From Alphaproteobacteria bacterium (lineage in GTDB: Bacteria > Pseudomonadota > Alphaproteobacteria > Rs-D84): DNA of 64,000 nucleotides. The notes below the pieces were generated by a model that searched no databases, had not been told where the DNA came from, and saw nothing but the letters and a program-made list of their open reading frames with translations. Of the stretch, positions 1-64,000 are shown one piece after another. The stretch lies in contig JAWPOF010000012.1 in the NCBI GenBank assembly GCA_033345275.1, positions 32,443-96,442 of the forward strand. Direction: 5' to 3'. Numbering within the stretch: the first letter of the stretch is position 1; each line of letters starts with the position of its first letter. The translations under genes and the position numbers were made by a program.

Positions 1-222
1 AAAACCGTCACATATGCTGTGTTCAGTGTCGAAGATGGTGTGACCATTGAACAAATTGGCGCGGCGGTTGCGGTGGAAAATAAAAAGGTAGCAAGTTATA
101 AGTGGGTGACCCATTTCGCCATCACGACCGAAGATTTACCTTTGACCAGCACGCAAAAGGTTAAACACCATGTTGTGCGTCAGAATCTTATTGAGGGCAA
201 GTATCCAGACCGCCACGAGTAA
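1..222 (+). CDS. C-terminal end of an AMP-binding enzyme (long-chain acyl-CoA synthetase-like), partial
   Basis: Open frame from window edge; ends with LPLTSTQKVKHH, resembling the adenylate-forming A10 motif (LPxTxTxKxxR). Confidence 0.6.
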   Translation, partial: KTVTYAVFSVEDGVTIEQIGAAVAVENKKVASYKWVTHFAITTEDLPLTSTQKVKHHVVRQNLIEGKYPDRHE

Positions 223-330
223 AAATTAAATCTAATGGCATATCTAAAGCGGGTTGGCAATGGCTCATGTAACTTCTGTACACTACGCCATTGTCAACCC
301 GTTTATCTATACCATTATCTTTAATTTTTA
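220..330. repeat. Long imperfect palindromic element, copy 1
   Basis: ~45-bp stem with two ATCT/ATCT internal loops and 22-nt core TCATGTAACTTCTGTACACTAC; near-identical copy at 10718-10822. Confidence 0.85.
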
Positions 331-403
331 ATATTTGATTTGATTGTAATCTTTGTTTTATAATGTTTACGAATAAGTGGCTGTGTAGACAATGAGGGGT
401 GAT

Positions 404-781
404 ATGAAAAAAATATTTTTAACAACGGGGTTATTATCAATTTTAAATGCACCGGCAATGGCAGAAGTAAAATGGTTTATTGATGTTGTGGGTACAAAAT
501 GTGAATTTGTTGCAATTGGTTATCATGATAAAGATGAATCATATTTGGTAAAATGTCCAATTGTTCCAGAGCTGGCAGTATTACAAAAGGCGGCTCCTGA
601 TTCTATGTTCATAGAAGGTGTTTTTGCAAATATATCTATGGCAACTTATGCAGAAAATAAGGATGTTATTTGGGTAAATGTAGTGCCAAATGATTGTGAT
701 GGAAAAACTGGATATCGTGTGTTAGTAAATGAACCTGTGTTTGATGGTAATACGTTATATTCGGTTATAAGATGTGAATAA
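404..781 (+). CDS. Secreted hypothetical protein (AT-rich orphan)
   Basis: MKKIFLTTGLLSILNAPAMA signal peptide, SD-like GAGGGG upstream, 4 Cys. Confidence 0.7.
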   Translation: MKKIFLTTGLLSILNAPAMAEVKWFIDVVGTKCEFVAIGYHDKDESYLVKCPIVPELAVLQKAAPDSMFIEGVFANISMATYAENKDVIWVNVVPNDCDGKTGYRVLVNEPVFDGNTLYSVIRCE

Positions 782-807
782 AAAAAACGCCCGTTTGGGC
801 GTTTTTT
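781..807. terminator. Bidirectional intrinsic terminator
   Basis: AAAAAAACGCCC-GTTT-GGGCGTTTTTT between convergent genes. Confidence 0.8.
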
Positions 808-2140
808 ATTTTCCCAAACACAGTTGACCGAATGTTTTGTCCAGGACTTCGGTTGTGGTGATTGTGCCCAATATTTTGCCAATTGCGTCCGCCACGTGGC
901 GCGTGTGTTCGGCAAATATGTCATAGTTGTCATCGGCATCCAATGCCGCGCCCAATTCGTCGCGGGCGGATTCCAGTAATGATTTTGTGCGCGCGTTGAT
1001 TGTCAGGGCGTTTTCCGACCCATCCATGATTTCGTGAATTTTTGCGCGCAACGCGGACATTAATTCATTCATGCCGTCGCCTGTTCGGGCAGATGTATAA
1101 ATTACATCTTTTGTATCATGTGTGTTGGTTGTGTCCGATTTATTTATAACAATAATTTCGTTGTTGTGAAAATTGCTCTGTATCACGGATTCAGGCGTAT
1201 AGACATGGATTATAATATCCGCATTTTCGATTTCATTTTTTGTGCGTTCAATGCCGATTGATTCAATTTCGTCGTCTGTTTCACGCAGCCCCGCCGTATC
1301 GGACAGGTTGATTAAATAACCGTCCAGGTCCAGGTTTATTGACACAACGTCGCGTGTGGTGCCGGCAATGTCAGACACAATTGCGCGGTTAGACCCCGCC
1401 AGATAATTAAATATTGATGATTTACCGACATTTGTTTCGCCGACCAATGCGACATTTATGCCACCACGAATTGCACGTGATGTGTGATAATTATTCAGCG
1501 CGGTGTTTATTTCGTTATATAATTTTTCTGTGCGTGTGTGAATTGTTTCGCCAATGTTTGCAGGCAGGTCGTCCGGGCTGTAATCCAGGATTGCCGCCGC
1601 ATACGCCGATATTTCAACCATTTGTTCGCGCCAGGTGCTGTAAATTTCGCTGTCGCGGCCCAGCATAGATTTTAATGCGTGTTTGCGCTGAATGTCTGTT
1701 TGTGCGTCCAGCAACGCCGCCAGGCCATCAATATCCGCCAAATCCATTTTGTTATTATAAAATGCGCGACGTGAAAATTCACCGGGGGTCGCCATGCGCA
1801 TGCCCAATGTTTTCAGGTATTCAAATGTCGCGTTAATTGTGGCCGGTGCGCCGTGTGTGTGTAGTTCAATAATATCCGTGCCGGTAAAACTGTGTGGGGC
1901 GGGAAAATATATGGCCAGACATTGGTCAATTAAATCCCCCGCGGTGTCCGTCAAATTACAAAAGTATGCGTGGCGGGTTTTGACCACTACCCCGTCGGCG
2001 GTTGCCGACACCCCTTCGCCTGCGAAGGGGAATACAAAGCGCGTAAATGTGTCGCGCAGATTGTCGCCCGATATGCGAATTACTGCAACGCCGGATTTAC
2101 CATGCCCAGATGATAGTGCAAAAATTGTGTCGTTATTCAT
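806..2140 (-). CDS. mnmE: tRNA modification GTPase MnmE
   Basis: DTIFALSS, SFTGTD..E.H.HG, GETNVGKSS, AGTTRD, DTAGLR, C-terminal FGQLCLGK. Confidence 0.96.
   Translation of the reverse strand: MNNDTIFALSSGHGKSGVAVIRISGDNLRDTFTRFVFPFAGEGVSATADGVVVKTRHAYFCNLTDTAGDLIDQCLAIYFPAPHSFTGTDIIELHTHGAPATINATFEYLKTLGMRMATPGEFSRRAFYNNKMDLADIDGLAALLDAQTDIQRKHALKSMLGRDSEIYSTWREQMVEISAYAAAILDYSPDDLPANIGETIHTRTEKLYNEINTALNNYHTSRAIRGGINVALVGETNVGKSSIFNYLAGSNRAIVSDIAGTTRDVVSINLDLDGYLINLSDTAGLRETDDEIESIGIERTKNEIENADIIIHVYTPESVIQSNFHNNEIIVINKSDTTNTHDTKDVIYTSARTGDGMNELMSALRAKIHEIMDGSENALTINARTKSLLESARDELGAALDADDNYDIFAEHTRHVADAIGKILGTITTTEVLDKTFGQLCLGK
1983..2032. repeat. Double-hairpin REP-like element inside mnmE
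   Basis: GTCGGC-GGTT-GCCGAC followed by CCCCTTCGC-CT-GCGAAGGGG; GC-rich patch in the coding sequence. Confidence 0.65.
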
Positions 2141-3353
2141 GTTGTGATGCCTGATGTTTTATTAAATCCATTTCCATTTTGCGGGCGATTTGGGATACCC
2201 GTTCGACAATGCCGGTGGGGTTGATTACTTTGCCGCCCATGGGATGCTGGGATGCGGTTTGCTGCATGATTTCAATTAATTCATCCTGCCAATTTTCGCG
2301 GGTGCAGAATATTGTGTTGCCCTGTAGTGCGCATGCAAAAACCCCCGCCAGGTATGGTGCTGCAGATGAGTCGCCGCCATTTGGGTCAAAACGCACATCT
2401 TGGTGGTGGTCAATATGCGACATGTTGCGTGTTGGAATACTGATTAAATCTGGTGATTTTACAAATCGTTCGAATATGGGTTGGTTTGGGTTGCGATTGC
2501 TGAATTCTTGGTCGTGCCAATGAATTGTTTGATAGCCATGTTGTTTTAGTATTTGTTCGATTTGGCCGCGTTGTTCAATGTCGTTTTGTTCCGTTGGGGT
2601 GGGTGAACAATGTATTATTTGAATTCCAAGATTATGTAATTGTTGTATAAGTTCATATACCTTTGCGATTTGTTCGGTGGTGGCGCGTTGACCGCTGGTA
2701 TTGGCGCGCAAGCCAAAACTGCATGATAAAATGTGAATTCGTTCAGATTCGGGGGCGTTTTTTTGGTATTCCAAGACACGTTCAAATGCATCTATATTAG
2801 AGTCAAAGAAATTTGTTTCGCGATTTTTTGCAACATTAAAATAATATAAATTGGCATCAGGGGCCGTGCCTGTATTTTTGCCAACGGCGCGACATGCAAC
2901 CAGGGGACCGTGGTGTTCAGGGGTCGTGTTTGATGTCTGTATTTTTGTGCTGTGGGAAATTAATTTTATTTGATTGCTGTATTCTGGATTTGTTGCGTCG
3001 ATTTGACCGTCTATGATGGCGATATTAATGCCGTGTCCTGTTTTTCCAGATTGGTGCAAGTCTTCGATTAACCGTGGTCGCATAGATGATTCAAGCAGTT
3101 TTTGTGGGCTAAAGTTCGCAGGCATTTTATCAGGCGTTGGCCATATGACATTGTTTGTCCATGGGTGGGTTTTGTTTCCATCATAGTCATAAAACAAATC
3201 GCCGTGTTCGCGTAAATCCAGTGCAGATAAATCGTGGTAATTTAACGCATAGACTTTATTTAATTCATCAATTGTTTTGATTTTGGTATATGGATTAATG
3301 CGATATTTAATCGTACGAATTGCATCGTTAATTTTCTTGATAAAATCGACCAT
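2133..3353 (-). CDS. S8 (subtilisin-like) serine peptidase, no signal peptide
   Basis: Catalytic motifs IAIIDG, HHGPLVA, GGDSSAAPYLAG. Confidence 0.85.
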   Translation of the reverse strand: MVDFIKKINDAIRTIKYRINPYTKIKTIDELNKVYALNYHDLSALDLREHGDLFYDYDGNKTHPWTNNVIWPTPDKMPANFSPQKLLESSMRPRLIEDLHQSGKTGHGINIAIIDGQIDATNPEYSNQIKLISHSTKIQTSNTTPEHHGPLVACRAVGKNTGTAPDANLYYFNVAKNRETNFFDSNIDAFERVLEYQKNAPESERIHILSCSFGLRANTSGQRATTEQIAKVYELIQQLHNLGIQIIHCSPTPTEQNDIEQRGQIEQILKQHGYQTIHWHDQEFSNRNPNQPIFERFVKSPDLISIPTRNMSHIDHHQDVRFDPNGGDSSAAPYLAGVFACALQGNTIFCTRENWQDELIEIMQQTASQHPMGGKVINPTGIVERVSQIARKMEMDLIKHQASQHE

Positions 3354-3356
3354 ATC

Positions 3357-3950
3357 TTATTTCCCCTTGCTTATTTCTTTTAATGCCATGGGGACCAGTT
3401 TTGATACATCCGCCGTTGGGTTCTGGTTCACCAGGTGTTGCGCCATTTCGATAATGTCCAGACGGCGATAGCCCAATGCTTCCAGCGCCATCAATAAATC
3501 AGGCAGGGCAGATGATGCAGATGTGGTTGTGCCCGCGTCCGGGGCAAACAGTGTTGCAGACACCCCACCGATTTTGTTCTTTAATTCAACAATGATTTTT
3601 TCCGCCATCTTTTTGCCGACGCCCGGGGCTGTCGCAATTGTTTTTGCGTCACCAGTCGCGATCGCAGACATTAATGTGTCGGAATTTATTGTGCCAAGTA
3701 TGGCCAGTGCAACCTTAGGTCCCACGCCGGAAACGGCGGTCAGCATATTAAACAGGTTTTGTCCGTTCAGGGTTGTAAAGCCAAACAGGCGGATGGAATC
3801 TTCGCGGACAACCGTTTCAATCCACAGTTCAACCGTCGATTTGTGGGTCAGGTATTCGGCGGTGAATACTTTGTAGCCAACACCGTTCACCAATAAAATC
3901 ACAAATCCGTCGCCGATATGGTCAACTATGCCTTGCAATTTGCCAATCAT
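3357..3950 (-). CDS. ruvA: Holliday junction branch migration protein RuvA
   Basis: MIGKLQG, VNGVGY, VREDSIRLFGF, VSGVGPKVAL, ALEALGY. Confidence 0.96.
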   Translation of the reverse strand: MIGKLQGIVDHIGDGFVILLVNGVGYKVFTAEYLTHKSTVELWIETVVREDSIRLFGFTTLNGQNLFNMLTAVSGVGPKVALAILGTINSDTLMSAIATGDAKTIATAPGVGKKMAEKIIVELKNKIGGVSATLFAPDAGTTTSASSALPDLLMALEALGYRRLDIIEMAQHLVNQNPTADVSKLVPMALKEISKGK

Positions 3951-4000
3951 TTGTTATCCTTTTGGGGTAATTTTAATCTAAATAAATAAAAAGGTCAAAT

Positions 4001-4717
4001 ATGAGTGGACACAGTAAATGGCACAATATTCAGCATAAAAAGGGCGCAGCCGACGCGGCACGCAGTGGGCTGTTCACAAAACTGGCGCGTGAAATTACCA
4101 TGGCGGCAAAGTTGGGGGATAAAAACCCAGATAACAATCCACGCCTGCGTTTGGCAATTTTAACCGCGCGCAAGAATTCTATGCCGAACGACAATATCAA
4201 ACGCGCAATTGACAAGGCGTCGGGTTCAAATACTGAAAATTACGAAGCGGTGCGCTATGAAGGTTATGGCCCAGGTGCGGTGCCAGTTATTGTAGAGGCA
4301 TTAACCGATAACCCACGTCGGACTGTGCCGGAAATTCGCAATATCTTTGGCAAAAATGGCGGAAATATGGGCGAAGAAGGTTCTGTTGTGTTTATGTTCA
4401 CACGCGCGGGCCAGATTATGTACCCCGCATCAATCGGTAAAACCGAAGATGAAATGATGGAAATTATTATGGAGGCCAATGCCGATAATTTGGAGGCGTC
4501 TGAAGAAGGATTTATCATCACAACCAAACCAGAAGATTTTATCACAGTACAAAAATATCTGGCCGATAAATTGGGTGAACCAGAACAGGCTGAATTGACT
4601 TGGTTGCCAAATATGCCAATGGATTTGGACGATGAAGCCTATGCCAAGTTGGAAAAGTTGGTGGATGCGCTGGATGCCAATGATGATGTGCAGAAGGTTT
4701 TCACCGCTGCAGAATAA
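4001..4717 (+). CDS. yebC: YebC/PmpR family protein
   Basis: MSGHSKWHNIQHKKG, NPRLR, YEGYGPG, DDVQKVF. Confidence 0.96.
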   Translation: MSGHSKWHNIQHKKGAADAARSGLFTKLAREITMAAKLGDKNPDNNPRLRLAILTARKNSMPNDNIKRAIDKASGSNTENYEAVRYEGYGPGAVPVIVEALTDNPRRTVPEIRNIFGKNGGNMGEEGSVVFMFTRAGQIMYPASIGKTEDEMMEIIMEANADNLEASEEGFIITTKPEDFITVQKYLADKLGEPEQAELTWLPNMPMDLDDEAYAKLEKLVDALDANDDVQKVFTAAE

Positions 4718-4817
4718 ACAAAAATAATTCATCTAAAAACAAAAACGACAACGCAGTGTACAGAAGCTACATAAGTTGTCGGTTTTGTTTTTATCTAAAA
4801 CATTTTTGTTTATTCTG
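4710..4817. repeat. Long imperfect palindromic element, copy 3 (core inverted, different stem)
   Basis: Perfect 16-bp outer stem CAGAATAAACAAAAAT/ATTTTTGTTTATTCTG, ATCT/ATCT loop, 18-bp inner stem, core GCAGTGTACAGAAGCTACATAA. Confidence 0.8.
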
Positions 4818-4844
4818 TTTCAAGTGCAAGGGGGATATTACTGA

Positions 4845-4873
4845 TTGACTTTTTGTGGAGATGGTAATAATAT
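4845..4873 (+). promoter_or_regulatory. Sigma70-like promoter for the thrS leader
   Basis: TTGACT-N17-TAATAT; leader ATG lies 7 nt after the -10. Confidence 0.6.
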
Positions 4874-4880
4874 TGATGTT

Positions 4881-4937
4881 ATGAAAATGTTTGGTTTGTT
4901 CTTTATGACAACTACTACAACCCCGTTGGGGGTATAA
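4881..4937 (+). CDS. Thr-rich leader peptide MKMFGLFFMTTTTTPLGV upstream of thrS
   Basis: Five consecutive Thr codons ACA ACT ACT ACA ACC; 78 nt upstream of the thrS ATG. Confidence 0.85.
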   Translation: MKMFGLFFMTTTTTPLGV

Positions 4938-4943
4938 ATTCTA

Positions 4944-4972
4944 TTGCGGTGCGTGGCACAAATTCTTATAAT
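4944..4972 (+). promoter_or_regulatory. Second sigma70-like promoter between the leader and thrS
   Basis: TTGCGG-N17-TATAAT. Confidence 0.55.
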
Positions 4973-5015
4973 CAAACAGTTAATTAATTCAAGAAAATAT
5001 AAAAAGGTTTTTGTT

Positions 5016-6749
5016 ATGGCATATGATATCGAATTAATGCGTCATTCGTTGGCACACGTTATGGCGGCGGCGGTTAAAAAATTACACCCAGAGGTTAAGT
5101 TTGCGGGCGGTCCCGCGATTGAAAATGGGTTCTATTATGACTTTGATACAGAATATCGTTTTTCCGAAGATGATTTTGAAAAAATCGAAAAGGAAATGCG
5201 CGATTTAATCAAATCTAATGGCCGTTTTGAACAGAGAAATGTTAGTCTGGACGAGGCCAAGGAAATCTTTGCAGACCAACCATATAAAATGGAATGGTTG
5301 AACGAATATGATGCGGCGGGCGAAGCGTTGTCGATTTATACTTTCCGTGATTTTGTTGATTTGTGTCGTGGGCCACACGTGGAAAGTTCCAAGGATTTGC
5401 CACGTGATTCTTTCAAAATTCGCAGCGTTGCCGGTGCGTATTGGAAGGGGGATTCGAAAAACAAAATGTTGCAGCGTATCTATGTGGACGCATTTGCAAC
5501 ACGCGAAGAATTAGAAGCGTTCCTTAAAATGCAGGAAGAGGCCGCCGCGCGTGATAATCGTAAATTAGGTAAAGATATGGATTTGTTCCATTTTGAACCG
5601 GAATATGCGCCGGGTTCAGTTTTCTGGCATGACAAAGGGTACAAGATGTATCGCCGTCTGATCGAATATGTACGTGCGCGCCAGGAACGGGCAGGGTACC
5701 AGGAAATTTCAACGCCGGCCGTTATGGACAGATGTCTGTGGGAACGCAGCGGGCACTGGGCAAAGTATGGTGAACATAACTATTCGGGTAAAACTCAGGA
5801 TGGCAAGGTATTCTGTATCAAACCAATGTCGTGCCCGGGTGGTATGTTGGTGTTTGGACATGGATTGCGTTCGTACAAAGATTTGCCGTTGTATATGGCA
5901 GAATTTGGCAAGGTTCATCGTTACGAGGCGGCAGGTGGTTTGTCGGGGCTGATGCGTGTGCGTGAATTTACCCAGGACGATGCGCATATTTTCTGTACAG
6001 AAGAACAGTTAGAAGAAGAAGTTGTCAAAATCTTGCGCTTTATCAAAGATATTTATGGGAAATTTGGTTTTGATAAAATTACCATGAAATTGGCAACGCG
6101 TAAAGAATCTGAATTCCGTATTGGGTCGGACGAAATCTGGGACAAGGCTGAAGGTGCACTAAAGCGCGCGTTGGATGCGAATGGGATTGAATACGAAATT
6201 GCCGAAGGGGATGCAGCATTCTATGGGCCAAAAATTGATAACTATCTGCGCGATTCTATGGGGCGCGTATGGCAGTGCGGTACGGTTCAATTAGATATGA
6301 ATCTGCCGGAACGGTTTGATTTGAGTTATGTTGGTGAAGATGGTGAAAAGCATCGTCCGATTATGTTGCATCGTGCGATGTTGGGATCTATTGAACGATT
6401 TATGGGTGTGTTGCTGGAATCGACGGGTGGTAATTTGCCATTGTGGTTGTCGCCAGAGCCGGTGGTTGTTGCGCCGATTTCACAAAAACATGCCGATTAC
6501 GCAAATGAAGTTGTCGAAATGTTGCATAATGCCGGTGTGAACGCGCGTGCAGATTTGAGAGATGAAAAAGTTAACTATAAAATCCGTGAATTGTCGTTGG
6601 CAAAAACGCCAATCATCGCGGTAGTCGGTGAAAAGGAAATGGCAGACAGAAATGTCACACTGCGCCGTTTGGGGGTCGAAAAACAGGAATCAATGCCACT
6701 GGATGCATTTGTTGAAATGATGAAAGATAGTGTCAAGATGCCATTGTAA
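5016..6749 (+). CDS. thrS: Threonyl-tRNA synthetase (lacks N-terminal TGS domain)
   Basis: RHSLAHVMA, DLCRGPH, KPMSCPG, MRVREFTQDDAH, AFYGPKID, HRAMLGSIERF. Confidence 0.97.
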   Translation: MAYDIELMRHSLAHVMAAAVKKLHPEVKFAGGPAIENGFYYDFDTEYRFSEDDFEKIEKEMRDLIKSNGRFEQRNVSLDEAKEIFADQPYKMEWLNEYDAAGEALSIYTFRDFVDLCRGPHVESSKDLPRDSFKIRSVAGAYWKGDSKNKMLQRIYVDAFATREELEAFLKMQEEAAARDNRKLGKDMDLFHFEPEYAPGSVFWHDKGYKMYRRLIEYVRARQERAGYQEISTPAVMDRCLWERSGHWAKYGEHNYSGKTQDGKVFCIKPMSCPGGMLVFGHGLRSYKDLPLYMAEFGKVHRYEAAGGLSGLMRVREFTQDDAHIFCTEEQLEEEVVKILRFIKDIYGKFGFDKITMKLATRKESEFRIGSDEIWDKAEGALKRALDANGIEYEIAEGDAAFYGPKIDNYLRDSMGRVWQCGTVQLDMNLPERFDLSYVGEDGEKHRPIMLHRAMLGSIERFMGVLLESTGGNLPLWLSPEPVVVAPISQKHADYANEVVEMLHNAGVNARADLRDEKVNYKIRELSLAKTPIIAVVGEKEMADRNVTLRRLGVEKQESMPLDAFVEMMKDSVKMPL

Positions 6750-6832
6750 TTAATAAGCAAAGAGCAAGGCGCAAAGAATAATTTATTTGTGATTTGGGCT
6801 TTGTCTTTGCGGAAATAATAAAAGGAACATAT

Positions 6833-6976
6833 ATGAAAAAAATAACTTTACTATTTGCTTTTTGTTCGGTGCTGGTTGTTTTGGCGGGGTGTGCAAAAAA
6901 GTGCGAGGTAGAACCAATCGTAGAACAGAATCAAAAACTGATTGTGCCACCAAATTTTGGCAATATGCCAAAGTAA
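6833..6976 (+). CDS. Small lipoprotein (DUF3035-like)
   Basis: Lipobox LAGC, LIVPPNF motif, SD AAGGA. Confidence 0.65.
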   Translation: MKKITLLFAFCSVLVVLAGCAKKCEVEPIVEQNQKLIVPPNFGNMPK

Positions 6977-7053
6977 AAAAATATGCCAAAGCATTTTGTC
7001 TTTGGCTTTTTTTGTGGTATAATATACGTAATTAACAAGAGGGAGATTTTATC

Positions 7054-7827
7054 ATGAATGATGATAACAACTTGGATTTATTAGATTTGGATGATAATGG
7101 TACTATGGATACCTTGCCAGAAGTAACACCTTTTTCAGCGCCACGTCCCAAGAAACCTTGGCTGTTGTTAAGTGTGGGGGTTATTGTTATTATTTTGGCG
7201 ACTTATGTCATTATTCGTGCAATTGGTGATGATTCTTCGTCTTCGATAGAAGTTGATTTGGATGCACCTGTTGTTATGGATGCTGGCTCGGGCGAGGCTG
7301 TGTCCGTTGATATGAATGTGATGCCTTCGGTTGAACCAGTTCAGGCGCAACCGCAACCAGTGTCTTTGCCCGCACAACAGCCGGCCCAGCAGCCTGCACA
7401 ACAATCGGCCCCGCAGCCCGAGGTTAAAGCCCAGCCAGTGGCACAACCAACTGCGGGTGTGCCTGTGCGTGTTGTAGAAGAGCGCAAGGAAGTTAAATTT
7501 AATCCAACGGCAAAACCGGCCGCAAAGCCTGCAACGAAACCAGTTGCAAAGCCCGAACAAAAAACTGTTGATAAGCCAGTCGTAGGTTCGTGGTATGTGC
7601 AATTTGGTTCGTACAGTACACGCGCGTTGGCAGAAAGTGCGCAACGTCAGATTGCTAATGCTCATAAGAGTTTGTTTGAAGGGTATCAATTTGTTATCTT
7701 GGCGGCGCAGTTGAAAGACGGCAAGACAACATATCGTTTGCGTGTTGCGTTCAAGACCGCAGCAGATGCGAATGGTTTCTGTCGGAACGCGAAGTCCGAT
7801 GGATTGGATTGTTATGTTGCACAATAA
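7054..7827 (+). CDS. SPOR domain membrane protein (FtsN-like)
   Basis: N-terminal TM, Pro/Gln linker, C-terminal WYVQFGSY...YRLRV...A..FC...C. Confidence 0.85.
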   Translation: MNDDNNLDLLDLDDNGTMDTLPEVTPFSAPRPKKPWLLLSVGVIVIILATYVIIRAIGDDSSSSIEVDLDAPVVMDAGSGEAVSVDMNVMPSVEPVQAQPQPVSLPAQQPAQQPAQQSAPQPEVKAQPVAQPTAGVPVRVVEERKEVKFNPTAKPAAKPATKPVAKPEQKTVDKPVVGSWYVQFGSYSTRALAESAQRQIANAHKSLFEGYQFVILAAQLKDGKTTYRLRVAFKTAADANGFCRNAKSDGLDCYVAQ

Positions 7828-7844
7828 GTAAATAGGAGTTACAG

Positions 7845-8084
7845 ATGTTTGGACGTTTTGGTTGGGCCGAAATTCTGGTTATAGTCGTACTGGTGGTGAT
7901 TTTGTTCGGGTCGAATAAGATTCCGGGTATGATGAAAAATTTGGCAGATGGATTGAATGTGTTCAAAAAAGAAGTCAGAAAATCCGATGCAGGTAAGCCA
8001 GAATCAAAAAAAACAGCGAAAAAGGTCACCGATAAACAGACAGCAAAAAAACGTGTCGTAAAAAAAGCGTCCGCTGGTAAATAA
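7845..8084 (+). CDS. tatA: Twin-arginine translocase TatA
   Basis: TM helix then LFGSNKIP and amphipathic helix ..FKK. Confidence 0.92.
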   Translation: MFGRFGWAEILVIVVLVVILFGSNKIPGMMKNLADGLNVFKKEVRKSDAGKPESKKTAKKVTDKQTAKKRVVKKASAGK

Positions 8085-8086
8085 GA

Positions 8087-8112
8087 AAAATCCCGCCAAA
8101 TGGCGGGATTTT
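8087..8112. terminator. Bidirectional terminator
   Basis: AAAATCCCGCC-AAAT-GGCGGGATTTT. Confidence 0.8.
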
Positions 8113-8117
8113 ATTCG

Positions 8118-8191
8118 TGGTGCCCTAAGCAAGAATCGGACTTGCGACTCGTCCTTACCAAGGACGTGTTTTACCACTAGACTATTAGGGC
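8118..8191 (-). tRNA. tRNA-Thr(GGT)
   Basis: Cloverleaf GCCCTAA/TTAGGGC, anticodon arm CGTCC-TTGGTAA-GGACG, encoded CCA; T-loop TCCGATT. Confidence 0.93.
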
Positions 8192-8262
8192 CTGGAATTG
8201 CTGTGTTTATTATACGGTTTCGGGATAAAAAATCAAGAGCAAAAGCATAATTTTTATCAGAT

Positions 8263-8290
8263 AAAACACCCCAGTTTTTCTGGGGTGTTT
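8263..8290 (-). terminator. serS terminator
   Basis: AAAACACCCCAG-TTTTT-CTGGGGTGTTTT. Confidence 0.75.
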
Positions 8291-8292
8291 TG

Positions 8293-9570
8293 TTAGTGTT
8301 TGCCACCAATTTTGGTGCGACCGCCCATTAATGGTTGCAGGCATTTTGGAATGTTGACTGAACCATCTGGGTTTTGGTGGTTTTCAATCACAGGTACAAG
8401 TGCACGTGGCAGGGCGATTCCTGTGTTGTTTAATGTTGCGCAGAATTTTAATGTTCCGTCGGATGCACGGAAACGTGTGTTTGTGCGACGGGCCTGGAAT
8501 TGACCAATCGAAGAACAAGAGCCCAATTCGCGGTATGTATTTTCGCTGGGGAACCAGGCTTCTACGTCGTGCATTTTGACCTTGTTAAAGCCCATGTCGC
8601 CGGTGCAGGCTGCAATAACGCGATATGGTAATTCCAAATCTTCCATAATTTCGCACAGGTTGCTTAATAAATGTTTGTGCATTTCATCAGACTGTTCAGG
8701 GGTGCAATAAATGTATTGTTCGACCTTGTTAAATTGATGTATACGCACGATTCCGCGGGTGTCGCGACCGGCAGCGCCCGCTTCTTTGCGGAAACATGGT
8801 GAATAGCCAGCGTATTTAATTGGCAGATCTGTTTCATTTAATACTTCGTCTGCGTGCAGGGAATTTAATACAATTTCAGCTGTTCCCGCCAGACAACGGT
8901 CGGTGTCGGTTAACATAAATACATCGTTGTTCATGATGGACAAGTCTGAACCCATAAAGTGGCCCGCATTAAATATGGTTTGGGGCTTTGTAATCGATGG
9001 GCAATTTACGAATGTAAATCCCTTGGCGATTAATTTTTGCAGAACGTATGTTTGAATGGCCAGTTCCAGTTCCGCCGCTTCGCCAAACAAGGCATAGGTG
9101 CGACTGCCACAAATGCTGGCGATTTTTTCTGGTTTCCACCAACCATTCATTTCCAATAATTCCCATTGTGGGCGTGGGGTAAAGTCAAATTCGCGTGGTG
9201 TGCCAACCCGTTTGATTTCCACGTTTTCTGTATCGTCGCGACCAATTGGCGCATCGGGTGACGGAATTTGTGGAACGCAGTGTAATAAATCATTTAACTG
9301 GGATTCTTTGTTCGCCAATTCCGCCATGTCGGCCGCGATTTCGTCTGCGATTGCTTTGCTGCGTGCAATTAATGGTGCGCGGTCCGTTGCGGTTGGAATT
9401 TCGCGTGTGATTTTATTTTTTTCGGCGGTTTTTGCCTGGGTTATTGTTTTTAATTCTCGGACGCGCGTGTCCAGTGCCAAAATTTTATCGGTATGGTCGG
9501 GTATCCCCCTGGTCGCGCAGGCGTTTTTTATAATGTCTGGGTTTTCACGAATAAATTTTATATCCAACAT
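8293..9570 (-). CDS. serS: Seryl-tRNA synthetase
   Basis: MLDIKFIREN, GTAE, CFRKEAG..GRDTRG..R.HQFNKVE, TLNNT. Confidence 0.97.
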   Translation of the reverse strand: MLDIKFIRENPDIIKNACATRGIPDHTDKILALDTRVRELKTITQAKTAEKNKITREIPTATDRAPLIARSKAIADEIAADMAELANKESQLNDLLHCVPQIPSPDAPIGRDDTENVEIKRVGTPREFDFTPRPQWELLEMNGWWKPEKIASICGSRTYALFGEAAELELAIQTYVLQKLIAKGFTFVNCPSITKPQTIFNAGHFMGSDLSIMNNDVFMLTDTDRCLAGTAEIVLNSLHADEVLNETDLPIKYAGYSPCFRKEAGAAGRDTRGIVRIHQFNKVEQYIYCTPEQSDEMHKHLLSNLCEIMEDLELPYRVIAACTGDMGFNKVKMHDVEAWFPSENTYRELGSCSSIGQFQARRTNTRFRASDGTLKFCATLNNTGIALPRALVPVIENHQNPDGSVNIPKCLQPLMGGRTKIGGKH

Positions 9571-9630
9571 GTTTTTGTTCCTTAGGTTTTTATTTGGGAT
9601 ATATGTTATTATGGTGCGAAATGTTTCGCA

Positions 9631-9659
9631 ATTATAAAATCAAAAAAGTGTACGATAAA
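9631..9659 (-). promoter_or_regulatory. Second sigma70-like promoter between the leader and serS
   Basis: TTTATC-N17-TATAAT starting right after the leader stop; followed by palindrome TGCGAAA-CA-TTTCGCA. Confidence 0.45.
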
Positions 9660-9713
9660 CTATTCCCCCAACGGGGATGAGATGGATGAGAAAAATACAA
9701 AACCTGTTTTCAT
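9660..9713 (-). CDS. Ser-rich leader peptide MKTGFVFFSSISSPLGE upstream of serS
   Basis: TCA TCC ATC TCA TCC then CCG TTG GGG; 89 nt upstream of the serS ATG. Confidence 0.85.
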   Translation of the reverse strand: MKTGFVFFSSISSPLGE

Positions 9714-9722
9714 ACTGATTTA

Positions 9723-9751
9723 ATTATGAATTTTTTTAAGATGTAATGCAA
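9723..9751 (-). promoter_or_regulatory. Sigma70-like promoter for the serS leader
   Basis: TTGCAT-N17-CATAAT; leader ATG lies 9 nt downstream. Confidence 0.55.
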
Positions 9752-9824
9752 TAAATTTGTTTGCGTTGGGTGCGTTTGTTTTGTATGCTGGGGCACGAAT
9801 AGGGATTAAGGAAGGTAAAATATT

Positions 9825-10724
9825 ATGTATGATGTAATTATATTAGGGTCGGGGCCAGCAGGGTTGACGGCGGCGCTGTACACGGCGCGCGCAAATAAAA
9901 AGACAATTGTTTTGGGTGGTGACAGACTGGGCGGTCAGATGGCGGGTATTGCAACACTGGAAAACTATCCAGGGTGGGCCGGTTCCGGTTTTGAACTGGC
10001 GGAATTTATGAAAAAACAGTGCGAAACATTTGGGGCGGCGGTTGAATTTGTTTCGGCCAAGAATATCACAGGTGATGCGGAATCGGGGTATTGTGTTCTG
10101 TGTGATAATGGTGCAGAATATGTTGGTAAAACTGTTATTATTGCCACGGGGGCCAGCCCGCGTAAATTGGAAATCGAAGGTGCGCGCGAATTTATGGGGC
10201 GTGGCGTGTCCTATTGCGCAACATGTGACGGATTCTTTTATAGTGGAAAAAACGTCGTTGTTATGGGTGGCGGAAACAGTGCGTTGAACGATGCGTTGTA
10301 TTTGGCGGATTTGGCCAAGACAGTTAAGATTGTGTATCGTAAATCTGCATTCACACGGGCCGAGGCGGTTTTGCGTGAACGGGTCAAGGCGCGCGATAAT
10401 ATTGAATGTCTGTTTAATACAGATTTGGCAAAGATTGCGGCAAAACCAGATTCAGATGATGGCGAGTTGATTATTACAACGACCGATGGTGCGGAAATCG
10501 TTGCCGATGGTTTGTTTGTCGCCATAGGGCACGAGGCAAATACAGATTATCTGACCGAGGATGTCAAGCGTGATGCATTGGGGCGTATTGCTCCGGATGC
10601 TTTGCCGGCCGGTATGTATGTCGCAGGTGATGTGCACAGCGAATTAAAGATGCAAATTGCGACGGCTGTGGGGACGGGGTGTAGTGCGGGGATGGACGCC
10701 ATACTGTACCTGAACAAAAATTAA
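9825..10724 (+). CDS. trxB: Thioredoxin reductase
   Basis: GSGPAG, GVSYCATCDG, GGGNSA, AGDV. Confidence 0.95.
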   Translation: MYDVIILGSGPAGLTAALYTARANKKTIVLGGDRLGGQMAGIATLENYPGWAGSGFELAEFMKKQCETFGAAVEFVSAKNITGDAESGYCVLCDNGAEYVGKTVIIATGASPRKLEIEGAREFMGRGVSYCATCDGFFYSGKNVVVMGGGNSALNDALYLADLAKTVKIVYRKSAFTRAEAVLRERVKARDNIECLFNTDLAKIAAKPDSDDGELIITTTDGAEIVADGLFVAIGHEANTDYLTEDVKRDALGRIAPDALPAGMYVAGDVHSELKMQIATAVGTGCSAGMDAILYLNKN

Positions 10725-10822
10725 ATCTAATGGCATATCTAAATCGGGTAGGTAATGGCTTATGTAACTTCTGTACACTACGCCATTTCCAACCCGTTTA
10801 TCTATACCGTTATCTTTAATTT
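10718..10822. repeat. Long imperfect palindromic element, copy 2
   Basis: Near-identical to 223-327; overlaps the trxB stop codon. Confidence 0.85.
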
Positions 10823-10850
10823 ATTTCCCGATGGTCGGGGAATTTGTTTT

Positions 10851-11354
10851 TTATTTAGAGCGTTTGCGCTTAGTGTCGCTTTGGCTTTTTTTGCGATTTG
10901 GTTTTTGTGGTGTTTCATCGTCTGTTGATATTAAGTCAATGTCAATTTCTCCGTTTGCCAGGTTCATGATATTATTTACGTTTTTACGCAGGTTCGGATA
11001 GCGGTTGATGAATTGTTTTATGGTAATTAAAACTGCGATTATGATAATCGTTTCCAGTTCCTTGGATGTCATAGGTCTGGATATGCGACCGCCAGACACA
11101 ATGCGTGCGAATGCGCTTTTTGCACGACGTATGAATTTATGACGACGATGGGCGTGTATTGCTTCGTGTATCCACATGCAAATTATAAAGGCAATTAATG
11201 GAATAACCACGCAGAATAAAAAATAGCGATACCAACTGACGCAGAATTCAGATGAAAATACTGTGTCGCAAAGTTTTTGAAAATGCAAAAATGATACAGC
11301 AAGGATTTCGTATATAACGACTGATGTAAAAAAGATTTTGGATTTTAATAACAT
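10851..11354 (-). CDS. Hypothetical membrane protein
   Basis: SD GGAGG, two N-terminal hydrophobic segments, basic tail. Confidence 0.7.
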   Translation of the reverse strand: MLLKSKIFFTSVVIYEILAVSFLHFQKLCDTVFSSEFCVSWYRYFLFCVVIPLIAFIICMWIHEAIHAHRRHKFIRRAKSAFARIVSGGRISRPMTSKELETIIIIAVLITIKQFINRYPNLRKNVNNIMNLANGEIDIDLISTDDETPQKPNRKKSQSDTKRKRSK

Positions 11355-11452
11355 TTGCGCCTCCTTTGGTTTTTTCTTTTATGATAATGGCAAGGCGTAC
11401 GCTGTGTCAGCAGGTATGAATTCCAAATAAAAACCCGCCGTGGCGGGCAAAA

Positions 11453-11956
11453 TTACTTTTTTCCAAAGTGCTTTTTTAATATTTCATAGGCCGTGGATAT
11501 GCGCGCAAATTCGGTGGCTGCATTTTTCTTGTCGGTTGCGGTGTCAGGGTGGTATTTTTTTGCCAATGTGCGGTATTTTGCGCCGACTTCACGCCATGTC
11601 GCCGATATCCCCAGGTCAAATACGCGCAGGGCGGATACGACATTTGTTGGTAATTTGCTGCGTGCAGGCATTTTATCAAATTTACTGCGACCAGTGATAA
11701 AGTCGTTTATGAATTTTGTATAGTCAGTTGCGTCCGTATGGGCAGTATTTTTGTCTTTGAGTGGCGTGCCAAATGTTTGGCGTTCCCAGTCGGCTTCGAT
11801 TTCGTCTGGGGTCATGTCCGCGTAATAGTTCCAATTTTTGTTGTATTCGGCGGCATGTTCTGTGCAGAAAAACCAATATTCGCGCAGGTCGCGTGATTTT
11901 GGGGCGCGGCATGTGCCGGCTTTGGTGCAACCTGGTTTATCACATTTTTTTATCAT
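11453..11956 (-). CDS. DnaJ domain protein (alphaproteobacterial type with N-terminal Cys cluster)
   Basis: C..PGC...RAPK...WFFC.EH..EYNK.WNY; C-terminal J-domain HPD. Confidence 0.9.
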   Translation of the reverse strand: MIKKCDKPGCTKAGTCRAPKSRDLREYWFFCTEHAAEYNKNWNYYADMTPDEIEADWERQTFGTPLKDKNTAHTDATDYTKFINDFITGRSKFDKMPARSKLPTNVVSALRVFDLGISATWREVGAKYRTLAKKYHPDTATDKKNAATEFARISTAYEILKKHFGKK

Positions 11957-12819
11957 TGTTTTTTCCTTTGTTGTTTTGCCAGAGGGTGATGATTTTCAAC
12001 AGTTTCACACAATTTTTCTGGCATAACATGTGTGTAAATCTGGGTCGTGGAAATATCTTCGTGCCCCAGCATAGTTTGTATCGCGCGCAGGTTCGCGCCA
12101 CCCGCTAACAAGTGCGATGCAAATGAATGACGCAAGACATGCGGACTGACCCGTTCAGGCGCAATACCAGCCAAGACGGCACATTTTTTCAGAATTTTGA
12201 AAAATCCATCGCGCGTGATGTGGCCGGTTTTGCCGTTGGATGGGAAAACGTATTTGGATTCGTTGTCGCCACGTGTATCCAACCATTTATTCAGTGCACA
12301 GATGGCAGCATCGTGCATCGGTACCAGGCGTTCTTTGGCGCCTTTGCCATGAATTAATAATTTGTCGCCCAAAATCCCCGTCATCGGTAATTCGCACAAT
12401 TCTGAAACGCGCAGACCCGATGCGTACAGCAATTCAATCATCGCGCGAAGGCGAATCGATGTCTTGATGTCGCCAGCGCTGGAAATTAATAATTCAATTT
12501 CATCAATAGATAAAAATTTAGGCAGGGTACGGTCGCGTTTGGGCAGTTCTAGATTTGTCGTTGGATTGTGAGAAATAATTTTTTCCAACATTAAAAATTT
12601 ATAAAAACCACGCAGGGCGGACGCCTTGCGCGAGATGGATGATGGTTTGTCGGGCAGGGCGGATAAATATTTTTGTATCGTTTCGCGGTCTGCATTTATC
12701 AGACCGCCGGGTATCGCATCGTTCGCCAGGCGCAGGTCTGATTCATAGCTGCTGAGTGTTTTGATGCTGCGGCCTCGTTCGGCAGACATGGCTTCTAAGA
12801 ATATGTCTATGTAATTCAT
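11953..12819 (-). CDS. xerD: Tyrosine recombinase XerD
   Basis: LYASGLRVSEL, GKGAKER, SPHVLRHSFASHLL, LGHEDISTTQIYTH. Confidence 0.9.
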   Translation of the reverse strand: MNYIDIFLEAMSAERGRSIKTLSSYESDLRLANDAIPGGLINADRETIQKYLSALPDKPSSISRKASALRGFYKFLMLEKIISHNPTTNLELPKRDRTLPKFLSIDEIELLISSAGDIKTSIRLRAMIELLYASGLRVSELCELPMTGILGDKLLIHGKGAKERLVPMHDAAICALNKWLDTRGDNESKYVFPSNGKTGHITRDGFFKILKKCAVLAGIAPERVSPHVLRHSFASHLLAGGANLRAIQTMLGHEDISTTQIYTHVMPEKLCETVENHHPLAKQQRKKQ

Positions 12820-12889
12820 TCTGCCAGCGCCAACAGTACAAAACCCATAATCGGTAATTTATGTAAATATCGTTTCATTTGTGGTTCCT

Positions 12890-13210
12890 TTATCGTGTCT
12901 TATAGTGGTCGCAGTATTTAACAATTTTATGTGTCAGTTCGTCTATCTGTTCCAGCATGCGGTCCTTTTGATGAGGAGTGCAACCATCATAAATTCGGTA
13001 GGCAGCAACAATTTCACCGTCCGGCCCCTTGTACCACGGAATTTCTTGACCGTCTATGGTTGGACAACAATAGCTTGTAAGTCTGTTTCTGCTGAGCTCC
13101 CATCCGGTATACCAACTATGACCAAGTTTGCAACGCTTGTCACAGCCATCGCAAAATTTTACATCTGGCCCAGTATGCAAATTTGTTCCTTTTTTCTGTG
13201 TAAATGACAT
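12890..13210 (-). CDS. Small Cys-motif protein, paralog of 26690-27007
   Basis: MSFTQK, CDGCDKRCKLG, PTIDG, CDHYKTR; SD AAGGG. Confidence 0.75.
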   Translation of the reverse strand: MSFTQKKGTNLHTGPDVKFCDGCDKRCKLGHSWYTGWELSRNRLTSYCCPTIDGQEIPWYKGPDGEIVAAYRIYDGCTPHQKDRMLEQIDELTHKIVKYCDHYKTR

Positions 13211-13395
13211 ATTACTTTCCCTTCTTATCGTGTTATTTATGGGTACACTACAATTTCGGTCATGTGCTGGGTTGGGGCAAATGATATAATCATTAATACA
13301 ATCAAAATGGCAATAAATGTCCACATTAAAATGCGTGGAAATTTGGAACTTTTTTTCTTTTTTAATGGCATGTGTTTTGCCCCCCCGTATGTTGG

Positions 13396-14454
13396 TTAGA
13401 TTGTGTCAAAACTGTTCATGAATATGCCCGCGCCAGCAATTATAATCAGGGGCGGCGCAATGATAGATAGTATAGGTGGCAAAGTGCCCGTCGCCCCCAG
13501 GGCATTAAACATGTTAATTAGAAAATATACCGCAAAGCAGGTGATAATCCCCAGACTGAATTTGATGCCAAAACTGTAATTGCGACGTTGTTTGGTCTGG
13601 GAAAAAGCAACCCCAAGTGTCGCCATCGCAATCATGGTTAATGGTAAAAACAGCAGTGTCCACAGCTGTACACGGTGTCCGCGTACCGGTACACCAATTG
13701 ATTCCATGCGTTTGATAAAGTCTGGTAATTGCCAAAATGAAATCTGGTTGGGCTGCAGGTATCGGTCCAAAACTGTTTGGGGGGTAATTAATGTTTTTTG
13801 TTTCCAATTGGCACGTTTAGTTGTTCCGTCCGCATTCCATATAATTGCATTGTGCGCCGACAGTCCAATGTCAGACAGGGTAATAGTGTCCGCCTGGATT
13901 CGGTTGATTAATTTGAAGCTGGGGGTCTGGGTATATATTGTGGCTTTTTCAAAAATAAGGATGTTGCCTGCCTTGTGCACATCACGCGCGTTCATTGTGA
14001 TAAAGCCGTTATCAGATTCTTCGCGTAACCAGATAGTATCGTCAATTAATTGCAGTTGCTCGGTTGTGATGTTTTGCGCGCTGATGTTGACCGAGTAGGG
14101 ATTTATCACGGTCGTCGCGAAAATACCAATTAAAAACGCGCCAATCAAAAATGGTTTTGTTGACTGATATGGGGACAGGCCCGCACTGGAGATAATAATA
14201 TTCTCGCTGGATTTGGTAAGGCTGTATGATGTTAATAAAGTACCCATAAATACTGCAAGTGGCAAAAACATTGGTACATATTCCAGCAGACGCACCCAGG
14301 ATTCATACAGGGCATCAAATGCCGTTGGGTTCGATGGCAGGCGTTCAACAAATGTTACTGCCAATATAATTCCGCACACAACCAGCATAACAAGACCAAC
14401 GCCAGAAAAAAATCGGCGTAATAGAAAACGGCTTAAGATACTTGTCCTGAACAT
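13396..14454 (-). CDS. lptG: LPS export permease LptG (LptF/G family)
   Basis: 3+3 TM layout, LP..VF.G, SE..IISSAGLS, WLRE periplasmic domain. Confidence 0.85.
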   Translation of the reverse strand: MFRTSILSRFLLRRFFSGVGLVMLVVCGIILAVTFVERLPSNPTAFDALYESWVRLLEYVPMFLPLAVFMGTLLTSYSLTKSSENIIISSAGLSPYQSTKPFLIGAFLIGIFATTVINPYSVNISAQNITTEQLQLIDDTIWLREESDNGFITMNARDVHKAGNILIFEKATIYTQTPSFKLINRIQADTITLSDIGLSAHNAIIWNADGTTKRANWKQKTLITPQTVLDRYLQPNQISFWQLPDFIKRMESIGVPVRGHRVQLWTLLFLPLTMIAMATLGVAFSQTKQRRNYSFGIKFSLGIITCFAVYFLINMFNALGATGTLPPILSIIAPPLIIIAGAGIFMNSFDTI

Positions 14455-14545
14455 GTTATGTATAGTATAACGTTTAATTTCATAATTGCAAAATTAAAAT
14501 GATTGCTTATAATCTGCCAATAGTTATAAAAATAGGAAAGATGTT

Positions 14546-15016
14546 ATGGAAAAAAAGCCGATTTCACGTGCGGGTTTTGATAACCTGTTGAAAGAATTGA
14601 AAGATTTAAGGGAAAATCAGCGGCCTGAAATTTTGAAAACTGTCCAGTGGGCTCGATCGCTGGGGGATTTGTCGGAAAACGCCGATTATAGCGCAGCACG
14701 TGAAAAACAGCGCCAGATTGATGCGCGTATTCGATTTATTGAAAATGTAATTGAAAATGCCATGGTGGTTGATGTGGATTCTTTGTCTGGAAATCGCGTG
14801 GTGTTTGGGGCACGTGTTGTTGCAGAAGATGAAGATGGAAATAAGATGCAGTGTCGAATCTTGTCTGATATTGAATCAGATGGCCGTACGGTGATTTCAT
14901 GTACTTCGCCGGTAGGACGTGCGATGATTGGACGATGCGTCGGGGATACATGTATTGTGAAATTACCTGGTGGTGAAAAGGAATACGAGATTTTATCTGT
15001 TACGTTCAAAGAATAA
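14546..15016 (+). CDS. greA: Transcription elongation factor GreA
   Basis: GDLSENADY, ISCTSPVGRA. Confidence 0.92.
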   Translation: MEKKPISRAGFDNLLKELKDLRENQRPEILKTVQWARSLGDLSENADYSAAREKQRQIDARIRFIENVIENAMVVDVDSLSGNRVVFGARVVAEDEDGNKMQCRILSDIESDGRTVISCTSPVGRAMIGRCVGDTCIVKLPGGEKEYEILSVTFKE

Positions 15017-15029
15017 TTAGGGCTGGGGT

Positions 15030-16760
15030 ATGGTTGTTCGCGTTCTGCCGGATTTTCTGATTAATCAAATCGCCGCTGGTGAAGTGGTAGAGCGGCCCGC
15101 CAGTGTGGTAAAGGAATTGGTAGAAAATGCGTTGGATGCGGGCGCAGACCAGATTTTAATCGATGTTGTCGATGGTGGACGGACTTTGATTAGTATTGTT
15201 GATAATGGGTGTGGTATGGGGCGCGATGACCTGGGGCGTGCAATTACGCGTCATGCGACATCCAAATTGCCAACGGATGATTTGTTGGATATTAATTTTA
15301 TGGGCTTTCGGGGCGAGGCTTTGCCGTCGATTGCGTCTGTGTCTGATATGACAATTGATACGTGTAATGGAATGGACGCAAATGGCTGGCAGATTGATGC
15401 AACCACGCATGAAATTCGACCGTCTGATTGGGAAAGCGGAACACGAATCAGGGTGGCGAATTTGTTCGCCAAGACACCAGCGCGATTAAAGTTCTTGCGT
15501 GGCGACCGGGCCGAAATGATGTCTGTTTTGGAAGTGGTCAAGCGGTTGGCAATGGCGCGATCTGATGTTGGGTTTGTGCTGAATAACAGGTGGCGATTTC
15601 AAAAGAATGAGGATTTGATAACGCGGATTGCAACCGTTATGGGTGAAGATGTTGTTGGGCGGATGTTGGATATAAATGCGGAATCCAAATCTTCTGTTGG
15701 AATGCGATTGACCGGTTTTATTTCTGAGCCAACTTTGCGACGCGCATCAAGTGTTGATCAGTATTTATTTGTAAATGGTCGTCCGGTCAAGGATAAGGTT
15801 TTGGTTGGGGCGTTGCGGGCGGCCTATATGGATGTGATGCATGCACGTGAATTTCCGTTGTGTGCGCTGTATCTGACGTTGCCTGCGGGGGCAGTTGATG
15901 TAAATGTGTCGCCCGCCAAGACCGAAGTGCATTTCTTGGAACCGAATCACGTGCGGTCTTTTATTATTAAAACATTGCGGGATAGATTGGCACAAACATT
16001 AGCAAGACCGATGTTTGTGGAAAGTGCAAAGAGCAATGAGCAAAGAGCAAATGTTGAACCGGTAAAATTTGATTTTGGTATTCGTCGGGAAATATTTCAG
16101 GTAAGGGACGAAATCGCATTTCCGCAGGAAATACAAAGAGCAATGCCCAAAGAGCAAAGAGCAAATGATATAGTAGCTGATAATACAGCTGTTGTTGATT
16201 TGCCGTTGGGGCGCGTTGTGGGACAGGTCGGGAATAAGTATATTATCGCCCAAAAAGGCGACAGTATGGTGATTGTGGACCAGCATGCCGCCCACGAACG
16301 AATAACATATGAAAAATTGCGCACCCATAAAATTAAAAGCCAGCCATTGTTGACACCGATTGTGGTGAATATGCGGGATGTGGATGTGATGGCGGTTTTG
16401 TCGATTGCTGATGAATTAAAGCCCGCTGGATTGGTAATCGGAGAATTTGGTGACGCGACGATTGCGATATTTGAAAAGCCTGCTGATTGGGATTTGAATT
16501 GGGCGGAATTGTTGCGTGCGGTTGCAGACGAGGTGCGTGCCAATGGACATTCGTCACAACTGGATGAAAAATTGCATTTGAAGTTGGCAAACTATGCGTG
16601 CCATCATTCTGTTCGAGCTGGACAAAAGTTGGATATGATTCAGATGGATGCGTTGTTGCGTGATATAGAACGGACAGAACGGGCAGGGCAATGTAATCAC
16701 GGGCGGCCTGTTTATAAATTTATTGCAATGGCTGAAATTGACACTTGGTTCGAGAGATAA
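15030..16760 (+). CDS. mutL: DNA mismatch repair protein MutL
   Basis: NQIAAGEVVERPASVVKELVEN, GFRGEAL, DQHAAHER, ACH, CNHGRP. Confidence 0.97.
   Translation: MVVRVLPDFLINQIAAGEVVERPASVVKELVENALDAGADQILIDVVDGGRTLISIVDNGCGMGRDDLGRAITRHATSKLPTDDLLDINFMGFRGEALPSIASVSDMTIDTCNGMDANGWQIDATTHEIRPSDWESGTRIRVANLFAKTPARLKFLRGDRAEMMSVLEVVKRLAMARSDVGFVLNNRWRFQKNEDLITRIATVMGEDVVGRMLDINAESKSSVGMRLTGFISEPTLRRASSVDQYLFVNGRPVKDKVLVGALRAAYMDVMHAREFPLCALYLTLPAGAVDVNVSPAKTEVHFLEPNHVRSFIIKTLRDRLAQTLARPMFVESAKSNEQRANVEPVKFDFGIRREIFQVRDEIAFPQEIQRAMPKEQRANDIVADNTAVVDLPLGRVVGQVGNKYIIAQKGDSMVIVDQHAAHERITYEKLRTHKIKSQPLLTPIVVNMRDVDVMAVLSIADELKPAGLVIGEFGDATIAIFEKPADWDLNWAELLRAVADEVRANGHSSQLDEKLHLKLANYACHHSVRAGQKLDMIQMDALLRDIERTERAGQCNHGRPVYKFIAMAEIDTWFER
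16021..16165 (+). repeat. Two heptamer (CAAAGAG-type) tracts in the mutL linker
   Basis: 16021-16051 and 16134-16165 are degenerate 7-nt tandem repeats. Confidence 0.75.
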
Positions 16761-16894
16761 CAATCCTGCTGTTCGCCAGATTGTTATTGATAAGTAAAGT
16801 GCAAAGTACAAAGAATAACCAGAATGTTATAAATTTCTTTACTTTGTTGGGTTTATTTATTATTGTCTGGGTATTAAAGACAAGGAGAAAGCAT

Positions 16895-17206
16895 ATGGAA
16901 CAAACAGTCGAAGTTGTTGATACGGCGGCGCAGACCGCACAAGTTGCCCCACAAAACGGTTTTTGGGGAATGGTTTTGTATTGCGTTGTGGTGTTTGGGA
17001 TTATTTATCTGTTTATGGTGCGTCCTAACAAAAAACGTATGGCCGAATATCAGAAAATGCTGGATTCATTGCAGGTTGGCAATCGTGTAATGGCGGCGGG
17101 TATTTATGGAACTATTAAAAAAATTAACGAAAAAACAATAGAAGTAGAAGTTGCCAAGGGTGTTGTTATCGAAGTGGCCAAGAACGCCGTTGCATCTGTG
17201 GAATAG
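16895..17206 (+). CDS. yajC: Preprotein translocase subunit YajC
   Basis: TM then RP.KK, L.VG.RV...GIYG; SD AAGGAG; upstream of secD. Confidence 0.92.
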   Translation: MEQTVEVVDTAAQTAQVAPQNGFWGMVLYCVVVFGIIYLFMVRPNKKRMAEYQKMLDSLQVGNRVMAAGIYGTIKKINEKTIEVEVAKGVVIEVAKNAVASVE

Positions 17207-17221
17207 TTAAAGGGTTGTGTT

Positions 17222-18784
17222 ATGTTTAAGAAGTTGGCGATTGTTTTTATTGCAGTCTTTTGTGTGTTGTTGGCTGTGCCAACAATGTCGCCGAATTTGG
17301 CACCTTATTTCCCAAAGTGGATTGAACCAATTCCGCTGGGGTTGGATTTAAAGGGTGGTGCGCAATTGTTGTTAGAGGTTGACACTAATACAATGTTCCA
17401 GGAAAAGGCGGAACAGTTGTATGAAGAAACGCGCAGCGCATTGATTGATAGAAGCAAGGGGGTTGTTCGTTTTTCTAATCTGCGTAATCATGATGGGGTT
17501 GTGTCATTGGTTGTGCGTAACGAGGATGAGGTCGGTGAAGCCAAGGGACGTTTGAAAAGTGCGTTTGGTAATACCGTTGATATTTCATCCGATGGTAAAA
17601 CAATTACGCTGTCTTATTCTGATAAACAAAAAGAAGAAATGCAACAGGATGCGTTGGCGCGCAGTATTGAAATTGTGCGTCGTCGTATTGATGCGCTGGG
17701 GACCAAGGAACCATCTATTCAAAGTCAGGGCGGTAAATATATCTTGGTTCAGTTGCCGGGGGTTGATAATCCGGAACGTATCAAAGAATTGATTGGGCAG
17801 ACCGCCAAGATGACGTTCCATTTGGTAAATGAATCTGTGTCAATGGAACAGATTCAGTCGGGGCGTGCGCCGGCGGGGACTGAATTTTTGCCTTATATTG
17901 ATGCGCCAGATTCTGTGATTCCGGTGTACAGTCGTGTCGAGGTTTCGGGCGAGTCGCTGAAAGATTCCCAGGCGGATTTTGACCAGCATAATATGCCGGT
18001 TGTGTCAACTGTGTTTGATGCGTCGGGTGCGCGTCGTTTTGCAAAACTGACAACCGAACACGTTAATGAGCGTTTTGCAATTGTTCTGGACGGCAAGGTT
18101 TTGTCAGCGCCGGTTATTCGTGAACCAATTCCGGGTGGGCGCGGTCAGATTTCAGGTGGTTTTTCATTGCAGGGTGCCAAAGACCTGGCGGTGTTGTTGC
18201 GGTCGGGCGCATTGCCGGCCCCATTACAGGTTATCGAAGAACGTACTGTTGGTGCGGGATTGGGGGCAGACACAATTGCCGGTGGTAAAATTGGTGCGAT
18301 TGCAGGCGTTATCTTTATCTTTATATTCCTGTTGCTGGTATATCGTGGGTTCGGTGTGATTGCTATGATTTCACTGATGGTGAATTTGGGCATGATTGTG
18401 GGGCTGACCGCGTTGTTTGGTGCAACATTAACATTGCCAGGTGTTGCGGGTATCGTGTTGACGTTGGGTATGGCTGTTGACGCAAATGTGTTGCCGTTTG
18501 AACGTATTCGCGACGAAGTGCGTGCCGGAACGCCACCGTTACGTGCGGTAAATCTGGGGTTTGATCGCGCGTCCAAGGCAGTTTTGGATGGAAATTTAAC
18601 AACGCTGATTTGTGGTTTGGTGCTGTTCCAATTCGGTGCAGGTCCAATTCGTGGTTTTGCGGTGACATTGTCGATTGGTATTTTGACGACCTTGTTCACA
18701 TGCGTGTGGTTGACTCGTGTATTGGTTGAATGGTACATGAATGGCAAGAACAAGAAAATTGGCTTTGTTGGTGGTAAAAAATAA
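17222..18784 (+). CDS. secD: Protein translocase subunit SecD
   Basis: LGLDLKGG, RRIDALGTKEP, LRSGALPAPL, GMAVDANV. Confidence 0.97.
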   Translation: MFKKLAIVFIAVFCVLLAVPTMSPNLAPYFPKWIEPIPLGLDLKGGAQLLLEVDTNTMFQEKAEQLYEETRSALIDRSKGVVRFSNLRNHDGVVSLVVRNEDEVGEAKGRLKSAFGNTVDISSDGKTITLSYSDKQKEEMQQDALARSIEIVRRRIDALGTKEPSIQSQGGKYILVQLPGVDNPERIKELIGQTAKMTFHLVNESVSMEQIQSGRAPAGTEFLPYIDAPDSVIPVYSRVEVSGESLKDSQADFDQHNMPVVSTVFDASGARRFAKLTTEHVNERFAIVLDGKVLSAPVIREPIPGGRGQISGGFSLQGAKDLAVLLRSGALPAPLQVIEERTVGAGLGADTIAGGKIGAIAGVIFIFIFLLLVYRGFGVIAMISLMVNLGMIVGLTALFGATLTLPGVAGIVLTLGMAVDANVLPFERIRDEVRAGTPPLRAVNLGFDRASKAVLDGNLTTLICGLVLFQFGAGPIRGFAVTLSIGILTTLFTCVWLTRVLVEWYMNGKNKKIGFVGGKK

Positions 18785-18804
18785 GATTGCAAAGGGGTAG
18801 TATT

Positions 18805-19668
18805 ATGAAATTGCAGGTTATGAAGTTTCGCAAGTTATCGTACATCGTGTCGGGGGCATTGATTTTGCTGTCGGTGCTGTCGCTGATGTTTCGTGGGTTG
18901 AATTATGGTATTGACTTTTCAGGCGGTATCGCGATGGAGGTTAAGCCCATTGTTCAGGATTATGGTATTGAACAAATGCGTGAATCCTTGGCAGAATTTA
19001 AACCAGAATTGCAAACGGTTGATGGTGATGCGATTTTGATTCGTTTGGGGCTACCACGTGGGGCGACAGATGCCGCGCAAAATGCGCGCGTGGCCCAGAT
19101 TAAAAATATCCTGGGTGATAATGTTGCGTATGAACAAATTCAGGTTGTTGGACCAAAAATTGGTGGGGAATTGGTTCGTGGCGGTATTTTGGCTATTTTG
19201 TTTGCCTTTGTCATGATGGCGATTTATGTCTGGATTCGGTACAAGGGGGGGTATGCCGTGGGGGCGTTTGTGTCCTTGTTCTTGGACTTTGTATTGATGT
19301 TTGGGTTCTTTTCTGTTACTGGACTGGAATTCAATCAGACGGCAATTGCGGTTATTTTGACCGGTATTGGTTATTCAATTAATGACAAGATTGTGAACTA
19401 TGACCGAATTGATGAAAATGTAAAAAAATATCATAAAATGCCGATGGGAGATTTGATTGATTTGTCGGTTAATGAAATGTTGCGTCGTACTATGCTGACC
19501 AGTGTTTCAACTTTGTTGGCGATGATTGGTTTGGCAATATTTGGTGGGCAGATGTTGCGTGAATTTGCATATGCAATGGCATTCAGTGTGATTATGGGCA
19601 CGTTCACCAGTATTTATATTTCTAATATTATGCTGTATCATTTTAATCTGCGTGATTCAGATAAATAG
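18805..19668 (+). CDS. secF: Protein translocase subunit SecF
   Basis: GIDFSGG, VGPKIG, GYSINDKIVNYDRI. Confidence 0.96.
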   Translation: MKLQVMKFRKLSYIVSGALILLSVLSLMFRGLNYGIDFSGGIAMEVKPIVQDYGIEQMRESLAEFKPELQTVDGDAILIRLGLPRGATDAAQNARVAQIKNILGDNVAYEQIQVVGPKIGGELVRGGILAILFAFVMMAIYVWIRYKGGYAVGAFVSLFLDFVLMFGFFSVTGLEFNQTAIAVILTGIGYSINDKIVNYDRIDENVKKYHKMPMGDLIDLSVNEMLRRTMLTSVSTLLAMIGLAIFGGQMLREFAYAMAFSVIMGTFTSIYISNIMLYHFNLRDSDK

Positions 19669-19699
19669 CATTGGCGCACGCGTCATGGGGGGACGGAAT

Positions 19700-21208
19700 A
19701 TGGGAATGAAAAAAATTTTTGTTTTTATTACATTGATTCTGGGGGGGGTGTATGGCGCAGGGGCGGCAAGTTTGTTCTTTGGAGACGAACCGATTCAAGA
19801 CGGATTGCCGGTGTTTGAGGTGTCGAAAAATTTTGCCGAGATTTACAGTAAATTGGATGATGTAAATTGGTCCGGGAAAAGTTTGAATGTCGCAATCGAG
19901 AGCCTGGAAAATTTAAGTAAGCCCGCACATGTGGCGGCAACTGATGAACGAATTGTGTTGGTGTGGGGGGATGATATTGTGGCGAATTATCCACGCCCGG
20001 ATGAAAAAGATTGGGATGGGTTTGGTGAAATTACAACTGCACTGGTATTAAAGTTGCGGGCATATGACCCAAATTTACGCGCTTTGTCAGAAAGCGAGAT
20101 GTATCAGGTTGTTGTAGACAGTTTAATTCATGGTATTGATGAAAATGGACGATATATTTTTTCAAAAGTCGCTGAATTGACTGAGGATGGAAGGTTGCTG
20201 ACCAGTGTCGGTATCGAAGGGGCGCGGGACGAGCGTGGAAATTTTCGTATTACTGGGATTTATAAAGGTGCGCCGGCCGATATGGCAGGGATTCGTGCGG
20301 GCGATATAATTGAACAGATTAATGGACGGTTCGTGACCGAGATGTCAGATGATGAATTGGCGGCTGTTATGACCGGGTTTAATTCGGGAACTTCTAAAAT
20401 TCATTTGCTGACTCCGACTGGAAATAAGGATGTTGTTTTGCGGCGGGCAACAATAGTATCGGCTGATGCAGATGTTGTGCACAGGTCTGATCCAAGTATT
20501 GGGGGGTTGCTGGAAATTATTGTGCACAGGGTGTCCGAGGGGGCTGTTAATATTGTGAACGAGGCTTTGGCACGATATCCCGATGTTTCGGGCGTCATAT
20601 TAGATTTTCGTGTTGCCGGTGGTGATGACGAGCGAGCCGCAGCCAAGATTGCTGGGCTGTTTATGGGGAAAAAGCCCGTTATGCGCGTCGTCGAGACTGC
20701 TTCGAGCGAAGTTGAGGTCGTTCCTGGCGGGGATGCCGTAACAAATGTACCGGTCGTTGTGTTGATAAGTGATCAGACACGTGGTACGGCCGAGGCGTTG
20801 GTGGCGGCGTTTTACGAGAACAGGCGAGGCGTGCTGGTGGGAACGCCTACTGCGGGGTTGGCGCGTATAGCGTCCAGTATAGATTTAAGTAATGGGGGGG
20901 CGTTAGAATTGCTGAACAGGTCAATCAAAACAGGCCAAGGGCGGATTATTGATGGTCGTGGGGTCTTTCCAATTGTGTGTTTGTCCAATATTCGTACTAA
21001 TCAGCAACAGGATGCCTTTTTTTTGAATGTGGTAAATAATGATTTTAATGCCCAAGATTTTAATAGGGATACAAGTATCAGTGCAGAGCAAATTCGTCGC
21101 GGTTGTCCGGTTATTGCAAGTGGTGCAGATGAAGACGCTGTGTCGGCGGCAATGGCGGTTAAAATATTGACTGACAGAAGTGTTTATGATGGGCTGATGG
21201 GAAATTAA
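19700..21208 (+). CDS. S41/CtpA-like PDZ protein with degenerate catalytic motifs
   Basis: Signal peptide, PDZ (GAPADMAGIRAGDII), ILDFR, PVVVLI...TRGTAE, GRGVFP. Confidence 0.8.
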   Translation: MGMKKIFVFITLILGGVYGAGAASLFFGDEPIQDGLPVFEVSKNFAEIYSKLDDVNWSGKSLNVAIESLENLSKPAHVAATDERIVLVWGDDIVANYPRPDEKDWDGFGEITTALVLKLRAYDPNLRALSESEMYQVVVDSLIHGIDENGRYIFSKVAELTEDGRLLTSVGIEGARDERGNFRITGIYKGAPADMAGIRAGDIIEQINGRFVTEMSDDELAAVMTGFNSGTSKIHLLTPTGNKDVVLRRATIVSADADVVHRSDPSIGGLLEIIVHRVSEGAVNIVNEALARYPDVSGVILDFRVAGGDDERAAAKIAGLFMGKKPVMRVVETASSEVEVVPGGDAVTNVPVVVLISDQTRGTAEALVAAFYENRRGVLVGTPTAGLARIASSIDLSNGGALELLNRSIKTGQGRIIDGRGVFPIVCLSNIRTNQQQDAFFLNVVNNDFNAQDFNRDTSISAEQIRRGCPVIASGADEDAVSAAMAVKILTDRSVYDGLMGN

Positions 21209-21225
21209 GAAAACAGGGGTGTGGA

Positions 21226-21909
21226 ATGTTTTTAACAAAAGATAATCGAATTAAATGGCGCGCAATGGGGTGGGGGGCGTTGATTGTGGCGATTTTGCTG
21301 GGGATGGGTATCGCGTGGTATGATAAGTCGCTGTTTTTGTTTTTGCGTCAATTTGATTGTGATATTTGGAAATGGATGAATGCGATTTTTGATGGCAAAG
21401 TCTGGATTTTTGGTTCTTTGATTGCCGTGTTGTTTTTTTGCGTTAAAAAGTGTGTAAAAACAGATTGCAATTTTATAAAATGTGCAAATCGGTTGAAGTT
21501 TAGCGCTTTTTTGCGTAATTTTTTAGTAAATATAAAGAATAATAATGCGTTTTTGATATTTTGTAGTGTTTTGTGTGCTGGAATTGTGGTCAAGCTGCTA
21601 AAGATATTTATTGGACGTGCGCGACCGATATTTTTCGAGGCTTTGGATATGACGGGCTTTTTTTCGCCGTCTTTGGAGTGGGCGTTTAATTCGATGCCGT
21701 CTGGGCATGCGGCGGTCAGTTTTGCGGGTTTGTGCATGATTGGTATGTTGGCGCCACGTTACAAGGTTGTGACATGGACTTTGGCGATTGTAATCGGATT
21801 TTCTAGGATTGCAATTGGGGCGCATTGGCCAAGTGATGTAATATTCGGGGCCTTTGTCGGTATAGTGGTTGCAGATATTGTAAAAAGTAGTTTGTTATTA
21901 AGGAAATAA
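21226..21909 (+). CDS. PAP2 family phosphatase (LpxE/PgpB-like)
   Basis: K.FIGRARP, PSGH, SRIAIGAHWPSDV. Confidence 0.9.
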   Translation: MFLTKDNRIKWRAMGWGALIVAILLGMGIAWYDKSLFLFLRQFDCDIWKWMNAIFDGKVWIFGSLIAVLFFCVKKCVKTDCNFIKCANRLKFSAFLRNFLVNIKNNNAFLIFCSVLCAGIVVKLLKIFIGRARPIFFEALDMTGFFSPSLEWAFNSMPSGHAAVSFAGLCMIGMLAPRYKVVTWTLAIVIGFSRIAIGAHWPSDVIFGAFVGIVVADIVKSSLLLRK

Positions 21910-21911
21910 AG

Positions 21912-21933
21912 AACCGCCGTTTGGCGGTTTTTT
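21912..21933. terminator. Terminator between convergent genes
   Basis: AACCGCC-GTTT-GGCGGTTTTTTT. Confidence 0.75.
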
Positions 21934-22358
21934 TATTTTGCTTGTTTCTGTTCGTATAGCTGAGCAAAGTCAACTGGTTGCATTGCAAAGGTTGGGAACC
22001 CTGATTCCGAAGTCAGGCGGGTAATCAATGCGCGTACAGCAGGGAATAACAATGTTGGTACATTGATTAATAATGTGCGTTTTTTTGCTTCTTCATCTTT
22101 TTCTTCTTCCATTTGGACCAGGCCAGAATATGTTGATTCAATCAAGAAAATGGATTTGTCGCCCGCGTCCAGTTTTGAATGAACCTTGGTAATCAAATCG
22201 ACCATGAACAGGTTGTTTTCTGCGCCTTTGATTTGAATGTCTATGTTTATTTCTAGTTTCGCCTGGCCGTTATCGGATTTAAAGAATAATTCTGGTACGT
22301 TTGGGCTTTCGAATGAAATGTCTTTTAAAAATTGTGAAATGATATTAAATTTTGCCAT
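21933..22358 (-). CDS. secB: Protein export chaperone SecB
   Basis: QFLKDISFESPN, P.LLFP..R, GFP...PVDF..LY. Confidence 0.95.
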   Translation of the reverse strand: MAKFNIISQFLKDISFESPNVPELFFKSDNGQAKLEINIDIQIKGAENNLFMVDLITKVHSKLDAGDKSIFLIESTYSGLVQMEEEKDEEAKKRTLLINVPTLLFPAVRALITRLTSESGFPTFAMQPVDFAQLYEQKQAK

Positions 22359-22471
22359 TATAATTTCTCCTTCGGTCTGTTTTGGCTAAAATGTGCTCTG
22401 GACTTGCGTCCTGATTTTATGCTAATATAATACCAGAAATAAAATTTACAAGTGGGAAGGGTGAAACAAAA

Positions 22472-23572
22472 ATGCTTTTTTTAACAAAAAAAACTATTTT
22501 AAGTGGATTTTTGGGTGTTTTGAGTGCGTTTGTTTTGTCTTCGTGTGATGTTTCAACGCCGACTGTGACAGGTGATAATTCAATCGTTCCGTCTAATTTC
22601 AAACAGGTATCGTACAGCGAATTGCCGGGGTGGCGCGATGACGATGTGCGGTATGCTTTGCAGGCTTTTAGAAATTCGTGTAATGCAAAAATTCAATATA
22701 CTGGTCGATTGATTCCAGATAAAGAATTGTTTGCGGAAAAATGCAGAATGTTGCCAAGTGCAAGTGCAGATGTGGCGACTGTGCGTGCATGGTTTGAATC
22801 AAATTTTCAGCCGTATCAGATTTTTAATGATGATGGTGGCGACAAGGGAACGTTTACAGGGTATTATTCACCAATAATCCCTGCATGTCGGACGAAAACA
22901 GCCCGGTGTAATGAACCTTTGATGGGAATTCCAACAGATGGGCGTGCGTACAAAGGGGTGCCAAAAAAAGATATTGTTGAAAATCAAATCGGGCGCGTTT
23001 TGTATTGGGCAAATATCGTAGATGTTCAAAATATTCAAATTCAGGGGTCGGGTAATTTGCGCCTGGAAGATGGCACAGATGTGAAATTAAACTTTGCCGC
23101 CGTCAATGATTTGCCGTTCAAATCAATTGGCGAAGAATTGCGTAACCGTGGTATTAGACCGGCGGGCGGTTTTTCGTCCGAGGCTGTATGGCAACATTTA
23201 AGGCAAAATCCTGAGTTGGCCAAGGATGTGATTTATAAAAATCCGCGGTATGTTTATTTTTATGAATCTGTGCCACCAGATGTTGTTGGAAAACTGGGGA
23301 CGCCGCTGTCAAAAATTCGCAGCATTGCAATGGACGATGACTTGTATACGTTGGGATTGCCGGTGTATGTAAATACTAATCTGTCAGATGGGCGGGCGTT
23401 TCGTCGCCTGATGATTGCCCAAGACACAGGCAGCGCTATTCGTGGATGGATTCGTGCAGATATTTTCTTTGGCAAAGGGGACGAGGCATATGAGTTTGCC
23501 CAGGGACAACATGCCCAGGGCCAGATGTTTATTTTGATGCCGAAAGAGTATGTCTATGTCAAACCACGATAA
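22472..23572 (+). CDS. mltA: Membrane-bound lytic transglycosylase MltA
   Basis: Lipobox LSSC, FTGYY, IQGSG, AQDTGSAIRG..RADIFFG. Confidence 0.93.
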   Translation: MLFLTKKTILSGFLGVLSAFVLSSCDVSTPTVTGDNSIVPSNFKQVSYSELPGWRDDDVRYALQAFRNSCNAKIQYTGRLIPDKELFAEKCRMLPSASADVATVRAWFESNFQPYQIFNDDGGDKGTFTGYYSPIIPACRTKTARCNEPLMGIPTDGRAYKGVPKKDIVENQIGRVLYWANIVDVQNIQIQGSGNLRLEDGTDVKLNFAAVNDLPFKSIGEELRNRGIRPAGGFSSEAVWQHLRQNPELAKDVIYKNPRYVYFYESVPPDVVGKLGTPLSKIRSIAMDDDLYTLGLPVYVNTNLSDGRAFRRLMIAQDTGSAIRGWIRADIFFGKGDEAYEFAQGQHAQGQMFILMPKEYVYVKPR

Positions 23573-23885
23573 AAAATTTGATGAACGCAGCAAACGTCCT
23601 CAAACAATTGGGGGTGCATTGGGAGGTTTGATTAAAATTTTCGGGATTCGCGCATCTGATTCTGACCTGGCGGCGCGCTGGGATGAAATTATGGGTGGGG
23701 ATATTGCATCGGTTGCACGCCTGGCGGCAATAAAAAAGAATCGCGACAACACATTTAACATTGTAATTCGTCCCGCCCACCCGGCCTATGCGTTGCAACT
23801 GTCATATCAATCAGACGAAATCATCAAACGAATTAACAAATACTTTGGCTATGACGCCGTCGGCAAAATAAGTTTTCGAAAATGA
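23556..23885 (+). CDS. DUF721/DciA family protein
   Basis: RW.EI.G, AL.L.Y....II.RIN.YFG..AV..I. Confidence 0.8.
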   Translation: MSNHDKKFDERSKRPQTIGGALGGLIKIFGIRASDSDLAARWDEIMGGDIASVARLAAIKKNRDNTFNIVIRPAHPAYALQLSYQSDEIIKRINKYFGYDAVGKISFRK

Positions 23886-23900
23886 CGAAGGGGACACAGG

Positions 23901-24323
23901 ATGAATTTTCTTTTTTTTATTGGTTTTGTTTTGGTTGGCGTAGCGGTGGATTTGACATATAATCCTACGGATAATAATTGGATTGGATTACTTGCATTTA
24001 TTGCAACATATTTATTATTTCAGCTAATTACTATTCACACAGAATATATAACCATAAAATCAAAACAAATACAAAGGACTAAATTATTAGGGCTGAAACG
24101 ATATATAATAAAAACAACCAATGGGCAAACCCTAATAAATATTAATGACTTTTTTATGCTGAAATTTAATGCAAAAAAGTTACACCAAGAACTTAAAATC
24201 GGAAAGACCTATAAAATAAAAACATATCGTTTTGGTCTGAATTTTTCATATCCTTATAATATATTGTCTGCCACAGAAATAAAAGCGTCTATACGCAAGA
24301 AATCCGGGAATAAATCAAAATGA
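23901..24323 (+). CDS. AT-rich hypothetical membrane protein
   Basis: Two TM segments then a basic beta-rich domain (GKTYKIKT...YPYNIL); GC lower than neighbours. Confidence 0.65.
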   Translation: MNFLFFIGFVLVGVAVDLTYNPTDNNWIGLLAFIATYLLFQLITIHTEYITIKSKQIQRTKLLGLKRYIIKTTNGQTLININDFFMLKFNAKKLHQELKIGKTYKIKTYRFGLNFSYPYNILSATEIKASIRKKSGNKSK

Positions 24324-24799
24324 GCAAACGCGTACTGGGCATTGACCCTGGGTTATTACATACTGGTTGGGCGGTAATTGATACCGTGGGTCAAACGCGT
24401 AAATATATCGCCAGTGGTGTTATATTACCTAAAACCACATTATCGTTTGCGGAACGCCTGGCGACAATTTTTCGTGGTGTGACGGGACTGTGCGAAACGT
24501 TTGCTCCCGACGAATGCAGTATTGAAATAACATTCGTGAACAAAAATCCAAAAACAACACTTATTTTGGGACACGCGCGTGCGGCGGCAATTGTTGCTGT
24601 GTCAAATCGCGATATTCCCGTATTTGAATACGAGCCGAATAAAATTAAAAAAGCTTTGACCGGGGCAGGTCATGCGGATAAGGCGGCGGTTGATAAAATG
24701 GTGCAAATATTATTGCCAATGGCGCATCCAAAGACCCCGGACGAGGCCGATGCAATTGCAATTGCGTTGGCACATACTAATATGACACGTTTTGTGTAA
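24320..24799 (+). CDS. ruvC: Holliday junction resolvase RuvC
   Basis: LGIDPG, E..F, IKKALTG.G.A.K, DEADAIAIA. Confidence 0.96.
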   Translation: MSKRVLGIDPGLLHTGWAVIDTVGQTRKYIASGVILPKTTLSFAERLATIFRGVTGLCETFAPDECSIEITFVNKNPKTTLILGHARAAAIVAVSNRDIPVFEYEPNKIKKALTGAGHADKAAVDKMVQILLPMAHPKTPDEADAIAIALAHTNMTRFV

Positions 24800-24826
24800 A
24801 GAAAAATTATTGCGATGGTTTCTTGG

Positions 24827-25384
24827 CTAGAAATTATATGTCAGCCCAGCGCCATAAAAAGCATAGGAATTGTTTTCTGGTGCCGTGTTGCCGTTGGAAA
24901 AATGCTGCATGTATAATTCCAGATTTGTGCATTCTGATAATTGATATGCTGCGCCCAGTTTGAAGCTGAATAATAATTTGGACCCCAGGCGTTCGTTTTG
25001 TTGTGCCTGCATACCAACACCCAGACCGGTATAGGTATACCATCTGTTGCCATGAAGCAGAATGATATCTTGGGATAACATCGCGATTGGGATTGTATAT
25101 TTGTCCCAGTGCCAGCCATACTTGGTGCCGTGTCCCAGCGTTTGCATAATATTCAAAGACTGGCGTGCGGGCATACGAAAGAATGTGGTTGGCTGAGAAT
25201 ACTGGATATGAAGCATGTAAAATGGCACAAATTGTGTCGGTGGGGCCAGTAAAAAACCACTGTTTACGCCCCAGCCAAAATTGAAGGCGATTTGGTTTTC
25301 ATATCCGTTGAAAAATGGGTTGTTTTCTGTGTGGGCAATCGCCGGGGCAGAAAATAATAATAGAGCATATACGAAATTTTTCAT
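24827..25384 (-). CDS. PagL-like lipid A deacylase (acyloxyacyl hydrolase), OM beta-barrel
   Basis: Signal peptide, HFSNG motif, C-terminal YNF. Confidence 0.8.
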   Translation of the reverse strand: MKNFVYALLLFSAPAIAHTENNPFFNGYENQIAFNFGWGVNSGFLLAPPTQFVPFYMLHIQYSQPTTFFRMPARQSLNIMQTLGHGTKYGWHWDKYTIPIAMLSQDIILLHGNRWYTYTGLGVGMQAQQNERLGSKLLFSFKLGAAYQLSECTNLELYMQHFSNGNTAPENNSYAFYGAGLTYNF

Positions 25385-25519
25385 AGGCTGAGCTGTATCA
25401 TGATTTAGATATTGTTTCAATATAAATTTATTAAAAAATATAATCATTGTAAATAAGAATAAAATCGTGTTTTTGTTTTGCTTGCAATAATAAAAAATGA
25501 TGTTATAATGCGGGGCATT

Positions 25520-25594
25520 GGCAGCGTAGCTCAGTGGTAGAGCAGAGGAATCATAATCCTTTGGTCGGGGGTCCGAATCCCTCCGCTGCTACCA
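25520..25594 (+). tRNA. tRNA-Met(CAT), elongator type
   Basis: GGCAGCG/CGCTGCT acceptor, GAGGA-ATCATAA-TCCTT anticodon arm, CCA; T-loop TCCGAAT. Confidence 0.92.
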
Positions 25595-25630
25595 AAATTC
25601 AAACCGGGTTTATCCCGGTTTTAATTTTGG

Positions 25631-25939
25631 TTAGTAAAGGACAATAAGGACCCCAGGGTCTGACAAAAAAGCAGGTTTTGCAAGTGAAACGCGGTTGTTT
25701 TTCTGCTTTTCTTCTAATCTGGATTTATAGTCAGCAAATTTCATCTCTGGAATTGAGGTCACTAAAAACAGTTGCTGTTTTGCTCGTGTTATAAGCACAT
25801 TAAGTAGCCTATGTCCCTCATCCCTATTTATAACAAACTGTTCTTTAAACTTACCGTCATGAGCAGGTCCGTATGTTGTGGAAATAATGATAATATCTCT
25901 TTCGTCACCTTGGATATTTTCTAGATTCTTTACAAACAA
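25631..25939 (-). pseudogene. Fragment of SF1 (Upf1/DNA2-like, AAA_12) helicase C-terminus
   Basis: VKNLENIQGDERDIIIIS and RLLNVLITRAK only; no N-terminal ATPase part and no ATG start. Confidence 0.75.
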
Positions 25940-25943
25940 AGGA

Positions 25944-26378
25944 TCACTTTTCTACACTCAATAACTTTGTTTTGGATTCGTACCAATCTGTCAGACCTTT
26001 TATTAAGAAATCTGGACGTATGTCCAGTGATGACAAATCGGCAATATTATGAAATTTGAATTCTAATTTTTCTTCCTTGGATGCGATTGTATCAGGTGTT
26101 TCGGCATTAACCGCGAATAAAATTGTGTACTCTTGATGACGTGATGATTCAATATCGCCATAAATGTTTTCAAAAAAACCTATTGGTTCACCGATTGAAT
26201 AAGTAGAACCAATGGTTTCTTCTTCTAATTCGCGCACCAATGCATTAGTTGCGGTTTCGCCAAATTCAACATGACCGCCAGGTAAAAAATACCAGTTTTT
26301 ACCCTTTACATTAGCCAATAATACTTTGTCGCCATTGATAATTACCGCACGAGATAAAATTTCAAATTCTTTATTCAT
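25944..26378 (-). CDS. NUDIX hydrolase
   Basis: Nudix box GGHVEFGETATNALVRELEEET; SD GGAGA. Confidence 0.92.
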   Translation of the reverse strand: MNKEFEILSRAVIINGDKVLLANVKGKNWYFLPGGHVEFGETATNALVRELEEETIGSTYSIGEPIGFFENIYGDIESSRHQEYTILFAVNAETPDTIASKEEKLEFKFHNIADLSSLDIRPDFLIKGLTDWYESKTKLLSVEK

Positions 26379-26560
26379 TATATTCTCCCGGCTTTTTATT
26401 GTACAAGGAATTGTATCTTGCAAAAGTTAAATTGTCAATTGAACATAATATTGACTTTTGCCTTTCTTGACTTAAGGACACAAACACAATATAAAACTTT
26501 ACATAGAAAAATGGTTAAAAAATGGCGGAAATGTGAGTGGTGTGGCGTTTTTTATTATTT

Positions 26561-26671
26561 TTTTATTTGTATTATGACCTGGGGCCTGTGGTCATCCGTC
26601 TGCGCTTCGATGCGCCGAGACAAGAGCCATGGGATGACAAAGTAAATAAAAAACCGCCGGGGTGGGGCGGT
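26561..26671. repeat. GTCATCC/GGATGAC REP-like element plus terminator hairpin, copy A
   Basis: Direct repeat of 27651-27755 (offset 1090). Confidence 0.85.
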
Positions 26672-26689
26672 ATGGTTGTTTTGTTGTTT

Positions 26690-27007
26690 CTATCGTGTCT
26701 TGTAATTGTCGCACAGGCGGGCGATTTTACAAGCGTTTTCTATTTGCGTTTGTCGCATCAAGTCTAGATATACACTAGCATTGTTGGCATCCATTGGTAC
26801 ATCCTTTGCAGCTAATGTCATTATTGTTGGTTCAGACAGAGCTAGATGATTGATAAAATGCTCTATCTTTTTTCCCGCAATGGTTGGCCACATACTAACA
26901 ATCGGCTCGGCGTTATCTGTGGTTTCTTGGTGTACACCCAATGCGCAACGTTTATCACAGCCATTGCATACGCCGATATTTCTACGTTCTTTCTGTGTAA
27001 ATGACAT
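26690..27007 (-). CDS. Small Cys-motif protein, paralog of 12890-13210
   Basis: MSFTQK, CNGCDKRCALG, PTIAG, CDNYKTR. Confidence 0.8.
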   Translation of the reverse strand: MSFTQKERRNIGVCNGCDKRCALGVHQETTDNAEPIVSMWPTIAGKKIEHFINHLALSEPTIMTLAAKDVPMDANNASVYLDLMRQTQIENACKIARLCDNYKTR

Positions 27008-27241
27008 TTTAATTACCTTTATTTTGACCTTATAAGTTTTATAGCATAAAAATGCGAGTTTGCAAGGGGTGTAGCGGTTTTTAGTGTCTTTATTATTACT
27101 AATAATATTTATTACAAAAAGTTTACTTTTGTGTTTATGATTTTATATTAAATCTGTGTATAAATCACTACAAAATTATTGACATAATGAATTTTTTTGT
27201 ATTAATAATCAATTTGATAAAATATATAAAAGGGGTGTTAA

Positions 27242-27613
27242 ATGAAAAAATCGTATGTTAAAATACTTGCGCTGATACCATTGTTTGCATTAAGTTCCTG
27301 TCGTTCAGATGAAGGAAAAGTTACAGGTGTGTCTACACCAGAGGTACATTCGACAAATACTATTGATACAATGAGAGTTACAGGGGTATTTAACGTAACC
27401 GTGGGTTTTTATATGACTGAAGAACAATACAAATATGTAAAATGTATCGATAAGAATAATAAAGCAATAGAATATGTTTTTGATGTAAAAAAGAATCCTA
27501 AAAACGATATTGCCTATGCAGAACGTGGCGATACGATTCTTATGAATGGTAATATGTTTGTAAAAAATCTTACACAGGAAAGAATACGTTCAGAATTTGT
27601 AAATGGTCGATAA
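27242..27613 (+). CDS. Hypothetical lipoprotein
   Basis: Lipobox LSSC, SD GGGG, AT-rich. Confidence 0.75.
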   Translation: MKKSYVKILALIPLFALSSCRSDEGKVTGVSTPEVHSTNTIDTMRVTGVFNVTVGFYMTEEQYKYVKCIDKNNKAIEYVFDVKKNPKNDIAYAERGDTILMNGNMFVKNLTQERIRSEFVNGR

Positions 27614-27650
27614 AGGTATTAGATTACAAAAAACGTCCAAATGGGCGTTT

Positions 27651-27755
27651 TTTTATTTGTATTATGGCCTGAGGGCCGTGGTCATCCGTCTGCGCTTCGC
27701 TGCGCCGAGACAAGAGCCACGGGATGACATAGAAAAAACCGCCCGGGTGGGCGGT
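27651..27755. repeat. GTCATCC/GGATGAC REP-like element plus terminator hairpin, copy B
   Basis: Direct repeat of 26561-26671. Confidence 0.85.
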
Positions 27756-27759
27756 GGGG

Positions 27760-28053
27760 TTATTTTTCACGTGCTTTTACAACATCTCGAATTTGCTGTT
27801 TGAATTTCTGCTGATATGCCGTTGGAAATGTCAGGCATTCGTGTGTTTTGCCGTCTGGGAATTGTTTGCGTGCGGTTTGCAACAAAACACCCACACGTGC
27901 CGCACCGTCAATCAGGGCCTGTTTTTTGCCCCGCTTGGGCAAGATGGCCATGTATTCCACCGCCTGTGATGCACGCCCCGCGGGCGCACCATCGGGAAGC
28001 GCATCAAAATACCCGTAATCTTCCACTAAATTTTCTAAGTCAGATTTGTTCAT
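27760..28053 (-). CDS. Hypothetical protein
   Basis: ATGA overlap with upstream gene; MNKSDLENLVEDYGYF. Confidence 0.65.
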   Translation of the reverse strand: MNKSDLENLVEDYGYFDALPDGAPAGRASQAVEYMAILPKRGKKQALIDGAARVGVLLQTARKQFPDGKTHECLTFPTAYQQKFKQQIRDVVKAREK

Positions 28054-28790
28054 TTTTCTGTTCCTTGATTGTACTGTAAAACTGCCTGTTCCCAAGAAAT
28101 AGTATTGCTTTTTTTGTTTTCTTCATATGCTGTTCGTATTTCTTGTGGTATAGCCTTTATGTCAAACGCCTTGAACAATTTATCTAATTCGTTTGGATGT
28201 GTTTTTAAGTGGCTTTTAATAACCGCAATAGCCAATTCTTGTTTTTGTATGTTTGTTGGATCGGCGATAAAATTATCAAAAAATGCGCGATCTTTTTTAC
28301 TTAGATTTTCAATAATTTCCAAAACAGCAATCTTGTCGGTTTTTTGCATAACTTCTTCTATATCATTAAAAGACAGTTTTGTTTGAGCCAGCATATCAGC
28401 CGCCAGGAATCTAGCTTTGGCTTTTTTTGCCAGTTCTGGGTTGTTTTTTTTCTCTTTAAAAAGAAGGAAAAACAGCAACGTTGTCATAACCATATTTGCC
28501 CAGAAAGACCACAACATATCATGCTTTTTGGCATAATCGTATGAATAACCACTAATAAATTGGTCTGAATCAATATATATTGAAGACTTTGATACCAATA
28601 CTTTTTTGCCAATTTCATTGATATCATATTCTGTAAATTCTTGACTATCCAAAGATGCTATCACCCCCAACATAGAACTCGCCATTGTTGCGACAGTTGC
28701 TGCAGTTAACCCTGTCTTTCCCAGATGGTTTGATAGCTTTCGTTTAACATCTGAATTTGCTTTATCTAGTTTTTGTTTTATGTTTATCAT
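28050..28790 (-). CDS. Two-TM protein with HLxTHP motif (tandem paralog 2)
   Basis: Two hydrophobic segments; DRAFFD...AIAVIKSHLKTHP. Confidence 0.75.
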   Translation of the reverse strand: MINIKQKLDKANSDVKRKLSNHLGKTGLTAATVATMASSMLGVIASLDSQEFTEYDINEIGKKVLVSKSSIYIDSDQFISGYSYDYAKKHDMLWSFWANMVMTTLLFFLLFKEKKNNPELAKKAKARFLAADMLAQTKLSFNDIEEVMQKTDKIAVLEIIENLSKKDRAFFDNFIADPTNIQKQELAIAVIKSHLKTHPNELDKLFKAFDIKAIPQEIRTAYEENKKSNTISWEQAVLQYNQGTEK

Positions 28791-28808
28791 TCTTTTCTCT
28801 TTTTTTTC

Positions 28809-29585
28809 TTATTTTGAATTTCCTTTGTTTTGATTATATGTGGTCATAATTTCATTTCTTGTTGCCTTATCGTTAATAATGTCTGTTACTCGTTTCATAT
28901 CCTCTGGATGTGTTTGTAAATGACCAGCCATAACTGCTGCAGCAATATTCATGAAATTTTCATCGTCAGCAGAAACTTTTCCATCCATAATCATATCAAA
29001 GTATACGCGTGAATCTGCGGACATATGTTTGATGATTTCCGGTGCGACTTTTACAATCTTTTTGGCTGCCGTTGCATCAAGCTTGTGTTCTTTTGCCAAT
29101 CTTTCTATTTCCAGCATAATATCAACTTGTGCCTGTGCAGCTTTGATGTCTTTTTTATAATTTTTCTTGGCTGATGCGACTGTCCCAACCAAAGAGAATG
29201 CTGCAAAAGTAAGAATCATGCTCATTGTCAAATTCCAATTAACATCAGGTACAAATTCACCATTTACCATTGGCCAATAAGCATCCTTCATCGCTTGTTG
29301 ATAAGTTCTCTGTTCCCAATACGGACCTGTCTTTGGTCCACCTGGTTCATCATAATCTGGATCAAAACTTCTTGTGTGTGTCCCAACTATCCACATAGCA
29401 GACCCCAAGATAAATAATGTAGCATTGGCTATTACATTCGTTTTTAACCACTTTGGCATTTTTGCTGTTATATGTTGTTTCAAGCTTGTTGTACCTTTCG
29501 CATATTTTTCATATTTATCTGTGCGAGACAATGCTTTCTGTGCATTTTTTATATTTGATATTTTTGTATCTTTCTTTTCTGTCAT
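28809..29585 (-). CDS. Two-TM protein with HLxTHP motif (tandem paralog 1)
   Basis: Two hydrophobic segments; DSRVYFD...AAAVMAGHLQTHP. Confidence 0.75.
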   Translation of the reverse strand: MTEKKDTKISNIKNAQKALSRTDKYEKYAKGTTSLKQHITAKMPKWLKTNVIANATLFILGSAMWIVGTHTRSFDPDYDEPGGPKTGPYWEQRTYQQAMKDAYWPMVNGEFVPDVNWNLTMSMILTFAAFSLVGTVASAKKNYKKDIKAAQAQVDIMLEIERLAKEHKLDATAAKKIVKVAPEIIKHMSADSRVYFDMIMDGKVSADDENFMNIAAAVMAGHLQTHPEDMKRVTDIINDKATRNEIMTTYNQNKGNSK

Positions 29586-29632
29586 ATTTTTGCCTTTTGT
29601 TTTTTTATCTCATTCCTGGTCTAAAATACACG

Positions 29633-30976
29633 CTAGGGCAACTGTATGTATTTCAGAAGACCATGGCATATATCATCGAATACAAATTCCAACCGTCTTT
29701 TTGATGAATCTGTACATATAACAACATCGTCTGTGCCAGGTCTTTTATTGCAGTTACCAGTGCAAGAAATTCCCTGTGAGTCCGAATATATCTTTTTCAT
29801 TTCTTGGGCTGCTTTTTGATATGCCTCTTGTTCTGTTTTTGTTTGAATTTTTGCAAATGTCATTATTCTTTTTGGCTTGTTATCTCGTACAATCTGTTCT
29901 CCAACGGCCCATGCATGTTTTACGTGTTGCGGTTCTACATGAAATACATGTTCCTCAGAGGCTAATCCGTGACCAATAGATATCAGCTGTGCAAAACCAC
30001 GTCCGACAAAATTAGGTGCATTAGCCTCTTGATTATTCATCCCAAATAATAGATTCCCCAGGAAATCCAAAGTCGCTATTTTATCCATAAACATTACACC
30101 ATTTGCGTGTGTTTCTGTATCCCTTTGTTCGCCAACTTTATATTTTTTTCCATATTTAATCTTGATATCAAGTGGGGCGTTAGGCTTGCTTTGCTTTGCA
30201 TCGGTAATAGAATTTCCGTATATTCCGCGTCCATTATCATATAAAGCATATATCTCTTGTGTTAAATCAATTTCTGGTCTGATAAAGCTGTTCACAAATG
30301 CCCCGCGCACATCACCGCGAGAGCTTGTTGAGGCAGAAGCATCAAAAAACATATCGTTTGTCCACGTGTGCATTCCTGTATCTAGAATATTACCAGTACT
30401 ACTGATCTCATAAATTTTTGTATTAGCAACATTTGTGTTAATATCTTGGTTTATTCTATTGTTTTTCCAATAACCATTAGCCAAGATAACATCAACAATC
30501 TGATACGCTGTTTCGCCATTTGTTAATTTGAACTTTTTGACATAAGTTCCCGGAGTTTTGTTATCTAGGATTTTTGCTCTAATATTATTATTTTTAATAA
30601 ATTCTGTAATAAATATGTTGCAACCAAGATTTTTCGTGTATTGTATTTCACTACATTTTTTCCCGTCACATGGCAACGGCATTTCACATTTTTTTACGTT
30701 TCCGTTTTTATCCTTGTACGTACGATCTATTTCTCTAAATTTATGTTTTTGTGTTTCGCACTGTGTTTTTAATTCGTTGAAAGAAAATGTGGCGGCTTTT
30801 TCACGAAACCAATTACCCATTTCTATGAATTCGTCAGCGGAGGTTACCTCACAGTTGTTTCGCATTTTTTTCATTGTGTCCGCCAATGCACCATATGACC
30901 AATTGTATTTTGTGTCTTCATCAGCTCTAGCTGCCATCGGACATAAGACAATCAAGATCAGCAATAATTTTTTCAT
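29633..30976 (-). CDS. Secreted Cys-rich protein with Ntox44-like segment
   Basis: Signal peptide; PLDIK...DFLGNLLFG; C-terminal Cys module. Confidence 0.65.
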   Translation of the reverse strand: MKKLLLILIVLCPMAARADEDTKYNWSYGALADTMKKMRNNCEVTSADEFIEMGNWFREKAATFSFNELKTQCETQKHKFREIDRTYKDKNGNVKKCEMPLPCDGKKCSEIQYTKNLGCNIFITEFIKNNNIRAKILDNKTPGTYVKKFKLTNGETAYQIVDVILANGYWKNNRINQDINTNVANTKIYEISSTGNILDTGMHTWTNDMFFDASASTSSRGDVRGAFVNSFIRPEIDLTQEIYALYDNGRGIYGNSITDAKQSKPNAPLDIKIKYGKKYKVGEQRDTETHANGVMFMDKIATLDFLGNLLFGMNNQEANAPNFVGRGFAQLISIGHGLASEEHVFHVEPQHVKHAWAVGEQIVRDNKPKRIMTFAKIQTKTEQEAYQKAAQEMKKIYSDSQGISCTGNCNKRPGTDDVVICTDSSKRRLEFVFDDICHGLLKYIQLP

Positions 30977-31926
30977 TGATTCAAGGCCCCCTCACATTCA
31001 TCTGCTACCGTTGCGACTTTTTTTATCGTACTTATTTGTGTGGCATTGAATACCGCAGCAACCCCAGATGCGATAGTCGTTGTTCCAGCTAACACATTTG
31101 ATGCGGTATTCAAATTCTTTTCTTTTTGTTTACCAGCATCTGTATTGTCATTACGTGTTTTATCAGTATTTGCCATTGCTGATGTAACCGTTCCGGCTAA
31201 TCCACTTGTCGCACCAACAATCGCTGATACCATCGCACCTTTGGCACGTTTATTTATCGGAGACAAATCAATGTAGTTATATTCTCTGCAGGCATTAACT
31301 ATCTGTTGTGTTTTCGAAACATCTTGGCCATCCATCCTGGCTTGCATAATAACCTTTTGCAACGATTCAACGGCGGTCTTACATTCATCAATTCGTGTTT
31401 CTAAGTCTTCATCAACTTTATTATTTGCGGCAATAATCGTACCAGCTGTATCGGCCACTGTGGCACCCGCAAGTGTGCCGGTACGGATATTTCCAAGCGT
31501 TTTTGATTTTTTGGTAAGTTCATCAAGTTCTGCTTGCTTTTGTCCGATTGTGCTTGATGGATTTATTGAGTTTGCCAAAACGTTTATATCAGGTGTCGGT
31601 TCAAAATCTGGGATGTGATCAATTCGTGTTTGAGTTGCGGCCAATTCATTTAACTTATCTATTTCTGCCTGCAATTCTGCCTCAACTTGTTCTGCCTCGG
31701 CATCAACCCCAACTTTTGCCAATCCTGTACCTAAGGCCACGCCCCCAGCAACAGTACCAACACCCGTAATCGCTGTGTTTATGCCAGCCATTTTTTTTAG
31801 GTCAGCTAATTTGTCAGCGATACCAATACACGCAGCGCGTGTTGCCAGCAATGCATCATCCAGCGGTAAGGTGTTCGCCGTAGCAACAAGTGGCAAGAAA
31901 CATAAAAATAGAACTATTGACCGCAT
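30973..31926 (-). CDS. Secreted protein with paired Gly/Ala/Thr-rich hydrophobic hairpins
   Basis: Signal peptide, two repeats of coiled coil flanked by Gly-zipper-like segments. Confidence 0.8.
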   Translation of the reverse strand: MRSIVLFLCFLPLVATANTLPLDDALLATRAACIGIADKLADLKKMAGINTAITGVGTVAGGVALGTGLAKVGVDAEAEQVEAELQAEIDKLNELAATQTRIDHIPDFEPTPDINVLANSINPSSTIGQKQAELDELTKKSKTLGNIRTGTLAGATVADTAGTIIAANNKVDEDLETRIDECKTAVESLQKVIMQARMDGQDVSKTQQIVNACREYNYIDLSPINKRAKGAMVSAIVGATSGLAGTVTSAMANTDKTRNDNTDAGKQKEKNLNTASNVLAGTTTIASGVAAVFNATQISTIKKVATVADECEGALNQ

Positions 31927-31949
31927 ATATTCCTCGTTTGAACAAAAAG

Positions 31950-32125
31950 TACCGTCACAAAGCGGACGGTTGGAGGTTAAGAACTATAACTAATAGAAAA
32001 TAGCGCGCTTATTCAATATATTCGCGACCCTCCAACCAAAATAAAGTTGGAGGTATTTTTTGTCCCCACGGACACTATTAGTTTCAGGGTTCTTACGCCC
32101 CAACACAGTCGCCTGTGTTACCAGT
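31950..32125 (-). ncRNA. Structured leader resembling phage C4 antisense RNA/target unit
   Basis: Nested and alternative inverted repeats; loop TAAGAAC and AACTAATAG complementary to downstream GTTCTTA and CTATTAGTT. Confidence 0.5.
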
Positions 32126-32348
32126 ATTATGTCATACTTATGGGTATTTTTTTAGTAATTTTTGTGGGTGTTTCTTTTTCTTGGGCGAAGTCGTCAAGAT
32201 ATTCTTTTTTTGTTTTTTATATGCGTTTTGTGTGTTGGTTGGTATGGGGGCAGGGTTAGCAGAAAAATATAGATGCGCAAGTTTTTTGCTGGAAGGTTGA
32301 CTTTTATTTATGTTTTTTGAATAATAGTATAAATTAAAGGAAGGTGTT

Positions 32349-32846
32349 ATGAAAAAAATTTTGTTTGCTTTATTGGCGGTGTTGCCAATGTCGGTGATGG
32401 CGAATCCCGCATGTCCGGTATGTACGATTGCAGTTGGGGCAGGGTTGGATATCGCCCGTCGGTTAGGTGTGCCAGACAGTATTGTTGGTTTGTGGGCGGG
32501 CGCTTTGTTGACTCTGTTGGGTTATTGGATGCTGAAATGGATGGATCGAAAAAATTGGCATTTTGTCGGTCGTAATGTTATTGTTATTTTGGCATCAGTG
32601 GCGATGATTGGGTTCGTTTATTTGGGAACTGTTAAATATAATCCAATGCCGATTTGTGGTATGTTTGTGATGGATCCAATTTTGTTTGGGACGGTTTGTG
32701 GTTCGTTGATACTGATTATTACTGATAAGGTATATCAGTGGATGAAAATGAAAAATGGCGGGCATGCGCATTTCCCATTTGAAAAAGTACTGTTGCCAAT
32801 TGCTGTGTTGGCTTTGGTCAGCTGGGTGATGATGGTTTGTTTCTAG
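32349..32846 (+). CDS. Membrane protein with N-terminal CPVC motif
   Basis: Signal-like N-terminus, ACPVCT, 4 TM, HFPFEKV. Confidence 0.8.
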   Translation: MKKILFALLAVLPMSVMANPACPVCTIAVGAGLDIARRLGVPDSIVGLWAGALLTLLGYWMLKWMDRKNWHFVGRNVIVILASVAMIGFVYLGTVKYNPMPICGMFVMDPILFGTVCGSLILIITDKVYQWMKMKNGGHAHFPFEKVLLPIAVLALVSWVMMVCF

Positions 32847-32858
32847 TGGGGGCAGAAA

Positions 32859-33413
32859 ATGAAAAAAATAGAATCTGTTCAGGAATTTGTTGAAAAATTG
32901 GATGCGGCTAAGAAGGTAAATCCAAAAGATTTATCGTCTGATCAGGATTTAACAATCGCCATTATGAACCTGATTTCAATCGAGGAACATTTGATGTTTT
33001 CAGGCGCCAAAACTGGCAAAACAGAATTTTATGACCTGATTAACGAAGTTCGTGAAATGCGAAAAAACGCTATGCTGAAAATTATTCCGTCGTACGAAGG
33101 CGAGGTTTGGTGTATATCTAAACATCTGTTGGCGGCTTCTATGCGCGTGTTCGAAGTTGGTACCAAGGCATTGGCCGCTGGCGACAAAAAAACAGCCTAT
33201 GATTTGTTTGACCAGTCTTATGGATTGTATTCTATGTTCTGGGGGTTGAATATGGGACTGTTGACCGGTGAAAAAAAGGCTGGCCAGGAAGTGAAAAGAA
33301 ATACAAAAGCAAAGGCGGTGGACGCAGATAGGAATGCCGAGATGTCTGATAATGGTAAAATCGGTAAACTGAAAAGTTGGGTGAAAAATGCGGTTAATTG
33401 CTGTATTGAATAA
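32859..33413 (+). CDS. Hypothetical helical protein with C-terminal CC motif
   Basis: NLISIEEH, WCISKHLL, NCCIE. Confidence 0.8.
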   Translation: MKKIESVQEFVEKLDAAKKVNPKDLSSDQDLTIAIMNLISIEEHLMFSGAKTGKTEFYDLINEVREMRKNAMLKIIPSYEGEVWCISKHLLAASMRVFEVGTKALAAGDKKTAYDLFDQSYGLYSMFWGLNMGLLTGEKKAGQEVKRNTKAKAVDADRNAEMSDNGKIGKLKSWVKNAVNCCIE

Positions 33414-33498
33414 ATAAATTTTGTGTTTGCATAAATTGGGGGTGCGCCCCCAATTTATTTTATGAAAAGATGCTTTTTTGTGATATAATGTATCCAAT

Positions 33499-34689
33499 AT
33501 GGCCAAAGATAGATATATTTCAATTGGTAAAAAAGTAAATGGATTTTCGTTTGCAAACCTGGGTTTTTTTACGGGTTTTGCAGACGGTATTTATAATGCA
33601 GTATATTCGCTGGTTATTTTAGAGATTTTCAAATCATCGGCAATTGTTGGTATTTATGTTGCCATTTATTCCGTGTTCTGTTTTTGCGTGGGGTTGTTTG
33701 CAAATGAAATTTTGCGCATGTTTTCCAAGGCGCGTGTATTCTATTTTGCCTTGTTGATGATGGCGGTATGCTATGCGATGATGAGTTTTTCAATCCTGCC
33801 ACGAACTTTTGTTATTTTGGATTATACGACTGGGATTGCGATTACTTTGTCCAGTATGCTGATACCGCTGTTTATGTCGGATTTTTCGAAGAATATTGGT
33901 ATGGCGCGTCTTAATTCGCGGTATCATTTGTGGTTAAATGTAGGGGCTTTGTTTGCTCCGACTGTGGCTGTGTTGATTGCGGATAATTTTGGTAATAGGT
34001 CGGCTTTCTTTGCGTCTGCGGTGATTTATCTGATTGCCTGGTCGGTTTTCAAGTATTTTAAAATTGTCCAGGAGGATAAACGGATTAATGTGGTCAATCC
34101 GCGCAGAACTTTGCGAGCATTGTGGCGAAATACCATGAGTTTTTTCAGAGTGCCGGGAATGATGCGGGCGTATCTGGTTAATTTTGGATATTATTCTTTG
34201 AGGGCAATGCGTGTGCTGTATGTGCCGATTTTGGTTATTGAAAACGGTTTTGACAAGGGCGTATTAGGATGGGTTTTGACGCTGGGGATTGTGCCGTATT
34301 TAGTGTTAAGCGAGATGATGGCGCGTTTGGTGCGTCGCTTTGGTAAGACGATTTGGATGGTGTTGGGTTTTGGATCGTTTGCATTGTTATCTGCGTTGGC
34401 AATGTTTGTAACTGGATATCCGTTGTTGGTGATATTTGTTGCGTGGCAGGTGTCGGGGGCATTGATGGAATCTGTGCATGATTTATTGTTCTTTGATGGG
34501 ACAACCTCTGTGCAACAGTCCAGGTATTACGGGGTGTTTAGGACAAGTGTTAATTTGCCGAATGTGATTGCGCCAATGTTGGCGGCAGGGGCGATTTCGT
34601 TGTTTGGTGGAACATCGGCGGTTTGGACGGTGACTGTGTTTATTGGTGCATTTAGTTTGCTGATTTTAGTGGGAAAGGAAAAACAATAA
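33499..34689 (+). CDS. MFS transporter
   Basis: About 12 hydrophobic segments, ADNFG.R and L.RRFGK loop motifs. Confidence 0.85.
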   Translation: MAKDRYISIGKKVNGFSFANLGFFTGFADGIYNAVYSLVILEIFKSSAIVGIYVAIYSVFCFCVGLFANEILRMFSKARVFYFALLMMAVCYAMMSFSILPRTFVILDYTTGIAITLSSMLIPLFMSDFSKNIGMARLNSRYHLWLNVGALFAPTVAVLIADNFGNRSAFFASAVIYLIAWSVFKYFKIVQEDKRINVVNPRRTLRALWRNTMSFFRVPGMMRAYLVNFGYYSLRAMRVLYVPILVIENGFDKGVLGWVLTLGIVPYLVLSEMMARLVRRFGKTIWMVLGFGSFALLSALAMFVTGYPLLVIFVAWQVSGALMESVHDLLFFDGTTSVQQSRYYGVFRTSVNLPNVIAPMLAAGAISLFGGTSAVWTVTVFIGAFSLLILVGKEKQ

Positions 34690-34749
34690 ATTCATTGATT
34701 TTTTGGGACTTTGTTTGTATTATTTTCCTGAGAAATAAAGGGGAATATT

Positions 34750-35832
34750 ATGGCAAAAAAAGAAGCCACAAAAGATAGCGGATTGTTCGCAAAAAATCCA
34801 GCGTTGGAATCCGCGTTGGCACAAATTCAAAAACAGTTTGGTAAAGAAGCTATCATGAAGATGGGTGATGGTTCTCAACAGAATATCGAAGCGATTTCTT
34901 CGGGGTCGCTGGGGTTGGATATTGCGTTGGGAATCGGTGGTTATCCCAAGGGGCGTATAGTTGAAATCTATGGGCCGGAAAGTTCAGGTAAAACAACGTT
35001 GGCGTTGCATGCGGTGGCAGAATCTCAGAAAAAGGGCGGAACATGTGCGTATATTGATGCGGAAAATGCGCTGGATCCCAGTTATGCAAAAAAATTGGGG
35101 GTTGATGTTTCAAATCTGATTATTTCTCAGCCTGATTCCGGTGAACAGGCGTTGGAAATTGCAGATACGCTGATTAAATCGGGCGCGGTTGATGTTGTGG
35201 TTATCGATTCGGTTGCAGCATTGGTGCCCAAGGCGGAATTAGAAGGTAATATCGGTGATTCTTTTGTTGGCACAACCGCCCGATTGATGAGTCAGAGTTT
35301 GAAAAAACTGGCGGGGTCGGTTTCGCGCAGTAATACGTTGCTTATCTTTATTAATCAGATTCGTATGAAAATTGGGGTTATGTTTGGCAATCCGGAAACA
35401 ACATCGGGCGGTAATGCGTTAAAGTTCTATGCGTCTGTGCGCCTGGATATCCGTCGTACAGGACAAATTAAAGACAAAGAAAATATTGTTGGTAATGAAA
35501 CGCGTGTCAAGGTTGTAAAGAACAAGGTTGCACCACCTTTCCGTACAGTTGATTTCAAGATTATGTATGGCGAAGGCATTTCCAGAATCAGTGAAATTCT
35601 GGATATGGGTGTGAAATACGATTTGATTGAAAAGGCGGGCAGTTTCTATTCGTATAACAGTGAACGTATGGGCCAGGGTGAAGCGAATGCGCGTCAATGG
35701 CTGAAAGATCATCCAGATGTGCAGGAAGCATTGTTGGAAAAAATTATGGCACGCGCATCTGGTATCGCCGAAGAAATGACAACAGGACCAATTGATGACA
35801 TGGATGATTCGGTGGGCGAAGTTGAAGAGTAA
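34750..35832 (+). CDS. recA: Recombinase RecA
   Basis: [44 protein letters not shown]. Confidence 0.98.
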
Positions 35833-35898
35833 ATTAAATCCCCGGTCTTTGTGGCTGGGGTAATTTGTAGATAGAAAGAAAAAAACAAAGGGGATAAT

Positions 35899-36795
35899 AT
35901 GAATGTTCAACGTATGTGGGCGATGACAAAAATAATTGTTCTGGGGCATATTTTAAACTGGTTCTGGCGACCACGCGCAAAGCGTCGCGCGGTACGCAGT
36001 GCGGTTATTGAACGGGTTATTCCAAAATATTTTGAAAGATATTTGCCGGCCGCTGCCGCAATCAGGGAAAGAAAAGTTGTTAATAACGATAAAAATGACA
36101 AGATTTTTACCCTGTGGTTACAGGGCGAAGAAAACGCCCCAGAATTGGTCAAGGCGTGTTTTCGCAGTGTACGCAGACACTGTAAGCAGGAATTGGTGGT
36201 GTTGGATGAAAAGACCGTGTTTGACTATATTTCTTTGCCCGAAGAAATTATGAAGAAACGCAAAGCAGGTAAAATTTCACATGCCCATTTCGCGGATATT
36301 TGTCGTGTGGAATTGCTGTATAATCATGGTGGGTATTGGCTGGATTCAACAGGGTTCGTGACAGCACCAATCCCAGACTGGATTGCAGATGAAGATTTCT
36401 TTGTGTATATGGCGGGGCAAAAGGTTGGCAGTCCATACAGTTATATGCAGAACTGTTTCATTCGTTCGCGCAAGGGGGCGTATCTGTTGGATGCGTGGCG
36501 GGCGATGATGTTGGAATATTGGAAAAATGAAAATGGGCCGTTTGATTACTTTATGCATCAGTTGTTGTTCAAAACAATGGTTATGAATGACCCGCGCGCA
36601 AAAAAACATTTTGAAAAAATGTTACATGTTGACCAGGACCCAACACATGCGCTGTGGTGGGATTGGCACGATAAACCATACGATGAAAAAAAGTTCAAGG
36701 AAGTGACCAGTGGCGCATTTTTTCAAAAGACAACGTATCATCAGGCGAAAAATCCAAAGCCAGGAACAGTGGCGGCAGAAATGCTGAAAATGTAA
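35899..36795 (+). CDS. Capsular polysaccharide synthesis protein (Caps_synth/GT32-like)
   Basis: W.QG...AP.LV..C, D..R..LL...GGYWLDS, DYF..H. Confidence 0.85.
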   Translation: MNVQRMWAMTKIIVLGHILNWFWRPRAKRRAVRSAVIERVIPKYFERYLPAAAAIRERKVVNNDKNDKIFTLWLQGEENAPELVKACFRSVRRHCKQELVVLDEKTVFDYISLPEEIMKKRKAGKISHAHFADICRVELLYNHGGYWLDSTGFVTAPIPDWIADEDFFVYMAGQKVGSPYSYMQNCFIRSRKGAYLLDAWRAMMLEYWKNENGPFDYFMHQLLFKTMVMNDPRAKKHFEKMLHVDQDPTHALWWDWHDKPYDEKKFKEVTSGAFFQKTTYHQAKNPKPGTVAAEMLKM

Positions 36796-36812
36796 GTTAG
36801 GGGTGTTTTGAT

Positions 36813-37586
36813 ATGCCAGTTGTGTCGGTAATTATCCCTGTGTACAAGGTGGAAAAATATCTGAAAAGATGTCTGGACAGTTTGTTGGCGCAATCTTTTT
36901 CAGATTGGCAGGCGATTTGTGTTGATGACGGCAGTCCGGACAAATCGCCCAAGATACTGGATGAATATGCCGCGCGCGATTCGCGATTCAAGGTTATTCA
37001 CAAGAAAAACCAGGGCGTGTCGTCGGCGCGAAATGATGGCATAAAAAACGCAGATGGCAAATATATTCATTTCTTGGATGCTGATGACTGGATTGATGTG
37101 GACTTCTATATGGCTATGGTTCAGGTCGCAGAAAAAACATCGGCCCAGATGGTTGTGTCGGGATTTGTTAGCGATAACAAGTACACTAAACCGATTGTGT
37201 ATAAATCGGTGCGGGGGGCAAAAACTGTGGCTGAAAAAATGTGGCGGACATATGCGTTGACCGATTCGTATGTGTGGCGGTATTTGTTCAGAACAGATTT
37301 TGTGCAACAGAATAATTTGTGCTTTGATACAGGGTTGATTGCCCAAGAAGATACTTTGTTTGTGTTGGACGCAATTGAAAAGGCAAATGTTGTTGTGACT
37401 GTGCCGGGGGTTGCGTATCATTATATGTTTAATGAAAATTCTGCGCTGAATTCGCGTGATGTCGCACACAGGGCGCGTGTAAAGCAGCAGTATCAGATTG
37501 GCAAGCGATACAGAAAAGATTTCGCCAGAAAGCATAAAATTATGTATGTGTGGCGGATGCGGAAAATAATAAACTTTTTCAGATAA
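36813..37586 (+). CDS. Glycosyltransferase family 2
   Basis: SVIIPVY, VDDGSPD, FLDADD, ED. Confidence 0.93.
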   Translation: MPVVSVIIPVYKVEKYLKRCLDSLLAQSFSDWQAICVDDGSPDKSPKILDEYAARDSRFKVIHKKNQGVSSARNDGIKNADGKYIHFLDADDWIDVDFYMAMVQVAEKTSAQMVVSGFVSDNKYTKPIVYKSVRGAKTVAEKMWRTYALTDSYVWRYLFRTDFVQQNNLCFDTGLIAQEDTLFVLDAIEKANVVVTVPGVAYHYMFNENSALNSRDVAHRARVKQQYQIGKRYRKDFARKHKIMYVWRMRKIINFFR

Positions 37587-37606
37587 TCTAAAAAAAAGGG
37601 GGCGAA

Positions 37607-38635
37607 ATGCCGGCGATTTCAATTATTATTCCGATTTATAATGTCGAAAAGTATTTGCGCAGATGTCTGGACAGTGTGAAAAATCAAACTTTTACAGACT
37701 GGGAAGCGATTTGTGTTAATGATGGCAGCCCAGATAACAGTGCGGATATAGTGCGCGAATTTGCCGCACGTGATGCGCGATTTAAATTGGTTAACAAGGA
37801 AAATGGGGGACTGTCGGATGCACGTAATGCTGGGATGGCGGTCGCAAGTGGTGAATACATTTTGTACCTGGACAGTGATGATTTTATTCACCCGCAAACA
37901 TTGGAAATAACACATCATATGGCGGTGCGCGATGGTTCGGATATGGTGGCGTTCACATACGACAGAATTTATCGTCCACAGTTGATGGTACGGCATTATT
38001 TGAAAATGGATACGGATAATGTTGTGCCAAAACGGATAAATAAAAAATATAAACTGGATAAAATTCCGACAATTGTGACGGATGATGTGTTCGCATACGC
38101 GACTGAAAAAATGGTCAATGTGCCACGCAAAAAGAAAAAATGGATGATTAAGCATTGTCAGGTGTGGAAACATCTGTATAAAAAATCTTTGATAGCAGAT
38201 ATACCATATGTTAAGGGGATTTTGTTCGAAGATTTCCCATGGTGGAGCCAGGTTATGTTGCGCAATCCGCGTGTGACAATAACTAATTTGCCGTTGTATT
38301 TTTATGTGCCAAATTTTGGTGGAATCGTTTTGTCGGCCAAACAGTTAAAGATTATGAAAAGTCTGTGTGCAGGTTTGATGCATGCGTGGACACAATATCA
38401 AAAATCGGCGACGCCGTATCAGATGAAAATGTGGTCTGAAAATTTTCAGTGGTATTTTATAAACAAGGCGTTTGGTAAAATAAAATATTTAGATGGCCAA
38501 GATGATGTTCGGGCCGCGCGCGAATGTTTTTGTGAACTGGAACGAATTGGTGCGTTGGATTGGCCACCGTTCAAATGGGCGAAAAAGTTGCGTGCACAGA
38601 TTTGTGATTTTATTAAAACGTGCAGTGTAGAATAA
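37607..38635 (+). CDS. Glycosyltransferase family 2
   Basis: SIIIPIYN, NDGSPD, YLDSDD, FED. Confidence 0.93.
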   Translation: MPAISIIIPIYNVEKYLRRCLDSVKNQTFTDWEAICVNDGSPDNSADIVREFAARDARFKLVNKENGGLSDARNAGMAVASGEYILYLDSDDFIHPQTLEITHHMAVRDGSDMVAFTYDRIYRPQLMVRHYLKMDTDNVVPKRINKKYKLDKIPTIVTDDVFAYATEKMVNVPRKKKKWMIKHCQVWKHLYKKSLIADIPYVKGILFEDFPWWSQVMLRNPRVTITNLPLYFYVPNFGGIVLSAKQLKIMKSLCAGLMHAWTQYQKSATPYQMKMWSENFQWYFINKAFGKIKYLDGQDDVRAARECFCELERIGALDWPPFKWAKKLRAQICDFIKTCSVE

Positions 38636-38661
38636 AAAAAGACCGCCGCTTGGCGGTCTGA

Positions 38662-39678
38662 TTATTTTTCAAATTGTGATTTTTCGGGAAAGCGTTCGGC
38701 CATGAATTTTGCGTTGTCACGCAAGATAGTTTCGTCCGTATCGCGCGAATCGTTTATGCAAAATACTGGTGCATGCAACAGGGCAGAACGGGCACGCGAT
38801 GTGTCCGTGCATACAACCGGGGAATTCTTTATCCAGGGGGCAAATATTGTGTTGTATATCAGGTTTACCAACTTATGACGCGAATGTTTGCGTGCGCGGG
38901 AATGGATAAATACCGCACGGCCATTGATTAGGTCGTATAAATTAAACAGCCAACGTTGGACTTCGTTATTTGTGCGGAATTTGTTGCGGATTTGTTTGTC
39001 GATAAATCCGGTAATAAGTGGATGGTTGCGACATTCAATCCAACTGGATTTTATGTATGGGTCAATGCCGTGCGATGGGCGGTATTTATAGACCGATTTT
39101 TTAAATACTTTTTCAATAAACTGTGCCGATAATATCAGTGTTTGGTTGTATTCGTCAACACGCGACATCCATGTGCCGATGTTGCGGGAACGATGGGCGT
39201 GGTTGCTGAATAAAACACGGGCGCGACCGCGGGAATCATAAAAGAAATCGGGCGTTAGTGGGCGATTGAAAAACATGTCGTCGTTCATCAATAAAAAGTG
39301 TTCTGATAATCCTGGAATATTCGGAATACACATTTCAATCGCGGTTGCGTTGAATGTTGGCAGGGCGTCATGCGGTATTATTTGTTCGTGCGGAACAATT
39401 GTGATTTTGGGATGTTTGGTGTTTAACCAACGTGGTATCTGGTTAAATCCAGTTATGATATAGATGTGATTTACCCAGGGGGCAAATTTATCAACGCTGC
39501 GTAACGAATACAGAAATTCGCCGTTGTCACGCCAGCGGGCCTCAATCGCGGCATCGCGATAGACGGGGCGTTCGCCCTTGACGATTTTCAGCCATTTATC
39601 CTTTTGGGCGCGCCATTTTTTGTCGGAATCATCCACCCACAGGTACACAATGTCTATTTTCATATCTTCTGGTGTCAT
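38662..39678 (-). CDS. Stealth family hexose-1-phosphate transferase
   Basis: CR1 IDIVYLWVD, CR2 YSLRS...PTFN...NDDMFF, CR4 FCIND...SQFE. Confidence 0.92.
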   Translation of the reverse strand: MTPEDMKIDIVYLWVDDSDKKWRAQKDKWLKIVKGERPVYRDAAIEARWRDNGEFLYSLRSVDKFAPWVNHIYIITGFNQIPRWLNTKHPKITIVPHEQIIPHDALPTFNATAIEMCIPNIPGLSEHFLLMNDDMFFNRPLTPDFFYDSRGRARVLFSNHAHRSRNIGTWMSRVDEYNQTLILSAQFIEKVFKKSVYKYRPSHGIDPYIKSSWIECRNHPLITGFIDKQIRNKFRTNNEVQRWLFNLYDLINGRAVFIHSRARKHSRHKLVNLIYNTIFAPWIKNSPVVCTDTSRARSALLHAPVFCINDSRDTDETILRDNAKFMAERFPEKSQFEK

Positions 39679-39680
39679 GG

Positions 39681-40511
39681 TTATACCCCTGATTTTTGAA
39701 AACGGTTTGGAATTTTTACAACACGTTTTATCCCCAGCATGCCGGGTTTGTCCCACGCATAGATTGGGCGGAAAATACGCTGCATAACGCGGGCAATTTT
39801 TAGCCATTTTTCGCCATGTGCCGGACGGTTTGTAATGTCGTTTATTGTGCCGTTGCCACGTCGTCGCAAGTGATTGACCCAATCTGCACCACGGGCCGCG
39901 GCTTTCGCCACCAGCATGTCCATATCGACCGCGCCAAAGTGCAATAAATATAAATTTGGATCAATGTGAAAGTTATGACCGCGTATGCTGTGAAAGCCAG
40001 AGCCCCAGCGTACGGGGCGATTGATAACCACGGGTTTTGTATATCGTGTGGATAACAAAGCAAAACCACGTTGCTTCAAGAATGGTTTGGATGTGTCCAA
40101 TGATTTTTCGTGTGTCATATGCTGACCGACATCTAGCCCCAGACCCGAAAGCGTTGTGTGAATTTTCGTGTTTGACAGATATTCTGCCAGTGATGTGTTC
40201 AAGCCAGGGTCCACAATTAAAAATTCATCGCAATCACAGCCGATGACAATGTCATATTTTTTGAACAAGTCAGATGCCAAAGCAGACATTTTTCCAATGC
40301 GATATTTGTCGCCCGTGGCGCGCGACATATCGGTGTGCGGTAATTTTGTTATGTGTGCCTCGCCCGCGTTTGGTGGTGTTTCCTGGTCCCTGCCATCCAG
40401 ATAAATATACAAATTTTCAGTGCCGATTTCACGACCGTAATATTCAATCCAGCGCGATAAAAAGAATGTGTCGTTTCGTGCCATTGTGATTGCGGCAATT
40501 CGTTTGGTCAT
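39681..40511 (-). CDS. Glycosyltransferase family 2-like (Glyco_tranf_2_4)
   Basis: TMARND..FL..WI.YY, DCDEFL, WGSGFH, LLHF. Confidence 0.8.
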   Translation of the reverse strand: MTKRIAAITMARNDTFFLSRWIEYYGREIGTENLYIYLDGRDQETPPNAGEAHITKLPHTDMSRATGDKYRIGKMSALASDLFKKYDIVIGCDCDEFLIVDPGLNTSLAEYLSNTKIHTTLSGLGLDVGQHMTHEKSLDTSKPFLKQRGFALLSTRYTKPVVINRPVRWGSGFHSIRGHNFHIDPNLYLLHFGAVDMDMLVAKAAARGADWVNHLRRRGNGTINDITNRPAHGEKWLKIARVMQRIFRPIYAWDKPGMLGIKRVVKIPNRFQKSGV

Positions 40512-40514
40512 AGT

Positions 40515-41363
40515 TTATATCCCTTCGATAAATAGTTTTCTGGTTGCGTGTTGTATACGTCGATATATTATTCTTAGCGGATTTTTGGTCAGCAACCAAT
40601 CAACATGGGGGGCGCCATATGCCCGACGTGCGGATGATAAAATTGCGTCCCGGGTTGAGGCGGGAATGTGTTGCAATACGTATAAAATCTGTTGCCCCAG
40701 TGCGCCGTGATGCCGATTAAAAGCAGCGCGTTTCATAAATGGCATTTTTGCGCGGTACAGTTTTTTTATTTTATTATATACACTGCGTCCATGCGCGGAA
40801 TAAAGACAGTCCCAGGTCAGGTTATGTTGCGTGACCAGTTTGGTTAATCCCTGTTCATATTCGTGGGTTATTAGGCCCTTGGATTTTAATTTTGTAATGT
40901 TGCGCATAAAGTTGTCAAACCAATCTGTCATAAAAATTGATGGGCGTAATCCTATAAACCAAGACTGGATGTGTGGGTGGTCGTGATGTGGTTTTTTTAC
41001 AAGACCAAATGCATCAAATGTGCCAGATTCCATTTTGCTAAAATATGGAGCCAAGTCGTATAGCGGACCATATACCGAATCGTTTATAAGATATACAAAA
41101 TTATAATTGGATAAATTTAAATTTTCGGTTGCCCAAATGTATGCGCGTTTATAAGAGCCAAAATCATATTCGCCGTGGCGTGTGCCAATTGTGTGTACGC
41201 AGTATTTCTGGACTTTTTTTAATTCCGAAGCCTTGCAATCAGAATCCATGCACAGAACAATATCGCCAAATTCAGATACGGCACGTGCATAGTGAACAAG
41301 CGCATCATCAATTATGCCGTCTTTGTCATAGCCTGCGAATAGAAATAAACGTTTTTGTGTCAT
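40515..41363 (-). CDS. Rhamnan synthesis RgpF-like protein
   Basis: LFAGYD, YDFGSY, NDSVYGP, HIQSWF, YE.GL, PF.K. Confidence 0.82.
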   Translation of the reverse strand: MTQKRLFLFAGYDKDGIIDDALVHYARAVSEFGDIVLCMDSDCKASELKKVQKYCVHTIGTRHGEYDFGSYKRAYIWATENLNLSNYNFVYLINDSVYGPLYDLAPYFSKMESGTFDAFGLVKKPHHDHPHIQSWFIGLRPSIFMTDWFDNFMRNITKLKSKGLITHEYEQGLTKLVTQHNLTWDCLYSAHGRSVYNKIKKLYRAKMPFMKRAAFNRHHGALGQQILYVLQHIPASTRDAILSSARRAYGAPHVDWLLTKNPLRIIYRRIQHATRKLFIEGI

Positions 41364-41446
41364 CTTGATATATAATGTAAATGTTTTTATTTTATTTTGC
41401 AACAAATCGCTGATAATGAAAATACACCCCTGTGTGGGGTGTCATT

Positions 41447-43279
41447 TTATTCTTCGATGTGTTTTTTTAATTTTTTGCGCGTGTTGCTGTCCAGTTCTCG
41501 TTTGCGCAGACGGATGGTGGTGGGGGTGACCTCTACTAATTCATCATCCAGGATATAGGACAGGGCTTCTTCCAGGGAAATGCGACGTGGTGGGGCCAAG
41601 AATAACTTTTCATCCGCCGTAACGGAACGCATGTTGGTTAATTCTTTGCCCTTGACTGGATTTACTTCCAGGTCGTTTTCTTTGCTGTGTTCGCCGATAA
41701 TCATGCCCGAATAAACCTCGGTTTGTGGGTCTATGAACAATGTTCCGCGTGGTTGCAGGTTAAACAGCGCGTATGTTGCGGCGTTGCCTTTTTCCATTGA
41801 TACCAAAACGCCAGGGCGATATTGCTGGATTGGGCCACGATATAAATCGTATTTATCAAATACGCGGTTCATAATACCTGTGCCACGTGTGTCGGTGCGA
41901 AATTCCGACAGATAACCAATCAGTCCACGTGATGGGGCGGAAAATACAATGCGTGTTTTGCCGGCGCCAGACGCTTTCATTTCAGATATTGTGGCCTTGC
42001 GCTTGGTCATTTTTTCAATAACAACGCCAGAAAATTCGTCGTCCACGTCGATTACAACGTCTTCGATTGGTTCCAGGCGGTTGCCGTTTTCGTCCAATTG
42101 CATTACAACGCGTGGTCGTGATACGGACAGTTCAAAACCTTCGCGACGCATTGTTTCAATCAAAATGCCCAATTGCAATTCGCCACGGCCGGATACTTCG
42201 AACGCTTCGTTGTTTTCACTTTGTTCAACGCGCAGGGCGATGTTTGTTTCGGCTTCTTTGAACAGGCGTTCACCAATCATGCGTGATGTTAATTTTTTGC
42301 CCGATTTGCCCGCCAATGGTGATGTGTTCACAAAGAATGTCATCGTCAGGGTTGGCGGATCAATTGGCATGGCCGAGATTGGTTCTGTGACAGATGGGTC
42401 GCACAGAGTGTCTGCCACAGTTGCACGTGAAAATCCGGCCACTACAACGATATCGCCTGCAGATGCGGTTTCGCGCGAAACCCTTTCAACGCCACGGTGT
42501 TCAATGATTTTTGTGATTTTTGCATTTTCAATAAATTCGCCATTGCGGTTAATAGCCTTGACCGATTGGCCAACGCGTACGGTGCCGGATTCAATTTTGC
42601 CGGTTAAAATGCGACCAACGTATGGGTCGGCTTCCAGTGTTGTTGCCAACATTGTAAATGGTGCGTCCAGTTGACAGCGTGCGCCATTACAATCGGGGGC
42701 CGGGACGTGGTCAACAATTAACTGGAACAGTGGTGTCAGGTCTTTGCGTTCGTCATTCAAATCACGCACAGCCCAACCGTCGCGACCAACAGAATACAGG
42801 TATGGAAAATCCAATTGGGAATCAGTTGCGCCCAATTTGTCAAACAAATCAAATGTTTCAGATAATACTTCGTCTGGGCGGGCGTCAGAACGGTCAACCT
42901 TGTTAATACAGACAATTGGACGCAGCCCCAGTTTCAGGGCCTTGGATAATACGAATTTGGTCTGGGGCAGGGGGCCTTCGGCACTGTCAACCAACAGAAC
43001 TACGCCGTCAACCATGGACAAAATACGTTCAACTTCGCCACCAAAATCGGCGTGGCCTGGTGTGTCAACAATGTTGATTTTATATTCGCCCCATTGGATT
43101 GACGTTGGCTTTGCAGAAATGGTAATGCCACGTTCGCGTTCAATATCACCACTGTCCATCACGCGTTCATCAACGCGCTCGTTTTCGCGGAATGTGCCCG
43201 CCTGTTTTAACATGTTGTCAACCAGTGTCGTTTTTCCATGGTCAACGTGTGCAATAATTGCGATATTGCGAATTTTCAT
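41447..43279 (-). CDS. typA: Translational GTPase TypA/BipA
   Basis: AHVDHGKTTLVD, DTPGHADFGGEVER, GRGELQL, KELTNMRS. Confidence 0.97.
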   Translation of the reverse strand: MKIRNIAIIAHVDHGKTTLVDNMLKQAGTFRENERVDERVMDSGDIERERGITISAKPTSIQWGEYKINIVDTPGHADFGGEVERILSMVDGVVLLVDSAEGPLPQTKFVLSKALKLGLRPIVCINKVDRSDARPDEVLSETFDLFDKLGATDSQLDFPYLYSVGRDGWAVRDLNDERKDLTPLFQLIVDHVPAPDCNGARCQLDAPFTMLATTLEADPYVGRILTGKIESGTVRVGQSVKAINRNGEFIENAKITKIIEHRGVERVSRETASAGDIVVVAGFSRATVADTLCDPSVTEPISAMPIDPPTLTMTFFVNTSPLAGKSGKKLTSRMIGERLFKEAETNIALRVEQSENNEAFEVSGRGELQLGILIETMRREGFELSVSRPRVVMQLDENGNRLEPIEDVVIDVDDEFSGVVIEKMTKRKATISEMKASGAGKTRIVFSAPSRGLIGYLSEFRTDTRGTGIMNRVFDKYDLYRGPIQQYRPGVLVSMEKGNAATYALFNLQPRGTLFIDPQTEVYSGMIIGEHSKENDLEVNPVKGKELTNMRSVTADEKLFLAPPRRISLEEALSYILDDELVEVTPTTIRLRKRELDSNTRKKLKKHIEE

Positions 43280-43475
43280 CTGTTTGCCCCATATTTATTA
43301 GTTTTTCTGATATAGGTTATACCTATTTATATGAATTTTCAACTTTTTTATGTCGAAATATTGACATTTGTGTTGTTTTGTCTATATATGTTTGTGTGCG
43401 TGGCGCGAAATGTTTGGATTTGGCGAAACGGCTTTGGGGTGGTATAATTTATTGTTGTTAAACAAAGGAGTTAAA

Positions 43476-43904
43476 ATGACTGACTATGATGCAACTTTAC
43501 AGGAATTTTTTAGTGATGTTTTGTTGTTTTTAGAAAGACGAAAGCAACGCGCCAAGGATGTGGAGGAACAAAAACGCATTATTGACGCAATCGCAGTGGT
43601 TCAGACAGTTGCCTGGAATCCGGTTAAGTATGCGGATTATGCTGTGCGTGCAAAGGATGGACTGGAACGGCTGGGCCTGGCCGATGCGGATAGCAGCGTA
43701 TATTTGATTTATTCAAAGGTGTTGGCAATTATGGGGAAATTACACAGTCAGTTCGATTTGGAACGCGCCGAAGCGCAAAAGATTCTGTTGAATGCGCGCA
43801 AACGGATGAAATATAAAAATTCAACAAATATATTAAAGGATTTTTATTTCCCGTTTGTCAGTCCAGAACGCTATGGGGTAAAAAAGGATTCAAAGACGCG
43901 TTAA
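43476..43904 (+). CDS. Hypothetical helical protein
   Basis: SD AAGGAG; ends in SKTR. Confidence 0.7.
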   Translation: MTDYDATLQEFFSDVLLFLERRKQRAKDVEEQKRIIDAIAVVQTVAWNPVKYADYAVRAKDGLERLGLADADSSVYLIYSKVLAIMGKLHSQFDLERAEAQKILLNARKRMKYKNSTNILKDFYFPFVSPERYGVKKDSKTR

Positions 43905-43973
43905 GAAAAAAGAGCGGGCGATAAAATTTATCGCCTGTTTTTTTTGTTTAATTTGTGATAGAATATGTTTGCT

Positions 43974-46247
43974 ATGGCAGGAAAGAAATCAAATAAATTT
44001 TTGCCCGACAGTATTTCGGGAATGTTAAGGGCTTTGTTGGCGCGGGGTGTTGGGGCGCTGGTGTTTGTGTGTGGTGTATGGGCCATATTTGCAATGTTAT
44101 TTTATAATCCTTATTTATCTGGCGTTGGCGCCAGTGGGACATTTGGAACGCAATCTGCAATGGGGAATATCGTTGGGTTTGTGCGCTATGGGATTGGTAC
44201 AGTGCCGGGGTTGTTTGTGTTTATGTGTGTTGCACGATGGGGGGTTATGCGTATGATTGCCCTGCGGGGCGAGGTGGCGCCAGAATATAATTTTTTGCGT
44301 GGATTTATTACGGTGTGTTTGGGGGCGGCTGCATTTGGGATGATTTCTGTGTCAAATGCGTTTGGCGGTATGTTTGGTGCGATTGTGGCGTATGATTTAA
44401 GGGCTTTGTTTGGCAGTTTTACCCCAGTCGCTGGGGTGCTGTGTATGCTGATTTTTTTCTGGATGGCAGGCAGCTTGTTGCATATCAGGTGGGCTCATTT
44501 GCGGGGCGGGTGGCGTGTGGCTGTGCGAACAATTCGCGCGGTTGGAGCTGCGTTCCATTTGACAGCGCCGCCCCCCCAGGAAGAATATGACGAAAATGTG
44601 GATGATTCCGTAGATGTCGATGAAGAAGAATATGAAGACCAGGAAGAAGCAAAAGAGCAGCAAAATCGTAGAGGTTTGGTAAGTCGTGCGCAGAAAAAGG
44701 CGGTGGCGGTTACATCGGCGGTTGTGCCCAGACGGGCGCGGGGGACAAATGTGTATCAGTTGCCAGATCCGAAATTACTGGATAGGTCTAATTTTGGTAA
44801 GTGCACCGTAACGCCGGAATTAAAGCAAAATGCACGCAATATGGAAACGCACTTTGCGGAATATGGCGTGTTTGGTCGGGTTATGGGGATTAAGCCGGGG
44901 CCAATTGTAACACTGTATGAATTTGAACCTGATACAGGTATGCGTATTGCGGATATTACAAAAACGGTCAAGGATATGACACGCGCCATGGCGACCGAAA
45001 ATATTCGTATCGCCCATATCCCCAGTACCAGTTATATTGGCGTCGAAATGGTAAATGTGACGCGCCAGACCGTGCGTTATCGCAGTTTGATGGAATCTGA
45101 TACTTTTGTTGATACTAAATATAAAATTCCGCTGGCGTTGGGCGTGAATATTGGTGGAAATCCAATGTATTTTGATTTGGCAAAAATGCCACATATGTTG
45201 ATTGCAGGGCGTACAGGTTCGGGTAAGTCTGTGTTCGTGCAATCAATTATTACATCAATCGTTTATCACTTTACCCCGGACAAGTGCAAGTTGATGATTA
45301 TCGACCCCAAGGGTGTGGACTTTGGGTTCTGGGATGATATTCCGCACTTGATTACGCCGATTGTAAAGTTAGACCCGGCGGCAGCTGTGAACGCATTGAA
45401 ATGGGCGGTGCGCGAGATGGAAGAAAGGTATAAACAGATGCAGGCGCTTAATGCTCGTAATATAGAAAGCTATAATGAAATCGCAGCTGAAAAACGTGCG
45501 GCGGGTGAAAAAATGACCAAGCAAGTTGCCGTTGGTACCGATTCTGAAACTGGGGAATTATTATTTGAAACCCAGGAAATAGATTTGTCGGATATTCCAT
45601 ATATCGTCATCGTTATTGACGAGGTGGCAGATTTGATGAGTCTGGCGCGCAAGGATGTAGAGGCATGTGTTCAACGTATCGCACAAAAGGCGCGCGCGGC
45701 GGGCATTCACTTGGTGATGGCGACACAGCGCCCCGATGCAACGACGATTACCGGTGTTATCAAAGCGAATTTTCCAACGCGTGTGTCGTTCCAGGCGCGC
45801 AGTCGTATCGACAGTGTTACATGTCTGGGCGAAGGCGGTGCGGAACAGTTGTTGGCGTGTGGTGATATGCTGTTTAGCGAGGCAGGGCGCGTGCCGGTGC
45901 GCATACATGGTGCGTTTATTGATGATAATGAACTGACCAGAATTGGTGATTTTCTGCGTTCCCAGGGCGCGCCGGAATATGTTGATGGCGTGACCGATTC
46001 TGAAGGCGAGGGGGCTGGCGATGTTTCTGGGGTGCCTGGGGATATTCCAAAGGCTGGGGGCGACAAAGATGGGGATTTGTATGAGCGCGCCAAAGAATGT
46101 GTTATTCGCGATAAAAAACCAACAATTTCATATATTCAGCGTCGTTTGCAGATTGGCTATAACAAGGCTGCCGGTTTCATGGAGCGGATGGAGCAAGAAG
46201 GAATTGTGTCTGCGCCTGATGTCAATAATAAAAGGCATATATTGTAA
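43974..46247 (+). CDS. ftsK: DNA translocase FtsK
   Basis: N-terminal TMs, PHMLIAGRTGSGKSV, IDEVADL, ATQRP, gamma domain QRRLQIGYNKAA. Confidence 0.96.
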   Translation: MAGKKSNKFLPDSISGMLRALLARGVGALVFVCGVWAIFAMLFYNPYLSGVGASGTFGTQSAMGNIVGFVRYGIGTVPGLFVFMCVARWGVMRMIALRGEVAPEYNFLRGFITVCLGAAAFGMISVSNAFGGMFGAIVAYDLRALFGSFTPVAGVLCMLIFFWMAGSLLHIRWAHLRGGWRVAVRTIRAVGAAFHLTAPPPQEEYDENVDDSVDVDEEEYEDQEEAKEQQNRRGLVSRAQKKAVAVTSAVVPRRARGTNVYQLPDPKLLDRSNFGKCTVTPELKQNARNMETHFAEYGVFGRVMGIKPGPIVTLYEFEPDTGMRIADITKTVKDMTRAMATENIRIAHIPSTSYIGVEMVNVTRQTVRYRSLMESDTFVDTKYKIPLALGVNIGGNPMYFDLAKMPHMLIAGRTGSGKSVFVQSIITSIVYHFTPDKCKLMIIDPKGVDFGFWDDIPHLITPIVKLDPAAAVNALKWAVREMEERYKQMQALNARNIESYNEIAAEKRAAGEKMTKQVAVGTDSETGELLFETQEIDLSDIPYIVIVIDEVADLMSLARKDVEACVQRIAQKARAAGIHLVMATQRPDATTITGVIKANFPTRVSFQARSRIDSVTCLGEGGAEQLLACGDMLFSEAGRVPVRIHGAFIDDNELTRIGDFLRSQGAPEYVDGVTDSEGEGAGDVSGVPGDIPKAGGDKDGDLYERAKECVIRDKKPTISYIQRRLQIGYNKAAGFMERMEQEGIVSAPDVNNKRHIL

Positions 46248-46313
46248 AAGAATATTTGTTCTTTTATTTGAGAGGTGTTTGTGTTATAATTTTCAACAAA
46301 AGGAGTTACAATT

Positions 46314-47474
46314 ATGAAGAAATATTTATCAGTTTTTGTGGGTTTGCTGGTAGCATTGGGGGCGGTGAACGCGAATGCTGCATCAGATTGGGAAGTTAAT
46401 GTGAAGTCCAGTGGGGATTTTCCGGGTGATGTAAGTTATGAAAGATATCAGACGCGTACAGTCACCAGGTCTTATGGTGATGAGGATGTTTCTTATGCTG
46501 GGGCACGCAATCGTAATATGAATTATGACCAGTATGAAAAGGCGGATTATTCACAGGTTGCAAGAAATGTGCGTCGTAAATATTTCTTGGCGCATCCGTT
46601 CTATCAGCCGGCCAAGGGCATGTTCGGTTCCCATACTGATTTATCATATGCGACAAATTCATATGATTTTGATATCAGATTTTATGACAGTGCTTCGGTG
46701 CCAATGGGTGGAAATTGGGAAATGTCCGGTTTCACAATCAAAGAAGATTTCAGTTATGGTATTACAGATACCATTGCTATTATGGGGATGCTGCAATATG
46801 ACATTAATGAATATAAATTTGAATGGGATGATAATTCGCCAGATGATAAGTTTGATGATGATGGGTTGAATATATTTGGAATTGGTGGACAATGGCGCTT
46901 TGCTGATAATGCAGAATGGATTGCAGAAGTGGCTGCGTATTTCCAACACCAAAAAGATATTTCAAATAATTTTACGATTGAAGTAAAGGGTGGATACAAG
47001 GTATCTAGATCTACAATTTATGGTTTGGCACGTGGTTGGTATCTTGATCTGGATGGAGATTCGTACGGTAATGCCGTCGAAGGTGATGATGCGGATGGTT
47101 TTTATCAGCTGATGTATATTCCATATCAGACCGATACGGACAGCGCGACATTCTTTGAAGTTGGGATGGGGGTATTTAGTGTATTGAATGAAGATTGGAC
47201 ACTGAATGTAGAAGCGGTTTTTGGCAATTATGATTGGCATAACCAGGGTTCCATTAAGGGGGCGATTGGCTGGCAACCAAATGATTGGTTCGCGTTGAAT
47301 TTGTATGCCAAGGCCGCACTGTTCGACAGTGCTGATGGCAAAGAAAAGGATGTTTGGTTTATGACGGATAGTCCTGTTTATCCAGAATATAACGAATTGA
47401 CCAATGTTGGTACGGCAAAATTGGATAATTATGCAGAAACAAGGGTTGGTTTGCAGCTTATGTTTCAGTTTTAA
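46314..47474 (+). CDS. Outer membrane beta-barrel protein
   Basis: Signal peptide, aromatic alternating strands, C-terminal FQF. Confidence 0.75.
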   Translation: MKKYLSVFVGLLVALGAVNANAASDWEVNVKSSGDFPGDVSYERYQTRTVTRSYGDEDVSYAGARNRNMNYDQYEKADYSQVARNVRRKYFLAHPFYQPAKGMFGSHTDLSYATNSYDFDIRFYDSASVPMGGNWEMSGFTIKEDFSYGITDTIAIMGMLQYDINEYKFEWDDNSPDDKFDDDGLNIFGIGGQWRFADNAEWIAEVAAYFQHQKDISNNFTIEVKGGYKVSRSTIYGLARGWYLDLDGDSYGNAVEGDDADGFYQLMYIPYQTDTDSATFFEVGMGVFSVLNEDWTLNVEAVFGNYDWHNQGSIKGAIGWQPNDWFALNLYAKAALFDSADGKEKDVWFMTDSPVYPEYNELTNVGTAKLDNYAETRVGLQLMFQF

Positions 47475-47543
47475 TGTCTGAGCATTATAATTGCCCCCAG
47501 AATTCTGGGGGCGGTGTGTTTGTAAAGTTTTGTTGAGGAACAA

Positions 47544-48281
47544 ATGCGTAGATTTTTTGCATTTTTTGTTGTGTGTGGATTGTTGACGATACATGGGGGG
47601 GCAAATGCAAATGGTTTGTCGACAGATACTTCTGATCCTATGTTCTTGCAGGCAGAAGATGAAATTTTAAGCCAAAGTTCAGTTGCGTATTGGGACCATG
47701 TCTTGCGGGTGGGACAGTCTGTGTCGTATGGATTAAAGTCGCGATTGGCACTGGGCGCAAATGTGTTCTATCAGCGTGATTTTGATGGCGATGAAGATGG
47801 TTTTGCCGCAATCGATGTGGGCGGCGTATATCGTATGTCTGATGTTGGTGATGGTAATTTAAATCTGATATCAGATGTCTTGTTTGGATTCAAATTTGGG
47901 GGCAGTCATCGCGTGCGTACGCCGGATTATGCGGATTCTACATATTATGTTGGGTTGCGTATGGGGCGTCAATGGGCGGGCATGACGTTGGCAGCGACAA
48001 TTAAATCAACGTGGGTATTTGATGATACGCGAGGTGTCGCATTCTTGGATTTTAGTCCGGAATCATATTTTCGTATTGCGTCAGATTGGAGTATTGGTGC
48101 AGGGCTGACCGTTCGCAAGGCAACGCATAAGGATATTCAAACTGGCAAAGACTATGACCAAGAATGGTTGCATTTCAAAGTTGTGCGCCAGTATGGACGA
48201 ACACAATATATTGGACATGTTGATTATGAATTTGAATCTGATGACGCGCAGGTTGGCGCCAGGATAAATATATTGTTCTGA
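47544..48281 (+). CDS. Outer membrane beta-barrel protein
   Basis: Signal peptide, alternating strands, C-terminal F. Confidence 0.72.
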   Translation: MRRFFAFFVVCGLLTIHGGANANGLSTDTSDPMFLQAEDEILSQSSVAYWDHVLRVGQSVSYGLKSRLALGANVFYQRDFDGDEDGFAAIDVGGVYRMSDVGDGNLNLISDVLFGFKFGGSHRVRTPDYADSTYYVGLRMGRQWAGMTLAATIKSTWVFDDTRGVAFLDFSPESYFRIASDWSIGAGLTVRKATHKDIQTGKDYDQEWLHFKVVRQYGRTQYIGHVDYEFESDDAQVGARINILF

Positions 48282-48314
48282 ACGTGAAGAATACCGACAA
48301 CAGGTCGGTGTTTT

Positions 48315-49586
48315 TTAGTTGGATGTGTTCTTTTTGTTGCGCAGCGATTCCCAATAATCTAATCTTTTTTTTATTTCTCGTTCAAAGCCGCGTTCAATCG
48401 GTTGGTAAAATTTTTGGCGCCCCATAGATTCTGGAAAACAATTTTGTCCAGAAAATCCATTTTCTGTGTCAGGATCATAAATGTAACCCGCGTTATAGCC
48501 TAAATCGCGCATCATTTTAGTGGGAGCGTTCAGTATGTTTTTTGGTGGCATTAAAGACCCTGTTTCGCGGGCGCATGCATATGCCGCCTTTTGCGCACGG
48601 TAATTGCCAATACTTTTTGGGGCGGTTCCCAAATATATTACCAATTGAGTCAGTGCCAGGTCGCCTTCGGGGCTGCCCAGTCTTTCATATGCTGACCAGG
48701 CTGCAATCGCTATTTGTAATGCGTTCGGGTCCGCCAGGCCTATGTCCTCGACCGCGAAACGGGTTAAACGACGGAATATGTATTTGGGATCTTGACCCGA
48801 TGTCATCATGCGTGCAGTCCAATAAAGTGCAGCATCTGTGTCGCTGGCACGCAGAGATTTGTGGACAGCGGATATTAAATTGTAATGTTCATCGCCTTGT
48901 TTGTCTGACAGAGGGGCGCGTTTTTGAATCGCGTTATCCAATGCCACGGGGGATAACGGTTCCTTGAAATTTGCGTTAAATAAATATTCAACAGTGTTCA
49001 GTAAAAATCGTGCGTCGCCATCTGCCATTTGGGCAAGATGAATTTTCGCGGTGTTTTCCAGCGGTAATTTTTTGTTCATAAAGCTTTCTGCACGTGCCAT
49101 CAGGGTCAGTAAATCTTCGGACGATAATGGTTGCAGAACACCAATGTGGCAACGCGATAATAGTGCGTTGTTTAAATTAAAACTGGGATTTTCTGTGGTT
49201 GCACCAATGAACGTGACTGTGCCGTCTTCAAGATAGGGCAACAGGGTATCTTGTTGTGTTTTATTAAAGCGGTGTATCTCGTCGATGAACAGTAAGGTGC
49301 CGCGACCAATATTGCTGTTCATGCGGGCGGTGTCCATCGCTTTTTTGATATCCGCTGTGCCGGAAAATACTGCAGACATGGGAACATAATCTGTGTCAAC
49401 AGAATTTGCCAGTGCGCGCGCAATTGTAGTTTTTCCGCATCCAGGAGGCCCCCATAATATCAGATTAGACAGCTTTTTATTGTCAACCATACGACGAATC
49501 AGGCCGTTTTCCCCCAGCAAGGTCGTTTGCCCTATGACTTCGTCAATAGTGTTTGGGCGCATTAAATCGGCAAGTGGTCGTGTCAT
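48315..49586 (-). CDS. rarA: Replication-associated recombination protein RarA/MgsA
   Basis: PLAD.MRP, GPPGCGKTT, DEIHRFNK.QQD, ATTENPSF, EDIGLADP. Confidence 0.96.
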   Translation of the reverse strand: MTRPLADLMRPNTIDEVIGQTTLLGENGLIRRMVDNKKLSNLILWGPPGCGKTTIARALANSVDTDYVPMSAVFSGTADIKKAMDTARMNSNIGRGTLLFIDEIHRFNKTQQDTLLPYLEDGTVTFIGATTENPSFNLNNALLSRCHIGVLQPLSSEDLLTLMARAESFMNKKLPLENTAKIHLAQMADGDARFLLNTVEYLFNANFKEPLSPVALDNAIQKRAPLSDKQGDEHYNLISAVHKSLRASDTDAALYWTARMMTSGQDPKYIFRRLTRFAVEDIGLADPNALQIAIAAWSAYERLGSPEGDLALTQLVIYLGTAPKSIGNYRAQKAAYACARETGSLMPPKNILNAPTKMMRDLGYNAGYIYDPDTENGFSGQNCFPESMGRQKFYQPIERGFEREIKKRLDYWESLRNKKNTSN

Positions 49587-49653
49587 TTTACTTGGCTTTT
49601 ATTTATTGTCTATTTGTGGTATAATCATATTAAATTATAAAAGGATTGGCAAG

Positions 49654-50010
49654 TTGGTAAATAAAAATTCCGAGTTCACTTTGGCGGTTGCAAACCTGGC
49701 GGCAGCTGCAATAAACGCAAATCCAAAATTAACAATGGAAGAGGCGGTAAAAAACGCGCGTGAAATATTGCGTGGAACATCTGTGACATCTCAACAAATC
49801 CAAGATTCTGTGCAGTCAGACAGGATTCAATGTTTGGAAGATGGTACGTGGCATGTGATGCTGAGGCGATATATCAAGCGCAGGTTTAATCTGACCCCGC
49901 AACAATATCGGGAAAAGTGGGGATTGCCGGATGACTACCCTTTTGTGGCACCGGCGTATGCACGTAAACGTTCAAAAATAGCGCAAAAAACAGGTTTAGG
50001 GAGAAAATAA
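49654..50010 (+). CDS. mucR: MucR/Ros family regulator
   Basis: CLEDG, YREKWGLPDDYP.VAP.YA..RS..A...GLG; TTG start with SD AAGGA. Confidence 0.88.
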   Translation: MVNKNSEFTLAVANLAAAAINANPKLTMEEAVKNAREILRGTSVTSQQIQDSVQSDRIQCLEDGTWHVMLRRYIKRRFNLTPQQYREKWGLPDDYPFVAPAYARKRSKIAQKTGLGRK

Positions 50011-50011
50011 G

Positions 50012-52036
50012 ATGGAGCAGAAAAAGCGAAAGACATATACTCAAGATTATGGTGATAAAGGGCGTAGTGCTGCAAATAAATTTAAGCAGGGGCGTGAATC
50101 TATTGTCGCATGGAATGTGCCAGATACCGTACATTGGCATGAATTGTTGGTTGATAAAAAGTTGGACCTGAAGAAATTGAAGCTGTGGTTAAAAGAAAAT
50201 GCACAAACAGGTGTCAAATGGTCTGGTATTACAACATTGTGGATGATGGAATATGTGACGCGTGGATTGAATGCTTTATTGGTTGATAATGCTGCTTTGC
50301 GTGCAATGGAACGGGGGATTTCAGGTAAAAAGAAGGGTGGCTTTGTAAGAAATAATCCTGCGTTTGTATCGCATATAATTTATTGGGGCATGATGGTGGG
50401 AATTCTTATAGGGGGAAAAGCGATTGCTGACAGGTCTGATTCTGATGAAAATGATCTTCGTTCAACTGTAGAGATGTTTATTGATAAGTCTGGGGATTTG
50501 TTTTCATCAGATGATGAAGAAGAAACCGTTGAAGTTATGCCAAATACTTATGGGGCCTATAGAGCCAAGATGCAGTGCGCGATGCCTATGATTGTGGCCG
50601 AGTTGGTAGCAATGGAAGGTGTGCGTATGAAGAATGGTATGCATGTGGTTTATGATGATGCAACTGGATTGCCGTTGAAGCCAGGACAGGAACCAAAAGG
50701 TGAAGCGACAATAGGATATGGAAATACAGTCGGAAAAGATCACAAAGAAATCAGCAGTAATACCCCGCCAATTACATCTGAAGAAGCGTTTGAATTGTCT
50801 AGATGGCATTTGGAAGACAAGGAAACGTTTTTGCTGATGTATTGCTATGATGTGGCATGCAAGGGGGTTAATATTGAATCGGTGCCAGAAGCAATGGCAA
50901 TTGCATCTGCAGCGTATAATGGATTTAATTTAGTAATAGAAAAGCAAGATGTAAGTATGGGAAACCGATTTGAAAAAATAAGAGAATTGCATAAAGAATT
51001 TGGTGATGCGTTAACAGATGAACATATCAGACAGTGTTTTGAAGAATATCCGATAAAAAATCCAGCTGAGGTCGGAAAGTATTGGTTGAATGGTGGTGAT
51101 GTATATGATTGTGCAGATGCTTTTGGGTGGTATATAAATGTAAAAAAAGATGGTGATGGTATCAGGTGGAGGCGTTGGTTAGAAGCCTGTATTATGACTG
51201 GTGATATAACACCACAGGATTTGTTGCAGATACCAGTTAATGGAATGTCTGAATTCTTTGATCTTGTTGGTCGCGATAGAGATAATTGGTTTATAGTGAA
51301 GGGAAGTAGAGATAATGAAACAAGAACCTTAAATAAAAAAACGTTGGTTAAATTTAAGGAATGGTTAAAAAATCCTGTTGATAAAAATAAACGATCATTG
51401 GCAACAAGGCCCAAGGTGTGTGATGTTATGCCTGAGGATGCGGTGGCAAAGTGTAGAGAGTATTCAGGAGAAAAATTGGCGGATGTTAAGAAGGTTACCA
51501 AAACAAAGCAGCAAAAGATTATAGAAAAAAAGACATATGTACTGGGGTATGATGAACTGTATGCCGACGCGGTTGGCGCATATCGGGCGGGTGACTATCA
51601 GGTGGCCGCGGATAAATATAAGAAAATGATTGAACAATATCCCGATAATGCTTTGTTGCGTAATGATTTGGCGGCGACATATAATCGGTTGGGTATGTAT
51701 AACGAAGCGATTGTTCAGGCGCGTGAAGTTGTTCAGCGTATTGGTGATAAATCCCAGTATGGGGCGGCACAATATAATGCGGGTTTTGCATATGAACAAA
51801 TGGGAAATTTGCAAAAGGCGTTGGCAAATTATAAATTGGCGCTGGCAAACGGAAATCGACGTGTGCAAAAAGATATTACGCGTGTGTCTGAAAAATTAAA
51901 GCGGGCTGGTAATAAAAAGGTCGCATTTAATTCTGGGACGAAACGTGTAAGTTCGGAAATAAAACAAATTCATCAGAAAAATGCTAAGGCTGATTTGTTG
52001 CTGTATGGGCAAGAGTTCAAGGGAAATATGGCATAG
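50012..52036 (+). CDS. Membrane-anchored GH24/T4-lysozyme-like protein with C-terminal TPRs
   Basis: TM near residue 120-135; EG...VYDD..G...TIGYG; TPR-like repeats (A.YNAGFAYE). Confidence 0.75.
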   Translation: MEQKKRKTYTQDYGDKGRSAANKFKQGRESIVAWNVPDTVHWHELLVDKKLDLKKLKLWLKENAQTGVKWSGITTLWMMEYVTRGLNALLVDNAALRAMERGISGKKKGGFVRNNPAFVSHIIYWGMMVGILIGGKAIADRSDSDENDLRSTVEMFIDKSGDLFSSDDEEETVEVMPNTYGAYRAKMQCAMPMIVAELVAMEGVRMKNGMHVVYDDATGLPLKPGQEPKGEATIGYGNTVGKDHKEISSNTPPITSEEAFELSRWHLEDKETFLLMYCYDVACKGVNIESVPEAMAIASAAYNGFNLVIEKQDVSMGNRFEKIRELHKEFGDALTDEHIRQCFEEYPIKNPAEVGKYWLNGGDVYDCADAFGWYINVKKDGDGIRWRRWLEACIMTGDITPQDLLQIPVNGMSEFFDLVGRDRDNWFIVKGSRDNETRTLNKKTLVKFKEWLKNPVDKNKRSLATRPKVCDVMPEDAVAKCREYSGEKLADVKKVTKTKQQKIIEKKTYVLGYDELYADAVGAYRAGDYQVAADKYKKMIEQYPDNALLRNDLAATYNRLGMYNEAIVQAREVVQRIGDKSQYGAAQYNAGFAYEQMGNLQKALANYKLALANGNRRVQKDITRVSEKLKRAGNKKVAFNSGTKRVSSEIKQIHQKNAKADLLLYGQEFKGNMA

Positions 52037-52062
52037 ATTCCTGGGGAATGAGATAGAAAAAT

Positions 52063-54066
52063 ATGAAAGCATATATTGATATTCATGATAAACGTTGGCG
52101 CAAACATAAAATCGATTTTGAAAAAATCGCGAATATGGTGGTGGGGGCAAAATATAAAAATGCCGAGGTGTCAATCATTCTGACCGATGATACCGAGATT
52201 CATGAAATCAATCGTATTTATCGCAATATAGATAAACCAACAAATGTTTTGTCGTTTGAATTGGGTGATGATGTTCTGTTGGGGGATATTTATATATCAT
52301 ACGACACGGTAAAAAAAGAAGCGCGTCAGCAGGGGATTTCTTTCCATGACCATGTGACGCATATGGTCGTGCATGGGGTGTTGCATTTGTTGGGCTATGA
52401 TCATTTGACTGATAAAGATGCGGTTGTTATGGAATCAAAAGAGATAGGAGTGTTGAAAAAAATGGGAATAAAAAATCCGTATGCTGATGATGGTGATATT
52501 TCTTGCGCGGATGGCAGTTGCTGTCCAGGGGGTGCGTTGGTTCGTTTTTTTGGGCGGTTTAAAATTCGTGAAAATGGTTTCTGGCAATACGCGCTGTACG
52601 CACTGTTTGGTGGGCTGGCAAGTTTTGGTTTTGCTCCGTTCTATCATTGGTGGTGGACGATAATTGGTGTTATGGGGGCGTATTGGCTGACGGTTCGGAA
52701 TAAAAATATTGGTGGGTTTTGGCGTACGTTTATTCGTGTGTCGCCATTTGGTGCGATGTATGCGGTGGCGAATTTTTGGTGGGTTTTACATTCTATTTAT
52801 GTGGTGCCGGAATTAACCCAACAGTTTGCAATTTGGACGATTCCTGGGGTGATAGGTTTGGCGATTGCGGGTGCACTTATATTTTCATGGCCGTTCGTTG
52901 CGGTTGCGCGTATGCGCTTGTCGTGCGCGGGAAGGGCGATATTATTTGCCTGTGTATGGACTTTGGTTCTGTGGGGACGCGAATGGGTTATGACAGGTTT
53001 TCCGTGGAATCCGATTGCAAATATCACTATGCCATGGCCGATGTTGGCTAATTCTATGTCGCTGTGGGGGGCGCTGGGGCTGACTTTTGTTTTAGTTGGG
53101 TTGTGTGCTGCCATGGTTGAAGTGTTGCGAAACAGAAAATGTCGGATGGGCTGGATTGTGCTGGGGCTGTTCTGTGCGCTGGGGGCCAGTGGTGCGTTTT
53201 TAGGATATAAAAATATGCAACGTGCAGATGTGGGGGCAAATGCGTCTGGGTATATGATTCGTATAGTTCAACCCGCTCAATCGCAATCGGACAAGGCGAC
53301 GCATAGTCGAGAAGAGGCATTGGCACGTGCGGAATATAATTTGCAAAATCTGATGATGCTAGCAACCCAGCCCGGCAATCCAGATATTATTGTGTTTCCG
53401 GAAACTACATACCCATTTGCCGTAATGCCGAATGATGATTTTGAATTTGTCCGGATGTTGGGGCGTTCGGTTGTTATTGGGGCGAATACAATTAGTGTAG
53501 AAGGTGTGTCTAATTCCATGGTGGTTGTTGGTGCAGATGGTGTAATCCAAAAAATTTACAGTAAATCACATTTGGTGCCATTTGGAGAATACAAACCGTT
53601 GGGGGTATTGCCCGCGCCGGTGGATTTAGTGCCGGGGCCTGGGCCAGAAATTTTGTCGATTGGGCATTTTGTGTTTGTGCCTGCGATTTGTTATGAAGTG
53701 ATTTTTTCTGATTCGTTGTTGCCAGATGATGCGACGGGGGTTTCGGCAATTGTAAATTTAACCAATGATAATTGGTTCGGAAATACACCGGGTACGTATC
53801 AGCACCTTGATATGGTGCGTCGATATGCAATTGAATCAGGCTTGCCGATTGTGCGTGCGAATTATTCGGGAATTAGTGCGTTTGTGGGCGCGGATGGCGC
53901 TGTTGAGTCAATGTTGCCGATTGGGGCAACGGGTGTGTTGGATGGATTTGTTTGGGGGGCGCATGAAACACCATATCGCGCGATTGGATTAAATGGTTGG
54001 ATGATTATTGTTTTGATTGTGTCAATACTGGGGATTTTGGTTGTTCGCAGAATTGATAAAGATTGA
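52063..54066 (+). CDS. YbeY-Lnt fusion (rRNA maturation RNase plus apolipoprotein N-acyltransferase)
   Basis: YRNIDKPTNVLSF and HMVVHGVLHLLGYDH, then GFPWN, FPET, KSHLVPFGEY, ICYE, TNDNWFG in one ORF. Confidence 0.92.
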   Translation: MKAYIDIHDKRWRKHKIDFEKIANMVVGAKYKNAEVSIILTDDTEIHEINRIYRNIDKPTNVLSFELGDDVLLGDIYISYDTVKKEARQQGISFHDHVTHMVVHGVLHLLGYDHLTDKDAVVMESKEIGVLKKMGIKNPYADDGDISCADGSCCPGGALVRFFGRFKIRENGFWQYALYALFGGLASFGFAPFYHWWWTIIGVMGAYWLTVRNKNIGGFWRTFIRVSPFGAMYAVANFWWVLHSIYVVPELTQQFAIWTIPGVIGLAIAGALIFSWPFVAVARMRLSCAGRAILFACVWTLVLWGREWVMTGFPWNPIANITMPWPMLANSMSLWGALGLTFVLVGLCAAMVEVLRNRKCRMGWIVLGLFCALGASGAFLGYKNMQRADVGANASGYMIRIVQPAQSQSDKATHSREEALARAEYNLQNLMMLATQPGNPDIIVFPETTYPFAVMPNDDFEFVRMLGRSVVIGANTISVEGVSNSMVVVGADGVIQKIYSKSHLVPFGEYKPLGVLPAPVDLVPGPGPEILSIGHFVFVPAICYEVIFSDSLLPDDATGVSAIVNLTNDNWFGNTPGTYQHLDMVRRYAIESGLPIVRANYSGISAFVGADGAVESMLPIGATGVLDGFVWGAHETPYRAIGLNGWMIIVLIVSILGILVVRRIDKD

Positions 54067-54124
54067 ATAAAAATTGTCTTTTATATATTCCTTTTTTGTG
54101 TTAAAATTGGATTCAAGAGAGAAT

Positions 54125-56074
54125 ATGAATTTATTTAAGCGATTTTTGTTGCTGTGTTTGTGCGCAATTCCAACGTTTGCGCAGGGGCAAATCGCAACCA
54201 CCGCGGGCAGTAATTTAACCGCATGGAATGGAAATTCTGGGGCAACAAATAATAATAACTGGAATCAGATGATGAATAATCGCACCATGGCGGGTGGTGG
54301 CGGTGGGGCGACGGCTGATTTTGGAAACTGTAATTCGTTGATTTTGCGTTGTGCCCAGCCAAAGTGTGCGGGGTGCAATACATTGGATTTGGCGCGTCCG
54401 ATTGTGGCGGGCTGTGTGAACAGTAATGCAGCATGTAAAAAATATGGCGATGATTTGATTGAATTTATTTCTGCGCAGTTGGTGTCCAATGCAACGAACA
54501 AGGCGCAACAGGCCCAAATCGCAGCGCAAACCGCGGCGGCCCAGGCGGCGGTTGCGCAAAGTAATGCGCAATTGCAACAAATGCAGACGCAGATGCAACA
54601 AATGCAATATGAAATGCAACAGCAAAATGTCCAACAAATGGCCCGGATGCAGGCCGCGCTGGATGAACAAAAGGCATTGACGGCCGCGGCGATGGAACAG
54701 GCCACCAAACAGCCCGAGGTGTCCGCACCCGTGTCATCGGCCAATGCTGCGTTGACGGACGAGATGGTTGCAGCGGCGGAACGTGGGATTGATGCAGATA
54801 TTTTGGCGCGCAAACAGATTTCGGGTCAGATTTTATCAAAAATTGAAAATGCTGAAATCGCATTAAAAAAATTAAAGGCAACAATGGATACGGCGTTTGT
54901 CTATGCGGGGTGTGATGCGCGTGGGAATAATTGCGCGGGACCAAAACGTGTCAAAATATTCAAGGAAAAGGCACTTGCATTTTTTGAACCCTATGATGAA
55001 ATTGTGGATGAAGCGTACGAAGCATTAGAAATGGCGTTGGCGGTTGGTGTGGACGTGTCCGACGTTATTATGATGTTAAGTGGTGCGTGTAATCAATGGG
55101 GAAAGTTCCTGTGCACGGGTGATGATGGTAAACACGAAGTTGAGCATTATAATGCATACAACTGTAACCATGGTCGGTCGGTTAAATTTGGCACGGTCAA
55201 AGGTGGTCAGGAATGTACCCCTGGTATGGCGGTTCCGCCCCAGGATGATAATCGCTGTACCGTCACCCAATTAATTGGTGACACGGGTGATAATGAAGAA
55301 GTGTTGCGTGAATGGTTGGACGAAAATTACGAGGGTGACCGTCTGGTTCGTGTTGGGTGTGCGACATCCGCATTGGAATCAATTGCGATATTTGGTCGTC
55401 GCAACAGCAAGCGGGGTGCAACACTGGACCTGGATACATTGGAACGGATTATTTTGCAAGACGCACCGGATTATATTGGTACAAACAGGTATTCCCAGGG
55501 ACCATCGGATGAAGAAATAGATCGATTGAAATATTGCGCATTAACACCAACTGGATATCAGAATCTGTTGACGGCGGTGCAGTCTAAGAAATTGCCTAAG
55601 AAGATTTGTGTGTCAAATGAACAGTTGGCGCATGATGCAAAATATAAAGGATGGGTTAAGTTTATTGATGAAACAGGATTATCGGCAGATATGCATTTGT
55701 TGCCATGGGATAAAGAAGCTTGCGAACCTAAGTCTAGCCATGGTACCTATGTCAAGAATCGGGGTTGTTCAATGTCATGGAATGAAGACTCGGAGCGTTG
55801 CATGTTGGATGTAGATTGCGTATATGTTGGTGGCGTAGTGTGGAAGAAGAGTGACTGGGATGCTGCTGAGAAGACAAGGCAAGAATCTGATAATAGCGCC
55901 AAAATGAACATAGAAGAGAATCAAAAGCGGTTGGAAGAGAATCAAAAGCGGGTGGAGTGGTGTTATGAAAGAAAGGGCCGCTTGAATGATAAATGGCAGT
56001 GTTTATGCGGTGATGTGATTATGGCACATGATAGTTATACCTGTAAGGATGAAAAAATTGTAAATAAAAAATAA
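54125..56074 (+). CDS. Large secreted Cys-rich protein with Gln/Ala coiled coil
   Basis: Signal peptide, many Cys, Q/A-rich segment, EENQKR duplication. Confidence 0.8.
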   Translation: MNLFKRFLLLCLCAIPTFAQGQIATTAGSNLTAWNGNSGATNNNNWNQMMNNRTMAGGGGGATADFGNCNSLILRCAQPKCAGCNTLDLARPIVAGCVNSNAACKKYGDDLIEFISAQLVSNATNKAQQAQIAAQTAAAQAAVAQSNAQLQQMQTQMQQMQYEMQQQNVQQMARMQAALDEQKALTAAAMEQATKQPEVSAPVSSANAALTDEMVAAAERGIDADILARKQISGQILSKIENAEIALKKLKATMDTAFVYAGCDARGNNCAGPKRVKIFKEKALAFFEPYDEIVDEAYEALEMALAVGVDVSDVIMMLSGACNQWGKFLCTGDDGKHEVEHYNAYNCNHGRSVKFGTVKGGQECTPGMAVPPQDDNRCTVTQLIGDTGDNEEVLREWLDENYEGDRLVRVGCATSALESIAIFGRRNSKRGATLDLDTLERIILQDAPDYIGTNRYSQGPSDEEIDRLKYCALTPTGYQNLLTAVQSKKLPKKICVSNEQLAHDAKYKGWVKFIDETGLSADMHLLPWDKEACEPKSSHGTYVKNRGCSMSWNEDSERCMLDVDCVYVGGVVWKKSDWDAAEKTRQESDNSAKMNIEENQKRLEENQKRVEWCYERKGRLNDKWQCLCGDVIMAHDSYTCKDEKIVNKK

Positions 56075-56827
56075 ATGAAAATGTTGAAAAATATCTTGGC
56101 GGGTTTGTGCGTTGCGCTGGTGGTGTGTGTGCCGGCGGTGGCGGACAATGGGTGCGAAAATGACAACAATGATGCGATTGTGGCGGAATTGGCGCTGTGT
56201 TCCACACACGCATATAATATTGCTGAAACAAAAAATCCAACGGGCGCGGACAAAGAATTAATGCGCGATGTTATCGCAATGAAAACAACGTTGATTACCC
56301 AACAGATGTATCGGCAATATGAACAGATGGAATCTATGTTGCGACGGTTAAAGACCCAATTGGAAAAGGCGGTGTTGACCACGGGATTAGAGGCCAAGGG
56401 CGCATCATCATCTTCGTCATCGTCATCGGGCGGTTCGTCGTTTAAGTCGGATGACAGAAATATTCATATGTATGGGGCGAAAAATTGTAATGAAGAACTG
56501 TTGCCGGCGGATGTTATGAAGTGTTTGAATACTAATATGAATACAATTTCAAATGCGACGGGTAATGCCGATGATGTTAGTTTAGAGGCCGCCAAGCAAT
56601 TGGCAAACGATTTTACATTGTTAAAGAATACAGCACCGACCAAGAAGGAGGTGTGTAATTATTCGTTTGGAACATCTGATAAGACAGAAGATAAGATAGG
56701 TTGTCTGGATTCGAAACAGATACGCAAAAAGACAAATTTCCGGACGTGTTTTGATAATATGCGTTCGTGTCTGCGTACCAAGACATATGAATTATCCCAG
56801 AACGAAAAAAAACAAGATAAAGATTAA
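56075..56827 (+). CDS. Secreted Cys-rich protein with poly-Ser linker
   Basis: Signal peptide, SSSSSSSGGSS linker, abuts the upstream stop. Confidence 0.8.
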   Translation: MKMLKNILAGLCVALVVCVPAVADNGCENDNNDAIVAELALCSTHAYNIAETKNPTGADKELMRDVIAMKTTLITQQMYRQYEQMESMLRRLKTQLEKAVLTTGLEAKGASSSSSSSSGGSSFKSDDRNIHMYGAKNCNEELLPADVMKCLNTNMNTISNATGNADDVSLEAAKQLANDFTLLKNTAPTKKEVCNYSFGTSDKTEDKIGCLDSKQIRKKTNFRTCFDNMRSCLRTKTYELSQNEKKQDKD

Positions 56828-56851
56828 TCCTGCAAACGCAGGATTTTTTTT
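56827..56851 (+). terminator. Intrinsic terminator
   Basis: ATCCTGC-AAAC-GCAGGAT followed by a T run. Confidence 0.75.
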
Positions 56852-56906
56852 GAGATACGAATACAATGATAAATAAAAGTTTAGTTAAGTTTGCCCGTTG
56901 GGCAAA

Positions 56907-57034
56907 TAAAGAGCAAAGAGCAATGAGCAAAGAGCAGAGAGCAATGAGCAAAGCGCAATTAATGCACTTGTCCCACGAAGCCTTGGCGCAGTGGGATTCC
57001 GCCACTAACCACTTGCACTTACACTAACCACTAA
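56907..57034 (+). repeat. Mosaic of small repeats: (AAAGAGC)n heptamers, TCCCAC..GTGGGA hairpin, CCACTAA heptamers
   Basis: About 7 heptamer units at 56907-56960, hairpin at 56971-56996, CCACTAA-type units at 57002-57034. Confidence 0.8.
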
Positions 57035-57090
57035 AAAATCCCGCCATTGGCGGGTGTTTTTATTAAATTAACCTTGTTTTATTTGGGCGG

Positions 57091-57546
57091 TTATCTTAGT
57101 TTGCCGTATAACAAAGTGAATATTTTTATCGAATTGTTTGATGTTGGAATTTTGTTGGCTGTGCGCAGTTGGGCCATGTTTAATAGCTTGAAAAAATGCG
57201 GCGATAAAATGCGGGTGCCAAATCGGATAATCTGGGGCTGGGTTGGGTCAAATGCACGGCCTGTGTTTAATTGGGGGTGCGCCGACATAATGATGTCAGG
57301 GTGTGTCCAGTCCGATTTTGATTGACTGCGAAGAATGCGAATTTGACCGTTTTTGTGGCTGGATTGGTTTTGAGTGCCATATTCAACCGATATTTCCAGC
57401 CGATATGATAATTCGGTCAGGTCGTTTTTGGTAAATGTATATATAACACCATCTGGGGTGCTGTGTGATTGAATAAGTGCCGACCGGTCCGTGATAAATG
57501 CGGATGCAATATCATATATTTTGCGAATAGTGTGTGTATCAGACAT
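57091..57546 (-). CDS. Hypothetical protein
   Basis: 151-aa ATG ORF followed by a terminator hairpin at 57040-57052. Confidence 0.6.
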   Translation of the reverse strand: MSDTHTIRKIYDIASAFITDRSALIQSHSTPDGVIYTFTKNDLTELSYRLEISVEYGTQNQSSHKNGQIRILRSQSKSDWTHPDIIMSAHPQLNTGRAFDPTQPQIIRFGTRILSPHFFKLLNMAQLRTANKIPTSNNSIKIFTLLYGKLR

Positions 57547-57624
57547 ATTTAATTCTTTGGTTTATTGTGTTTGCTTATAACAGCGCAAAAAAAGTATTCT
57601 GTCAAGTTTTTTGTGAAAAAATGT

Positions 57625-57843
57625 TCAATTGTCGCCTGTGCGCAAAATCATCTGGTTCAATATCCACACGCGTACCGCAGATGACAGGTTGGTGTCGGGC
57701 GCACGTGCGGCATCGATTTCATTTATTATCTGGGCAACCGGTTTGTTGTAATGTACGGCCAACGCATGCAGTGCGTCGATAAATTCGGGTTCCAGGGTAA
57801 TGCTGGTTTGGTGGCCTGATAAAGATATCGATATTTTCTTCAT
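57625..57843 (-). CDS. Ribbon-helix-helix protein (RHH_4)
   Basis: SISLSGHQTSITLE.EF..AL, NLSSAVRVWIL. Confidence 0.9.
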   Translation of the reverse strand: MKKISISLSGHQTSITLEPEFIDALHALAVHYNKPVAQIINEIDAARAPDTNLSSAVRVWILNQMILRTGDN

Positions 57844-58278
57844 TCAGATTTTTCCCGCAATAAGACAATCAATCAATGCACGATATGGGTCTTCGTATTT
57901 GCGCAGTGGGGATAATGTCAAGTTATCCAGCATAAAGCACGTGCCAAATGCGTCAAATGTAAACCAAAATAAATCGTTGCGGCCGAATACAGTCTTGCCC
58001 AATATTTTGGAATTGATTAATGCGTCTTGGTTAATTTGAACGATTGTCGGAATCGGATAGCGCAAGCCCTGTGGTAACTCGTTCGGGCCAAAAATGCAAC
58101 CGTTGCCTAAAATAATGCCACCCGTTTTTGTGTAAAGGTTAGACATAAATGCAGGCAACATTGCATGCCGCCTGTGTTGAAGTGTTGTGTTCGTTAATGC
58201 AATCTGGTGTAAAGAAACCGCATCCGTCAGGTGTGCGCCTCGGGATTTTATATATGATAAAAATTCGTCAGTTGTCAT
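57844..58278 (-). CDS. SMI1/KNR4 (SUKH)-like protein
   Basis: LP.F...LY...GG...NG..IFG pattern, VFG.ND. Confidence 0.55.
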   Translation of the reverse strand: MTTDEFLSYIKSRGAHLTDAVSLHQIALTNTTLQHRRHAMLPAFMSNLYTKTGGIILGNGCIFGPNELPQGLRYPIPTIVQINQDALINSKILGKTVFGRNDLFWFTFDAFGTCFMLDNLTLSPLRKYEDPYRALIDCLIAGKI

Positions 58279-58293
58279 TTTTTTTTACCATTA

Positions 58294-58797
58294 TTATATG
58301 TCGCGACTGGATGCAATTTGTGCGCCAATTTGTGCCAATCTGTCCTCGGTCGCGTTGCCACCGTCGCCACCGCCAGCAGTATGTGTTGGCAGATATATCT
58401 TTTGTGAAGGGTTGGGTAACCATATGGTTTTTGCGTCAGATTGGGCGATAATAAATCTGTCCATGTTGTATGAATGTGGGAATGTCCAGCACATGAACAT
58501 ATTGTCTGTTTCCAGTTTGCCACCCCATATCAATGGTGTACGAAAACGAATCGATATGTTCTGGGGCAGGGCGCGACCAGTTATGATATTCATAAACTCG
58601 TCCTGGGATAAATCCATAAATGCCAATGTTTCAACAGAATCTGTTAACGATAACATGAAATCATGGCATAATGATTTATACTGGGAAAACCAATTAGATG
58701 AAACCGGGCATGAAGTAGGGCGGATTTCAAACAGGGGTAAATCTGACATACCCATATCTGATATCATTTTTTCTGCGGTGCCTGCGTTCAGTTGCAT
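58294..58797 (-). CDS. Hypothetical protein with degenerate HNH-like segment
   Basis: IRFRTPLIWGG....NMF.C...H. Confidence 0.6.
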   Translation of the reverse strand: MQLNAGTAEKMISDMGMSDLPLFEIRPTSCPVSSNWFSQYKSLCHDFMLSLTDSVETLAFMDLSQDEFMNIITGRALPQNISIRFRTPLIWGGKLETDNMFMCWTFPHSYNMDRFIIAQSDAKTIWLPNPSQKIYLPTHTAGGGDGGNATEDRLAQIGAQIASSRDI

Positions 58798-59669
58798 TAA
58801 ATTTTCCCAATGTATTCGATAACAGTTGATATATAGGCCGAAAATGCATCAAAGTTTTCAATGTCATTTGGAGCCGTTGGAGGGTTTGGATGTGTATTCA
58901 TATATTGACGTAATGATTCAGGAGAGTCAAATGTTAATATGTTCGGTGCGCCAGGTGATGACGTGTCCGGCGCGTATAGTACAAACCCGTTAATGTTTAT
59001 GGTCAGGTCGTCCAATGTGTCAGAAAATATTTGGTCGATGACATCAATAGCCTTTTGCAGTGTTGATGTGGGAATGCCAACAGCGCCAATCCATAAAACC
59101 TCGTTATTGCCGATTGCCAGCAAAGGAATTGAAGTCCCGTCAATGCGGAATGTGGGTTTGGTGGTATAACCAGCAGTTTCGAAAATTTCACGAAGTTCAG
59201 GCCAATCGCTGGGGGGCGGGGTGGCTGTAGATGGTTGGGGGGGTGGGGTGAATAATTGGGGGGTGGTTGCCAGACTTAGACGCGGTGGACGAGTAATGTT
59301 TGCTTCGGATTGCGCCATGGTGGTCGGGGCCTGATTATAAGGCTGTGGTGATGTGACTGGTATGCTGTGTGTTGCCTGTGGTGGTATAACCACAGATGTT
59401 GGCTGGGGTTTGTGCCCAATATCCCTTTTGCTGGTAGGGCGGATGAATAAGTACAGGCCAAATATAATAACCGTTACAGATATAACCATAGATATGTAAA
59501 ATACCGGGGTAACCGGGGTTTGGGTCGCCTGCATATAGGCCAGGTGTTGCCAATGGGCAGATGAAAATATATTAAAGCCAAAACGGATGTTAAACCAAAA
59601 GCACATCACCAGGATTGAGACAAGCAACCACAAAATAGCCAGCAAAAAGTTATTTAATTTGTTTCTCAT
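58797..59669 (-). CDS. Membrane protein with Pro-rich linker and globular C-terminal domain
   Basis: Two N-terminal TMs, P/T-rich spacer. Confidence 0.75.
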   Translation of the reverse strand: MRNKLNNFLLAILWLLVSILVMCFWFNIRFGFNIFSSAHWQHLAYMQATQTPVTPVFYISMVISVTVIIFGLYLFIRPTSKRDIGHKPQPTSVVIPPQATHSIPVTSPQPYNQAPTTMAQSEANITRPPRLSLATTPQLFTPPPQPSTATPPPSDWPELREIFETAGYTTKPTFRIDGTSIPLLAIGNNEVLWIGAVGIPTSTLQKAIDVIDQIFSDTLDDLTININGFVLYAPDTSSPGAPNILTFDSPESLRQYMNTHPNPPTAPNDIENFDAFSAYISTVIEYIGKI

Positions 59670-59713
59670 AACAATTTTAATTGTATCATATTTATGATAA
59701 AGTAAAAAGTGTT

Positions 59714-60388
59714 ATGATTGATAAAAATGCAGTTTTTGATTTAATTGGGGCAAGTGGTGCACTGTGGTGCAGGACTGATATGGATGCTATGGATTTGGCA
59801 GATGCAGTGCAGTTTGTAAATGCGTGTCATTTGCCGGTGATGTCGGTTGCGCCAAATATGATTCAGACTGTTTGGGCGTGGTTGGAAAGCAGTAATGTGA
59901 AAATTATGACGCGCTTTTATCTGGAAGGAAAAAAGATTACAGAAAGTGCGATTTCTGATGTCGCCGTGCAGGTTAATACTGCATTGCGTCAGGGCGCGCA
60001 TGGGGCGCAAATATTTTTGACGTGCGCTATGTTGAAAGATTTGGTCGAACAGATTTATGTGGTGCGTGATGATTTGTTTTTTAATAAAGATTTAATTATT
60101 GGGTTTGATATCGGCGATGTCGGACCATTTGATTGGACAGATATATTTGCAAATTTACGCAAGATAAATGCTTCTGCTGTGGTGGTGGCTTTTACTTGTG
60201 ACACAGGGGATAAATCGGATTTTGTAGGGCGGATTTATGGTATGTTAAACGCGTGGAATGCGGAAAATAAATTTGATTTACATTTCGCGTTTGGCCCGAA
60301 TTTATTGCGTATAGAACAGGCGCAACGTCTGGTGGAAAGGTTGCAACCAGAACTGAAAAATAAATTGCGATTTTGGATTAATGTCTAA
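59714..60388 (+). CDS. Hypothetical protein, possibly degenerate DeoC-like TIM barrel
   Basis: Alternating beta/alpha pattern, ALRQGA.GAQIF; weak similarity only. Confidence 0.55.
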   Translation: MIDKNAVFDLIGASGALWCRTDMDAMDLADAVQFVNACHLPVMSVAPNMIQTVWAWLESSNVKIMTRFYLEGKKITESAISDVAVQVNTALRQGAHGAQIFLTCAMLKDLVEQIYVVRDDLFFNKDLIIGFDIGDVGPFDWTDIFANLRKINASAVVVAFTCDTGDKSDFVGRIYGMLNAWNAENKFDLHFAFGPNLLRIEQAQRLVERLQPELKNKLRFWINV

Positions 60389-60998
60389 GTATCAGATATT
60401 TTGGGGTGTCTGTGCCAGCCTTGTTTTTATGCTGGTATCGGGTTTGGATTATTTCCATGTCTGGAATTGTGGTGGTTAAATCTGTCGATTTAATCTGTTC
60501 CAGTATCCAATCAAAATATTCCCAATGGTCGGTGCCAATGATGATTTCGCCGTTGGCGGTTAAATATTTTGACAATGTATTTAAAAATTCCGCAGACAGC
60601 AGGCGACGTTTTTCATGGCGGGCTTTCGGCCAGGGGTCGGGGTGTAAAATCCAGATTTGTTCGAATCGCGAATCGGTTTTGCGCAGGAAATCACGAACGT
60701 CGTCCGCCCAAATACGAATGCCCGAATATTCGTCCAAAATTCGATTCGTTTTTTCATCGGTTATTGCAGACAGCAGGGATGCCACGCCATTCATAAATGG
60801 TTCGGCCCCAATAATAATTTTGTTCGGATTTGTGCGCGCCAGGGCGCGTACGTGTTCGCCCGCCCCAAAGCCAATTTCCAAAATGTCGCCAGTTGTTGGT
60901 TTTAATGTTGGCAAAACTGTGTCAATCAATGTTTGTTGACGGGTGGATAATTTTTTGCCGTGGCGGCGACCAAATGTTCTTATTTCTTGTTTTTCCAT
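60378..60998 (-). CDS. trmB: tRNA (guanine-N7) methyltransferase TrmB
   Basis: LEIGFGAGEH, PDPWPKARHEKRRL, TD...Y, TRY. Confidence 0.95.
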   Translation of the reverse strand: MEKQEIRTFGRRHGKKLSTRQQTLIDTVLPTLKPTTGDILEIGFGAGEHVRALARTNPNKIIIGAEPFMNGVASLLSAITDEKTNRILDEYSGIRIWADDVRDFLRKTDSRFEQIWILHPDPWPKARHEKRRLLSAEFLNTLSKYLTANGEIIIGTDHWEYFDWILEQIKSTDLTTTIPDMEIIQTRYQHKNKAGTDTPKYLILRH

Positions 60999-61046
60999 AG
61001 TTTTAGTATAGAATTGAGTAATTAAAAACACAAGGAATATATAGAT

Positions 61047-61604
61047 ATGATTGAATTTCCAAAACGAATCGATTGTGGTGATTTTGAGTTGGTTAAACCG
61101 GTGGCCACTTTTAATAAAGCACAAGAATTCTTTGATATTGTTAAAAAAAACAGGGATTTTTTATCCCAATGGTTGGAGTGGACAGACTTTTATTCCAAAC
61201 CAGAGGATGCATATAATTATCTTAAAACCATAGAGCCCTTGGACGAGCCGTCATATTTGATTCAAGTTGATGGTAAAATAGTTGGTGGTCATGGTTTTGT
61301 TATGTTTGGCGAAAGACATAGGACGGCGGAATTGGGGTATTGGTTGGCACCACAATTTAATGGTCGTGGGTATGTCACACGTGGAATTAAATATTTGGAA
61401 GATTTGGCGTTTGGGAAACTTGGGATAAACAGAATCCAAATTCGTGTAGATGCAGAAAATATAAAGTCGCAGTCAGTGGCAGAACGTTCAGGTTATGTGA
61501 GAGAGGGGGTGTTGCGCGGTTCGTATGTTTTGCGTGGCGTATCTTGTGATACAATAGTGTATTCAAAACTAAAATCAGAATGGGAAAAAGGGAAACAAAA
61601 ATGA
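61047..61604 (+). CDS. GNAT N-acetyltransferase (RimL/RimJ type)
   Basis: AELGYWL....GRG, N..S..VAER.G...EG.LR. Confidence 0.9.
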   Translation: MIEFPKRIDCGDFELVKPVATFNKAQEFFDIVKKNRDFLSQWLEWTDFYSKPEDAYNYLKTIEPLDEPSYLIQVDGKIVGGHGFVMFGERHRTAELGYWLAPQFNGRGYVTRGIKYLEDLAFGKLGINRIQIRVDAENIKSQSVAERSGYVREGVLRGSYVLRGVSCDTIVYSKLKSEWEKGKQK

Positions 61605-63178
61605 GAACGGGTTTGTCAAAGGATTTAATTGCACGTGTGTTAGGTGCGACACCAAAATATACATTGGATGAATTAGAAGCAAAGTTTCCGCCACGTAATT
61701 TGCCTGATGGGGCGTTTGTGACACGTTTTGCGCCCAGCCCAACGGGATATATGCATATCGGTGGGCTGTATGGGGCATTGATTGACTGTAAATTGGCCCA
61801 GCAATCGGGTGGCGTGTTTATGCTGCGAATCGAAGATACTGATACCAAGCGCGAGGTTGCAGATGCCGTGCAAATTATTAATGCATCTATGGACCGATTC
61901 GGTTTGAAATATAATAATGTGCCAGAATATGGGCCGTATTATCAATCGCAGCGCAAGGATATTTATCACAGTGTTGTCGCACATTTGTTGGAAAATGGGT
62001 TGGCGTATCCTTGTTTTTTGTCTGCAGATGATATGGAAAAAATTCGTGAAAATCAAAAGGCGGCAGGTTTTGCAACAGGTATCTATGGTGAATTTGCGCG
62101 CGACAGAAATTTAAGTGAAGATGAAATTATTGCAAATTTAGATAGGGGGTTGGTGCCGTCGATTCGTTTGTATTCGAATGGTAATCCAGAACAGCGTATT
62201 TTCTGCAAGGATGCGGTGCGTGGGTCGATTGGTTTCCCGGAAAATAACGAAGATATTGTTTTAATTAAATCAAATGATGGGTTGCCAACGTATCATTTCG
62301 CGCATTTATGTGATGATCACTTTATGCGTACGACTCATGTTATTCGCGGTGAAGAATGGTTGCCGTCGTTGCCGTTACATGTTCAGTTGTTCCGTATGAT
62401 GGATTGGTGTGCACCGCTGTATATTCATACATCGACTATTGATAAAATTGATGAAGAGTCAGGCAAGCAACGCAAACTGTCAAAGCGCAAAGACCCCGAG
62501 GCAAATGTTGCGTTCTTTTTAGAGGCAGGATGGCCCGTAGAATCCGTGATTGAATATCTGGGCAATATCGCTGCGTCGGGTTATGAAGAAGCCAAGATGA
62601 AAGGACAGGTTAAATCATTCTGGGATTATGAAATGCGCGCCAAAAAGATTCCTATGTCGGGTGCGTTGTTTGATATGAAAAAATTAGAATGGTGGGCCAA
62701 GGAATTTATTGGGTCATTGCCTGTGCCGGATTTGGTTGCGCGTGTTGTAAATTGGGCAAATGAATATGGAAACAATGCGCAAAGAGCAATGTGCAAAGAG
62801 CAAAATTATTTAACGTCAGTTTTAAGTATTGAACGTGATAATCCAAAGCGTGTGCGTAAAGACTTTATCACATGGTCCCAGACATTGGAAAATGTTGCGT
62901 TTTTCTGGGATGAATTGTTTGTGCCGAATTCTGAATACGAATTTAATATGGATGTGTTGCGTGAATTTTTGGCGACCTATGACGCGACGGATGACAAGGA
63001 TACTTGGTGGACCAAGATAGTTGCGGTGGCAGAAAAATGTGATGTTAAAAATGGTGATGTGGCAATGAACCTGCGTGTGGCATTGGCGGGACGTACAAAT
63101 ACACCAGACTTGTATTCTATTATGTCAGTTATGGGCGGGGAACGCGTGGTTAAACGAATCAAAGGGGCAATAAAATGA
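61601..63178 (+). CDS. gltX: Glutamyl-tRNA synthetase
   Basis: RFAPSPTGYMHIG, LRIEDTD, PTYHFAH..DDH, RGEEW, KLSKR. Confidence 0.95.
   Translation: MRTGLSKDLIARVLGATPKYTLDELEAKFPPRNLPDGAFVTRFAPSPTGYMHIGGLYGALIDCKLAQQSGGVFMLRIEDTDTKREVADAVQIINASMDRFGLKYNNVPEYGPYYQSQRKDIYHSVVAHLLENGLAYPCFLSADDMEKIRENQKAAGFATGIYGEFARDRNLSEDEIIANLDRGLVPSIRLYSNGNPEQRIFCKDAVRGSIGFPENNEDIVLIKSNDGLPTYHFAHLCDDHFMRTTHVIRGEEWLPSLPLHVQLFRMMDWCAPLYIHTSTIDKIDEESGKQRKLSKRKDPEANVAFFLEAGWPVESVIEYLGNIAASGYEEAKMKGQVKSFWDYEMRAKKIPMSGALFDMKKLEWWAKEFIGSLPVPDLVARVVNWANEYGNNAQRAMCKEQNYLTSVLSIERDNPKRVRKDFITWSQTLENVAFFWDELFVPNSEYEFNMDVLREFLATYDATDDKDTWWTKIVAVAEKCDVKNGDVAMNLRVALAGRTNTPDLYSIMSVMGGERVVKRIKGAIK
62773..62804 (+). repeat. 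Heptamer tract inside gltX
   Basis: CAATGCG CAAAGAG CAATGTG CAAAGAG CAAA. Confidence 0.7.
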
Positions 63179-63912
63179 CACAGTCAAAGCGGGCACGTAT
63201 TCGTGCAGTGAAAAAAGATGAGCATGGATCAAAATTGTTAAAGGTTTTGCGTGCAACAGGTTTGTTTCGTTGGGAAAAACCGTCAACACACGCCGAAGAA
63301 GTTGTAAATATTTTAACGCATGGAATTGGTATTGGATTGGCTATTGCGGCATTGACGTTGCTGGTCGTGTTTGCAGGGTTAAAGGGTGATCCGTGGGCAA
63401 TTGTTTCGTGTGCTATTTTTGGCGTGACGATGATAACGCTGTATTTCGGATCCACGATGTGTCATGCAACCATTGGTAAAAAGCATGAATGTTTTTTTGA
63501 GGTGTGGGATAGTGTTGCAATTTATGCATTGATTGCAGGTACTTATACGCCGTTTTTGTTGGTGAATCTGCGTGGGCTGATTGGTTGGACGGTGTTTGGA
63601 ATATTGTGGGCGATTGTGTTGTTTGGGTCATATATGAAGATTAAAAATCCACATCAACAGCCAAAATGGATGGTAGGTTTATATGTTGCGATGGGGTGGA
63701 CATTATTGTTCATTTTACCAGCAATGATTCGCAGTATTCCAGAACGCGGATTGTGGTTTATTTTGGCGGGGGGATTGGCATATACAATTGGTGTGATATT
63801 CTATCTGTGGCGGCGGATGAAGTTTTCGCACGGCATCTGGCACCTGTTTGTTATTGGAGGAACGGTTTGTTTCTTTTTTGCCGTTCTGTTCGGTTGCATC
63901 TTGGATTTATAA
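63175..63912 (+). CDS. Hemolysin III (PAQR/TrhA) family membrane protein
   Basis: EE..N..TH, ST..H, D...IY.LIAGTYTP, HGIWHLFV. Confidence 0.93.
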   Translation: MTQSKRARIRAVKKDEHGSKLLKVLRATGLFRWEKPSTHAEEVVNILTHGIGIGLAIAALTLLVVFAGLKGDPWAIVSCAIFGVTMITLYFGSTMCHATIGKKHECFFEVWDSVAIYALIAGTYTPFLLVNLRGLIGWTVFGILWAIVLFGSYMKIKNPHQQPKWMVGLYVAMGWTLLFILPAMIRSIPERGLWFILAGGLAYTIGVIFYLWRRMKFSHGIWHLFVIGGTVCFFFAVLFGCILDL

Positions 63913-63918
63913 ATAAAG

Positions 63919-63943
63919 ACCCCACCGTTTGGTGGGTTTTTTT
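63919..63943. terminator. Terminator between convergent genes
   Basis: CCCACC-GTTT-GGTGGG followed by a T run. Confidence 0.75.
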
Positions 63944-63945
63944 GT

Positions 63946-64000
63946 TTAGCCTTTGCGGGATTCGTATTCTTCTTGTTCTTCAACGGTCATGGTGGCAAGG
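63946..64000 (-). CDS. 3' end of an unidentified gene running off the window
   Basis: Open frame LATMTVEEQEEYESRKG-stop ending at the terminator. Confidence 0.45.
   Translation of the reverse strand, partial: LATMTVEEQEEYESRKG

Follow-up and report, generated by a model that had tools for sequence, protein, structure and literature searches.

The analysed window, a stretch of 64,000 nucleotides, contains the genes encoding threonine--tRNA ligase (thrS), with orthologues in 61 of 61 relatives, and serine--tRNA ligase (serS). Each of them is preceded by a short upstream ORF (uORF) carrying a run of the amino acid that the corresponding enzyme charges, and both uORFs lie where the initial annotation had placed them, with the same sequences and cognate codons. 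Promoter-like elements (P1, P2) and hairpins (HP1, HP2) accompany these uORFs (Table 1).

Table 1. Features of the thrS and serS leader regions (window positions).
Feature	Position	Strand	Remarks
P1 of thrS leader: -35 TTGACT (4845-4850), 17-nt spacer, -10 TAATAT (4868-4873)	4845..4873	+	consensus scan
thrS leader ORF, MKMFGLFFMTTTTTPLGV and stop, very probably leaderless	4881..4937	+	five Thr codons at 4908-4922; in-frame in 29/29 loci
HP1 of thrS leader: A-CCCC / GUUG loop / GGGG-U	4920..4933	+	-9.4 kcal/mol
P2 of thrS, promoter-like: TTGCGG (4944-4949), 17-nt spacer, TATAAT (4967-4972)	4944..4972	+	read off sequence
HP2 of thrS leader: GUGC-GUG-GCAC, within P2 spacer	4949..4959	+	sequence and folding
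thrS, threonine--tRNA ligase, 577 aa	5016..6749	+	translation; PF00587, 165.9 bits
serS, serine--tRNA ligase, 425 aa	8293..9570	-	PF00587, 119.9 bits
serS TATAAT box (9636-9631), then HP2 UGCGAAA-CA-UUUCGCA (9630-9615)	9615..9636	-	sequence and folding
serS leader ORF, MKTGFVFFSSISSPLGE and stop, very probably leaderless	9660..9713	-	four Ser codons
HP1 of serS leader: U-CCCC / GUUG / GGGG-A	9664..9677	-	-9.4 kcal/mol; listed as terminator-like by scan
P1 of serS leader: -35 TTGCAT (9751-9746), 17-nt spacer, -10 CATAAT (9728-9723)	9723..9751	-	sequence

The P1 promoters end very close to the uORFs, with 7 nt between the -10 box and the ATG in thrS and 9 nt in serS, and no Shine-Dalgarno (SD)-like triplet was found before either ATG. 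The geometry of P1 is identical in 29/29 same-genus thrS loci, that of serS (TTGCAT/TTGATT, 17 nt, TATAAT) is common to the 13 uORF-bearing loci, and, of 70 unique Thr leaders, 69 have the -10 box 6–10 nt from the ATG, the exception being at 4 nt. Across this genome, strong promoters located 6–9 nt before the first ATG were detected for 16 of 598 long ORFs, compared with 5 of 5773 internal ATGs, and none of those 16 ORFs had an SD; this enrichment at first ATGs makes leaderless starts plausible here. For Caulobacter, 375 leaderless mRNAs are reported (PMC4117421). Weak hints came from RNA data, as contigs from relatives began at window positions 4882 and 4895 and continued through HP1 and P2 into thrS, and RNA depth was zero in the bin 4700–4873 in all four metatranscriptome runs. 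Since a sigma-70-type promoter lies 6–10 nt ahead of each ATG, the thrS and serS uORFs were taken as leaderless, as had been proposed initially, and from this constant geometry, together with the contig start at 4882, we judge the assignment very probable to almost certain. Separately, the contigs that span HP1 reveal the existence of read-through RNA, an observation that is silent on regulation.

Conservation in orthologous loci was complete for thrS, whose uORF was found in-frame in the 29 same-genus loci with upstream DNA (a 30th locus, L009, at a contig end, was left out) and in 4/4 further loci of the genus. Outside the genus but within the order, 10 of 24 thrS loci also carry a leader. 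In contrast, of 30 serS loci in the genus, 13 have the uORF and 16 lack it; in one more (L057), a contig end truncates it, which brings the count to 14/30. Thr leaders carry a median of six Thr residues (70 unique leaders). The hairpin reads ACC-CC in all 29 protein-anchored thrS loci, the other Thr codons being distributed as ACA 206, ACT 107, ACC 11, and ACG 10, with a genomic ACC share of 24%; the hairpin Gly of Thr leaders is GGG, a codon that makes up 21% of the Gly codons of the genome. The PLG-x-stop ending, regarded at first as a peptide template, did not stand as such: the middle residue of P-x-G varies in the 70 Thr leaders (PLG 48, PAG 16, PVG 2, PTG 2, PKG 1, PCG 1), and in other families the stop codon falls within the hairpin loop, after TTP. 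What is conserved instead is the RNA hairpin.

A search of the whole 960-kb genome for ORFs of up to 60 codons with an ATG, a cognate run, and a P-L-G-x-stop ending returned none beyond these two uORFs. When it was widened to CCCC-loop-GGGG hairpins, one extra ORF, MKLLFFIFETYTTTPFGV followed by a stop, appeared ahead of a second thrS gene (thrS2), and a covariance model of the element gave three matches at E ≤ 1e-7, corresponding to thrS, thrS2, and serS. With gene identities taken from NCBIfam, cognate-codon leaders were detected at 8 of the 21 aaRS genes examined, and the codons matched the gene in 8/8: thrS (T5), thrS2 (T4), serS (S4), one of two trpS genes (WW), hisS (a single H, with HH in relatives), cysS (CC, in a leader ending in FYCCR), one of two tyrS genes (YY-Y), and ileS (IIII). 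The cognate residue was the most enriched one in five of these leaders, the second in two, and the fourth in one. Leaders do recur across aaRS genes, but not as one genome-wide chassis, and none was found at 13 of the 21 genes.

Within the genus, the ileS leader was kept in 29/29 loci, an ATG-started hisS uORF in 26/28, the cysS leader in 23/30 (17 with their own promoter and 6 behind a tRNA), and the core trpS leader in 10/26, with those of the accessory trpS and tyrS genes in 2/2 and 3/3, respectively. Terminators with U-runs were found in the ileS and tyrS leaders, and the full classical attenuator fold in ileS only, with a 1:2 / 2:3 / 3:4 layout and a U-run terminator; when the ileS RNA was masked to mimic ribosome stalling at the final Ile codon, folding replaced the terminator with an alternative hairpin. 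As modelled, the ileS leader is a textbook attenuator, and its occurrence in this genome speaks for attenuation at thrS and serS too. A close design is common only to the two thrS genes and serS, the leaders of hisS, trpS, and cysS being looser relatives. The conservation of frame and codons and the match in all eight genes support the behaviour initially ascribed to these peptides, and it is highly probable that the uORFs are cognate-tRNA-sensing leader peptides. A function of the peptide itself is unlikely because the N-terminal residues are poorly conserved.

All 70 Thr leaders also bear a P2-type element with 16–18 nt spacing and a score of 8–10 of 12. The arms of HP2 in thrS vary by species (GCGG/CCGC, GCGA/UCGC, GCGC/GCGC, GCAC/GUGC), and the HP2 region of Thr leaders had an MFE of -5.7, compared with -2.0 for shuffles (sd 1.9); the TATAAT box and HP2 of serS were present in 5 of 13 serS leaders (L031, L032, L033, L037, L055). 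Two promoter-like elements at a constant 17-nt spacing, with HP2-like palindromes overlapping P2, could be read at the DNA level as tandem promoters with a palindromic operator, the uORF being a by-product or encoding a small hydrophobic peptide. However, this is extremely unlikely, as it leaves unexplained the frame, ATG, and stop kept in 29/29 loci, the third-position variation within the ACN runs, and the cognate match in 8/8 genes.

HP1 has the general form (A/U)CCCC-loop-GGGG(U/A), with a variable loop and its first bases in the final cognate codon; downstream come the stop codon and a U-rich tract. In thrS, it opens within the final Thr codon, ACC, and a single nucleotide separates its end from the stop codon; its stem is unchanged in 29/29 loci with a variable loop, so no covariation is available from it. 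The closing pair is A-U in thrS and U-A in serS, a compensating change that accounts for the V and E residues at this point of the respective peptides. In most thrS leaders, HP1 can be lengthened to 8 bp by drawing in the final Thr codons, the Val codon, and the stop-codon UA; in this window, it has 5 bp only. Its energy in thrS and serS was not better than that of dinucleotide-preserving shuffles (z -0.48 and -1.24), and the hisS HP1 showed weak covariation only, with three cells with double changes, a level reached by 17 of 500 shuffles. The case for the leaders rests on conservation, not on thermodynamics.

From the conserved frame, codons, hairpin, promoter geometry, and codon–gene match, all of them directly observed, we infer uORF translation, stalling, and an action of HP1, and we lean towards the thrS and serS uORFs being leader peptides of ribosome-mediated attenuators tuned to the charging of tRNA-Thr and tRNA-Ser. 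The strong P1 would place the transcription start on the uORF AUG or only a few bases away from it, and a 70S ribosome would translate the uORF without an SD site, from an A/U-rich and F-rich start into four to eight cognate codons, the last one supplying the first bases of HP1, with the stop codon in or just past the hairpin and the U-rich tract next. Under a shortage of charged cognate tRNA, the ribosome would wait on these codons and cover the 5' arm of HP1, which would not form, and P1 transcription would continue into the synthetase gene. With ample charged tRNA, the ribosome would finish and leave, and the HP1 then formed would most likely end or destabilise the P1 transcript, whether by intrinsic termination, through Rho, or via mRNA stability. 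Basal expression of the essential synthetase would be maintained by P2, located immediately downstream of the uORF. A ribosome at the stop codon would presumably cover HP1 too, so the switch would work only if RNA polymerase paused or the ribosome were released quickly. Moreover, the attenuation model leaves the position of P2 directly behind the hairpin and the conserved HP2 unaccounted for.

Regarding the action of HP1, it looks like the terminators of this genome: the 16 nt downstream of it in thrS contain 8.3 U on average, compared with 7.7 for all 132 CCCC-loop-GGGG hairpins (genome T fraction 0.287), and a U-rich tail follows most of the others. Against this, the U-tract that follows HP1 (UGUAAUUUCUAUUU) is discontinuous and begins about 5 nt beyond the stem, and neither folding nor RNAalifold found an antiterminator alternative for the thrS or serS leaders. 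Intrinsic termination at HP1, prevented by ribosome stalling, is a tentative proposal, with a little less than an even chance. As no canonical U-run directly adjoins HP1 in thrS and serS, attenuation could instead depend on Rho, the stalled ribosome hiding a Rho loading site within or beside the uORF, with HP1 as a pause or accessory element; once the ribosome leaves, Rho would load and halt transcription ahead of the synthetase gene. The genome does encode Rho (PF07497, 99.4 bits, G000:C7:20733-20957), and Rho-dependent termination has been raised as a possibility for terminator-less actinobacterial cys leaders (PMC1262725). However, C is scarce in the leader of approximately 80 nt that follows the uORF (0.11 in thrS and 0.15 in serS; 3–4 YC dimers), and the uORF itself has C = G = 0.18, all of which is poor rut material; P2 would also bypass this control. 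We consider Rho-dependent attenuation unlikely.

Ribosomes stalled in 5' leaders stabilise the mRNA of erm genes, and here they could similarly shield the P1 transcript from 5'-end-dependent decay, yielding more read-through thrS/serS mRNA, with HP1 at the end of the protected zone. The promoter geometry, which puts the uORF start at the 5' end of the transcript, and the RNA contigs extending from the uORF start into thrS are consistent with such stabilisation, although the start of the hairpin within the last cognate codon and the full U-run terminator of the Bacteroidota versions described below would remain unexplained, and we hold it to be just as improbable as the action of Rho. Translational control in the style of the mycobacterial Cys "ribulon", a mechanism shown in mycobacteria (10.1101/834739), would have the U-rich uORF pair with the SD region of the synthetase gene until ribosome stalling releases that region. 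In some leaders, the F codons (UUCUUU) are indeed complementary to the AAAGG SD region, and pairing was predicted at P > 0.5 in 9 of 29 thrS and 4 of 13 serS leaders. However, the mean SD openness over all leaders was much the same in every setting, at 0.55 (thrS) and 0.48 (serS) with the uORF free, 0.61 and 0.55 with it masked, and 0.47 in both when shuffled, and RNAalifold detected no conserved long-range helix, so that this control appears distinctly unlikely.

The attenuator reading has clear precedents. Leader-peptide attenuation of aaRS genes is already in print for pheST of gamma-proteobacteria and, as predictions, for trpS and leuS of Streptomyces (PMC1262725), and leaderless sensory sORFs have been published as well (10.1101/834739), so the suggestion of a new kind of system does not hold. 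As in the classical attenuators (trp, thr, his, phe, leu; pheST), a short ORF with cognate regulatory codons precedes a gene for the same amino acid, and a ribosome stalled on hungry codons is proposed to select the RNA structure. Unlike them, the thrS and serS leaders, which matched no Rfam leader family, lack an SD and a separate antiterminator and have a single 5–8 bp hairpin starting inside the last cognate codon, a stop codon that separates the stem from the U-rich tract, and another promoter-like element directly downstream. T-box riboswitches do the same physiological job, raising the synthetase when tRNA is uncharged, but they bind this tRNA directly, without translation; no T-box signal was found at thrS or serS, and this genome may still use one T-box before aspS, where a weak T-box-like leader was detected (30.7 bits vs. 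a gathering score of 93).

In Caulobacter crescentus, also an alphaproteobacterium with many leaderless mRNAs, a translated small CDS lies upstream of trpS, the only such gene mentioned in the cited passages, which give neither a mechanism nor a shared design (PMC4117421). The leaderless polycysteine sORFs of mycobacteria (Canestrari et al., bioRxiv 10.1101/834739) likewise place a sensory sORF at the 5' end of the transcript, and in their ribulon several loci, each with its own sORF, respond through ribosome pausing; the cysS leader described here is a poly-Cys example too. In mycobacteria, ribosome stalling unmasks a downstream RBS otherwise sequestered in RNA structure, an action for which folding gave no support here; the targets here are instead aaRS genes for at least seven amino acids. 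The Thr-operon leaders of Bacteroidota (L162, L163, L169, L175, L176, L178, L180, L186, L208, L212), for which a literature search returned no description although some papers may cover them, share an identical 3' module consisting of a Thr run, an ACCCC-NNN-GGGGGU hairpin, Val, a stop, and a U-rich tail, a parallel that speaks for the attenuator reading. In contrast to the thrS leaders, they precede the biosynthesis genes thrA or thrB and are longer at the N-terminus; their U-run is mostly much stronger, and in several of them (e.g., L163, L178, L212, L180) it is long and unmistakable after the hairpin. In conclusion, at least eight synthetase genes of this small, uncultured gut alphaproteobacterium carry a putative cognate-codon sensor, and the thrS and serS leaders are best read as a compact version of known leader-peptide attenuation rather than a categorically new system.

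Both short upstream ORFs (uORFs) that the initial annotation had reported before the aminoacyl-tRNA synthetase (aaRS) genes thrS and serS were found exactly where it had placed them, codirectional with the downstream gene and ending 78 nt (thrS) and 89 nt (serS) before its ATG. Each is preceded by a sigma-70 type promoter (P1), and no Shine-Dalgarno (SD)-like triplet was detected before either of them. Among 70 unique Thr leaders, with a median of six Thr per leader, the distance from promoter to ATG was 6–10 nt in 69 and 4 nt in the remaining one. Leaderless initiation is plausible in this organism (959,598 bp in 13 contigs, 43% G+C) because 16 of the 598 long ORFs of the whole genome show a strong promoter 6–9 nt before their first ATG, compared with 5 of 5773 internal ATGs, and none of these 16 has an SD; ordinary leaderless genes seem to exist in it. 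Hundreds of leaderless mRNAs are described for the alphaproteobacterium Caulobacter in PMC4117421. In addition, four metatranscriptome runs, made up of assembled contigs of relatives only, were compared with the locus; they cover only 0.06–0.14 of the sampled words, and uncovered parts count as no evidence. One RNA contig begins at window position 4882 and another at 4895, both continuing into thrS with nothing upstream of these starts in any run, and the serS leader has next to no cover (0.29 in one run for the bin 9572–9745). Contigs cannot show transcript ends, and these give a weak hint of a leaderless P1 transcript able to read through. The uORFs, small unannotated ORFs missed by genome pipelines, very probably encode leader peptides that sense the cognate tRNA.

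Features of the aaRS leaders and neighbouring elements (C1, C6, C7 and C12, contigs of this genome, G000; L numbers, loci compared; P2, second promoter-like element behind a uORF)
Feature	Location	Strand	Description
thrS uORF	window 4881-4937	+	MKMFGLFFMTTTTTPLGV-stop
thrS	window 5016-6749	+	
thrS P1		+	TTGACT-17-TAATAT, sigma-70 type, 7 nt to ATG
thrS P2	window 4944-4972	+	TTGCGG-17-TATAAT, directly behind uORF
serS uORF	window 9713-9660	-	MKTGFVFFSSISSPLGE-stop
serS	window 9570-8293	-	
serS P1		-	TTGCAT-17-CATAAT, sigma-70 type, 9 nt to ATG
tRNA gene	window 8121-8191	-	63 bits, just downstream of serS
Leaders of thrS, thrS2, serS, accessory tyrS			cognate codons, this genome
Accessory trpS leader			WW, this genome
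hisS leader			a single His in this genome, HH in most relatives
hisS P2			TTAGCA-18-TGATATAAT, extended -10 overlapping uORF stop
cysS leader			MTIRFINFYCCR-stop
ileS leader			MKQTAIIIIK-stop
ileS (L286)	G000:C6:11641-14664		long type, 1007 aa
Paralogue pairs of thrS, trpS, tyrS	G000:C7:257302-259065, C7:85807-86805, C1:21601-22800		outside the window
aspS leader, T-box-like	G000:C12:13979-14409 (L281 101-283)	-	contains GGGTGGCACCGCG; outside the window
lysS upstream region (L282)	G000:C1:85647-86077		terminator-like GGGCGCAC..GGGUGCCCG hairpin with U-run; short ORF MKLFIKRFY-stop with SD
Bacteroidota Thr leaders	L162, L163, L169, L175, L176, L178, L180, L186, L208, L212		
Repeated intergenic element	window 56889-56960 and five other places		GTTTGCCCGTTGGGCAAA hairpin, then run of (A/T)GAGCAA heptamers

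An ending P-L-G-x-stop after a cognate run was found only in these two short ORFs of the whole genome, and a genome search for CCCC-loop-GGGG hairpins retrieved a third member, MKLLFFIFETYTTTPFGV-stop, before the second thrS paralogue (52% identical). Conservation at orthologous loci was complete for thrS within the genus (Candidatus Enterousia), where a protein-anchored comparison shows the uORF, its frame and promoter geometry retained, at 29 of 29 loci with upstream DNA (a 30th locus is cut by a contig end), and where it is also present at four of four further loci. In other genera of the order Rs-D84, 10 of 24 thrS loci carry it, 13 do not (11 of them from one genus), and one is too short to tell. 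At serS the conservation was partial, with the uORF present at 13 of 30 same-genus loci but absent from 16, the other being cut by a contig end. A covariance model of the element built from 52 leaders matched 148 of 151 genus genomes with one to three hits each, 233 in total, and, in an order-wide sample, 122 of 151 genomes, including 117 of 121 in one family (f1) and none of 19 in another (f3); in such large searches stricter filters lose weak matches, and leaders were found by eye in several genomes which the model had missed.

What is conserved at the uORF end is an RNA hairpin (HP1) with a stem (A/U)CCCC...GGGG(U/A), not the peptide template PLG-x-stop originally proposed. The encoded loop varies among the 70 unique Thr leaders (PLG 48, PAG 16, PVG 2, PTG 2, PKG 1, PCG 1), and in other families the stop codon falls inside it (..TTP-stop), variation that rules out a peptide motif. 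The stem itself is preserved throughout the thrS leaders, whatever the loop. The Thr codon beside it is ACC in 29 of 29 protein-anchored loci, the only set in which this count is meaningful, as the 70 leaders were picked with a pattern forcing ACC-CC; the remaining Thr codons are ACA (206), ACT (107), ACC (11), and ACG (10), and the genome share of ACC is 24%. The leader Gly is GGG, which makes up 21% of Gly codons genome-wide, and the next residue is Val (GUN) in thrS and mostly Glu (GAA) in serS, since an A-U versus a U-A closing pair demands exactly these. An extension of the stem to 8 bp (UACA[A]CCCC / GGGGUGUA) is possible in most thrS leaders, the additional pairs coming from the last Thr codons together with the Val codon and the first two bases (UA) of the stop; it is weaker in the window's own thrS copy (GUA UAA).

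The folding energy of HP1 was −9.4 kcal/mol in both leaders, and neither HP1 nor the whole leaders gained support against dinucleotide-preserving shuffles (z of −0.48, −1.24, +0.41, and −0.57); thus, the argument for the hairpin is comparative, not thermodynamic. RNAalifold on the 29 full thrS leaders returned HP1 only, with no conserved long-range structure, and in hisS the covariation of HP1 is weak (19 of 28 loci, the nine others, including the mis-hit L311, being left out for want of a clean segment). The 16 nt after HP1 contain 8.3 U (n = 69); genome-wide, the 132 CCCC-loop-GGGG hairpins, which mostly have U-rich tails, average 7.7, at a genome T fraction of 0.287. The HP1 tail is interrupted, and a terminator scan lists the HP1 of serS as terminator-like, not that of thrS. 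No Rfam family matched the leaders in window positions 4000–10500 (at E ≤ 5), in seven loci including the Bacteroidota leaders, or in 18 aaRS upstream regions.

The upstream regions of the 21 aaRS genes located in the genome with ten Pfam families, and confirmed by NCBIfam, were then read, a set that leaves out pheT and any aaRS outside these families. Cognate-codon leaders were present before 8 of the 21, and the codon matched the gene in 8 of 8. The modular system first envisaged is thus right in spirit, but there is not one reused chassis: a close design is common to thrS and serS, those of hisS, trpS, and cysS are looser, and the ileS and tyrS leaders carry terminators with U-runs. No cognate-codon leader was detected by a promoter-plus-uORF scan (score ≥ 8) at the other 13 genes, among them valS, leuS, metG, argS, gltX, proS, glyS, pheS, alaS, core tyrS, and core trpS. 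A generic genome scan for a promoter and a short ORF with residue runs placed both thrS leaders on top but, being insensitive, overlooked those of trpS, hisS, and cysS as well as that of serS, where a promoter score of 8 fell under the cut; a second one gave 130 candidates and was too noisy alone.

Within the genus (about 30 genomes compared), the ileS leader is kept at 29 of 29 loci. That of hisS has an ATG-started uORF at 26 of 28, the remaining two retaining the His codons and the hairpin, and that of cysS is found at 23 of 30, where it has a promoter of its own at 17 and lies directly behind a tRNA gene at 6. The core trpS leader is present at 10 of 26 loci in the genus and absent from this genome, and core tyrS has one at no more than 1 of 27. 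Accessory copies of thrS, trpS, and tyrS all carry leader peptides (2 of 2 for trpS and 3 of 3 for tyrS in the genus), and the two surveyed are rare there, with trpS in 2 and tyrS in 3 of 31 genomes. In addition, inspection of 20 lower-scoring loci from a permissive covariance search of five genomes yielded leaders of serS (2 more), hisS (4, ..FHHARAGEY-stop), core trpS (3, ..FCWRIAA-stop), accessory trpS (2, ..FTWWL-stop, with the stop in the hairpin loop), and a tyrS (2, ..GFYYAY-stop), together with seven ordinary gene starts merely looking leaderless.

Some further elements were noted. The only T-box-like match among the aaRS upstream regions lies before aspS (RF00230, 30.7 bits, E 6.5e-4, for a gathering score of 93), weakly suggesting from its sequence a T-box-type element in an alphaproteobacterium otherwise using leader peptides. 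The region upstream of lysS is possibly another attenuator. TIGR00392 assigns the plain name isoleucine--tRNA ligase to the ileS product, which also gives 596 and 580 bits with the models of mupirocin-resistant IleRS (MupA/MupB), far under their cut-offs of 1900. Finally, the intergenic element with (A/T)GAGCAA heptamers has six copies in the genome.

Regarding the mechanism, an intrinsic terminator between leader ORF and gene is clear for ileS, tyrS, and the Bacteroidota versions. The ileS leader folds into a 1:2 hairpin and a GC hairpin with a U-run, and in constrained folding an alternative hairpin replaces the terminator when the RNA is masked to mimic a ribosome stalling at the final Ile codon, the terminator being restored when it is masked as by a ribosome at the stop codon. 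No such mutually exclusive antiterminator was found for thrS or serS by RNAalifold or constrained folding, and in these compact leaders the ribosome itself would act in its place. Their cognate codons sit 0–15 nt in front of HP1, the stretch of mRNA that, in toeprinting, is covered by a ribosome holding such a codon in its A site, and a ribosome stalled there would keep HP1 from forming. HP1 is read as terminator-like because a U-rich tract follows it, because the same 3' module precedes Bacteroidota thrA and thrB, and, as a weak hint, because the RNA contigs run through it into thrS. The misfits are that HP1 is short, that its U-tract is not continuous, and that the stop codon pushes this tract away from the stem; moreover, HP1 would equally be covered by a ribosome that has reached the stop codon, so the switch would need polymerase pausing or fast ribosome release. 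That termination at HP1 is the regulated step is quite conceivable, if short of probable.

Other mechanisms were considered for the same leaders. Sequestration of the SD by the uORF, opened by a stalled ribosome as in mycobacterial Cys sORFs, was not supported on average in 42 folded leaders, the probability of an unpaired SD being 0.55 free, 0.61 masked, and 0.47 with a shuffled uORF in thrS (n = 29), and 0.48, 0.55, and 0.47 in serS (n = 13). Rho-dependent termination is improbable, for although a rho gene is encoded in the genome, the thrS and serS leaders are C-poor, and just as little weight is given to stabilisation of the transcript by ribosomes stalled at its 5' end.

Two further elements fit the attenuation model poorly. 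The second promoter-like element, P2, is present in all 70 Thr leaders (spacing 16–18, score 8–10 of 12), and a second hairpin (HP2), with varying arms, lies inside its spacer in thrS and just after the TATAAT in serS and hisS. P2 could keep an essential gene transcribed at a basal level, leaving the inducible input to P1 and the attenuator. The 3' module of the thrS leaders, with its ACCCC-NNN-GGGGGU hairpin, was also found in Bacteroidota (Alistipes, Flavobacteriales, Marinilabiliaceae, and Carboxylicivirga), in leader peptides ending ..TTTTPxGV-stop that precede either thrA, encoding aspartate kinase/homoserine dehydrogenase I, or thrB, encoding homoserine kinase, several of them with a long U-run behind the hairpin. 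As a tentative overall model, the element might be a minimal, antiterminator-free attenuator: the transcript would be leaderless, its sensor codons would double as the 5' arm of a hairpin resembling a terminator, no "antiterminator" would exist besides the stalled ribosome, and a basal promoter would be coupled immediately downstream. Copied onto many aaRS genes (thrS, serS, hisS, trpS, cysS) in a lineage of gut symbionts with reduced genomes and amino-acid auxotrophy, it would make up an aaRS "ribulon" standing where T-boxes stand in Firmicutes, and the Thr module would have arisen or spread independently in the Bacteroidota thr operons.

According to PMC12306168, Candidatus Enterousia and its order are genome-reduced (~0.9 Mb) and without amino-acid biosynthesis; therefore, synthetase genes are almost the sole place for RNA-level sensing of amino-acid supply. 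The leaders illustrate how at least eight synthetases may be tuned in so reduced an organism without a protein regulator, by means of a very small sensor (~100 nt) that is self-contained and owes its specificity to a few codons, and they offer a natural test bed for the minimum RNA structure of an attenuator and for the coupling of leaderless translation to transcription. Nothing is overturned by them, as the principle is established for classical leader-peptide attenuators.

Attenuation in aaRS operons is reportedly treated in a 2010 survey. Our literature search found nothing on aaRS leader peptides in Enterousia/Rs-D84, a serS leader peptide, the compact design, or a Bacteroidota thr leader, some of which may be listed in two earlier papers, Lopatovskaya et al. 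2010 and Vitreschak et al. 2004. The novelty suggested for the system as such did not stand, leader-peptide attenuation of aaRS genes having been established with pheST, and its presence at trpS and leuS of Streptomyces predicted (PMC1262725). A translated leader CDS precedes Caulobacter trpS (PMC4117421), and a mycobacterial "ribulon" is made up of leaderless poly-Cys sORFs (10.1101/834739); unlike in mycobacteria, opening of the ribosome-binding site by a stalled ribosome is not supported by folding of the thrS and serS leaders. These two also differ from T-boxes, with no RF00230 match in window positions 4000–10500 at E ≤ 5, and from the classical attenuator in that a separate antiterminator was not found. 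With the classical attenuator they share an upstream, codirectional short ORF and a run of cognate codons; in conclusion, the leaders are real, conserved, and wider than first reported, and not a new principle.

Follow-up and report, generated by a model that had tools for sequence, protein, structure and literature searches.

How does a single hairpin, without an antiterminator, turn the waiting of a ribosome into a decision about gene expression, and which sign does that decision have? The question is raised by two short leader frames, one ahead of thrS and one ahead of serS, in a stretch of 64,000 nt from an alphaproteobacterial genome (the window). T-boxes govern synthetase genes in Firmicutes, and E. 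coli relies on a few special devices for the same purpose. To our knowledge, synthetase control in Alphaproteobacteria with reduced genomes is largely unknown. Here we describe the hairpin that closes both frames, and further copies of it in the same genome and in relatives. We conclude that it is a real, selected RNA element, the mechanism of which is partly resolved.

Results

Two leader frames close with the same hairpin

The features of both leaders are collected in Table 1. The two 14-mers that form the hairpin (HP1) lie exactly where a first-pass annotation of this DNA had placed them. HP1 occupies codons 14-18 of the Thr leader frame and codons 13-17 of the Ser leader frame, and it is the only helix common to the minimum-energy folds of the two leaders. 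The last Thr sensor codon, which we number codon 0, provides the first three bases of the stem of HP1(Thr), and Pro-Leu-Gly is encoded as CCG TTG GGG in both leaders. The thrS start lies 78 nt beyond the end of the Thr leader frame on the plus strand, and serS begins 89 nt past the end of the Ser leader frame on the minus strand. The 577-residue thrS product is missing the N-terminal TGS domain.

Table 1. Positions of leader, hairpin, promoter-like and gene features in the window
Feature	Position	Strand	Sequence or product	Remarks
P1 of Thr leader	4845..4873	+	TTGACT-17 nt-TAATAT	promoter-like; -10 ends 7 nt ahead of ATG; no Shine-Dalgarno
Thr leader frame	4881..4937	+	MKMFGLFFMTTTTTPLGV	18 codons, stop TAA
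Thr sensor codons	4908..4922	+	ACA ACT ACT ACA ACC	n=5
HP1(Thr)	4920..4933	+	ACCCC/GTTG/GGGGT	5 bp; 24-nt segment folds at about -9.1 kcal/mol
Stop codon and tail behind HP1(Thr)	4934..4943	+	ATAAATTCTA	moderately U-rich
P2 of thrS	4944..4972	+	TTGCGG-17 nt-TATAAT	promoter-like; putative promoter
HP2(Thr)	4949..4959	+	GTGC/GTG/GCAC	overlaps -35 and spacer of P2
thrS	5016..6749	+	threonyl-tRNA synthetase, 577 aa	ThrRS by Pfam
serS	8293..9570	-	seryl-tRNA synthetase, 425 aa	SerRS by Pfam
HP2(Ser)	9615..9630	-	TGCGAA/ACAT/TTCGCA	
Ser leader frame	9713-9660	-	MKTGFVFFSSISSPLGE	17 codons, stop TAG
HP1(Ser)	9664..9677	-	TCCCC/GTTG/GGGGA, tail ATAGTTTATC	flagged terminator-like by simple scan
Ser sensor codons	9675..9689	-	TCA TCC (ATC) TCA TCC	last TCC is codon 0
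P1 of Ser leader	9723..9751	-	TTGCAT-17 nt-CATAAT	promoter-like; -10 ends 9 nt ahead of ATG; no Shine-Dalgarno

The Thr leader and thrS share one frame (window 4881-5018), with no stop between the leader TAA and the thrS ATG. A leader-ThrRS fusion through frameshifting or stop read-through was considered and rejected, as the open stretch is lost in relatives; the in-frame arrangement is probably due to chance because relatives do not keep it. On the strand of serS, a tRNA-Thr(GGT) gene (8121-8191, minus) follows about 100 nt further downstream. This tRNA reads ACC, which is also the codon that forms the Thr hairpin.

Context sets the hairpin apart, and the genome holds further copies

As a bare word the motif is unremarkable: CCCCGTTGGGG with up to one mismatch occurs twice in the window against 0.87 expected, a count that 18 of 100 shuffles reached and that is not significant. 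The exact 11-mer is found only at the two leader sites in the whole 0.96-Mb genome. The looser pattern CCCC-N3-6-GGGG has 252 sites genome-wide, only three of which (ahead of thrS, serS and a second thrS) close a short frame with a cognate codon run. It is context and conservation that lift the hairpin above chance.

The third of these leaders emerged from a scan for short frames with amino-acid runs (G000:C7:257158-257214, MKLLFFIFETYTTTPFGV followed by a stop). Its hairpin is ACCCC-TTTT-GGGGT, and the gene behind it encodes a second ThrRS that is confirmed by Pfam and is 50% identical to the first. Neither this copy nor the alaS copy described below was in the first-pass annotation. The second ThrRS gene and its own Thr leader together span G000:C7:257158-259065 (L170). 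When the two enzymes are aligned, similarity looks far higher over the first ~185 residues (the editing part) than over the catalytic part, which suggests a mosaic or recombined paralog.

A truncated ThrRS paralog, which begins at the catalytic core, is present in two related genomes (L079 and L080; G007:C2 and G012:C37). Its leaderless leader of 34 codons builds an 8-bp, terminator-like stem (ACCACCGC/GCGGTGAT) from the last Thr codons, with the stop within the loop and a good U-rich tail behind (ATATTTCTTATTTCT). By eye, no site resembling P2 was seen in this paralog. Separately, a repeated element at about nine places in G000 (for example C1:68894-68965, C4:16098-16169 and C9:458-529) carries the same ~23-codon frame, MTCPTKPWRSGIPPLTTCTYTNH, and a frame with the end VCPLGK-stop is present in six copies.

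Selection acts on the stem rather than on the peptide

The Pro-Leu-Gly tripeptide had been proposed to be a by-product of RNA structure, a proposal that would fail if homologues kept the tripeptide with synonymous changes that break the stem. In a synonymous-site test on 65 distinct leaders the stem sites were fixed instead. The Gly codon was GGG in 59/59 leaders, compared with a genome-wide GGG usage of 21%, and codon 0 was ACC in 54/54 Thr leaders and TCC in 11/11 Ser leaders, while ACC made up 15 of the 231 other sensor codons. Outside the stem the codons varied. The third base of the Pro codon drifted (CCT 31, CCG 16, CCC 9, CCA 3), the middle codon took 11 forms, the middle residue was L, A, T, V, W, F, K, C or M, and the codon behind Gly was GTG in 25 cases, GTC in 11 and GTA in 9. 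In four lineages (L033, L034, L064 and L079/L080) the stop falls within the loop and the untranslated 3' arm (GGGG) is still kept. Compensated stems that do not encode Pro-Leu-Gly also occur, namely TCCGC/GCGGA (L066 and L087, frame end SSSAMRG-stop), CCCAC/GTGGG (L064) and the stem of the truncated paralog; leader ends in other lineages are AMRG, MGG, VSH-stop or TTTTA-stop.

Since the codons at stem sites are fixed, the 3' arm is kept where it is untranslated and stems are compensated, the hairpin RNA is the selected unit and P-x-G-(V/E) its translation, and the by-product proposal thus holds. That Pro-Leu-Gly is instead a nascent-peptide arrest motif, with the hairpin secondary, is scarcely credible: P-x-G is indeed found in most Enterousia leaders, but the middle residue has at least nine identities, the stem itself forces Pro and Gly, and several lineages keep the hairpin without the peptide (stop in loop, AMRG, MGG).

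The closing pair changes with the codon

The closing pair had been described as switching from A-T to T-A together with the codon. Among 55 distinct sequences it was A-U in 35, U-A in 6, U-G in 4 and unpaired or out of register in 10, and four Ser leaders (L043, L057, L058 and L063) have a T:T mismatch. The switch is thus real between Thr and Ser leaders, but it is not universal. The inner four pairs are invariant in the main family (C-G in 51-52 of 55), and the other sequences pair in their own register with other loop lengths. The covariation score exceeded those of all 500 shuffles and all slid registers, for sequences that are kin. The change from A-U to U-A is essentially one event that divides Thr from Ser leaders, and the covariation as a whole comes down to a few lineage-level events among related sequences, with about three inner-pair compensations contributed by distant lineages.

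In the alaS version the closing pair is G-C, both in this genome and in 14 of 15 relatives, so there are three states: A-U for Thr, U-A for Ser and G-C for Ala. The rule is that the last cognate codon pairs, through its first base, with the base behind GGGG. That base also sets the next residue, which is Val in Thr leaders, Glu in Ser leaders and Gln or His in Ala cassettes.

The cassette is found in Enterousia-type genomes, with sensor codons anchored at the stem

Relatives with the cassette (the cognate codons together with the hairpin) belong to Candidatus Enterousia or are uncultured gut Alphaproteobacteria. Ahead of thrS it was present in 25 of 27 readable loci from 41 related genomes and in all 46 complete Enterousia-type loci in public records (three more were cut off, unreadable and outside the counts), and in none of 31 public-record loci from other groups (Pelagibacteraceae and others, 47-53% identity). 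For serS the count was 14 of 30 loci (7 by script, 7 by eye), the remaining 16 having serS directly behind another gene or behind a plain promoter. Sister families carry variants of the cassette. In nearly all of 93 relatives' leader candidates, HP1 was the minimum-free-energy structure of the 24-nt segment from the last sensor codon. A candidate "classical" three-hairpin Thr attenuator in a sister genus (g3; L036, L069 and L070) was rejected: its frame holds just 2-3 Thr codons and is possibly the end of a longer one, and thrS is served by its own promoter >200 nt further on.

The sensor codons are anchored at the stem. Thr occupies positions 0 to -7 in 53, 53, 49, 40, 34, 36, 15 and 3 of 53 leaders, and Ser positions 0, -1 and -4 are cognate in 11/11 leaders.

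An alaS version closes a full-length gene

In this genome the alaS cassette lies outside the window (C7(-)183736). It reads GCCCC-GGC-GGGGC, stands 92 nt ahead of alaS and closes an upstream frame that ends ANENAAPAGQE-stop. Fifteen of 30 same-genus loci have a cassette of this kind (L181-L191, L193, L197, L199 and L200), GCCCC-N3/4-GGGGC, at 82-100 nt ahead of alaS and with the frame end (A)AAP-x-GQ. All 15 close the same upstream frame of ~270 codons (255-282 open before the hairpin). Often only positions 0 and -1 are cognate. A promoter-like site follows this cassette too, and its tails, judged by eye, look A-rich and are without a U-rich stretch.

About 20-60 nt ahead of alaS in L181-L200, an inverted repeat (GGGG/GGGC ... 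CCCC/GCCC) brackets the -10-like TACAAT of the promoter-like site. A palindrome of this sort is where AlaRS of E. coli represses alaS, and the repeat is reminiscent of it. Two further patterns were tried and rejected. A pattern for Ala that called for three Ala codons and a loop of 4 nt matched in only 4 of 151 genomes, near its reversed-pattern control, and one of these matches (G067) led to the shorter, real alaS cassette. A Pro version (CCN CCN CCC CC...) matched in 9 of 151 genomes, mostly through one repeat in G044, and none of the matches examined lay ahead of proS. Thr, Ser and Ala are amino acids whose NCC codons can start a CCCC arm.

Promoter-like sites, tails and a second hairpin flank HP1

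Neither the promoter-like sites that flank the leaders nor the U-rich tail behind the hairpin had been noted in the first-pass annotation. P1 of the Ser leader was not reported by a stricter promoter scan. Relatives offered 73 distinct contexts for comparison. In 71 of them the P1 -10 ends 6-10 nt ahead of the leader ATG, and an SD-like 4-mer precedes the ATG in none. Because the -10 lies so close and there is no Shine-Dalgarno, transcripts from P1 should be leaderless or nearly so. The leader ATG lies 12-16 codons ahead of codon 0, at 13 codons in 39/73. Of 73 leaders, 50 have a stop that begins 2 nt behind the last paired base and 4 have it within the loop; in 72 it is in the loop or at most 6 nt from that base.

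The Thr and Ser tails have a mean of 7.6 T in the 16 nt behind the stem. In a simple terminator scan HP1(Ser) passed and HP1(Thr), with 3 T in the first 8 nt, failed. HP1 itself is the only intrinsic-terminator candidate between leader and gene.

Most thrS and serS leaders lie just upstream of a second promoter-like site. Behind Thr leaders it takes the form TTGYRN-17 nt-TATAAT about 8-10 nt past the stop, and in ~43 of 56 relatives' Thr leaders the distance from TTGYRN to the -10-like hexamer is 17 nt, despite a variable-length hairpin in the spacer. This site, P2, may be the gene's own promoter, with the A-rich spacer as its 5' UTR. The hairpin that overlaps it, HP2, has stems that differ among relatives with the pairing kept (GCGG/CCGC, GCGA/TCGC, GCAC/GTGC, GGCG/CGCC), and the 45 nt behind the stop fold at -4 kcal/mol or lower in 54 of 69 leaders.

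HP1 was the only helix that RNAalifold found in 57 Thr leaders. Single folds of the Thr and Ser leaders were no better than shuffles (z 0.39 and -0.47), and an antiterminator appeared neither in these nor in the consensus fold of the 57. This agrees with the first-pass view that the element differs from a textbook attenuator. Nor did the single folds or the consensus fold pair the thrS or serS Shine-Dalgarno with the sensor tract or the CCCC arm; by eye, single genomes showed 4-6 bp that were not conserved. A scan of the window at Rfam gathering thresholds returned two tRNAs only and no Thr_leader (RF00506), T-box (RF00230) or other leader family, and E-value scans of both leaders gave only chance snoRNA matches (E 4-6).

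RNA-library contigs were taken from three metatranscriptome runs of one study and one run of unknown type, material in which DNA is not excluded. Relatives' contigs run from 4882 or 4895 over HP1 and P2 into thrS, and bins 4651-4867 had no cover in any run; being contigs, they give no start, end or level. They are weakly suggestive that read-through molecules may exist.

Discussion

A proposed ribosome-gated hairpin

The genes with the cassette (two thrS, serS and alaS) are cognate to its codons, and we propose that HP1 serves as the read-out element in a cis-regulator of class II synthetase genes that depends on the ribosome. The cassette consists of cognate codons up to a final NCC, then CC, a loop of 3/4 nt, GG, and GG N'. 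The last cognate codon (ACC, TCC or GCC) forms the base of the stem, N' pairs with the first base of that codon, and the frame stops in the loop or 1-6 codons past the stem.

The first-pass annotation had supposed that folding depends on the position of a waiting ribosome, and in outline this is supported: since the last cognate codon makes up the 5' arm, folding has to depend on the position of the ribosome. The ribosome footprint extends ~12 nt 3' of the A-site codon, so with the A site at 0 or -1 the 5' arm is necessarily inside the ribosome. The arm can be free only as long as no A site lies between about codon -3 and codon +5; therefore the hairpin reports ribosome occupancy of the cognate codons.

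What the report is used for is less certain. The reading we prefer, with a confidence that falls a little short of even, is a single-hairpin, ribosome-gated attenuator in which the waiting ribosome keeps the hairpin open and more synthetase is made when charged tRNA is short. In thrS and serS the frame would be the first element of a leaderless transcript from a strong P1, with HP1 and its U-rich tail 10-35 nt ahead of P2. A ribosome that awaits cognate aminoacyl-tRNA while any of codons -3 to 0 is in its A site would hold the 5' arm in the mRNA channel and block the hairpin. With fast decoding it would reach the stop and depart, and the hairpin would fold. Folded HP1 would weakly terminate transcripts from P1, as an intrinsic terminator, or make the polymerase pause on them, and P1 would add to synthetase mRNA only with the hairpin held open. 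The sequences show the anatomy and its conservation, selection on the RNA, the lack of an antiterminator and the covariation in three states; we infer the two promoters, a leaderless start, termination or pausing at HP1 and, most of all, the direction of the response.

Three observations favour this homeostatic reading: the codons at 0 and -1, positions at which a waiting ribosome has to cover the arm, stay cognate; the opening base of codon 0 does not drift but shifts in concert with its partner; and two thrS paralogs have the device, one of them apparently without a promoter of its own. Of the terminator features, the U-rich tails and the pass of HP1(Ser) in the scan count for it, the failure of HP1(Thr) against it. 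Geometry speaks against it. In expressome structures the ribosome P site comes no nearer than ~27-34 nt to the RNA 3' end. Once codon 0 or -1 is in the A site, the polymerase must have reached or passed the position of canonical release, 7-9 nt behind the stem. A ribosome that reaches the stop covers the hairpin too, and termination upon fast decoding is not obvious. According to the accessible part of Li et al. 2016 (PMC4824070), terminators a few bp behind a stop are repressed by the ribosome, and those that lie in a frame's initial 100 bp function in any case. The alaS copy closes a long gene and its tail, by eye, is A-rich, which likewise argues that more than a canonical terminator is involved.

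A broader reading, possible though doubtful, is that this is a portable "codon-in-stem" sensor, a regulator class of its own that works at the end of any translated frame, be it a full gene or a leaderless mini-frame. NCC would be paired with its own anticodon-like GGN' in a 5-bp hairpin, no antiterminator would be needed, and a ribosome waiting on the hairpin for tRNA(GGN) would set the output of the neighbouring class II synthetase gene. The steps in between could be a gauge of ribosome-polymerase distance, an interplay of P2 and HP2, or a Rho or RNase route.

Alternatives to the preferred reading

The sign of the response could be opposite to that of the homeostatic reading. In a coupling attenuator like that of pyrBI, a lagging ribosome would let the hairpin stop or pause the polymerase, and fast decoding would give read-through; slow decoding would then mean termination, and P1-derived synthetase mRNA would rise with charged tRNA. 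This is unlikely in our judgement, though it deserves serious weight. The frame runs through the hairpin to a stop in the loop or at most 6 nt on, mostly at +2, as in pyrBI. The tight distance from start to codon 0 fits a timer that is set when ribosome and polymerase depart jointly from the 5' end, and P2 would supply the basal level that positive feedback needs. For a terminator at a stop codon, simple geometry favours this coupling, as does what is accessible of Li et al. 2016 (PMC4824070). It would, however, place an essential synthetase under positive feedback. The best-kept sensor positions, 0 and -1, which in alaS are often the only cognate ones, are those at which the ribosome covers the 5' arm, so a delay there could not let the hairpin form. 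The alaS frame of ~270 codons means that a fixed distance from start to hairpin is not essential. Known synthetase controls (T-box, pheST attenuator) act opposite to positive feedback.

The read-out may also come later, and be post-transcriptional or Rho-dependent, with the hairpin and a parked ribosome acting after the polymerase has moved on; we regard this as distinctly unlikely. A Rho entry site could be masked or exposed (tna-type), RNase scanning that depends on the 5' end could be blocked, or a processing site could be set in the linker between HP1 and HP2. That linker is single-stranded and A/U-rich, the spacer to the gene is unstructured (60% A, 5% G), the genome encodes Rho, and the alaS cassette, by eye, has no U-rich tail. 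The conservation of cognate codons at 0 and -1 implies, moreover, that a state with the polymerase at least 21 nt downstream matters. Leader and spacer together are nevertheless short (~135 nt) and C-poor (12%), which makes a poor Rho entry site, the only C-run would be sequestered by HP1, and no conserved pairing to the Shine-Dalgarno region was found.

Very improbable is an ordinary transcript-end hairpin of a tiny gene (for alaS, of the upstream gene) with cognate codons that merely coincide with a CC-rich stem. HP1 does stand at a frame end ahead of another promoter-like site, and the alaS hairpin closes a normal gene, but Thr runs precede two thrS genes, Ser runs serS and Ala codons alaS, with closing pairs to match; 3-7 cognate codons precede a stem that needs the final NCC alone; and nothing similar stands ahead of other genes in this genome.

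Relation to known systems

The element works like a leader-peptide attenuator, minus the antiterminator that is one defining feature and with HP1 as the sole candidate for another, the terminator. With the classical attenuators (trpL, hisL, thrL and pheM-pheST) it shares a short translated frame rich in cognate codons upstream of the gene. As in the trpL 1:2 hairpin, sensor codons lie in the 5' arm and the stop in or just past the hairpin, and as in pheST a synthetase is among the regulated genes. Unlike in those systems there is one hairpin, with no 2:3 antiterminator and no separate 3:4 terminator; the start is probably leaderless, leader and gene are separated by a second promoter-like site, thrS, serS and alaS are the targets, and none of the Rfam leader families matches. 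Feedback on synthetase genes (thrS and serS included) by the state of the cognate tRNA or enzyme is also the task of T-box riboswitches and of the E. coli thrS operator, but these are tRNA- or protein-binding RNAs without a translated sensor, and none was detected here.

In the pyrBI and pyrE attenuators of E. coli, the ribosome directly blocks a terminator inside the leader frame. They too have no antiterminator, and a frame that runs through the hairpin leaves its folding to the ribosome. pyrBI senses polymerase speed (UTP) at U-rich pause sites, whereas here decoding speed would be sensed because cognate codons are fused to the stem, and the sign may differ. Both attenuators are mentioned in the accessible parts of PMC5021804 and PMC4824070. 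Mycobacterial leaderless polycysteine short ORFs sense charged tRNA for downstream genes, as far as the accessible part of Canestrari et al. (10.1101/834739) goes. They share with our leaders a leaderless short frame with the cognate run at its 3' end, and act, according to the same part of that source, translationally through a long duplex of the Cys tract with the Shine-Dalgarno. Such pairing is absent here, and 4 nt separate the sensor codon from its partner. The his-type hairpin-dependent pause signal, with its 5-bp stem, resembles HP1 in stem size and in its position upstream of a U-rich stretch, a likeness we take as a lead only. Literature full-text searches returned no title or abstract that describes such a thrS, serS or alaS leader, and the Enterousia papers are, by what could be seen of them, genome surveys.

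Implications

The element exists in three amino-acid versions, with the closing base pair changing with the codon. A structure of ~14 nt fused to the codons that are read makes it the smallest amino-acid-specific ribosome sensor known to us, and the cassette may serve as a compact synthetic sensor of tRNA charging. In these bacteria the fusion of a hairpin to a cognate codon probably lets a waiting ribosome report on the decoding of Thr, Ser or Ala.
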